From the NCBI GenBank assembly GCA_012514865.1, contig JAAYZO010000034.1, positions 1 through 49,862 of the forward strand: a stretch of DNA of 49,862 nucleotides. The letters run 5' to 3'. The DNA is from Lentisphaerota bacterium. GTDB lineage: Bacteria; Verrucomicrobiota; Lentisphaeria; Oligosphaerales; JAFGRS01. Positions 1 through 49,862 of this stretch are shown piece by piece. A model generated the notes under the pieces. It made no database searches. It was not told the DNA's origin and saw nothing but the letters and a program-made list of their open reading frames with translations. The position numbers and the translations under genes are program-made. The first letter of the stretch is position 1. Each line of letters opens with the position of its first letter.

Positions 1-56
1 AGGCTAACGCGGGTTCCCTTGACAGTCCAGCATAGCATCTCCAGATCGCCGTGGGC

Positions 57-91
57 GGCTCGTGGGCGCATTCGCGCCTCGTGACACTCGC
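57..91. repeat. Dispersed ~35-bp copy of the core of the 67-bp repeat at 34391-34585 (GGCTCGTGGGCGCATTCGCGCCTCGTGACACTCGC)
   Basis: Hand alignment to GGCTCGTGGGCGCGTTCGCGCCTGTGGACACTCGC shows one substitution and a small indel. It contains the GGCGCN-TT-CGCGCC mini-palindrome. Confidence 0.6.
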
Positions 92-104
92 CCTCGAACA
101 CTCG

Positions 105-124
105 CGGCGAGACGTGTCTCGCCG
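105..124 (-). terminator. GC hairpin downstream of the 149..2947 gene (CGGCGAGAC-GT-GTCTCGCCG)
   Basis: Perfect 9-bp inverted repeat about 25 nt past the stop on the minus strand. No U-tract follows. Confidence 0.35.
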
Positions 125-148
125 TGTTCGCACCGGTGCTTCTGCGCC

Positions 149-2947
149 TCAGTAGACTTCGACCTCGTGGACCATGGTCCAGCCGCGGCGCTCCAAGGTC
201 AGGCGCAGGAAGCGCGCCTCGACCGGCGGCTGCAGGCGCAGGGTCATGACGCCGGTGCGTCGTGACTGGGCGTCGCCGTCGTCCGGGTGTTGGGCGGTGC
301 TGGCGGCATCCTGCCAGGCGGCGCCGTCGGTGGAGACCGCCATGTCGAGGCGCGTCGGGAAGAACACGCCGCCGCCGCGGCCGCCGACGAGGTGTACCAC
401 GACCAGGCTGACCGGCTGGGTGCGCTGCAGGTCGAGGGTGATCTCGGGGGTGCCGCGGCTCCAGCCGGCGCAGCGGTTCCATCCCGTCTCGGAGTAGGCC
501 CCGTCGGTGAGGTAGCCCTGGTTGTCGCTGTAGGGCGCCTCGCTGGAGGGTATCGGCTGGAGGGCGTAGGTGATCGCCGGGGCGAGGTTGGTGCCGTTGC
601 TGTCGATGACCTCGATCTCGCTGAGCATGGTCCACCCGGCCTGCGGGCTGTCGAAGCGCAGGCGCAACTGCCGGGCGCGGCTGCCGGCGAGGTCGCACTC
701 GGCCCAGCCGATATGCCGGGCCGGCGAGGCCTCGGCGGGGACGACGAACTCCAGCGGCCGCAGGCGCGGCGGCAGGGGCTGCCAAAGGCCGTCCTCGGCG
801 GCGATGGCGATGTCGACCGTGGCCGGGAAGTGCACCGCGGCCTGGCCGCCCCCCTGGGCATGGAGGCGCAGTCGCGACAGGGCCGTGGTACGGCCCAGGT
901 CGAAGGTGACGACGGGGCTGACGTGGTACCACCCGACGGTGCGGCCGTCTGAGAACCCGGCGACGGTCAGGACGCCATCGCTGAGTTCGCGGCCGCTGTC
1001 GGGGTACTTGGCGGCGAAGGGCGGCTGCAGGTCATAGGGCCGCCAGAGCGCCGCATTGGCGGCCTGGGTGGCGACCGCCTCGAGGCCGGGCAGGGCCGCC
1101 GTGGCCGGGCCGTCGGCGCTGACGCGGAGTCGCCCGGCCAGGGCCAGGGGCGGCGTCACGTCGACCCAGCCCTCGGCGTCGGGCGCTGGCAGTGCCAGCG
1201 GGGTGTCATCCAGGTGGGCCGTCAGGGCGCCGGCGCCTGCCGGGAACGGCCCCAGGCGGAGGCGCTGCAGAACGCGCGGCGGCTCGAGGACCCACTCGGC
1301 CGTTCCGGTGGGCGCCGCCCGGCGGCAGGCCCAGAACGCATTGCCATCGGGGGGCACGATGACTTCATCGAGGACCAGATCGCGGTCGGCGGGGCCGTGC
1401 AGGCGTATCTCGAGGTGCCGGGCGAGGTGCGGCGGTACGCTGACGATGCGGCTGCCGGGGCCGCGCACCACCGGGTTGCCCCAGACCTCCTGGGCCTCGA
1501 CCGCGGTCCACTCGCGGCCATCCGGGGAGGTCCGCAGGGCGAGGCGTTCGAGCCAGGTGCACTCCCAGAGGTGCAGGCGCAGATTCGACACCGCCTGAAG
1601 GCGCCCGAGGTCGAGGCGTATCAGCGCGGTGCCGCCCGGGCAGCGCAGGGCGCCCTCGGTACGGTGTCCGTCGGGATCCCAGACGCCGTCGGTGAGGCGT
1701 TGCGCCTCGGCGGGCGCGATCGTCGTTCCGGCGACCTCGACCTGCACCGCGGCGCCCTCGGCGAGCGACCACGGCCGGCGCTGGTAGGTGCCCTTGTGAA
1801 AGCGGTAGATGGCGTCGTAGAGGGCCCGGCACTCGGGGTCCGTGGACTCGGCCAGGTGCCGGATGTGGCTCGAACTCTGGTACCATGCCCGCGCCACGTC
1901 GTTCATGGTGCCGTCCCACTCCGGCAGGCCGTGGTTGAGGTACTGCCAGAGATTCCAGCGGCTCTCGGGGCTGCGCAGCACGGCCTCGTTCATCTCCATC
2001 TCGACGCCGAGGCCGGCGTCGCGCGCCAGGCGGGCGTTGGCCGAGAGGCGGGCGTCATCGCCGAGGCGCAGTCCGGCGGGCGTGGCCAGGAAGGCGAAGT
2101 TCGGCTGCATGACGGCCGCATCGAAGCCGAGGTCGCGCCAGCGCTCGTAGCCCGGCGCGCGGAACCAGGGGATCCAGTAGGTCTTCAGCCCACGGCCATG
2201 CGCATGGGCGTTGGCGTGCTTCACGATGGCGTGGTCGGCCGTGTGGATGCCCTCGTTCATCCAGTAGAAGCCCCACAGCCGGAGGTGCCGTCGCGGCGCG
2301 GCCTCCCAGCGCCGGATGGCCTCGTCGATGAACCACGACACGGCGCGGGCGCGGTCGGCCGGCTGTGCCAGGTCGGCCACCGTGCCCTTGCCGTCGAGGT
2401 CGCCGAAGGCGTGCTGGGCCGGCGATGGGTAGGGTATCATCAGGACGACCGGCTGCGGCGGGCCGGGATCGCCGAGGACAGCGCTGAACTCCTCGATGCA
2501 GCGGTCGAGGGCGTCGAGGTTGCGTCCGGGGGCCCAGACCTCGTCGAGGAAGAACTCCCAGTCGGTCTTGACGGTCGGTCCCGAGAAGTAGGCCGCGCCC
2601 GACGGCGAGCGGCCGTACTGGAGCATCAGCCAGGCATCGAAGAACCAGTCCAGGGGGCGGCCGCTGCCGGCCTCGACCCAGGCGACGTAGGGGCGGAAGT
2701 GCTCCAGCGTCCAGCCCTTCGGCGAGGTGTAGCAGAGCATCACATCGCGACGGCCGTCGGGGTTGCCCGCAAACGGCGCGTAGTCAGCACGCAGGATGGC
2801 GGTGGCCAGGACGGCGGCGAGCCCGGCCAGGCGGCCGAGCCGAAGCACGCCGGAAACGCTCCTGAGGACCGCCGGCCGCGGTCGCCCCGTCGAGACGCCC
2901 CGATGTGGAGACGCGGGACCGCGCCGCCGTGCGCATGGGATCGACAT
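149..2947 (-). CDS. Secreted DUF4855-like (putative glycoside-hydrolase-like) protein with three to four C-terminal discoidin/F5-8 type C-like domains
   Basis: 932-aa ORF with an N-terminal Arg-rich leader plus hydrophobic stretch (LGRLAGLAAVLATAIL). The ~350-aa N-domain carries motifs I associate with DUF4855 (DWFFDAWLMLQY, LWGFYWMNEGI, WIPWF). Repeated ~130-aa modules begin LTDG/LSDG and end LDEVIV, LSEIEVI and MVHEVEVY, as discoidin domains do. Confidence 0.6.
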   Translation of the reverse strand: MSIPCARRRGPASPHRGVSTGRPRPAVLRSVSGVLRLGRLAGLAAVLATAILRADYAPFAGNPDGRRDVMLCYTSPKGWTLEHFRPYVAWVEAGSGRPLDWFFDAWLMLQYGRSPSGAAYFSGPTVKTDWEFFLDEVWAPGRNLDALDRCIEEFSAVLGDPGPPQPVVLMIPYPSPAQHAFGDLDGKGTVADLAQPADRARAVSWFIDEAIRRWEAAPRRHLRLWGFYWMNEGIHTADHAIVKHANAHAHGRGLKTYWIPWFRAPGYERWRDLGFDAAVMQPNFAFLATPAGLRLGDDARLSANARLARDAGLGVEMEMNEAVLRSPESRWNLWQYLNHGLPEWDGTMNDVARAWYQSSSHIRHLAESTDPECRALYDAIYRFHKGTYQRRPWSLAEGAAVQVEVAGTTIAPAEAQRLTDGVWDPDGHRTEGALRCPGGTALIRLDLGRLQAVSNLRLHLWECTWLERLALRTSPDGREWTAVEAQEVWGNPVVRGPGSRIVSVPPHLARHLEIRLHGPADRDLVLDEVIVPPDGNAFWACRRAAPTGTAEWVLEPPRVLQRLRLGPFPAGAGALTAHLDDTPLALPAPDAEGWVDVTPPLALAGRLRVSADGPATAALPGLEAVATQAANAALWRPYDLQPPFAAKYPDSGRELSDGVLTVAGFSDGRTVGWYHVSPVVTFDLGRTTALSRLRLHAQGGGQAAVHFPATVDIAIAAEDGLWQPLPPRLRPLEFVVPAEASPARHIGWAECDLAGSRARQLRLRFDSPQAGWTMLSEIEVIDSNGTNLAPAITYALQPIPSSEAPYSDNQGYLTDGAYSETGWNRCAGWSRGTPEITLDLQRTQPVSLVVVHLVGGRGGGVFFPTRLDMAVSTDGAAWQDAASTAQHPDDGDAQSRRTGVMTLRLQPPVEARFLRLTLERRGWTMVHEVEVY

Positions 2948-2973
2948 GGTGACCCACCCGATCTCTGCTGCCG

Positions 2974-3171
2974 CTACCTCCCCGCGAACTTCTCGGTGTG
3001 GAGCTGCCCGCCGGTGGCCCAGTTCTCCTTCGGAAGCTCCTCGAACATGATGGTCACCGCTTCCGCCGGCACCTTCGTCGTCGCCACCATCGTGTCGGTG
3101 AGGGCCTTCGCCAGCTTGGCTTTCTCGTCCTTGGTCTTACCGGCCCACAGGCTCACTCGCAGGATCGGCAT
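2974..3171 (-). CDS. 4-oxalocrotonate tautomerase family protein (65 aa)
   Basis: MPILRVSLWAGKTKDEKAKLAKALTDTMV... has the Met-Pro1 start and size typical of the family. AGGAG lies 6 nt upstream of the ATG at 3171. The ORF-track start at 3306 would bury the catalytic Pro1. Confidence 0.8.
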   Translation of the reverse strand: MPILRVSLWAGKTKDEKAKLAKALTDTMVATTKVPAEAVTIMFEELPKENWATGGQLHTEKFAGR

Positions 3172-3370
3172 GGTCAGATCTCCTGGCTTGAGGCACCCGC
3201 GGCAGGACCGCACCCATGCATGGCTCCCCGAGGCGCGCCGCCCCGTGCCCGTCGGCATCGGCGTCTGCCACTGCCAAGACCCTATCGCCGTCGCAACAGA
3301 AGTCAACGGAGGGAGCCGTCTTCACGGCCGACAGGCTCCCACGCACGGTCACGCCGTCCCGCGGAGGGAG

Positions 3371-3478
<108 letters not shown>

Positions 3479-3545
3479 GGAGGACTCAGGGGAGGCGGGG
3501 GTGCGACATGCGCACATCCGCTCATGGACTCCGGCGCCTTAAGGC

Positions 3546-3581
3546 GTCCACTCAGTCCACGATGTCCACCCAGTCCACTCC
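3546..3581. repeat. Tandem array, 4 x 9 bp (GTCCACNNN)
   Basis: The units are GTCCACTCA GTCCACGAT GTCCACCCA GTCCACTCC. The GTCC core is on the opposite strand to the 3371-3478 array. Confidence 0.85.
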
Positions 3582-3613
3582 CGTCGCCGCCGCGGCCCGG
3601 TGGTGGCTGGCCG

Positions 3614-4288
3614 TTACGGCGTCACCATCGGGCTGTAGGTCCAGCGGACGGTGCCCGTGTAGGTGAGGCCGTTCTGGACCTGCACCGGGATGTAGCTGCT
3701 GACATGGCCGTCGGCGAAGGCGACGTTGCCCTTACCGCCGGCGTGCCGACCGTGGAAGTGGGTGTTGGTCTGCGAGCTGGTATAGGCGACGTACGAGAGG
3801 CCGCTGACGCCGGCGTCGTAGTTGCTGTCGCCGATCAGGTAGGTCTCGGTCGGGAGATGCACGGAGGCGAGGGGGTTGTTGCCGATATAGCGGTTGAAGC
3901 CATAGCGCAAGCCACCGGTGTAGACGCCCGGCCAGCTATACTCGTGGCTGGGGCAGGAGAAGATCTCGATGCTCTTCACGTACGGGTAGATCGAGAGCAT
4001 CCACATCTGGCCTGAGGTCGTCACGGACCCATTCGGGTAGGTCCGGGTGTCAGGGGTGGTCGGGAAGTGATGGCGGACTCAGCGTTCCTCGTTGTCGTCG
4101 GTGTACATCAGGCATCCGAGCGCCATCTGCTTGAGGTTGTTGACGCAGGAGATGGATCGAGCCTTCTCGCGGGCCTGGGCCAGGGCCGGCAGGAGCATCG
4201 CCGCCAGGATGGCGATGATGGCGATCACCACGAGCAGTTCGATCAGGGTGAAGAAGGCCCGTCGCGTCATCGCTGTCTGCGGCTTCAT
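3614..4288 (-). pseudogene. DUF1559 / H-X9-DG-type protein with prepilin-type N-terminal methylation motif, interrupted by one in-frame TGA (4079-4081)
   Basis: N-terminal part: [36 protein letters not shown]...SCVNNLKQ (AGGAGG 7 nt upstream of the ATG at 4288). C-terminal part in the same frame (4078-4024 is 18 codons): ...GRHAGGKGNVAFADGHV. The two ORFs (4079..4381 and 3614..4024) are halves of one family member. Confidence 0.7.
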
Positions 4289-4617
4289 GGGTGTGCCTCC
4301 TGGAACCGTGTTGTGGACGCTGGCTGGCCCGGCGTAGACCTGTGTCACCATGACCATATCAGCCCTGTCGGATTGCGTCAATTCCGCCCGCTGAAGTTCG
4401 GCGGTTCTGACGGCTCGGGCAGAGCGCCAGGGGGCGCATCGTGAGGACGCCCTGGCTGGGGCGGGGCCGGCGGCGGTGCCCTGGGTCAGGCGACTCCTGC
4501 CGGGGCGCTGCCATCCCGCGTGGACCGGCGCGCCGACGCTCGCCGGTCAGGCGGAACGGCTGTCGCCTGATCGTGGGCAGGGGGAGGGCGGCGAGGCTGC
4601 GGAGGGCGGTGTGGGAG

Positions 4618-4693
<76 letters not shown>

Positions 4694-4726
4694 TCCCGAG
4701 TGAGAGACGAGGCTCTGCGGTTGACT

Positions 4727-4754
4727 AATCTAGCGGTCTGCTCTTGCCTTTCAA
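4727..4754 (-). promoter_or_regulatory. Sigma70-like promoter for tRNA-Glu (TTGAAA-16 nt-TAGATT)
   Basis: Read on the minus strand in a local AT-rich patch. The -10 element ends about 33 nt upstream of the tRNA 5' end. Confidence 0.5.
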
Positions 4755-5030
4755 GGCGATGGCGCCATTTTCGGTAACCGGTCAGTCGAGTGTGGGCGGT
4801 GGCGCGCGGGCAGTGCAGTGGCGACTGTCCGCAGGCGCCTCCCAGGTCGCGCGGCGCGCGTGAGGGCACGCGCCGTTGCCGCCCGCCCCGACTCGACTGA
4901 GGCACTGCCTTGTTTCGAGGGCGTCCGCCCGTCACGCCCGGGCGGGCTCGCGCCGCTTCTGGAGCGGCGTGTCTGCCCAGGCTTGCGGAGCTGGGCGGGC
5001 TGGGGTTTGCCGGTGGCGAGTCGGGGTTCC

Positions 5031-7022
5031 ATGGAGAGCCGGATGACGACGGGTCGGACGAAACTGAAGGTTGCCTGTCCAGGCTGTCGGCAGAAGCTGG
5101 ATGTGACGGATCTGGAACCCTTCACGCGGGCTGATTGCCCGCGCTGTGGCGGGCCGGTGATCGCGCCGAAACGCTTCGCTGCGCTGCTGCTCGAGGAGCC
5201 GCTCGGGTCGCGTCGCGGTGTCGCGGCCTACAGGGCTCTTGATCTGACTCTGGACCGCGAGGTCCTGGTGCGCATTCTGGAGCAGGACGCCGGCCGCCAC
5301 GGTGCGGGCTTTCAGGCGTTGGCGCGGCGGGCCGCGGCGGTGAATCACCCCGGGGTTCTGCCGATCTACTCCTGTGGCGAGGAGGATGGCCAGCCGTACG
5401 TGGTGAGCCAGTTCATGTTGGGTGGGCTGTGGTCGGTGATGCTGGGCGAGGTGCCGGGCGTCTCGGAGCGTCTGCGTCTTGGGCTGCCGTGGGTGCAGGC
5501 GGTGGCGGGGGGGCTGCAGGCGGCGTCGGCACAGGGCCTGGTGCATGGCGCGGTCAGCCCGTTCAGTCTGTTCATGGACACCGACCGGCAGGTCAAGGTC
5601 GGCGACTTCGGCCTCGACCTTCTGCTCTTCGGGAACGCGGCGCCGGGCGCCGAGGCCTCGGCGGACCTGGCCGGCTATCTCAGTCCCGAGGTCCTGTCGG
5701 GCGGTCCGGCGTCCATGGCTGCCGACGTCTTCGGCGTCGGCGCGCTGCTGTACCACGTCTTGACCGGGCGGCCGCCCTGTCCGGCCGCGGATGGCGCCGC
5801 GGCGTTGCGGTACTGGTCGGACGGCGGGGTGCCGGAGTCGCCGCGGCTGGACGGCGAGGCGGTCCCCGCGGACCTGTCGGCGCTGTGTCTGCGGATGCTG
5901 TCGGCGGCGGCTTCTGAGCGTCCGGCCGACTTCGGTGCGGTGCTGGCGGGCCTGGGGGTGCCCATGGCAGCGTCGGCGTCACGTCGGGCGGCCGAGGGCG
6001 CCTCAGTGGCGGGCCTGCGCGCCCGGGTCGGGGGTCGGGAGGCGCGTCAGGCCGAGCGCTCGGAGTCGGCGTCGACGGTCTCGGCCGCGGCGGGGGTGTC
6101 ATCGGGTGCCGCGGCGGCCTCAGCGGCGCCGCGTCGTCGCCTGGGCTGGGTGGACGGCCTGATTGCCTTGGGGTTGCTGGTTCTGGCGGCCCTGGGCGGT
6201 GGGCTCTACGTGCGTTCGCACGGCTGGCCGTCGTGGCTGGTGCAGCCGCCGCCCCCGCCGCCCCCGGTTGCCGCGCCGGCGGCGGCGCCGGCGGCGGTGC
6301 CGGCCGGGTCGGCCGGGTCGGCCGCGGCGGTCCCTGGTGCTGGTGGTGCCGCGCCTCTGGGGGCCGACGCGGTGCCGCCGGCGGCGGCCGGAGTGCCGGC
6401 GTCGGCGTCGCCGGCGTGGTCGGGCGCGGCTGCGCCCGAGGCGGTTCCCTCGGCGCCGGGCCTGCCGCGGCCGCGGCCGCAGCCGGCCGGCATGGACTTC
6501 GTGGGTGCCGCGGCCGACCTGGCGCAGTACCTGAAGGCGCTGCCGCCGGCGGCGGTGGCCGACGAGCGCGAGCGCCTTGAGCTGATCGGCGACACGCGGG
6601 ACTACCTCGTCAGACTGATGACCTATGTACCCTTCCTCGAAGGCCGCGAGACCACCGTCCGGCTGCTGGCCGGGGAGCCGCTGAAGGGCTCGCTCGCCTA
6701 CTGCAACCGCAACCAGCTCGGCCTGCGTCGGGCCTCTGACGGCGCCCTCCAGACGATCGCCTGGACCGACCTGGCCTTCGATCAGATCGTCGAGTTCATG
6801 GACTTCTACATCCACCTGCGCCGCGACCAGAGCGAGAGCCTGGGCGGTCCGCGGCAGGGGCAGGTCCGCAAGGAGGTCGCCGAGGACTGCCTGCGCGCCG
6901 CGGTGCTCTGCGACTGGTACGGCCGCGGCGACCAGGCCAGGCGCTTCGCCAGCCAGGCCGTCGCGTCGGACCCGTCGACGCGGCAGCGCCTGGCGCGGCT
7001 CCTGCCGGCGGCGCTGCCGTAG
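5031..7022 (+). CDS. Membrane-anchored Ser/Thr-kinase-fold pseudokinase with N-terminal zinc ribbon
   Basis: The N-terminus has CPGC...CPRC. The kinase fold is recognisable (VGDFGL, YLSPEV, DVFGVGALLYHVLTGRPP), but VAIK is VLVRIL, HRDLKPSN is VHGAVSPFS and the Gly-loop is degenerate. A TM helix (LIALGLLVLAALGGGLYV), a Pro/Ala-rich linker and a ~170-aa C-terminal domain follow. The start at 5031 is my choice; the ORF opens at 4818. Confidence 0.65.
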   Translation: MESRMTTGRTKLKVACPGCRQKLDVTDLEPFTRADCPRCGGPVIAPKRFAALLLEEPLGSRRGVAAYRALDLTLDREVLVRILEQDAGRHGAGFQALARRAAAVNHPGVLPIYSCGEEDGQPYVVSQFMLGGLWSVMLGEVPGVSERLRLGLPWVQAVAGGLQAASAQGLVHGAVSPFSLFMDTDRQVKVGDFGLDLLLFGNAAPGAEASADLAGYLSPEVLSGGPASMAADVFGVGALLYHVLTGRPPCPAADGAAALRYWSDGGVPESPRLDGEAVPADLSALCLRMLSAAASERPADFGAVLAGLGVPMAASASRRAAEGASVAGLRARVGGREARQAERSESASTVSAAAGVSSGAAAASAAPRRRLGWVDGLIALGLLVLAALGGGLYVRSHGWPSWLVQPPPPPPPVAAPAAAPAAVPAGSAGSAAAVPGAGGAAPLGADAVPPAAAGVPASASPAWSGAAAPEAVPSAPGLPRPRPQPAGMDFVGAAADLAQYLKALPPAAVADERERLELIGDTRDYLVRLMTYVPFLEGRETTVRLLAGEPLKGSLAYCNRNQLGLRRASDGALQTIAWTDLAFDQIVEFMDFYIHLRRDQSESLGGPRQGQVRKEVAEDCLRAAVLCDWYGRGDQARRFASQAVASDPSTRQRLARLLPAALP

Positions 7023-7028
7023 GGGCGC

Positions 7029-7345
7029 GGGCCGCGGGGGCGCGGGCCGCGGGCTCGGGACACGGACGGACGCAGCGCGGGCTTTGCCCGCAACCCAAAG
7101 GGTCGAGGGTCGGGTGTCGGGAGTTGGCTTTACCGGGCCGCGGGGGCGCGGCCCGCGGGCTCGGGACACGGACGGACACTGACAGGCACGGACGGACACG
7201 GACGGGCCTTGCCGGCTGCGGCGTCGGTCGGGCCGCGGGGGCGCGGCCCGCGGGCTCGGGACACGGACGGACACCGACAAACACGGACGGACACGGACGG
7301 GCCTTCCCGGCTGCGGCGTCGGTCGGGCCTTGCGGGCTCCGGCGT
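7029..7345. repeat. Composite tandem repeat: partial copy (7029-7071), two 95-bp copies (7135-7229, 7230-7324; 4 mismatches) and a degenerate tail
   Basis: Each copy starts with the hairpin GGGCCGCG-GGGG-CGCGGCCC and contains 4 x 10 bp ACACGGACGG (minus strand CCGTCCGTGT). Aligned base by base. Confidence 0.9.
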
Positions 7346-7390
7346 CGGGCGTCCGGCGTCGGGCGTTGGGCATTTCGTCGCCGGGTGCGG

Positions 7391-7419
7391 TTGCGTTCCT
7401 GTGTTTTGGTCACTATGGT
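7391..7419 (+). promoter_or_regulatory. Sigma70-like promoter upstream of rpsA (TTGCGT-17 nt-TATGGT)
   Basis: Read directly. It sits in the only AT-rich patch of the intergenic region, about 115 nt upstream of the ATG. Confidence 0.4.
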
Positions 7420-7533
7420 AGTTAATTCGGTCCCGATATCGTTGCGGCAGGGCGTCATTGGGCGTCGCTGCGGGCCTGTTGCCTGGCAGTGGCTGCAGCG
7501 GTCGGGGAACCAGACTGAGGCACTAGAGCTGAC

Positions 7534-9333
7534 ATGGCAACCAACACCAACCAACCCGCGCATCTCGATCTCGACAACATGCCCAGCATGGAGCAGTTGC
7601 TGGAGCAACAGGCCACCAAGGCCGCCTTCCAGGAAGGCCGCATCATCACCGGCAAGATCGCCGAGAAGCGTGACAACGGCGTGCTGCTGGACATCGGTTA
7701 CAAGGCCGAGGGCTTTGTGGACCGCGAGGAGTTCAAGGACTGGGAGAGCGTTGCGGTGGGGCAGGTCGTCGACGTCTACCTCGAGGAGATCGAGGACGAA
7801 GACAGCATGCCGGTCCTGAGTGTTCGCAAGGCCGAGCTGCAGAAGGCCTGGGACAACATTGTCGAGAACTACAAAGAGGGCAGCACGATCCGCGGTGCGA
7901 TTCGGCATCGTGTCAAGGGCGGCCTGATTGTGGATGTGGGTGTCGAGGCGTTTCTGCCGGGTTCGCAGGTGGATCTCGGTCCGGTGCGGAATCTCGATGA
8001 CTACGTCGGCAAGGAAGAGGACTTCAAGATTCTCAAGATCAACCCGGACCGCCGGAACATCGTGGTCTCGCGCCGCGAGCTTCTGGAGGAGGCGCGTGCC
8101 GAGCAGCGTGCCCGTCTGCTGTCCGAGCTGTAGCCGAACGAGATTCGTCGCGGCGTGGTGAAGAACATCACCGACTTCGGTGCGTTTGTCGACCTCAACG
8201 GCATGGACGGCCTGCTGCATATCACCGACATGTCCTGGGGCCGTGTGAGTCATCCGAGCGAGGTGGTGAAGGTCGGCCAGGAGATCGACGTGATGATCCT
8301 GGATGTCGACCGTGAGCGTCATCGCGTCAGCCTGGGTCTGAAGCAGAAGGAAGGCAATCCGTGGGACACGGTTGACGTCAAGTACCCGATCAACTCGCGG
8401 GTGAAGGGCCGTGTGGTGAACGTCATGCCGTACGGCGGTTTTGTGGAGCTTGAGGAGGGCATCGAGGGCCTGATTCACGTCTCCGAGATGAGCTGGACGA
8501 AGAAGGTGAACCGTGCCAGTGACGTCCTGCAGGTCGGTGACGAGGTTGAGGCGATGGTTCTGGACGTCCAGAAGGACGCCCGCAAGATCAGCCTGGGCCT
8601 GCGCCAGACCATGGAGAATCCGTGGGATCTGATTGCCCTGCAGTTCCCGAAGGGGACGAAGATCAAGGGCAAGGTCCGGAACATGACCAGCTACGGTGCC
8701 TTCATCCAGATTCAGGATGACATCGACGGCATGGTCCACGTCAGCGACATGAGCTGGACGCGCAAGATCAACCACCCGAGCGAGGTCCTGCAGCGCGGTC
8801 AGGAAGTCGAGGCGGTGATTCTGGACATCGACCCGAGCCAGCAGCGCATTTCGCTGGGCATGCGCCAGTTGATGGACGACCCGTGGTCGAGCATCGAGCA
8901 GCACTACCACGTCGGCGACGTGGTGGAGGGCAAGGTGACGAAGCTGGCCTCGTTTGGTGCCTTCGTCGAGCTGGCGAACGGCGTCGACGGCCTGATTCAC
9001 ATCTCGCAGCTCTCCGGTGAGCGTGTGAACCGGGTGCGCGACGTGGTGAATGTCGGCGACCCGGTCAAGGCCCGCGTGGTGAAGATCGACGCCGAGGAGC
9101 GTCGCATCGGGCTGAGCCTGAAGGACGCCTCGGAGGATTCCGAGTACGCGGCCGAGTTCGAGGGGATGCGTTCGATGTCCGACCTCCGTCCGGGCGAGGA
9201 CCTGGTGGATGTCGGCAATGTGTTCGACGAGGCCTTTGCCAAGGCCGCGGGCGACGCGGATGCGTCGGCGGCCGCGGCGGCGGCGGAGGACGAGGATGCG
9301 TCGGAGTCCGACACCGAGCCGCGTCAGGGCTGA
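7534..9333 (+). CDS. rpsA: 30S ribosomal protein S1 (six S1 domains), reading frame interrupted by an in-frame TAG at 8131-8133
   Basis: ORFs 7534..8133 and 8155..9333 are in the same frame. Six S1 modules are present (e.g. VVKNITDFGAFVDLNGMDGLLHITDMSW, VVNVMPYGGFVELEEGIEGLIHVSEMSW). The TAG falls where E. coli S1 has Q in ...[11 protein letters not shown]... Confidence 0.9.
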
Positions 9334-9347
9334 CGACGGCGTGGGGG

Positions 9348-9376
9348 CTCCGGCGGCGCTGCGGGTGTCGCCGGAG
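9348..9376 (+). terminator. Hairpin after rpsA (CTCCGGCG-13 nt-CGCCGGAG) followed by TCTCTC
   Basis: 8-bp perfect inverted repeat 15 nt after the stop. The U-tract is weak. Confidence 0.4.
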
Positions 9377-9418
9377 TCTCTCACGGGTCTGTGGGCTGGA
9401 AAAAGCACAGGCGCCAGC

Positions 9419-9446
9419 TTGCAGGCCATTGCGGACCGCCTATAGT
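9419..9446 (+). promoter_or_regulatory. Sigma70-like promoter for tRNA-Thr/tuf (TTGCAG-16 nt-TATAGT)
   Basis: Read directly. The -10 element ends 24 nt before the tRNA 5' end. Confidence 0.5.
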
Positions 9447-9469
9447 ATTCGGTCCACAGTTCTCGGGGT

Positions 9470-9545
<76 letters not shown>

Positions 9546-9643
9546 GTCACCGAGCCCGAGGGGCGCGGTTGGCTGCGGAGCCACCGAGGGCTGAGCGCCT
9601 GCGGCAGAGTTAGCTGTTATAGTCAGTCAGGAGGCAGACGAAG

Positions 9644-10852
<1,209 letters not shown>

Positions 10853-10862
10853 GGGCACGCCG

Positions 10863-10882
10863 CGGGGGCCTGCGGGCCCCCG
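10863..10882 (+). terminator. GC hairpin after tuf (CGGGGGCC-TGCG-GGCCCCCG)
   Basis: 8-bp perfect stem 10 nt after the TAA. No U-tract. Confidence 0.4.
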
Positions 10883-11014
10883 TGATCAGGTCAGGCGTTC
10901 ACGGTGCGGCTGACGCGTCGTGGACGCCTGGGTTCTGTCGTGACAGTGAACGACCGGCGGGTTGCCGGTGCGGCCCGGAAGCGGGCCGTGGACGACGTAG
11001 CGTAAGGTGAGCCA

Positions 11015-11167
11015 ATGCCGGCCGAAATCATTACTCTGGCGTGCACCGAGTGCAAGCGGCGCAACTACACCACGATCAAGAACCGCCGCAACACGACGGG
11101 CCGTCTGGAGCTGAAGAAGTTCTGTCCGTTTGAGCGTAAGGCGACGCTGCATCGCGAGACGCGCTGA
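11015..11167 (+). CDS. rpmG: 50S ribosomal protein L33 (50 aa; below the ORF-track size cut-off)
   Basis: Hand translation gives [50 protein letters not shown]. It has the CxxC...C zinc-ribbon-type L33 pattern, an AAGGTGA RBS and the conserved position before tRNA-Trp/secE. Confidence 0.85.
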
Positions 11168-11196
11168 GGCGTCCCAAGGCGGTCGGGCTGACATGC

Positions 11197-11272
<76 letters not shown>

Positions 11273-11337
11273 GTTCATTTCACAGGATGGGGTGTAGGCC
11301 GCAGCGGCTGCGCCAGGGAAGGGTAGGATCCGGTCCC

Positions 11338-11538
11338 ATGATCAACCCGATCGAGAAGATCACGGCAGTCTACCACGACACCGTCGCCGAGTTGCGCAAG
11401 TGCACCTGGCCGAGCTGGAACGAGCTGGTCGAGTCGACGGTGGTGGTGATGGCGTCACTGGTGATTATGGCGGCGTTTGTAGGGGCGACCGACTGGGTCG
11501 TCCGGGCGCTGATCCAGCTCCTGACCGTCGGGCGTTGA
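11338..11538 (+). CDS. secE: Preprotein translocase subunit SecE (66 aa)
   Basis: MINPIEKITAVYHDTVAELRKCTWPSWNELVESTVVVMASLVIMAAFVG... has the K-V-x-WP-type motif plus a single TM helix. Its position before nusG fits. The ORF-track start at 11212 lies inside the tRNA. Confidence 0.85.
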   Translation: MINPIEKITAVYHDTVAELRKCTWPSWNELVESTVVVMASLVIMAAFVGATDWVVRALIQLLTVGR

Positions 11539-11590
11539 CATGCAGGCCGGCCAGAGCCTCGGGCAAGTTCAGAGCGGGACAACGCAATCG

Positions 11591-12157
11591 ATGAGCGACA
11601 CCCAACAGGAAAAGGCGCAGTGGTTCGTTGTCCAGACCATGTCTGGTCAGGAGAACCGCGTCAAGCAGAGCATCGAGCGGCGGCGCGACCAGGAAGACGT
11701 CGCCGATCTGGTGTTGGAGGTGGTGATTCCGACCGAGAAGGTCTCGGAGCGCCGCCAGGGTCGTCGTGTCACCTCGGAGCGCAAGCTCTACCCCGGCTAC
11801 ATCCTGATGAAGGCCTGTCTGTTTGAAGCGGACGGCCAGCCGAATCACCGGGCCTGGTACTTCATTCGTGAGACGCAGGGCATCATCGGTTTTGTGGGCG
11901 GTGAGCGGCCGGTGCCGCTGTCGGCGCACGAAGTCGAGGAGATGCTGACGCAGTGTCGGGCGAACGAAGAGGGCAGCAAGCCGAAGGTCCAGTTCCAGAT
12001 CGGCGAGAGTGTGACGATTCGCGATGGCGCCTTCGAGAACTTCGAGGGTGTGATTGAGAATGTCGATGCCGACCGCGGCAAGTTGCGGGTATCGGTCACC
12101 ATTTTCGGGCGCTCCACCCCGGTGGAAGTGGAGTATTGGCAGGTCGAGCGAGCCTGA
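11591..12157 (+). CDS. nusG: Transcription termination/antitermination factor NusG
   Basis: ...KAQWFVVQTMSGQENRVKQSIE... (NGN domain) and a C-terminal KOW (GESVTIRDGAFENFEGVIENVD). The start at ATG 11591 was chosen over the ORF start at 11540. Confidence 0.9.
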   Translation: MSDTQQEKAQWFVVQTMSGQENRVKQSIERRRDQEDVADLVLEVVIPTEKVSERRQGRRVTSERKLYPGYILMKACLFEADGQPNHRAWYFIRETQGIIGFVGGERPVPLSAHEVEEMLTQCRANEEGSKPKVQFQIGESVTIRDGAFENFEGVIENVDADRGKLRVSVTIFGRSTPVEVEYWQVERA

Positions 12158-12254
12158 CGCCAGCCAGGCCGTTCGGGTCCACGATGCACACCAGCACACG
12201 CGCTCCTGGGAGAGTGCCTGCCAGCTCTGACCAGCGGCGTGGAGAAAGGGCAAG

Positions 12255-12689
12255 ATGGCAAAGAAAGTCGTAGGCGAAGTACGCCTGCAGATCCCCGCTG
12301 GTGCCGCCAATCCGGCGCCGCCGGTTGGTCCCGCGCTGGGTCAGGCCGGGGTCAACATCATGGAGTTCTGCAAGCAGTTCAACGCCGCGACCCAGTCCCA
12401 GGCCGGGCTGATCATTCCGGTGGTCATCACGGTCTATCAGGATCGGTCCTTCACCTTCATCACCAAGAGTCCGCCGGCGGCGGTGCTGCTGAAGAAAGCG
12501 GCCAATCTGGCCAGCGGCGCCAAGACGACGGGCCGGGAGAAGGTGGGCAAGGTGACCCGCCGCGATCTGGTTCAGATTGCGGAGATGAAGAAGGACGACC
12601 TGAACACGGCGGACATGGACGCGGCTGTGAAGATCATTGCCGGCACGGCGCGCAGCATGGGAATCGAGGTGGTCGATGAAGAGAAGTAA
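12255..12689 (+). CDS. rplK: 50S ribosomal protein L11
   Basis: [44 protein letters not shown]... is the canonical L11 sequence. Confidence 0.97.
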
Positions 12690-13371
12690 GCTCTATCGCT
12701 CACGCCTCGCCCAGGTTGACAGGCAGACGCGCTACGGTCTGAACGACGCGATTGCGTTGCTCAAGACGCTGCCGGTACCGAAGTTCGACGAGACCGTCGA
12801 GCTGAGTTTCCGTCTCGGGATTGACCCGAGGCAGTCGGACCAGGTGGTGCGCGGCGCCCTGGTTCTTCCGAAGGGCACGGGCAAGAAGGTCCGCGTGGCG
12901 GTCATTGCCGAGGGTGACGCGGCGCAGAAGGCGCGTGATGCCGGTGCTGACGAGGTGGGCTACGAGGATCTGCTCGAGCGCATCAAGGGCGGCTGGCTTG
13001 AGTTCGACGTGCTGATTGCGACGCCGGACGCCATGAAGGTGGTCCGCACCCTGGGTCGTGTGCTCGGTCCGCGCGGTCTGATGCCGAACCCGAAGACCGG
13101 TACCGTCACCGACGACACGGCCACGGCCGTTCAGGAGTCGAAGGGCGGTCGTGTCGAGTATCGTTGTGACCGTGCCGGGTGCGTTCAGATGCCGATCGGG
13201 AAGCTGAGTTTTGCGGCTGCGGATCTGGCGGTGAACGCTGATGCGGCGTGCCACACGATCATGCGGGCGCGGCCGGCGACGGCGAAGGGCACCTACGTGC
13301 TGTCCGCGACCCTCAGTGCCACGATGAGTCCAGGTCTGCGGCTGGACCTCAAAGACGTAGTGAGGGCCTAA
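12676..13371 (+). CDS. rplA: 50S ribosomal protein L1
   Basis: [30 protein letters not shown]...[21 protein letters not shown]. The start overlaps the end of rplK. Confidence 0.95.
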
Positions 13372-13377
13372 GCACCG

Positions 13378-13902
13378 ATGAGAGCCGAAAAGACACAACT
13401 AGTCCACGACATCCGTGCCCTCATCGACGCGTCTCCGGACCTGTTTCTGATGGGGTACACGGGGTTGACCGCGGCAGACTTCCGGGCTCTGCGCGGGGCG
13501 CTGGCGGCTCATGGCAGCCAGTGTCATGTCGTTCCGAACCGTCTCCTGGCGATCGCCGCCAAGGACGCGGGCCTGAGCGCCCTGAGCGCGGTCGAGCTGA
13601 AGCTCGACACCGCGCTGGTGTGTGGGGGTACGGATCCGGTGGCGGTGGCGAAGGTCCTGCGGGACTTTGCGCGCACGCACGACAAGGCGGTGGTGCGGAT
13701 GGCGGTTCTGGAGGGCAAGCTCCTGAACGCTGCCGAGGCGGCCGCCCTGGCGGATCTGCCGCCGCGTGAGGTGCTCCTGGCTCAGGTCCTCGGGCTGCTG
13801 CAGGCTCCGGCCGCGCAGCTGGTCCGGGTGCTCAATGCCAAGGTGGCGAGCGTGGTGTACGTGCTCAACGCGTACCTGAGTGAGAAAGAGAAAGCAGCCT
13901 GA
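13378..13902 (+). CDS. rplJ: 50S ribosomal protein L10
   Basis: 174 aa between rplA and rplL. The N-terminal K..LV..I......P.....Y.GL....FR.LR pattern is typical of L10. Confidence 0.9.
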
Positions 13903-13924
13903 TAAAGCGCGGAGGAATCCCAGC

Positions 13925-14332
13925 ATGTCCGACGAAACCAAAGTTGCGGTGTCCCAGGAAATGGAGAGCTTCATCTCCTACATCGAGAAGCTCACGGTGC
14001 TTGAGCTGTCGCAGTTGGTGAAGGCCCTCGAGGATCGCCTCGGGGTCAGCGCGGCGGCCCCGATGGCGGTGGCGGCGGCGGCGCCCGGTGCGGCGGCGGC
14101 GGCTCCGGCGGCCGAAGAGAAGACCGAGTTCAACGTCATCCTGACCTCGGGCGGCGAGAAGAAGATTGCCGTCATCAAGGTGGTTCGCGAGATCACGGGT
14201 CTGGGCCTGAAGGAAGCGAAGGACCTGGTGACCGAGGCCCCGAAGCCGGTCAAGGAGAACGTGAGCAAGGACGAGGCCGACAAGATCAAGGCCAAGCTCG
14301 AGGAGGCCGGCGCGACGGTCGAACTCAAGTAG
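13925..14332 (+). CDS. rplL: 50S ribosomal protein L7/L12
   Basis: ...[24 protein letters not shown]...Ala-rich hinge...[35 protein letters not shown]...[14 protein letters not shown], ending in a TAG TAG double stop. Confidence 0.97.
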
Positions 14333-14375
14333 TAGTGCGCTGTTCCGCAGCATCTGTTTCCGCATAACGGACCGT

Positions 14376-14401
14376 GGGAGGTCGGCTGCGGCCGGCCTCC
14401 C
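14376..14401 (+). terminator. Hairpin in the rplL-rpoB spacer (GGGAGGTCGGC-TGC-GGCCGGCCTCCC), possible attenuator
   Basis: Stem of about 11 bp with one mismatch. A partial terminator at this position is known in the E. coli rplJL-rpoBC operon. Confidence 0.4.
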
Positions 14402-14471
14402 ATGCGTCCTTTGTCTCGTGTTCGGGACCGTGTGGCGTATCGGTCAACTACTCACGTGAGGCGACACTGGC

Positions 14472-18362
<3,891 letters not shown>

Positions 18363-18438
18363 GTGGGGCCGGGCGCGAAGCGGGCAAAGAGTCGACAATC
18401 TGGGACCCAGTCCCGTTCCTATCTGGAGGGCAGTTGCC

Positions 18439-22653
<4,215 letters not shown>

Positions 22654-22761
22654 GAAGGTACGCGGCCGTCGGCGAGGGTCCTGCCCGTCGGGCAGACTCG
22701 CGGCGGCGGCCGTTCCGACAGTGGCCGTGGCACGGCAGGCTGGGCAGCCGCGGCCGGTAGG

Positions 22762-22797
22762 GTCGTCCGGGAGCGCGACGAGCGACTCCCGGACGAC
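22762..22797 (+). terminator. Hairpin between rpoC and rpsL (GTCGTCCGGGAG-12 nt-CTCCCGGACGAC)
   Basis: 12-bp perfect inverted repeat. Its 3' arm abuts the TTGCAA of the putative rpsL promoter. Confidence 0.5.
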
Positions 22798-22825
22798 TTG
22801 CAACTTGCTGCCCATTGCCTACATT
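22798..22825 (+). promoter_or_regulatory. Sigma70-like promoter for the str operon (TTGCAA-16 nt-TACATT)
   Basis: Read directly in an AT-rich patch 40 nt upstream of the rpsL ATG. Confidence 0.5.
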
Positions 22826-22865
22826 ATCAGACTTGTTTCGCGCAGGTGTCAACAAGGGAACCGGA

Positions 22866-23237
22866 ATGCCGACGATCAACCAGCTTGTCAGGAAGGGCCG
22901 CTCGGCCAAGACCAAGAAGAACAAGGTGCGCGCTCTGGCGCGTTGCCCGCAGCGTCGCGGCGTGTGCCTGCAAGTGACCACCCGGACGCCGAAGAAGCCG
23001 AACTCGGCGTTGCGCAAGGTCGCCCGGGTGCGCCTGACCAACGGCGAAGAGGTGACCGCCTACATCGGCGGTGAGGGCCACAACCTCCAGGAGCACAGCG
23101 TCGTGCTGGTGCGCGGCGGCCGTGTGCGTGACCTGCCCGGCGTGCGCTATCACATCGTGCGTGGTTCGCTGGACTCCCTCGGTGTCGAGGCGCGTCGTCG
23201 CGGCCGCAGCAAGTACGGCGCCAAGCGTCCGAAGTGA
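22866..23237 (+). CDS. rpsL: 30S ribosomal protein S12
   Basis: [12 protein letters not shown]...[72 protein letters not shown]. Confidence 0.97.
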
Positions 23238-23392
23238 TGAGGAGCGCGGTCGCGGTCGGCGCGGTCCGGTGGGCCGTGCCCGCGTCCGTCGAGACGTATG
23301 CACAGGCCCGGCTGCGGCCGGGGGTCGCTCGAGAATAACCGTGGGTGCGCCAGCGGCCGCCCTGCCGAGGTTCGGCAAGCCAGGATGAGACG

Positions 23393-23863
23393 ATGAGAAG
23401 GCGTAAAGCAGAGAAGCGTCCCTTGACACCGGATGTGCGCTATAACAGCGACCTGGTGGCGCGGCTGATCAACACCATCATGGAACGCGGCAAGAAGGCC
23501 ACGGCGCAGACGATCGTCTATGGCGCCATGGAGACGATTGCCGAGCGTAAGAAGGGCGTTGAGCCCATGGAAGTATTCCTGCAGGCCCTGGAGAACGTCA
23601 AGCCGCGTCTTGAGGTCAAGAGCCGCCGTGTTGGTGGTGCGACCTATCAGGTGCCGCTGGAGGTGGCTCCGGAGCGTCAGGTCGCGGTGGCGATGCGCTG
23701 GATCACCGGCTATGCCCGTGGGCGTCACGGCATGCCGATGAAGGACGCCCTGGCGGCCGAGCTGCTGGATGCCTACGACAACACGGGCAACGCCGTGAAG
23801 AAGCGTGACGACACGCACAAGATGGCCAACGCCAACCGCGCGTTTGCTCACTATCGCTGGTAA
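23393..23863 (+). CDS. rpsG: 30S ribosomal protein S7
   Basis: [39 protein letters not shown]...[14 protein letters not shown]...[12 protein letters not shown]. Confidence 0.97.
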
Positions 23864-23911
23864 TACGGAGGCCCGCCGGGCCGTATCGGGCCGGTCGGGG
23901 ATGGCGTCATC

Positions 23912-26005
<2,094 letters not shown>

Positions 26006-26028
26006 TGTAAAGAGGTCTGACCGTAGAC

Positions 26029-26340
26029 ATGGCTAACAGACAGCAGATTCGCATTCGACTCCAGGCCTTTGAGCACAGCATCCTGGATCAGTCCACCAGC
26101 GAGATCGTGACGACGGTGAAGCGCACCGGTGCCCAGATCGCCGGCCCGATTCCCCTGCCGACGCGCATCGAGCGCTTCACGGTCAACCGCTCGCCGCACG
26201 TGGACAAGAAGTCCATGGAGCAGTTCGAAATCCGCACGCACAAGCGGGTCCTGGATATCATCAACCCCACCGCCAAGACCGTCGACGAGCTGAAGAAGCT
26301 CAACCTGCCGGCCGGCGTGGACATCAGCATCAAGATTTGA
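26029..26340 (+). CDS. rpsJ: 30S ribosomal protein S10
   Basis: [18 protein letters not shown]...[35 protein letters not shown]. Confidence 0.97.
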
Positions 26341-26363
26341 CCTGAGCGGGAGCATTGCCCACG

Positions 26364-26999
26364 ATGAAGAAGGGTATCATTGGCAAGAAGCTGGGCATGA
26401 CCCAGGTCTACGACGAGAACGGCACACGGATCCCCGTGACCGTGATCGAGGTGGGGCCGTGCCCGGTCCTGGCGCTGCGTACGCAGGGCCACGACGGTTA
26501 CAGCGCCGTGCAGCTCGGCTTCGGCCAGCGCAAGGCGAAGAACACGACCAAGGCCGTTCGCGGCCAGGTCCGCGCGGCGGGCCTCGAGGACACGCCGCCG
26601 GCGTTGATTCGCGAGGTTCGTCTGAATGCCGATCCCGAGGTGAAGGTCGGTGACGTCCTGAAGGCGGATGTGTTTGCCAAGGGCGACATCGTCGACATTT
26701 CGGGTGTGACGAAGGGCCGCGGTTTCCAGGGTGTGGTTCGCCGCTGGGGTTTCGCCGGCGGCCGTGCCAGTCACGGCGGCGGCTGGGTTCGCCGGCCGGG
26801 CTCGATCGGCATGAAGGTCGCCCCCGGCCGCGTCTTCCCCGGGAAGCGTATGGGCGGTCATATGGGCAGCGTGACGCGCACGGTGCAGAACCTGCGCGTG
26901 GTCGACGTGCGTCTGGCCGACGACGTGATTCTGGTGAGCGGGGCCATCCCGGGTCCCACGGGCGGCACCGTCATGGTCCGCAGCGCAGTCAAGCACTAG
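26364..26999 (+). CDS. rplC: 50S ribosomal protein L3
   Basis: [31 protein letters not shown]...[26 protein letters not shown] 26364 is preferred to the TTG at 26355. Confidence 0.95.
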
Positions 27000-27019
27000 A
27001 CCGGAGAGCGTGAGCAACC

Positions 27020-27664
27020 ATGGCTACCACACTTCCAGTTTTGGATATCCAAGGCGGCGCGGCCGCTGCGGTGGACGTTAACGACGCCTGGCTGGAGCGC
27101 GAGAAGGGCGCCCAGGCGGTGAAGGACTCGGTGGTGGCGCACCTGGCGCAGCGGCGTTCGGGTACGGCCAGCACCAAGAATCGTGCGGCGGTGGCGGGCA
27201 GCAGTGCCAAGCCGTACCGCCAGAAGGGCACCGGCCGGGCGCGTGCCGGCAGCCGCAAGAGCCCCGTGTGGCGTGGCGGCGGCGTGGTCTTCGGGCCCCT
27301 GCCGCGCAGCTACAGCAAGCACGTCAACCGCAAGGTCCAGCGCCTGGCTCTGCGCCGCGCCTTCACCGAGCGCGTTGACGCCGGCGATGTGATCGTGGTG
27401 AACGAGGTCGCCATCGACGACGCCAAGACCCGCCGCATGGTCGAGTTCCTCGAGCGCATCGGCGCCGGCCAGGACGCCCTGGTGCTGGTCGACGAGCTGT
27501 CGCCGAGCGTGGCGACGGCGGCGCGCAATCTGCCCTGCGTGCACGTCATGAAGGCCGCCTCGGTCAACGCCTATCTGCTCTTGCAGTTCCGCAAGATCGT
27601 GTTCAGTCGTGCCGGTCTCGAGGCCTTTGGCAAGCGGCTGGTGACGGTGAAGGAGGGCAAGTGA
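27020..27664 (+). CDS. rplD: 50S ribosomal protein L4
   Basis: ...[34 protein letters not shown]... in the conserved order. Confidence 0.95.
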
Positions 27665-27665
27665 T

Positions 27666-27947
27666 ATGGAACCCTACAAGACCGTACAGTCGATTCTGGT
27701 GACTGAGAAGGGCACCGTGCTGGCGGACTCTCACCGTCAGTACACCTTCAAGGTCGCCAAGACCGCCCGCAAGATCGAGATTCGCGCTGCGGTCGAGGCC
27801 CTCTTTGACGTCAAGGTCAAGGCGGTGAATGTGATGAACCGCAAGGGCAAGCTGAAGCGCATGCGTTCGGCGGCCGGCTATGGCAAGCGCCCGGACTGGA
27901 AGAAGGCGATCGTGACCCTTTCCGAGGGCGAGATCGAGATCATCTAG
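27666..27947 (+). CDS. rplW: 50S ribosomal protein L23
   Basis: ...LVTEKGT......YTFKV...A.K.EI..AVE.LF.VKV..VN.. in the conserved order. Confidence 0.93.
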   Translation: MEPYKTVQSILVTEKGTVLADSHRQYTFKVAKTARKIEIRAAVEALFDVKVKAVNVMNRKGKLKRMRSAAGYGKRPDWKKAIVTLSEGEIEII

Positions 27948-27987
27948 AAAGCACGGCGGCGCCTGCGGGCGCGGAAGGGCATAGGCG

Positions 27988-28814
<827 letters not shown>

Positions 28815-28815
<1 letters not shown>

Positions 28816-29084
28816 TGAGTCGCTCAGTCAAGAAGGGCCCGTTCGTCGACGCCCCGCTGATGGACAAGGTCCAGGCGCTGAACAGCAGTGGCCGCAAGGC
28901 GGTCATCAAGACCTGGTCGCGGCGTTCGATGATTCTGCCCGAGTTCGTCGGGCACACCTTTGCCGTCCACAACGGCAAGATCCACCAGAACGTCTTCGTG
29001 ACGGAGAACATGGTCGGCCACCGCCTTGGCGAGTTCGTCGCCACGCGCACGTTCCGCGGCCACGGTACCATCTCCGGCAAGTGA
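28815..29084 (+). CDS. rpsS: 30S ribosomal protein S19
   Basis: [15 protein letters not shown].......[25 protein letters not shown]....[20 protein letters not shown]. The GTG start overlaps the rplB stop. Confidence 0.96.
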
Positions 29085-29154
29085 CGGTTGCCGACGGCGT
29101 GGCGCCGTCAGCCCCGTCCCGCGGGGCCAGCCCGCCACCCGACGGTCGCCCAAG

Positions 29155-29216
29155 GGCCGAACGCCGCCCGGGAGGACTCTCGAGTCCGCTCCCCGGGGGT
29201 GTTCGGCCTTTTTCTT
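29155..29216 (+). terminator. Intrinsic terminator after rpsS (GGCCGAAC ... GTTCGGCC + TTTTTCTTGTGT)
   Basis: 8-bp outer stem enclosing a further partly paired GC-rich segment. An unusually T-rich run for this genome follows immediately. Confidence 0.65.
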
Positions 29217-29235
29217 GTGTGGCCGTGGCCAAGCC

Positions 29236-29280
29236 AGGGACACCAGGGACACCAGGGACACCAGGGACACCAGGGGCGCC
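29236..29280. repeat. Tandem array, 5 x 9 bp (AGGGACACC; last unit degenerate)
   Basis: Counted directly. The consensus matches the 3371-3478 array. Confidence 0.9.
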
Positions 29281-29541
29281 TCAGCGGCGCGCGGATCTGC
29301 GGCGAGCCCATCCTGGCGTCCCTTGGGTCGCTTGGGGCCCTTTCCCGGAGGCACCAGGCTCACAGTCCCGGGCGCCGTGGGCGGCGCCGGTTGCGGGACG
29401 ATCGTTGGCGCCGCGGATTGCCATCGGGGCTCTGACGGGAGATAGTCCGGGACGGCGGACGCCGGCGGTTCGTCACGGCCTGCGTCCGCGTTTACGGTGT
29501 CCGGTGGTCAAGGCGGTAGGGATTCTGGGAGGCGATACGCC

Positions 29542-30681
29542 ATGGTTGAGATTCGACGCGGCTGTGCCGAGGACTACGCCACGATCCTTGAACGCGTCGT
29601 GGTGAGCTTCCGCGAGCGCAACCCGGCCCACTTGCGTTTTGAGGACATCTTTCCGGACTCGGTCCTGCCCGAGACCGTCTCGCAGTGGCGCCTGGCCTGG
29701 GTCGATGGCGACCTCGCGGCGGGCATTCAGCTCGTGCCGCGTGACATGGTGAATGCCGGCGCCGTTCACCTCCCGACGCTTGGGCTCGGGAATGTCTTCT
29801 GTTTCCCGCCCTACCGCAAGCGCGGCCTGATGGGCGCGCTGCTGGAGCGTTGCATTGCCGACATGGAGGCCGAGGGCGCGGGCATCTGCCTCCTGGGCGG
29901 CGATCGGACGCGCTATGGCAACTACGGCTGGGAGCACGCCGGTTGCGAGCGCAGCCTGACGCTGACCAGCGGCGTGACGCGCTTTGAGAGTGCCGAGGCC
30001 ATCTCGGCGGCGTCGTTGCGGGTCTGGAATGGCGACGAGGCGGATCTGGGGCGGATCCTGGCGGCGTACGCCGCGTTGCCGTACCGCTGTGAGCGCAGCG
30101 CCGCGGAGTGCGCCCGGGTGCTGCGTCGGCCGGGGCAGGTGGTGTGGATCTGCGACTGGCCCGAGACCGGCTTCGGCTATGCCTCGATCCGCAGCGGCTC
30201 CATCGTCGAGTACGGCGGCACGGCCGCCGCCGTCGAGTGCCTGGTGCGCTTCCTCCTGCAGACGGGGTCGTGGAATGTCGCTATCCCGCCGGTCGATGCC
30301 GAGACGGCCCTGGAGAAGGTCCTCCTGCGTCACGCCCAGAGCTACTTCGTGCGGCCCGCCGGGATGATCCGCGTCATTGACCTGCGCGTCGTGCTGGAGA
30401 GCTACCTGCCGGTGCTGCGGGACCGCCTGCAGGCCTGGTCGGGCGAGGTCGCCCTGCGTTCCACGGACAATGGCAGCACGGTACGCCTCGTCGGCGAGGC
30501 GGGGAGCCTCCGCGTCGAGGCGGTGCCCAGCGACGCGACGGCGCTGGAGCTGCCGCGTCGGGAACTCGCTCAGCTCCTCTTCGGGCCCTTCACCCCCGAC
30601 CTCGGCGACTGGGGCCGCCACAGCGCCCTGCGCCGGGCCTTCCCGTTGCCCTTCTACTGCCACGCCCTGGCCCACGTCTGA
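29542..30681 (+). CDS. Eis-like GNAT N-acetyltransferase with C-terminal SCP2-like domain
   Basis: 379 aa. The GNAT core is GLGNVFCFPPYRKRGLMGALLERCIADMEAEGAGICLLGG.RTRYGNYGW. Length and overall three-part layout resemble the Eis/COG4552 family. The start at ATG 29542 (MVEIRRG) was chosen over the GTG at 29497. Confidence 0.55.
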   Translation: MVEIRRGCAEDYATILERVVVSFRERNPAHLRFEDIFPDSVLPETVSQWRLAWVDGDLAAGIQLVPRDMVNAGAVHLPTLGLGNVFCFPPYRKRGLMGALLERCIADMEAEGAGICLLGGDRTRYGNYGWEHAGCERSLTLTSGVTRFESAEAISAASLRVWNGDEADLGRILAAYAALPYRCERSAAECARVLRRPGQVVWICDWPETGFGYASIRSGSIVEYGGTAAAVECLVRFLLQTGSWNVAIPPVDAETALEKVLLRHAQSYFVRPAGMIRVIDLRVVLESYLPVLRDRLQAWSGEVALRSTDNGSTVRLVGEAGSLRVEAVPSDATALELPRRELAQLLFGPFTPDLGDWGRHSALRRAFPLPFYCHALAHV

Positions 30682-30682
30682 A

Positions 30683-30710
30683 GGCCGGCCGGCGCCGGCG
30701 CCGGCCGGCC
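30683..30710. terminator. 28-bp perfect palindrome GGCCGGCCGGCGCCGGCGCCGGCCGGCC immediately after the GNAT stop
   Basis: Verified as self-complementary. It starts 2 nt after the TGA. Confidence 0.5.
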
Positions 30711-30723
30711 TGAGGCCGGGCGA

Positions 30724-30813
30724 GTCTGAAGAGTCTGACAGGTCTGACAAGTCCGACAGGTCTGACAGGTCTGACAGGTCTGACAGGTCTGACAGGTCTG
30801 ACAGGTCTGGCGG
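30724..30813. repeat. Tandem array, 10 x 9 bp (GTCTGACAG / GTCCGACAG)
   Basis: Counted unit by unit. Five central units are identical. Confidence 0.95.
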
Positions 30814-30869
30814 GCAGGGCGGCGGGGCGGCGGGGGGCGGCGGTGCCGGGTGCGGCACCGCGCCGCCGT

Positions 30870-30904
30870 CCCCGGGGCGCGCCGCTGGGCGGCGCGCCCG
30901 GGGG
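30870..30904 (-). terminator. Long GC hairpin downstream of htpG (16-bp arms, 1 mismatch, loop TGG)
   Basis: CCCCGGGGCGCGCCGC-TGG-GCGGCGCGCCCGGGGG lies 18 nt past the htpG stop on the minus strand. No U-tract. Confidence 0.45.
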
Positions 30905-30921
30905 AGTGCCTGGGCGGCGCC

Positions 30922-32883
30922 TCAGGGCGTCGCGGTCGTCGGCGCAGCGCCCGCCTGGGCGGCCATGAGGTCGCTGACGCGCCTGGCGAAGACGAGGGGA
31001 TCCGGCACGGGCAGGCGCGCGGTCAGCAGCGCCTGGTCGTGGAGCATCTCGACGTAGTCGCGGAGGCGATCGGCGGCGTCGGAGTCGTCGACGAGGTGGC
31101 GCATGGCCTCGACCACGGGGTGCTTCGGGTTCAGCTCGAGGATGCGCCGCGCCGGGGGCACCTCCTGGTGCATGGCCTTGAGGAGCTTCTCGAGCTGCAG
31201 GCCGATGCCGAACTCATCGCTGACCAGGCAGCAGGCGCTCTCGGTCAGGCGCCGCGAGAGGCGGACGGCCTTGACCTTGTCGCCGAGGATGGCGGCGGCC
31301 TTGTCGAGGAGGGCCTTGAAGCGCTCCTCGTCGGCCTTGCGGCCCTCTTCGGCCTGCTGCTTCTCTTCGGGGGTGTCGAGGTCGACGTCGCCCTTGGCCA
31401 CCGAGCGCAGGGTCTTGTCCTTGTAGGAGGTCAGGTTCTGGACGACCCACTCGTCGACCGTATCGGTGAGGTAGAGGACCTCGAAGCCGCGGCTGCGGAA
31501 GGCCTCGAGCTGGGGGGCGCCGTCGGCGCCGGCGTAGTCCTCGGCGGTGATGTAGTAGATCTCCTTCTGGGCTTCCGGCATGCGGGCCGTGTACTCGGCC
31601 AGGCTGACGAGGTCCGTCGGGCCGGTCTTCGAAGAGGCGAAGAGGGCCAGGTCCTCGATCTTGGCGCGGTTCTCGGGATCGACGTGGATGCCTTCCTTGA
31701 GGACAGCCCCGAAGGCCTTCCAGAAGGTGACGTAGCGCTCGCGGTCCTTGGCCATCATGTCGCCGAGGGTGTCGAGGACCTTCTTGACGACATTGCTGCG
31801 GATGGTGCGCAGGATGCGGTGTTCCTGGAGCATCTCGCGCGAGACATTCAGGGGCAGGTCGGCGGAGTCGACGACGCCGCGCAGGAAACGCAGGTAGGTC
31901 GGCACGACGCCCTCGGCGCGGTCGGTGATGAAGATGCGCCGGACGTAGAGCTGGATGCCGCGGTGGCGCTCGTCGCCCATGAACATATCGAGCGGCGGCC
32001 GTTGCGGGATGAAGATCAGGGCACGGAACTCGGTGGTGCCTTCGGCGCTCCAGTGGAGGGTCTCGAAGGGGTCCATGAAGTCGTGGCTGATGTGGCGGTA
32101 GAACTCCTGGTACTCCTCGGGCGTGACCTCGGTGCGCGGGCGCTGCCAGAGGGCCTTGCGCGAGTTGAGGGTCTCGGTGACGAGCTTCTTCTCGGGCTTG
32201 GCGTCGGGGATGGGCTTGCCCTCGGCGTCGGTGGGGGTTTCCTCGCGCTCGACGTCCATGACCACGGGGTGTTCGACGAAGTCGCTGAACTTCCTGACGA
32301 TGGCCTGGAGGCGCCAGGGCTCGAGGAACTCGTCAGCCTCCTCCTTGAGATGCAGGATGACGTCGGTGCCGCGCCGGGCGCGGGTGGTGGGCTCGACGGT
32401 GTAGGACCCGGCGCCCTCGCTCTCCCACCTCACGGCGGTGGCCGGGTCGCCGGCGTGGCGGCTGATGACGGTGACCTTGTCGGCGACCATGAAGGCGGCG
32501 TAGAAGCCGACGCCGAACTGTCCGATGAGTTCGGGCGGTACCGCGCCCTGGCGTTCGCGGAGCTCCTCGAGGAAGCGCCGCGTGCCGGAGCTGGCGATGG
32601 TGCCGATGCAGGCGTCGATATCGTCGGCGCCCATACCGATGCCGTTGTCCGAGACGGTGAGTGTCCTGGCCTCGCGATCGACGCTCAGCGTGATCTTCCA
32701 ATCGGGGTCGTCCTCGAGCACCGACTGGTCCGACAGGGCCTCGAAGCGGGCCCGGTCGATGGCGTCGGAGGCATTGGAGATCAACTCCCGCAGGAAGGTC
32801 TCACGGTTGGAGTACAACGAGTGGATCACCAGGTCCAGGAGCTGCTGGACCTCTGCCTTGAACTTGCGCTGCTTGGCGCTCAT
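30922..32883 (-). CDS. htpG: Molecular chaperone HtpG (Hsp90)
   Basis: 653 aa starting MSAKQRKFKAEVQQLLDLVIHSLYSNRETFLRELISNASDAIDR...GQFGVGFYAAFMVADKV... Confidence 0.96.
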   Translation of the reverse strand: MSAKQRKFKAEVQQLLDLVIHSLYSNRETFLRELISNASDAIDRARFEALSDQSVLEDDPDWKITLSVDREARTLTVSDNGIGMGADDIDACIGTIASSGTRRFLEELRERQGAVPPELIGQFGVGFYAAFMVADKVTVISRHAGDPATAVRWESEGAGSYTVEPTTRARRGTDVILHLKEEADEFLEPWRLQAIVRKFSDFVEHPVVMDVEREETPTDAEGKPIPDAKPEKKLVTETLNSRKALWQRPRTEVTPEEYQEFYRHISHDFMDPFETLHWSAEGTTEFRALIFIPQRPPLDMFMGDERHRGIQLYVRRIFITDRAEGVVPTYLRFLRGVVDSADLPLNVSREMLQEHRILRTIRSNVVKKVLDTLGDMMAKDRERYVTFWKAFGAVLKEGIHVDPENRAKIEDLALFASSKTGPTDLVSLAEYTARMPEAQKEIYYITAEDYAGADGAPQLEAFRSRGFEVLYLTDTVDEWVVQNLTSYKDKTLRSVAKGDVDLDTPEEKQQAEEGRKADEERFKALLDKAAAILGDKVKAVRLSRRLTESACCLVSDEFGIGLQLEKLLKAMHQEVPPARRILELNPKHPVVEAMRHLVDDSDAADRLRDYVEMLHDQALLTARLPVPDPLVFARRVSDLMAAQAGAAPTTATP

Positions 32884-32934
32884 CCGCTGACGACCTCCTT
32901 GACTGCAGGCTCAAAACCACGCCCTCCGCTTGCA

Positions 32935-32961
32935 AAGGAGGGCATCCCGGGATTGCTTAAG
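32935..32961 (-). promoter_or_regulatory. Possible sigma32-type heat-shock promoter for htpG (CTTAAG-13 nt-CCCTCCTT)
   Basis: The minus-strand reading resembles CTTGAA-N13-15-CCCCATNT. It lies about 50 nt upstream of the ATG. The match is imperfect. Confidence 0.25.
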
Positions 32962-33069
32962 GGGCTGTCCCGAGAGGACCATGGCGGGCCAACAGTGTAG
33001 TCTGGCCCGATGGATTGTCAACATCGCCGCGGGTTCTCGAGACCGTCCGGCGGAGGGAGTTAGAACGCG

Positions 33070-34356
33070 GTGTCACGGCTGCTCTACAACGGCCTCTTCC
33101 TAGTGGCCTTCATCGTCTACGCGCCCTTCTATGCGGTGCATCTCTGGAGTCGTGGCGGCCTGGGCTGGGACTTCCTGCAGCGTTTCGGCCTGTTCGGGCG
33201 GGTGGCGCGGGGGCGCCTGCGGGCGCTGGAGGGCCCGGTCTGGGTGCACGCGGTCAGCGTTGGCGAGACGGTGGCGGCCCTGAGTTTCATCCGGCGGCTG
33301 CAGTCGCGTTGGCCGGGTCGGTCGGTGGTCCTCTCGTCGACCACCAGCACCGGCCATGCGCTGGCCGAGCAGAAGGCCCCGGCGGGCGTGGTGTGCATCT
33401 ACTGCCCGCTGGATTTCTGGCCCTGCGTGCGGCGGGCCCTGTCGCTGGTTCGGCCGGCGCTCCTGGTGATTTTCGAGGTGGAGATCTGGCCGAATCTGAT
33501 CCTGGAGACGGCCGGTCGGGGCGTGCCCGTGGCCCTGGTCAACGGCCGCATGTCCGACCGCAGCGCCCGCGGCTACTGGCGTTGGCGCGGCTTCTTCGGG
33601 CGGCTCTTCCGGTCGTTCCGTGTCATTGCGGTGCAGACGGCCGCGGATGCCGAGCGGCTGCGGCCGCTCCTGGATGACACGGTGCGCCTGGCGGTCTGCA
33701 GCACGGTCAAATTCGACCAGGTGCCCGATGCCGATGGCGCTGACAAGTCGGCGCTGCTGTCGCAGGTGTTCGGTCCGGGCGAGCGTCTGGTGCTGTGCGT
33801 GGGCAGCACCCATGCCGGTGAAGAGGCGATGGCCTGCGATGCCATGGCGGCGCTGAAGGCCGAGTTTCCGACGTTGAAGATGGTCCTGGTGCCGCGACAC
33901 CACGAACGCACGCCCGAGGTCGAGAAGGTCCTGCGCGAGCGCGGTCTGAGCTACCGCCTGCTGGTGCCGCCGCCGGCGCCGGGTGAGCCGGTGGACGTGC
34001 TGGTGGTGAACACCACCGGCGAGCTGATGAACTTCTACGGCGCCTGCGATGTGGCCTACGTCGGCAAGAGCCTGGCGGGGAACGCCGGGGGCCACAACAT
34101 CATCGAGCCGGCCATCTTCGGGAAGCCGATCCTGCACGGCGCCGCCATGCAGAACTTCCGCGAGGTGGCCGGCATCTTCCGCGAGGCGTCGGCGACGGTC
34201 GAACTGGCCGACGCGGCCGACTTCGCGCCGGCTCTGCGCGGCCTCCTGGCCGATCCTGAGCGCCGCCGCGACCTCGGCGCCCGCGCCCGCCGCGTCGTCG
34301 ACGAGAACCGCGGTGCCATCGAGAGGACCCTGGATCTGCTGGAGCCGCTGCTGTAG
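33070..34356 (+). CDS. waaA: 3-deoxy-D-manno-octulosonic acid (Kdo) transferase
   Basis: 428 aa with an N-terminal membrane anchor, then VWVHAVSVGET.AA...I..L.......V.LS.TT.TG and a C-terminal glycosyltransferase fold (VGKSL...GGHN.IEPA..G.P...G). It has a GTG start with a GGAGGGAG RBS. Confidence 0.85.
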   Translation: MSRLLYNGLFLVAFIVYAPFYAVHLWSRGGLGWDFLQRFGLFGRVARGRLRALEGPVWVHAVSVGETVAALSFIRRLQSRWPGRSVVLSSTTSTGHALAEQKAPAGVVCIYCPLDFWPCVRRALSLVRPALLVIFEVEIWPNLILETAGRGVPVALVNGRMSDRSARGYWRWRGFFGRLFRSFRVIAVQTAADAERLRPLLDDTVRLAVCSTVKFDQVPDADGADKSALLSQVFGPGERLVLCVGSTHAGEEAMACDAMAALKAEFPTLKMVLVPRHHERTPEVEKVLRERGLSYRLLVPPPAPGEPVDVLVVNTTGELMNFYGACDVAYVGKSLAGNAGGHNIIEPAIFGKPILHGAAMQNFREVAGIFREASATVELADAADFAPALRGLLADPERRRDLGARARRVVDENRGAIERTLDLLEPLL

Positions 34357-34390
34357 GCGAGGCCGCAGCGGTGGCGGGTCGTCGCCGGCC

Positions 34391-34585
34391 ATGCGGCTCG
34401 TGGGCGCCTTCGCGCCTGTGGACACTCGCGCTCCAGGACAGGCGGCGGGCGATGCGGCTACGGCTCGTGGGCGCGTTCGCGCCTGTGGACACTCGCGCTC
34501 CAGGACAGGCGGCGGGCGATGCGGCTACGGCTCGTGGGCGCGTTCGCGCCTGTGGACACTCGCGCTCCAGGACAGGCGGCGGGTG
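34391..34585. repeat. Tandem repeat, 3 copies of a 67-bp unit (first copy 61 bp)
   Basis: Copies lie at 34391-34451, 34452-34518 and 34519-34585. Copies 2 and 3 are essentially identical (ATGCGGCTACGGCTCGTGGGCGCGTTCGCGCCTGTGGACACTCGCGCTCCAGGACAGGCGGCGGGCG). Confidence 0.95.
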
Positions 34586-34628
34586 GCCGCTCGGGTTGCC
34601 CCGCCCGGCCCCTGGCAACGCTGAATCC

Positions 34629-34664
34629 GTCCGACTCGTCCGACCAGTCCGACCTGTCTGACTC
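34629..34664. repeat. Tandem array, 4 x 9 bp (GTCCGACNN / GTCTGACNN)
   Basis: The units are GTCCGACTC GTCCGACCA GTCCGACCT GTCTGACTC. Confidence 0.85.
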
Positions 34665-34718
34665 GCCGGTCTCCCACGGGGGCATCGCGGCGTGCGGCGT
34701 CTGAGCCGCGGCTTCGCA

Positions 34719-34745
34719 CCCGGGCGCCGCTGGGGGGCGCCCGGG
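34719..34745 (-). terminator. Hairpin downstream of the PPIase gene (CCCGGGCGCC-7 nt-GGCGCCCGGG)
   Basis: 10-bp perfect inverted repeat 20 nt from the stop at 34765. It could act in both directions between the convergent genes. Confidence 0.45.
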
Positions 34746-34764
34746 GCGGGTCGCGAGGGCGGCC

Positions 34765-35286
34765 TTACAGGGCGCGGACCTCGTAGGGGTGATCCTGCTT
34801 CGAGACCACGACCACGTCGAAGGCGATCGCCTCGCTGGTGCGGCCGGAGGGGCTGCCGCAGGCCTCGAGCTTGCTGAGCACCGCGAGGCCGTCGGTGACC
34901 TGGCCGAAGACGGCGTGCTTGCCATCGAGCCAGGGCGTCTCCTTGAAGCACAGGAAGAACTGGCTGCCGTTGGTGTTCGGTCCGGCGTTGGCCATGGAGA
35001 GGACGCCGGGCCCGGTGTGGCGCAGGCCGCGGTCGAACTCATCGGCGAAGCGGTAGCCGGGTCCGCCGGTGCCGGGCATGCCGCGGGCGCCGGGCTTGGA
35101 GTTCGGGCAGCCGCCCTGGGCCATGAAGCCGGGGATGATGCGGTGGAAGCTCATGCCCTTGAAGAAGCCCTTCTCGGCGAGCTGGATGAAGTTGGCGACG
35201 GTGTTCGGGACCTTGTCCTCGAAGAGCTCGACGGTGATATCGCCCTTGGAGGTCGTGAGTTTGACGACGGGGTTGCTGGCTTTCAC
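34765..35286 (-). CDS. ppiB: Peptidyl-prolyl cis-trans isomerase, cyclophilin type
   Basis: 173 aa with ...[30 protein letters not shown]...[28 protein letters not shown] start. Confidence 0.93.
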
Positions 35287-35329
35287 GGGAGCGGGTCCTT
35301 TCTGAGGGGGTACGTTCGGCGTGGTGGAG

Positions 35330-35356
35330 CGGCGCGGCCGGTGGGCGGCCGCGCCG
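35330..35356 (-). terminator. Hairpin downstream of the ceramidase-like gene (CGGCGCGGCCG-GTGGG-CGGCCGCGCCG)
   Basis: 11-bp perfect inverted repeat 13 nt from the stop. Confidence 0.45.
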
Positions 35357-35368
35357 GGTTGCGGTGGC

Positions 35369-36748
35369 TCAGCGTGCCAGGTCGCGGAGGGCCTTCAGGG
35401 CGGCGGTCTCCAGGTCCTTGGCGCTGCCCGCGTCGGCGCCGCCTTCGGCGACCGGCAGGGGCTCGTAGCCGCCGTGGGCGGCGAGGTCGTCCGGGACGAT
35501 GTAGCCGGCGTAGCCATTGGCGTTGGAGACGACCAGGGTACGCGGGAACGGCGAGGCCTTGCGGATGGCCATGCCGATCTCTGTGAAGGGCTCGCCGGGC
35601 AGGGTGACCAGGGCGGTATCGGCGCCGAGGCGGAGGGCCATGACGGGGAAATCGACGACGGTGCCGGCCTCGTTGCGGGCGAAGGTGACGGCCTCCTGAG
35701 CGAACCAGCGCAGGACGGTCGGGGCGCCGCGGGCGAGGTCCTCGCTGGTGCCGACGGTGTCATCCGCGGGGGTCTCGGCGAGGATGGCCTCGGCGCGGCG
35801 GAGGGCCTCCGCGGGGATGGCGCGTTTGCGCAGTTTCAGGGTGGTGTGGCTGGCGGCGAGGGCCGCCGGCGGCACGGCCTCGGCGTTCTCCATGGCACGC
35901 AGGATGATCTCGGCATAGGCCTCGCCGATGCGGCGGGCCTCGGCGTAGCAGGTCTGGCCCTGGTCGCTGGTGACGTCGAAGTGGTTGATGTTGCCGGAGG
36001 GTGCGATCAGGGTCAGAACCGGCACCTGAGTGCCGAGGGCCTGCTGCAGGGCGCGCTCGAGGAAGCCGGGCCAGTCGGCACTGACGAGGTCGTCGCCGAT
36101 GGTGTCGGTGTGGTTGGTGATGGCGGTGAGGACGGCGGCGACACGCGCGTCGTGGAGGGCGACGACGGCCTGGATGTGGCGGTCGACGGGTCCTTCCGGG
36201 CGGACGATGTCGGGGTTGAGTTTGCCCGGGTTGGTGATGACTGAGCCGTCCTTCATCCAGTAGCGGCGGTTGTAGGCCAGGGGGTTGTTGACGACCGAGA
36301 CGGCATGCAGCTCGACCGGGACGAAGCCCCACAGGGCGGCGCGGACGGCGGCCTCGGCCTGATCGACGATGCGGTCGAGGGCGGCCTGGTGGCGGGCGTC
36401 GCGGGCGGCGCGCATTTCGGGCCCGGTGTGGGTGTGGGTGGCGGTGATGGCGAGGGTGTCGCCGAGGCCGGGGCGGACCTCGTTGAAGCGCTGGCGGAGC
36501 TTGCCGTAGAGCCAGCGCGGGATCTCCAGGAGGTCGAACTGGACGATGCCGGCGGTGACCTGGCCCTGCTGGAAGAGGCAGGCGCGGACGAAGAGGTCGT
36601 CGTTGATGCCGCGGTTCCAGCGCGGGTTGAAGTACCCGGCCAGGGGCACGCCCGGCGGCGGCGAGATGACCTGTCGAGCCAGGCCGAGCTGCAGGGGCTC
36701 GACGGCGGCCGGGGCGGCGGGCTTGCTGCGTTTGCGGGGGGTAGCCAT
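35369..36748 (-). CDS. Neutral/alkaline non-lysosomal ceramidase N-terminal-domain family protein
   Basis: 459 aa from ATG 36748. ...[25 protein letters not shown]... and THTHTGPE motifs resemble this family. The longer ORF-track N-terminus overlaps the upstream intergenic region. Confidence 0.55.
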
Positions 36749-36920
36749 GCAGTCACTCCTGGTCGTTCCGGCGCTCTGCCCCGGCCCGGCACCGGCCTCG
36801 CCGGTCTGCCGGCCGGGCGGTTTCGGGTCGGCCGGCGTCCTACGCGTAGGCTGTCTGCCTGACAAGCTGTCACGGCAATCGCCGAGGTCAAGGCGCCCGA
36901 GCGGATCGCGTCGGCGCGCT

Positions 36921-38306
36921 TCAGCGGCCGCGGGCGGGCGTGGGCGGCTCTGCTTGCAGTTCCGGCGGATCGAGGACATACCGGCAGGCGAGCAGGATGC
37001 TGATGAAGGGCTGTGCCGGATTGAACTGCGCACGCAGCTCGCTGGCCAGGGCCAGGCTCTCTTCGGGCAGGGTGGCATAGCGCAGCACCGCCACGACCAT
37101 GAGCACGGCGTAGGCCAGGGGCAGGATGGTGAAGGCCGGATCGCCGACGCGCTGGATGACCAGTCCGATGAGGACGCTGGAGGACCCCATGGCCACCGCG
37201 GTCAGGCTCTGCCAGACGGCGCTGTAGCCGGCCCGCAGGCGCGGCCGCATGCGCTGGAGCATGCCGCGGCTGGCGGCGACGAAGAAGCCGGAGTAGCTGG
37301 CGACGCAGAGCGCGAAGATCGGCATCACCAGGGGCAGGGCGGCCGGCTCGCGGAGGCACGCGAAGGCGGCCAGGGCGAGGGCCATGGCGGTGCCGGAGAG
37401 GACCTGCACCGGGCCGCTGCCGTGGCGGTCGGCCAGGCGGCCCCACCAGGGCCCCGCCAGCATCGCGGCGGCGCTGCCGGCCGAGGTGGTCAGCATGATC
37501 CAGGCCGGGGCGATGTGCAGGTAGTCGCGCATGCTCAGCACGATCAGGGTGCCCTGGCCCACGGTCACGAAGTACCCGAGGCTGGTCCAGAGCACGAAGC
37601 TGAGGAAGGCGCGGTCACGCCCGACCAGGCGCAGGTCGAGCAGGGCCCGGTGCGGCCGCCGTGAGACGCCGGGACCGCCCCCCGGGATGCGGCGCATCAG
37701 GCTGATGCTGGTCAGGCCCGCCGTGATGCCCAGGCCCGCCAGCGCCGCGAACTTCCACAGGGCCGGGTTGCGGCCCAGAAAGACGAAGGTCGCCAGGCCG
37801 ATGCCGATGTTGACCACCTGCACCAGGATGATCTCGCTGCTGAAGTAGCGGCCGCGCTCGGTCGCGGGGATGATCTCGTGCAGCCAGGGGAACCAGCCCG
37901 TGCAGGTCAGCGAGCGCAGGGTGCAGAAACTCAGCACCCCGGCAAACAGCGCCCAGCAGGCGACGCGACTGCCCCAGACGGCGTAGAGCCACGGCGTCAG
38001 CACCAGCGGAAAGGCCAGGAGATTCCGCGCCGTCCAGCCCGCCGTCATCAGCCGCCGCGGGCCCAGACGCTCGACCCAGGCGGTCATCCCCAGTGACAGC
38101 ACCAGGGTCGAGGGCATGATCGCCACCATCAGGCCCACGGTGCCCGGCGGCATCCCCAGCGCCCGGGCGTGCAGAACCAGCACCGACCCGACCAGCGTCT
38201 GCCAGGAGACGGTGTTCAGGAAGGTGAAGATCAGGAAGCGCCGGGCTGCGGGGCCCAGCAGGCGCATCGACGCCAGCGTTGTCGAGAACGGATTCACAGG
38301 CCACAT
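36921..38306 (-). CDS. MFS-type transporter
   Basis: 461 aa with about 12 hydrophobic segments and Arg-rich short cytoplasmic loops (GPRRLM, MRRIPGG). No substrate is inferable. Confidence 0.6.
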   Translation of the reverse strand: MWPVNPFSTTLASMRLLGPAARRFLIFTFLNTVSWQTLVGSVLVLHARALGMPPGTVGLMVAIMPSTLVLSLGMTAWVERLGPRRLMTAGWTARNLLAFPLVLTPWLYAVWGSRVACWALFAGVLSFCTLRSLTCTGWFPWLHEIIPATERGRYFSSEIILVQVVNIGIGLATFVFLGRNPALWKFAALAGLGITAGLTSISLMRRIPGGGPGVSRRPHRALLDLRLVGRDRAFLSFVLWTSLGYFVTVGQGTLIVLSMRDYLHIAPAWIMLTTSAGSAAAMLAGPWWGRLADRHGSGPVQVLSGTAMALALAAFACLREPAALPLVMPIFALCVASYSGFFVAASRGMLQRMRPRLRAGYSAVWQSLTAVAMGSSSVLIGLVIQRVGDPAFTILPLAYAVLMVVAVLRYATLPEESLALASELRAQFNPAQPFISILLACRYVLDPPELQAEPPTPARGR

Positions 38307-38347
38307 TATGCCGCGAGCGACAGGGGTTTCACAGGCGCAGAGAATGT

Positions 38348-38367
38348 ACTGCCTTGAACAAGGCAGT
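38348..38367. promoter_or_regulatory. 20-bp perfect palindrome ACTGCCTTGAACAAGGCAGT in the divergent MFS / mraY-like intergenic region (candidate operator)
   Basis: Verified as self-complementary. It is centred in the 119-bp divergent spacer and has an AT-rich centre. Confidence 0.4.
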
Positions 38368-38425
38368 CAATGCGTCTGCCGGATTGGCAAGCCCTGTCGT
38401 ATTTTGCACCAAGGAGTCTGTTGCC

Positions 38426-39589
38426 ATGCTGCCGTATGTTGCGCCGAAGCTGACGGCGTTGTGGGGCCCTTTCCGGCTCTTCGAGTCCTATCTGGTGCTG
38501 ATTGGCCTGGGCACGTTGCTGGCGGCCTTTCTATCGTGGTGGCTGCTGCCGCGGTTCTTCCGGCGTCTGCCGCGGGATCAGGGCAAGCCGTTTGTGAAGG
38601 AGGGCGAGGAGGCGAAGGGCAAGCCGACCGGCGCCGGCGTGGTCTTCACGGTGGTCTTTCTGGTGGTTCTGGCGCTGGTGCTGCCGTCGTCGCTGCAGTT
38701 GTGGGAACTGGCGGCCTGTCTGTTCCTGGTGATGCTGGCCGGCCTGGGCGACGACTGCAGCACGCACCACTGGGGTGAACTCCTGAAGGGCAGCCTGGAC
38801 CTCGTGGTGGCGTTTCTGGCGAGTCTGGCGCTGTGTCAGGGCGAGGCGGTGACCCTGTGGTGGCCGTTGGTGAAGGGCGCCGCCGCCGACGGCAGTTTTG
38901 TGGTGCCGGTGTGGGTGTACGTGCCGATGGCGACGGTGCTGCTGTGGTGGACGATCAACGCCACGAACTGCACCGACGGGGTCGACGGCCTGGCCGGGTC
39001 GCTGACGCTGCTGTCGCTGTTCTTCCTGGGCGCCTTTCTCTATGGCATCATCGGCCACGTGGAGGTGGCGCGGTACCTGCTCCTGCCGCACCGTGCCGAC
39101 GGGGCGCGCTGGGGCATCCTGATCTTCACGGCGGCCGGCGGCCTGGCCGGCTACGTCTGGCACAACGCCAAACCGAGCGCCGTGCTGATGGGCGACGCCG
39201 GGTCGCGCTTTCTGGGGCTGCTGGTCGGCATGGCCGTGCTGGCCTCGGGGAATCCGTTCATGGTGCTGGTGGTCTCGCCGGTGGTCCTGCTGAACGGCGG
39301 CACCGGCCTGGTGAAGGTGCTGCTGCTGCGCGGTTTCGGCAGGCTGGGCTTCGACGTCCGGCCGCCGGCACGGAATATCGTCAACGCCTCGACGCAGCAC
39401 GCGGCGAGCGAGGCGGACGAGGCGCGTCAGGCGATGGTGGTGCGCTTCCTGCACCGGTATCGCTTCCCGTTGCACGACCACTGCCGCAAACGCCTGAATT
39501 GGTCCGATCCGCAGGTGCTGGTGCGCTTCATGCTCATCCAGGCCCTGCTGACGCCGGTGCTGATGGGCCTGCTGGTGAAACTGCGCTGA
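38426..39589 (+). CDS. MraY-like phospho-sugar (phospho-MurNAc-pentapeptide-type) transferase, polyprenyl-phosphate glycosyltransferase family 4
   Basis: 387 aa with an AAGGAG RBS. MraY-type blocks: KGKPTGAGVV, GLGDDCS, NATNCTDGVDGLAG, MGDAGSRFLG and a C-terminal FPLHDHCRKRLNWSDPQVLVRFMLI (compare [24 protein letters not shown]). Confidence 0.65.
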   Translation: MLPYVAPKLTALWGPFRLFESYLVLIGLGTLLAAFLSWWLLPRFFRRLPRDQGKPFVKEGEEAKGKPTGAGVVFTVVFLVVLALVLPSSLQLWELAACLFLVMLAGLGDDCSTHHWGELLKGSLDLVVAFLASLALCQGEAVTLWWPLVKGAAADGSFVVPVWVYVPMATVLLWWTINATNCTDGVDGLAGSLTLLSLFFLGAFLYGIIGHVEVARYLLLPHRADGARWGILIFTAAGGLAGYVWHNAKPSAVLMGDAGSRFLGLLVGMAVLASGNPFMVLVVSPVVLLNGGTGLVKVLLLRGFGRLGFDVRPPARNIVNASTQHAASEADEARQAMVVRFLHRYRFPLHDHCRKRLNWSDPQVLVRFMLIQALLTPVLMGLLVKLR

Positions 39590-39594
39590 GGCGG

Positions 39595-39689
39595 CAGGGA
39601 GCGGGGAGCGGGGAGCGGGGAGCGGGGAGCGGGGAGCAGGGAGCAGGGAGCGGGGAGCCGGGAGCAGGGAGCGGGGAGCGGGGAGCAGG
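39595..39689. repeat. Tandem array, about 13.5 x 7 bp (CGGGGAG / CAGGGAG)
   Basis: Counted. It begins 6 nt after the mraY-like stop and runs directly into the 9-bp array. Confidence 0.95.
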
Positions 39690-39797
39690 GTCTGACAGGT
39701 CCGACACGTCCGACACGTCCGACAGGTCTGACAGGTCTGACAAGTCCGACAGGTCTGACAAGTCCGACAGGTCTGACAGATCTGACCGGTCTGACCG
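39690..39797. repeat. Tandem array, 12 x 9 bp (GTCTGACAG / GTCCGACAG / GTCCGACAC)
   Basis: Counted unit by unit. It ends 20 nt before the stop of the convergent permease gene. Confidence 0.95.
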
Positions 39798-39816
39798 GCC
39801 CGGCGGGGTGCCGAGG

Positions 39817-41100
39817 CTACTCGTGTCTCAGGGCGTCGATGGGGTTGAGGGCGGCGGCGCGGAGGGCCGGGTAGAGTCCGAAGAGCACGCCGGTGAGCAT
39901 GGAGATGCCGAAGGCGAGGACGAGGGCATCGGAGCGCACGATGGTCTTCATGCCGGAGGCCTGGGTGACGATGGCGGGCACAGCCAGGCCGAGGGCGACG
40001 CCGAGCAGGCCGCCGGCCAGGGAGAGCAGGAGGGCCTCGGCGAGGAACTGCAGGACGATATCCTTGCGGGTGGCGCCGAGGGCGCGGCGGATGCCGATCT
40101 CGTGGGTGCGCTCGGTGACGCTGGCGAGCATGATATTCATGATGCCGATGCCGCCGACGAGAAGGCTGATGGCGGCGATGCTGCCGAGGACGATGCTGAA
40201 CATGCGCTTGGTGGCCTCGGCCTGCTTGAGCAGCTCGAGCGGTATGATCATCTCGAAGTCCTTGTCCTTGTGGAAGTGCTCGAGCAGCGAGCGCACCGCC
40301 TCGGCGACGGGGAGGACATCTTCGTCGCGGGCGGTGGTGAGGGTCAGTTCGTGCAGTTCGACCTGTTCGGCCTGGAACGACCCGGTCTCGCGGCGCACCA
40401 GGACCTCGCCGAAGCGCGCCCGGGCGGCGCTGATGGGGATGAAGGCTTCGTGGACGTCCTTGGCCTCCGAGGCCTTGCCGGCCTCGGCGGCGGGCCTGCC
40501 GCGTTGTCCGACGATGCCGACGACGACGTAGGCCTGGCTGCCGAGGAAGACCGTCTGGCCGAGGGGCACGTCGAGGGGGAAGAGTTCGCGGGCGGCGCTG
40601 TCGCTGAGGACGACGACGTTGTCGACCGCCTCCATATCGGCGGGGGCGATGAAGCGTCCCTTCAGGAGCGTCATCTGGCTGTCCTCGAGGTACCACGGCA
40701 CCGTGCCGACGATGCGGCCGGGCAGGCGGACCGAGCCGCGTCGGAGGAAGTCGGCGATGACGCGGGCGGGGACCTGGACGCGGACGGTCGGGAGGAGGGT
40801 CCGGATGCGTGTGGCGTCGTCGTAGGTGATGCCGTAGACGCTGAGGTTCTGGTTGGTGGGGGTGGTGGATGCCGACTGGGTGGGCTTGCGTGAGCGCAGG
40901 ATGATGTTGGTGCTGCCCATGGCGCGGATCTGCTCGCGGGCCTCGTAGCTGGCGCCCTCGCCGATGGCCAGCATGGCGATGACGCTGCTGACGCCGAAGA
41001 TGATGCCGAGGGCGGTCAGGAAGCTGCGCAGCTTGTGGTCGATGAGGCTGCGGGCGCCGAGCTTGACCATGCGTTTGATGTTGGGCAGTGTCAGGGTCAT
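39817..41100 (-). CDS. ABC transporter permease, MacB/FtsX-like
   Basis: 427 aa with an N-terminal TM, a large periplasmic domain and a C-terminal FtsX-type 3-TM bundle (...GGIGIMNIMLASVTERTHEIGIRRALGA...). Its ATG overlaps the upstream stop (ATGA). Confidence 0.85.
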   Translation of the reverse strand: MTLTLPNIKRMVKLGARSLIDHKLRSFLTALGIIFGVSSVIAMLAIGEGASYEAREQIRAMGSTNIILRSRKPTQSASTTPTNQNLSVYGITYDDATRIRTLLPTVRVQVPARVIADFLRRGSVRLPGRIVGTVPWYLEDSQMTLLKGRFIAPADMEAVDNVVVLSDSAARELFPLDVPLGQTVFLGSQAYVVVGIVGQRGRPAAEAGKASEAKDVHEAFIPISAARARFGEVLVRRETGSFQAEQVELHELTLTTARDEDVLPVAEAVRSLLEHFHKDKDFEMIIPLELLKQAEATKRMFSIVLGSIAAISLLVGGIGIMNIMLASVTERTHEIGIRRALGATRKDIVLQFLAEALLLSLAGGLLGVALGLAVPAIVTQASGMKTIVRSDALVLAFGISMLTGVLFGLYPALRAAALNPIDALRHE

Positions 41101-41813
41101 CGTCGTGCCTGCGGGAGGGTCTCGTCGCTCTCGACGGCGCCGTCGCTGACGCTCAGGATGCGCTGGGCGTGTTCGGCGATGCGTCGTTCGTGGGTGACCA
41201 GGATGATGGTGCGGCCCTGGGCGGAGAGCTCGTCGAGGATCCGCATGATTTCGGTGCCGGTTTTCGAGTCGAGGTTCCCGGTCGGCTCGTCGGCGAGGAT
41301 GACGCTGGGGTCGTTGGCGAGGGCGCGGGCGATCGCGACGCGCTGGCGCTGTCCGCCGGAGAGCTCCGGCGGGCGGTGCCGGAGGCGGTGGCCGAGGCCG
41401 ACACGTTCGGCCAGCTCGGTGGCGCGCTGGCGGCTCTCGCGTTCGTGGCGGCCCTGGTAGAAGAGCGGCACCTCGATGTTCTCCAGAACCGATATCTGCG
41501 GAATCAGGTTGAACGACTGGAAGATGAAGCCGAAGCGGGTCCGACGCAGGGCGCTGAGCTGGTCGTCGTCGAGTTTCGCCACGTCGATGCCCTCGACCAG
41601 GTACTGGCCGTGTGTCGGCGTGTCCAGGCAGCCGAGGATGTTCAGCAGGGTCGACTTGCCCGAGCCGCTGGAGCCCATGATCGAGAGGTACTCGCCCCGA
41701 CGCAGCACGAAGGATATCCCGCGCAGGGCGTGCACGACACTGTCGCCCATGGGGTAGTCCTTAGTGAGGTCGACCATGCGGATGACCTCGTCGGAGGCGG
41801 TGGCCGTGCTCAT
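41097..41813 (-). CDS. ABC transporter ATP-binding protein (MacB/LolD-type)
   Basis: Walker A GSSGSGKST, signature LSGGQRQRVAIARAL, Walker B ILADEPTGNLD. Confidence 0.92.
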   Translation of the reverse strand: MSTATASDEVIRMVDLTKDYPMGDSVVHALRGISFVLRRGEYLSIMGSSGSGKSTLLNILGCLDTPTHGQYLVEGIDVAKLDDDQLSALRRTRFGFIFQSFNLIPQISVLENIEVPLFYQGRHERESRQRATELAERVGLGHRLRHRPPELSGGQRQRVAIARALANDPSVILADEPTGNLDSKTGTEIMRILDELSAQGRTIILVTHERRIAEHAQRILSVSDGAVESDETLPQARR

Positions 41814-43393
41814 GAGCGGCCGGGCTCCTTCCCCTGGGTGGCGCCCTTGGTCGGCTCGCCCCGGGTTGGCTGGGCCATGCGGATGACCTCGCCCTCGGCG
41901 AGGCCCTCTTCGATGGCGATGAAGATGCGGTTGCGTTTGCCGATGCGGACCGGCACCGGGGTGCCGTCGGGGCGGTAGACCCAGTGCTTGCCCTCGTCGT
42001 CGGTGCGCACGCTCTGGATCGGCACCTGCAGGACGCTCTCGAGGCGCTCCGAGAGGATCTCGACGGTGGCGGTCAGGCCGGGGCGCAGGGCGGCGTCCTT
42101 CTCGTGGATCAGGATCTTCACCTCGTAGACCTTCAGATCCGGGTTCAGCCAGCGGTCCTGGCTGCTGGGGATGACGCCCTTCTTGTCGACGATGCCGGTG
42201 AAGGTCCTTCCGGGCACGGCGTCGATGCGGATGACGGCCGACTGTTTCTCGAGGATGGCGTCGATCTGGGCCTCATGGACGCGGATGATGACGGCCATGC
42301 GGTTGAGGTTGGGGAGCATGATGATGCGCTGCTTGGGCCGGATCTCGGTGCCTTCGCGGATGGGTCCCTTATTCTCCCACCGTGCCGGTTCCTGGTAGAT
42401 GACGAAGCCGGGGTGGGTGGCGCGGATGACGCACTTCTCGATATTCTGACGGTGTTCATCGAGGCGGCTCGTGGCGCGTTTGAAGGCGCTCTCGCGGGAG
42501 CGGAGCTGGGCCTCGGCCTGAGCGCGCCGCGAGCGCGCCACGGCCTGCGCGCGGACGAGCTTCTCCTCGCCCTCGAGGAGGGCCGCCCAGGTCTTCTGGA
42601 AGTCGCGCACGAAGTCGTAGCGACGGTAGATCTGCAGCTTCTCCTCGGCGCTCTCGACATTGAGCTGCTGCGTGCGCACGTCCAGCTCGTCGGTCTCCAG
42701 CTCGTTCTTGCTGACGTACTGCTTCTCGAAGAGCCGCCGGGTGTACTTCAGCTTCTCCTCGGCGCGGCTGAGCTTGATCTTGGCCAGCTCGATATCGCTG
42801 CGGCGGCTGCGCAGGTCCTCGCGCGTCTGGCCGCCGAGGGCGTCGTCGTCGAGCAGGGCGCCGATATCTGCGGGGGGCTCGGCCATGACGCGCTCGGCGA
42901 GGGTGTCGCCGACGAGTCGGCGCAGGTCGTTGCGGGCGTAGGTGACACTCAGCTCGGCGCCGCGGATGCTGCTCTCGTTGTCGCTCTGCTGGATGGTGAG
43001 CTGCTCGGTGGCGTCGGTGAACGAGGCGCGGGTGCTCTCCAGGTCGCTCTCGAGCTGGTAGAGCTGGTCCTCGAGGCTGCTCGAGTCGAAGCGCACGATG
43101 ACGCGGCCCTTCTCGACATCCTCCTCGGTGATGGTGGAGCCCTCCTCGACAATCTCAAGGATCTTCAGGACGTGCGGGACGTCGCTGGAGATGTCGATCG
43201 AGTCGGCGGCCTCGAGGTTGCCGGTCTCAACCACGGTGATGTCCAGCGGTCCGCGGGTGACCGTATAGGTGCTCTCCTGGGGCGCCGTGGTCTGCCGTCG
43301 GCAGGCGGTGAGGGCGCCGATGAGGAGGGCGGCGGCGACGAGGGTCAGGCCGGCGCGCGCGGGGGTATGCAGGGCAGGTCGACAGGCGGTCAT
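41810..43393 (-). CDS. Periplasmic adaptor (HlyD/MacA family) lipoprotein with long coiled-coil hairpin
   Basis: 527 aa with a lipobox LTAC, an extended heptad-rich middle and a C-terminal beta-barrel/MP domain. ATGA overlaps occur at both ends. Confidence 0.8.
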   Translation of the reverse strand: MTACRPALHTPARAGLTLVAAALLIGALTACRRQTTAPQESTYTVTRGPLDITVVETGNLEAADSIDISSDVPHVLKILEIVEEGSTITEEDVEKGRVIVRFDSSSLEDQLYQLESDLESTRASFTDATEQLTIQQSDNESSIRGAELSVTYARNDLRRLVGDTLAERVMAEPPADIGALLDDDALGGQTREDLRSRRSDIELAKIKLSRAEEKLKYTRRLFEKQYVSKNELETDELDVRTQQLNVESAEEKLQIYRRYDFVRDFQKTWAALLEGEEKLVRAQAVARSRRAQAEAQLRSRESAFKRATSRLDEHRQNIEKCVIRATHPGFVIYQEPARWENKGPIREGTEIRPKQRIIMLPNLNRMAVIIRVHEAQIDAILEKQSAVIRIDAVPGRTFTGIVDKKGVIPSSQDRWLNPDLKVYEVKILIHEKDAALRPGLTATVEILSERLESVLQVPIQSVRTDDEGKHWVYRPDGTPVPVRIGKRNRIFIAIEEGLAEGEVIRMAQPTRGEPTKGATQGKEPGRS

Positions 43394-45048
43394 GGCGTGG
43401 CTCCGTCCGGGACAGTCTGGAGGGCCAGGGCCGGCGACCAGAGGGTATCCGGCTCGGTCGGCAACTGCTCCAGTTGGTACATCAGCCGCAGCCAGGTCAT
43501 GCGATGCTGCACCAGGGCTACGGTCAGGGCATTCTCGGCGGCGATCAGGGAGTCCTGGGCGTCGAGGACCTCGCGGATGTTGATGCGGCCGGCCTGGAAG
43601 AGCAGCTCGGTGCTCTCGACGCGCTGCCGGGCCAGGTCGACGCTGAGGCGCTGGATCTGGTGGTTCTGTTCCGACGAGCGCAGGCGCCGCCAGGCGCTGC
43701 GCAGGTCGGCGATGATCTGGTCGCGGGCCTGGTCGACGGCGCGGGCGCGCTGGTCGGCGCTGATGAGGGCCTGGCGGTGCGCGATCAGCTCGTCGGTGCG
43801 GTCCAGGGGCAGCTCGCCGCCGAGACGGACGGTGTAGTCGCCGCGGTCGAGGGCGAGGCTGCGGAGGTGGTCGTCGCTGGGGCTGCTGGCGCGGCCGGCG
43901 AGGGTGACATCGAGGCGGGCGCGCAGGGCATCGGCGGTGATGCGGACCTGGCGTTCGGCGTCGGCCTGACGGTCGCGGGTGGTGGCCCAGTCGAGGCGGT
44001 GGGCGAGGGCGTAGGCGGCCGCCTGCTCGAACTCCATCGGCGGCCGCGGCAGGGCCGCCTTGGCGAGCTGCTCGAGGTCGCCGCGCTCCAGCTCGATGGG
44101 GATCTCGATGGGCAGGCCGAGGGCCTGCTTGAGGGTGTCCTTGCTGGCTTCGTAGGCTTCCTCACGGGCGATCAGCGAGGCCTGCGCGTCGAGCTCGCGC
44201 TGGCGTGCCTGGTCGACCTGGAAGAGCGGCACCCGGCCGGACTCGGCCATGGCCTCGGAACGCTCGCGCGAGTCGCGCAGGTTGCGGTGGTTGCGGCGGG
44301 CGATCTCGAGGCTGTCGAGGGCGCTGAGGACGGCGTAGTAGTCGTCAGCCAGGGTGATCAGGAGGCGCTTGCGTTCGCGCACGAAGGTACGCAGGGCATA
44401 GACGAGGTTGCGTTCGGCCTGCGTCAGGGGCTCGCGGATGGCCTCGCGGTTGGAGCCGGCGAGGAGGGGCTGGGTGAGGCTGACATCGGCGAGGGTGCCG
44501 AGGCTGACCTCGCGGTCGCCGCTGAGGTAGCGCAGGCTGTAGAAGGCGAGCGAGCCGGTGAGGCGGGCGCCGGAGAGGAAGCGTCGGCTGACGCCGGCAT
44601 CGGCGTCGAGGTCGGCGCGGGTGTCGGGGCCGGCCAGGTTGCGGCCGACCAGGGCGCTGAACGAGCTGGCCGGTATCCAATCCCAGTCATGGCGTGCCGA
44701 GACCAGGCTGAGGGCCTGGCGGTAGAGGTCTTCGCGGGCATTCTGGTAGTCGCGGCTGTGGCGGGCGCCGAGGGCGAGGGTCTGGCGCAGGTCGAGGTGG
44801 AGGGCCTCGACGCCCTCGGGCAGGGCGAAGCGCTCGTAGGGCTCCAGGCGCAGGTCCTCCGGCGCGCTGTCGCTGAACTCCTGGCGCTGGACGGCCTCGA
44901 GCGCCTCGGCGGTGCGCCGTTCGAGGCGCTGCAGCCGGGTCGCGGTACGGCACCCCGCCAGGGCGAGGTTCAGGCCGACCAGGGCGGCCAGGCCGAGGCG
45001 GGCGCCGCGACTGCCGACGCGTGAGGTTGGCTTCGAGAGGGTCTTCAC
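43390..45048 (-). CDS. TolC-family outer membrane efflux lipoprotein
   Basis: Start set at GTG 45048 (VKTLSKP...LNLALAGC lipobox). It has two tandem OEP-type repeats rich in coiled helices (…RDYQNAREDLYRQALSL…, …ELLFQAGRINIREVLDAQDSLIAAENAL…). Confidence 0.8.
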   Translation of the reverse strand: MKTLSKPTSRVGSRGARLGLAALVGLNLALAGCRTATRLQRLERRTAEALEAVQRQEFSDSAPEDLRLEPYERFALPEGVEALHLDLRQTLALGARHSRDYQNAREDLYRQALSLVSARHDWDWIPASSFSALVGRNLAGPDTRADLDADAGVSRRFLSGARLTGSLAFYSLRYLSGDREVSLGTLADVSLTQPLLAGSNREAIREPLTQAERNLVYALRTFVRERKRLLITLADDYYAVLSALDSLEIARRNHRNLRDSRERSEAMAESGRVPLFQVDQARQRELDAQASLIAREEAYEASKDTLKQALGLPIEIPIELERGDLEQLAKAALPRPPMEFEQAAAYALAHRLDWATTRDRQADAERQVRITADALRARLDVTLAGRASSPSDDHLRSLALDRGDYTVRLGGELPLDRTDELIAHRQALISADQRARAVDQARDQIIADLRSAWRRLRSSEQNHQIQRLSVDLARQRVESTELLFQAGRINIREVLDAQDSLIAAENALTVALVQHRMTWLRLMYQLEQLPTEPDTLWSPALALQTVPDGATP

Positions 45049-45360
45049 GGAATGCCTTACGCTGCCTATCGGGAACCACAACGAGCTGTGCCAACGACGG
45101 CGGGCCGAAGGCGTGACGCCTGGCCGCGCTCGCCCGGGGCGCCATGGCCTGTTCCTGGACGCGTTGCCGATTGTCGCCGCTCCCGGGCTCTCCGTCCGGT
45201 GTGACACCACTGGGCATAACGGCCGATGGGCGCCGCGCATTGGGGGCTGGGGCGGAGTTCGCGAAGCCTGTCGGCGGAGTTACAGTACGGCCCTACGGCC
45301 GCGGTCGCGGCGAGTTCGCGGGATGGGAGTTCGGGCGGACGTGTTTGGAGAGATCTGACG

Positions 45361-46887
<1,527 letters not shown>

Positions 46888-46892
46888 AGACC

Positions 46893-48218
46893 ATGCCGAA
46901 GCTGATCATCCAGGAAGGCTACCGCCTGGTCGGCGAGTTCACCATCCCGGCGGGGGAGACCGTCATCGGCCGCAGCGAGGACTGCGGCCTGGTCCTGGCG
47001 CCCCAGGGCGTCTCGCGACGCCATGTCGCGGTGCGGCGCGAGGACGACCGCGTCGTCCTCGAGGACCTCGGCAGCCGCAATGGCACCTTCCTCAACGGCG
47101 TGCCGGTCACCGAGCCCTCGGCGCTCAAGCACATGGACGTCATCCAGATGGGCGACGCCATGCTGATCTACAACGACGCCGACGTCGACGGCCGCGAGCA
47201 CACCGTGGCCGGCGAGGTGGCGCCCGAGGAGAGTGACAAGGCGCCGCGCGACCTCGGCTACCTCAAGCAGGTCGTCGAGACCCTCTGCCGCAATGTCGCC
47301 CTGGTGGTGCGCGGCAAGGACGAGGTCATCCTCAAGGTCGTGGTGGCGCTCCTCAGCGACGGGCATGTGCTCCTGGAGGACCTCCCCGGCGTCGGCAAGA
47401 CCAAGCTGGCGCAGGCCCTGGCGAAGTCGCTGCGCACCGGCTTCAAGCGCATCCAGTTCACGCCCGACATGCTGCCCTCGGATGTGACCGGCGTGAATGT
47501 CTACGACGAGCAGGCCGGCCAGTTCGCCTTCATACCCGGCCCGATCTTCGCCAATGTCATCCTCGCCGACGAGATCAACCGCGGCACGCCGCGGGTGCAG
47601 TCCAGCCTGCTGGAGTGCATGAGCGAGTCGATGGTGACGGTCGACGGCCGCAGCTACGCCCTGCGCAAGCCGTTCTTCGTGATTGCCACGCAGAACCCGG
47701 TCGAGTTCCATGGCACCTACCCATTGCCCGAGGCGCAGCTCGACCGCTTCCTGATGCGTCTGCGCATGGGCTACCCGGAGGCATCGGTCGAGCAGGACAT
47801 CCTCAGCAGCCAGGTCTCCAGCCACCCGATCAACAGCATCCGCCAGGTGGTCAACGCCACCGACATCCTGCGCTGTCAGGCCCTGGCCCGCAGCGTCCAT
47901 GTCTCGGCGGCGGTGCGCGACTACATCGTGACCCTGGTCGGCGCCACGCGGCAGCACCCGGCACTGAACTACGGCGCCAGCCCGCGCGCGGCGCTGGCCC
48001 TGATGCACACCGGCCAGTCGCTGGCGGCGGCGCAGGGCCGCGACTATGTCCTGCCGCGCGACGTCCGCGACCTGGCGGTGGATGTCCTCGGGCACCGCCT
48101 GCCGCTGAAGATGCAGGCGCGCGCCGAGTTCGGCAGTGCCGAGCAGGTGGTCCGCACGATTCTGGAGAAGCATCCGGTCGAGCGTTGGGAGTCGAGTCGC
48201 AGGAACGGATCCGGCTGA
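46893..48218 (+). CDS. FHA domain fused to MoxR-family AAA+ ATPase
   Basis: N-terminal FHA signature (VIGRSEDCGLVL....VSRRHV......V.LEDLGSRNGTFLNG), then the MoxR core (EDLPGVGKTKLAQALA Walker A, ILADEINRGTPRVQS Walker B, ATQNPVEFHGTYPLPEAQLDRF). Confidence 0.85.
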   Translation: MPKLIIQEGYRLVGEFTIPAGETVIGRSEDCGLVLAPQGVSRRHVAVRREDDRVVLEDLGSRNGTFLNGVPVTEPSALKHMDVIQMGDAMLIYNDADVDGREHTVAGEVAPEESDKAPRDLGYLKQVVETLCRNVALVVRGKDEVILKVVVALLSDGHVLLEDLPGVGKTKLAQALAKSLRTGFKRIQFTPDMLPSDVTGVNVYDEQAGQFAFIPGPIFANVILADEINRGTPRVQSSLLECMSESMVTVDGRSYALRKPFFVIATQNPVEFHGTYPLPEAQLDRFLMRLRMGYPEASVEQDILSSQVSSHPINSIRQVVNATDILRCQALARSVHVSAAVRDYIVTLVGATRQHPALNYGASPRAALALMHTGQSLAAAQGRDYVLPRDVRDLAVDVLGHRLPLKMQARAEFGSAEQVVRTILEKHPVERWESSRRNGSG

Positions 48219-49441
48219 TGCTGCCCTTGCGTCCGACAGCGCGTGGCTGGGTGGTGGCCCTGGCGGGTGTCGCCTGGCTGCTGGTGGCCATCGTCAACCG
48301 CATGGTGTTCCCGTTCATCATGGGCTGCGCCGCCCTGGCCCTGGTCGCCGCCAGCCTGGTCAGCAGCGTCGTCTCGCTGTGGGGCATACGGCTGCGCCGT
48401 GAGCCCTGCGGCGATGCCGCCTGCGGCGAGGCGGTGAGCCTGCCCCTGACCATCGAGAACCGCCGGCCGCGGCGGCGGCAGCCCCTGGTCATCCTCGAGA
48501 CGATTCCCTTCGCCGGCGAGCTGAACCTGCGCACGGTGGTGCCGCCCCTGTCGGCGCGCGAGCAGCGCCTGGTGCCGCGGCGGGTGCTGGCCCTGCAGCG
48601 CGGCGAGTTCCGCCTCAGCCGGCTGTCCCTGCGCGGCGGCGACCCGGCCGGGCTCTTCTGCCGCGAACGTCGCCTGGACCTCCCGGCGGCCATGCTTGTC
48701 TATCCCGGCACGGAACCGGTGCCGGATCTGCTCCTGCAGCAGAGCGAAAGCCTCGGCGCCGTCGCCGCCAGCCCGGTGAGCGCTGCCGGCATGAGCCAGG
48801 ACTTCTACGGCGTGCGTGAGTACCACCCCATGGATGGTCTGCGTTACATCCACTGGAAGAGCACGGCGCGTTCGGGCCGGCTGATGGTCCGCGAGTTCGA
48901 GCGCAACGCGGTGATGTCGGTGGCCATCCTCGTCGATGCGCACGAGCACTTCGTCAGCAGCCACGGGCAGACCTCGAATCTGGAGTACCAGATCCGCGCC
49001 GCCGCCTCGATCTGCCGGCATTGCGCCGGGCTCTACTGCAGCCTGGCCTTCGCGGCCGCCGGGGCCGGCTCCAGCATGGTCCGACCGGCCTTGGCCAGCG
49101 ATGCCCATGACGACATCATGGTCCACCTGGCGACCCTGAAGCCGGGGCCGCAGGCCCTAGCGCCGGCCGCCTACGAGCTGGTGCGGACGCTGCCGCGCCA
49201 GACGGTGGTCTTCTGCTTCAGCCTGGCGGCGCCGCGGGACCTCGCCGAGGCCTTGCAGGTGTTCGTCGAGCAGGGCATGCAGGTGCGCTGGTACTGCGCC
49301 CGCCGTGATGTGTTCGACAGCGCCCGCGGCCGGCGTTCGCGGTCGCCGTCGGCGGCCGCCCGGCAGGCCGGCGACCTGGTGCCGGCCGAGCTGGCGCCGG
49401 GCATGGGCCTGGACAAGGCCCTCGTCTGGACGGGTTCGTGA
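48218..49441 (+). CDS. DUF58 domain protein (MoxR-operon partner)
   Basis: Two N-terminal TM helices, then ...DFYGVREYHPMDGLRYIHWKSTARSGRLMVREFE, typical of DUF58. The ATG overlaps the moxR stop (TGATG). Confidence 0.8.
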   Translation: MLPLRPTARGWVVALAGVAWLLVAIVNRMVFPFIMGCAALALVAASLVSSVVSLWGIRLRREPCGDAACGEAVSLPLTIENRRPRRRQPLVILETIPFAGELNLRTVVPPLSAREQRLVPRRVLALQRGEFRLSRLSLRGGDPAGLFCRERRLDLPAAMLVYPGTEPVPDLLLQQSESLGAVAASPVSAAGMSQDFYGVREYHPMDGLRYIHWKSTARSGRLMVREFERNAVMSVAILVDAHEHFVSSHGQTSNLEYQIRAAASICRHCAGLYCSLAFAAAGAGSSMVRPALASDAHDDIMVHLATLKPGPQALAPAAYELVRTLPRQTVVFCFSLAAPRDLAEALQVFVEQGMQVRWYCARRDVFDSARGRRSRSPSAAARQAGDLVPAELAPGMGLDKALVWTGS

Positions 49442-49458
49442 GGGATTGAGCCGTGGCG

Positions 49459-49862
49459 ATGGACAGCGACGACAAGCGTGGCACCAGCCTGAGCCTGCCG
49501 GTTCAGGCCTGCTCCCTGCTGCTCTACGGCCTCGGCGTGGTGGCGGCGCTGGTGCAGCACGGCCATCCGACGCTGGTGCTGGCGGTGGTGGCGAGTCTCC
49601 TGCCGCTCGGGCTCCTGGCGCGACTGCCGCGGCGCTGGTTTCCGGGGTGGCTGCGGCAGGTCCTGCAGGTGGTCATCGCCGGCGCCGGCCTGGCCTGGTG
49701 GCGGCTGCGCATGCAGGGCCACGCCGTGGATGTGGTCCTGGTCGAGTCGGCCGCCGTGCTCGGCGTTGCCCTCGCTCTCGGCGGCGTGGCCCGTGAGTAT
49801 GGCCTGCTCGGGCTCATCTCGCTGGTGCTGCTCGGCTACGGCGGGGTCATGCCCGGCCGGCC
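49459..49862 (+). CDS. Multi-TM membrane protein, 5' partial; probably the TgpA-like (DUF3488/transglutaminase) third gene of the MoxR operon
   Basis: The frame stays open to the window end (not in the ORF track because there is no stop). It is hydrophobic (…LLLYGLGVVAALV…, …VLAVVASLLPLGLL…, …LGVALALGG…). The call rests mainly on conserved operon context. Confidence 0.4.
   Translation, partial: MDSDDKRGTSLSLPVQACSLLLYGLGVVAALVQHGHPTLVLAVVASLLPLGLLARLPRRWFPGWLRQVLQVVIAGAGLAWWRLRMQGHAVDVVLVESAAVLGVALALGGVAREYGLLGLISLVLLGYGGVMPGR

Follow-up and report, generated by a model that had tools for sequence, protein, structure and literature searches.

An in-frame TAG codon at the domain 2/domain 3 boundary of rpsA in a Lentisphaerota metagenome-assembled genome, most likely a draft-genome blemish

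The window analyzed here, a stretch of 49,862 nucleotides, corresponds to contig C82 in its entirety, the longest of the contigs in a metagenome-assembled genome (MAG). The MAG has a size of 5.53 Mb and a GC content of 70%, is distributed over 1021 contigs with an N50 of 7.2 kb, and was estimated to be 91% complete with 5% contamination. The named relatives of its S1 protein are MAGs of the Lentisphaeria, Kiritimatiellaeota and Verrucomicrobia.

The rpsA gene for ribosomal protein bS1 is located on the plus strand of the window at positions 7534 to 9333. Its reading frame starts with an ATG at 7534, extends over 199 codons (7534–8130) and is interrupted by a TAG at 8131–8133 (codon 200). It then continues for 399 codons (8134–9330) up to the genuine terminator TGA at 9331–9333. 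The peptide around the TAG is ...RARLLSEL*PNEIRRGVVKNITDFGAFVDL..., where the asterisk marks the stop. If the TAG is read through, the product has 599 amino acids, with six S1 stretches (Pfam PF00575) and an acidic C-terminal tail. This product scored above the cut-offs of two NCBIfam equivalogs, TIGR00717 (626.6 vs. 577) and NF004952 (753.9 vs. 524). It therefore has the score and the six tandem S1/OB domains of a bS1 protein as defined by TIGR00717, whereas the frame encoding it is interrupted once. The sequence-only reading, made from the letters of the DNA, had named the gene rpsA and had reported the in-frame TAG with its flanking peptide. Both statements agree with our results.

The third Pfam S1 stretch covers residues 199 to 270, and the TAG thus falls on the first residues of S1 domain 3. 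This places it at the boundary of domains 2 and 3 (d2/d3), as had been proposed. The part upstream of the TAG comprises d1-d2, which is the ribosome-binding part in E. coli, and the downstream part comprises d3-d6 and the tail. The protein shares all six S1/OB domains and their order with E. coli bS1 (PDB 6h4n, chain y) and is collinear with it over residues 18 to 538 (E = 7e-136). The differences are the TAG, which is found at the position of the E. coli Gln in LLENLQEG, as the sequence-only reading had aligned it, and the longer acidic C-terminal tail of the MAG protein. The crystallized d3-d4 fragment 7a05 starts at the residue that matches the TAG.

The downstream part is still fully coding-like. 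A codon-usage score trained on the long open reading frames of the MAG itself was 0.75 downstream of the TAG and 0.79 upstream of it. The earliest possible restart after the TAG is a GTG at 8155–8157, preceded by GCCGAACGAGATTCGTCGCGGC. No AGGAGG-like or other Shine-Dalgarno-like motif was seen just upstream of this codon, in line with the earlier statement that it has no evident ribosome binding site, and a restart there would delete the first strand of d3. On the minus strand, an open frame of 877 codons (6796–9429) runs antisense to rpsA. It was rejected as a gene because of its negative codon score (−0.11) and is regarded as a by-product of the GC content of 70%.

For the comparison with related genomes, rpsA orthologues were searched in six frames in 30 relatives. 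They were found in 29 of them, and codon 200 was covered in 26. None of these 26 orthologues has a stop at this site. The residue is K in nine, E in seven, Q in six, R in two and D and T in one orthologue each, and in all four genomes of the same family it is Lys, encoded by AAA or AAG. In the same-genus genome G001 (JAGVUW010000866, "Verrucomicrobia bacterium WAS_Bin_35"), the site reads CTGTCCGAGCTG-AAG-CCGAACGAGATT, compared to CTGTCCGAGCTG-TAG-CCGAACGAGATT in the window, and the flanks of 12 nt on each side are identical. The sequence-only reading had derived the TAG from CAG by a single C-to-T change. In view of the identical flanks and of the AAA/AAG codons of the family, this derivation was not upheld, and the change is instead to be read as an A>T transversion at 8131 in an ancestral AAG (Lys). 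The same reading had suggested a comparison of rpsA among close relatives, and the sense codon found in 26 of 26 orthologues favors an error or a minor allele.

At the DNA level, rpsA of the window is 96.8% identical to that of G001. A total of 47 differences was counted over 1458 aligned nucleotides, comprising 44 synonymous changes, two replacements and the TAG. Upstream of the TAG (7534–8130) 16 of the 17 differing sites are synonymous, and downstream of it (8134–9330) there are 29 differing sites, of which 28 are synonymous and one is non-synonymous. Over the folded part of the protein (residues 1–540), the TAG is the sole departure of the window from the family consensus. Had the stop been present for more than a small fraction of the branch between the two genomes, many replacements would be expected in an untranslated d3-d6, but the window has none of its own there. 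This leaves three possibilities, namely a very recent stop, continued translation of the downstream part, or a stop that is not real. Taken together, the nearly pure synonymous divergence and the match to the consensus downstream of the TAG argue for a stop that is either extremely recent or not real.

In G001, rpsA is spread over two contigs. The codon on one of them (G001:C334, L008) that aligns with positions 8881–8883 of the window encodes Thr (ACG) in place of Pro. This Pro belongs to a DPW motif and is found in all of the other 25 S1 orthologues. The change in G001 is a C>A, and it is possibly the same kind of blemish in the sister MAG.

Sequence collections were also searched for the site itself. 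A 28-mer across it, with an N at position 8131, matched the same-genus MAG only among genome contigs and gave no match among metagenome contigs. Exact look-ups with both S1 fragments and with the neighboring EF-Tu gave no match. The best full-length protein match to S1 in a collection of 5.8 billion sequences was only 93% identical.

Next, the use of UAG in the MAG was analyzed. Release factor 1 (RF1, prfA) is present and intact (443 bits, cut-off 423). Among the 2264 crudely called genes of the MAG, 278 (about 12%) are terminated by TAG, while 83% of the true gene ends are TGA. Within the window, TAG was verified as the terminator of rplL, fusA, rplC and rplB and of the open reading frame upstream of rpsA, which had been termed a pseudokinase. 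The earlier use of these genes as examples of genuine TAG termination was therefore borne out. The rplL gene ends with a tandem TAG TAG (14330–14335), and in rplB the TAG is directly followed by a TGA. In these highly expressed genes, the second stop backs up the TAG.

Using ARAGORN, 46 tRNA genes were found in the 91% complete MAG. None of them has a CUA anticodon, and the set is incomplete, since neither tRNA-Tyr nor tRNA-Ile was found. Even at a very relaxed threshold (-ps90), no CUA anticodon occurred among 887 mostly spurious candidates. ARAGORN also called two tmRNA genes in the whole MAG, with the tags ANTELALAA and AKAKWCYA, the second of which may be a false call or may come from a contaminant contig. 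A profile search of the MAG for PylS (TIGR02367) gave no match, while the control search exceeded the cut-off in one control genome, and a tRNA-Pyl was not found in the MAG either. A loss of RF1 with disuse of TAG, or a CUA tRNA, would indicate reassignment, and PylS would indicate pyrrolysine. None of these signs was found. The presence of RF1, the regular use of TAG as a terminator and the lack of a tRNA-CUA and of PylS in the MAG make a codon reassignment unlikely, as had been assumed. For the RNA around the stop (8110–8230), the predicted fold was no better than that of shuffled sequences (z = −0.96). The base following the TAG (+4) is a C, and in E. coli termination at a UAG in this context is weak. 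Programmed read-through is without support because its hallmark, conservation of the stop at the same site, is absent from the relatives (0 of 26 orthologues).

All contigs of the MAG were also scanned with the codon-usage score for stops flanked on either side by strongly coding sequence in the same frame and lacking a nearby restart codon. At least six such lone in-frame stops were detected in conserved genes besides the one in rpsA, five TAG and one TAA. On contig C668, the Pfam domain of an M20 peptidase is interrupted by a TAG that takes the place of the second Glu in its conserved EE motif, and the codon is GAG or GAA in three relatives. We take this Glu-Glu motif to be the catalytic/metal-binding pair of the enzyme. 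Another TAG is located in the domain of an alpha/beta hydrolase (C28), and others are found in a PIG-L family protein (C1000) and in an Hsp70-like protein (C101). In G001 the codon is GAG in all three cases, and for the Hsp70-like protein also in other genomes. The fifth TAG is in a GH51-like glycosidase (C3) that has no orthologue in the relatives, and the TAA is in a large secreted protein (C987) that is intact in the relatives. Counted on the strand of each gene, the six stops are at positions 2211 (C668), 335 (C28), 9825 (C1000), 81 (C101), 648 (C3) and 7618 (C987), with the genes on C668, C28 and C987 encoded on the minus strand. A further in-frame TAG on contig C6 was rejected, as it marks a true junction between a NuoF-like and a NuoG-like gene, with an ATG 18 codons downstream.

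Including rpsA, the lone stops amount to six TAG, one TAA and no TGA. With the codon usage of the MAG, 2.6% of random substitutions create a stop, and TAG accounts for 68% of these. The ratio of 6:1:0 fits the prediction for random single-base changes. The five resolved stops are all transversions to T, namely four G>T (GAG to TAG) and the A>T in rpsA, and no transition was observed. Even with no bias towards transitions, CAG>TAG and TGG>TAG would account for 30% of the opportunities to create a TAG. This all-transversion spectrum is unlike natural mutation and closer to a technical artifact such as the G>T oxidation class, in a small sample in which rpsA itself shows an A>T. Since the stops replace Lys as well as Glu, they argue against a recoding of UAG to a single amino acid, except, formally, Glu.

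For one of these sites, both alleles were found in the bin. The contig ends C101:3-434 and C492:2-433 of the MAG share an overlap of 432 nt that contains 10 mismatches (2.3%), and at the position of the stop C101 has TAG whereas C492 has GAG, as in G001. The bin therefore mixes variants, and for C101 the stop is not the only allele. This overlap suggests that strain variants were co-assembled, and the MAG as a whole combines closely related variants, perhaps also with errors. A similar overlap was seen between C3 and C773, with an amino acid identity of 95% over 164 residues.

The error load of the window was determined for 6,372 codons of conserved genes (rpsA, and tuf through rplB) in comparison with G001, G003 and G004, except for residues 287–334 of G001 rpsA, which mapped to another S1 domain. 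A total of 24 lineage-specific replacements was found. These are conservative and in many cases involve more than one base, and the comparison showed no further disruptive change. Since these replacements resemble ordinary divergence, the contig is not visibly error-rich, which neither supports nor refutes an error at 8131.

The MAG contains a second S1-like gene, located on the minus strand of another contig (C196:4435-6231). It is intact, encodes about five S1 domains and is 35% identical to rpsA. Its product passes NF005208, the model for 30S ribosomal protein S1 (400 vs. 368), but fails TIGR00717 (294 vs. 577). In nearly all of the 30 relatives this paralogue co-occurs with an intact canonical rpsA, in some of them within open frames of 870–985 amino acids. 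As it accompanies the canonical gene in the relatives, it is not a replacement for it.

In E. coli, a chromosomal rpsA lacking domains 3 to 6 (Δ3-6) is lethal (Duval et al., 2013, PLoS Biol, PMC3858243). Domains 1 to 3 are required for viability and for the docking of structured mRNAs, and S1 without d1-d2 does not dock mRNA on the 30S subunit (PMC3858243). With a stop at codon 200, only d1-d2 would be made, exactly as from the Δ3-6 allele. Unlike this engineered deletion, the MAG keeps an undecayed coding sequence for d3-d6 behind the single stop.

The nonsense allele could be genuine, with full-length S1 produced either by read-through of the weak stop UAG-C or with the help of an amber-suppressor tRNA, possibly one inserting Glu, whose gene lies in the part of the genome that was not assembled. 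If the allele were real, UAG would stand in an essential gene that needs read-through, as in known amber suppression and UAG recoding (supE-type tRNAs, pyrrolysine). In favor of this explanation, GAG is the codon replaced by four of the five resolved in-frame TAGs, including the one in the M20 EE motif. Under uniform substitution, at least four of five corresponds to p ~0.035. Glu also occurs at S1 position 200 in 7 of 26 relatives. However, GAG is also the commonest codon one step from a stop and makes up 21% of the nonsense opportunities. The weak UAG-C context and the incomplete tRNA set of the 91% complete MAG, in which a suppressor could sit in the missing ~9%, would be compatible with such a mechanism. 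Against it stand the intact RF1, the lack of a CUA tRNA even in the relaxed search and the use of TAG as terminator in ~12% of the genes, including highly expressed ribosomal protein genes. Only about six in-frame TAGs were found genome-wide, one of them with an intact GAG allele in the bin (C101/C492). In addition, no stimulatory RNA structure was predicted, and none of the relatives' orthologues has the stop. We consider this explanation improbable. The broader form of it, that the lineage carries amber codons in several conserved genes including rpsA and partly decodes UAG, most consistently as Glu, by means of a suppressor tRNA or some unusual read-through mechanism whose gene lies in the ~9% of the genome missing from the assembly, appears more doubtful still. 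If it were true, such partial decoding would make the organism a natural amber-suppressor strain in the PVC superphylum. A reassigned TAG or one encoding pyrrolysine, for which the ancestral Lys might be taken as a hint of a lysine derivative, is effectively refuted. PylS, tRNA-CUA and tRNA-Pyl were not found in the MAG, RF1 is present with TAG as a regular stop, and the other resolved in-frame TAGs replace Glu and not Lys.

The stop could also be genuine without being decoded. In a bipartite S1, a d1-d2 anchor of 199 amino acids and a separately initiated d3-d6 part, starting at GTG 8155 or nearby, would act in trans. The position of the break at a domain boundary, where the d3-d4 fragment 7a05 also starts, and the coding-like character of both halves with their nearly pure synonymous divergence from G001 would fit this arrangement. 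The synonymous pattern is, however, equally expected if the stop is not real. No relative with a split gene was found, and the GTG has no ribosome binding site and would cost d3 its first strand. Moreover, d1-d2 alone is lethal in E. coli, and S1 without d1-d2 cannot dock mRNA on the 30S (PMC3858243). A bipartite S1 is therefore regarded as very improbable. The same applies to rpsA as a very recent true pseudogene whose role was assumed by the S1-like gene on C196. The paralogue is intact and passes the model for 30S ribosomal protein S1, but it fails TIGR00717 and occurs next to an intact canonical rpsA in nearly all relatives. Furthermore, the sequence downstream of the TAG shows no decay.

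The TAG in rpsA is most likely a consensus error or a minor or defective allele in a strain-mixed MAG, while the organism makes a normal S1 with Lys-200. A single A>T substitution at 8131 would have entered the consensus of the fragmented, strain-mixed assembly, either as a sequencing or assembly error or as a minor non-viable allele carried over by the assembler. The living organism would then almost certainly make ordinary S1 of full length, with six domains and with Lys (AAG) at residue 200. An error or minor allele is favored because the TAG is unique to this assembly, all 26 orthologues being open at the site, and because no recoding machinery was found while TAG is a normal terminator. 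It is also favored by the fragmented state of the draft, its other lone stops and the allele mix of C101/C492, by the artifact-like spectrum of the resolved stops, and by the lethality of the equivalent Δ3-6 allele in E. coli. The case resembles consensus errors and strain variants of short-read MAGs in several respects: the substitution stands alone between perfectly matching flanks, the bin is fragmented and 5% contaminated, further lone nonsense codons occur and, for C101/C492 but not for rpsA, an intact allele is found on an overlapping contig. From these likenesses we infer that the stop in rpsA belongs to the same class of artifacts or variants as the other lone stops of the MAG. Some points speak against this reading. 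The TAG is not at a ragged contig end but 8 kb into the longest contig, and this contig is not visibly error-rich. In addition, the A>T in rpsA is unlike the G>T at the other four resolved sites, and the tRNA set is incomplete. Of the three options given by the sequence-only reading, the base-call or population variant is accordingly favored, whereas programmed read-through and a genuinely bipartite S1 gained no support (no stop in 26 orthologues, z = −0.96, no split relative).

The stop in rpsA is most likely a blemish of a draft genome and not new biology. In-frame stops of this MAG should not be taken as biology without read support, and conserved genes of the sister MAG are probably affected by lone nonsense substitutions as well. 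A real stop would make this a notable case of recoding, in which an essential translation factor is either split or read through where two of its domains meet. It would also offer a natural test of whether these two parts of S1, the ribosome anchor and the RNA-binding arm, are able to act separately.
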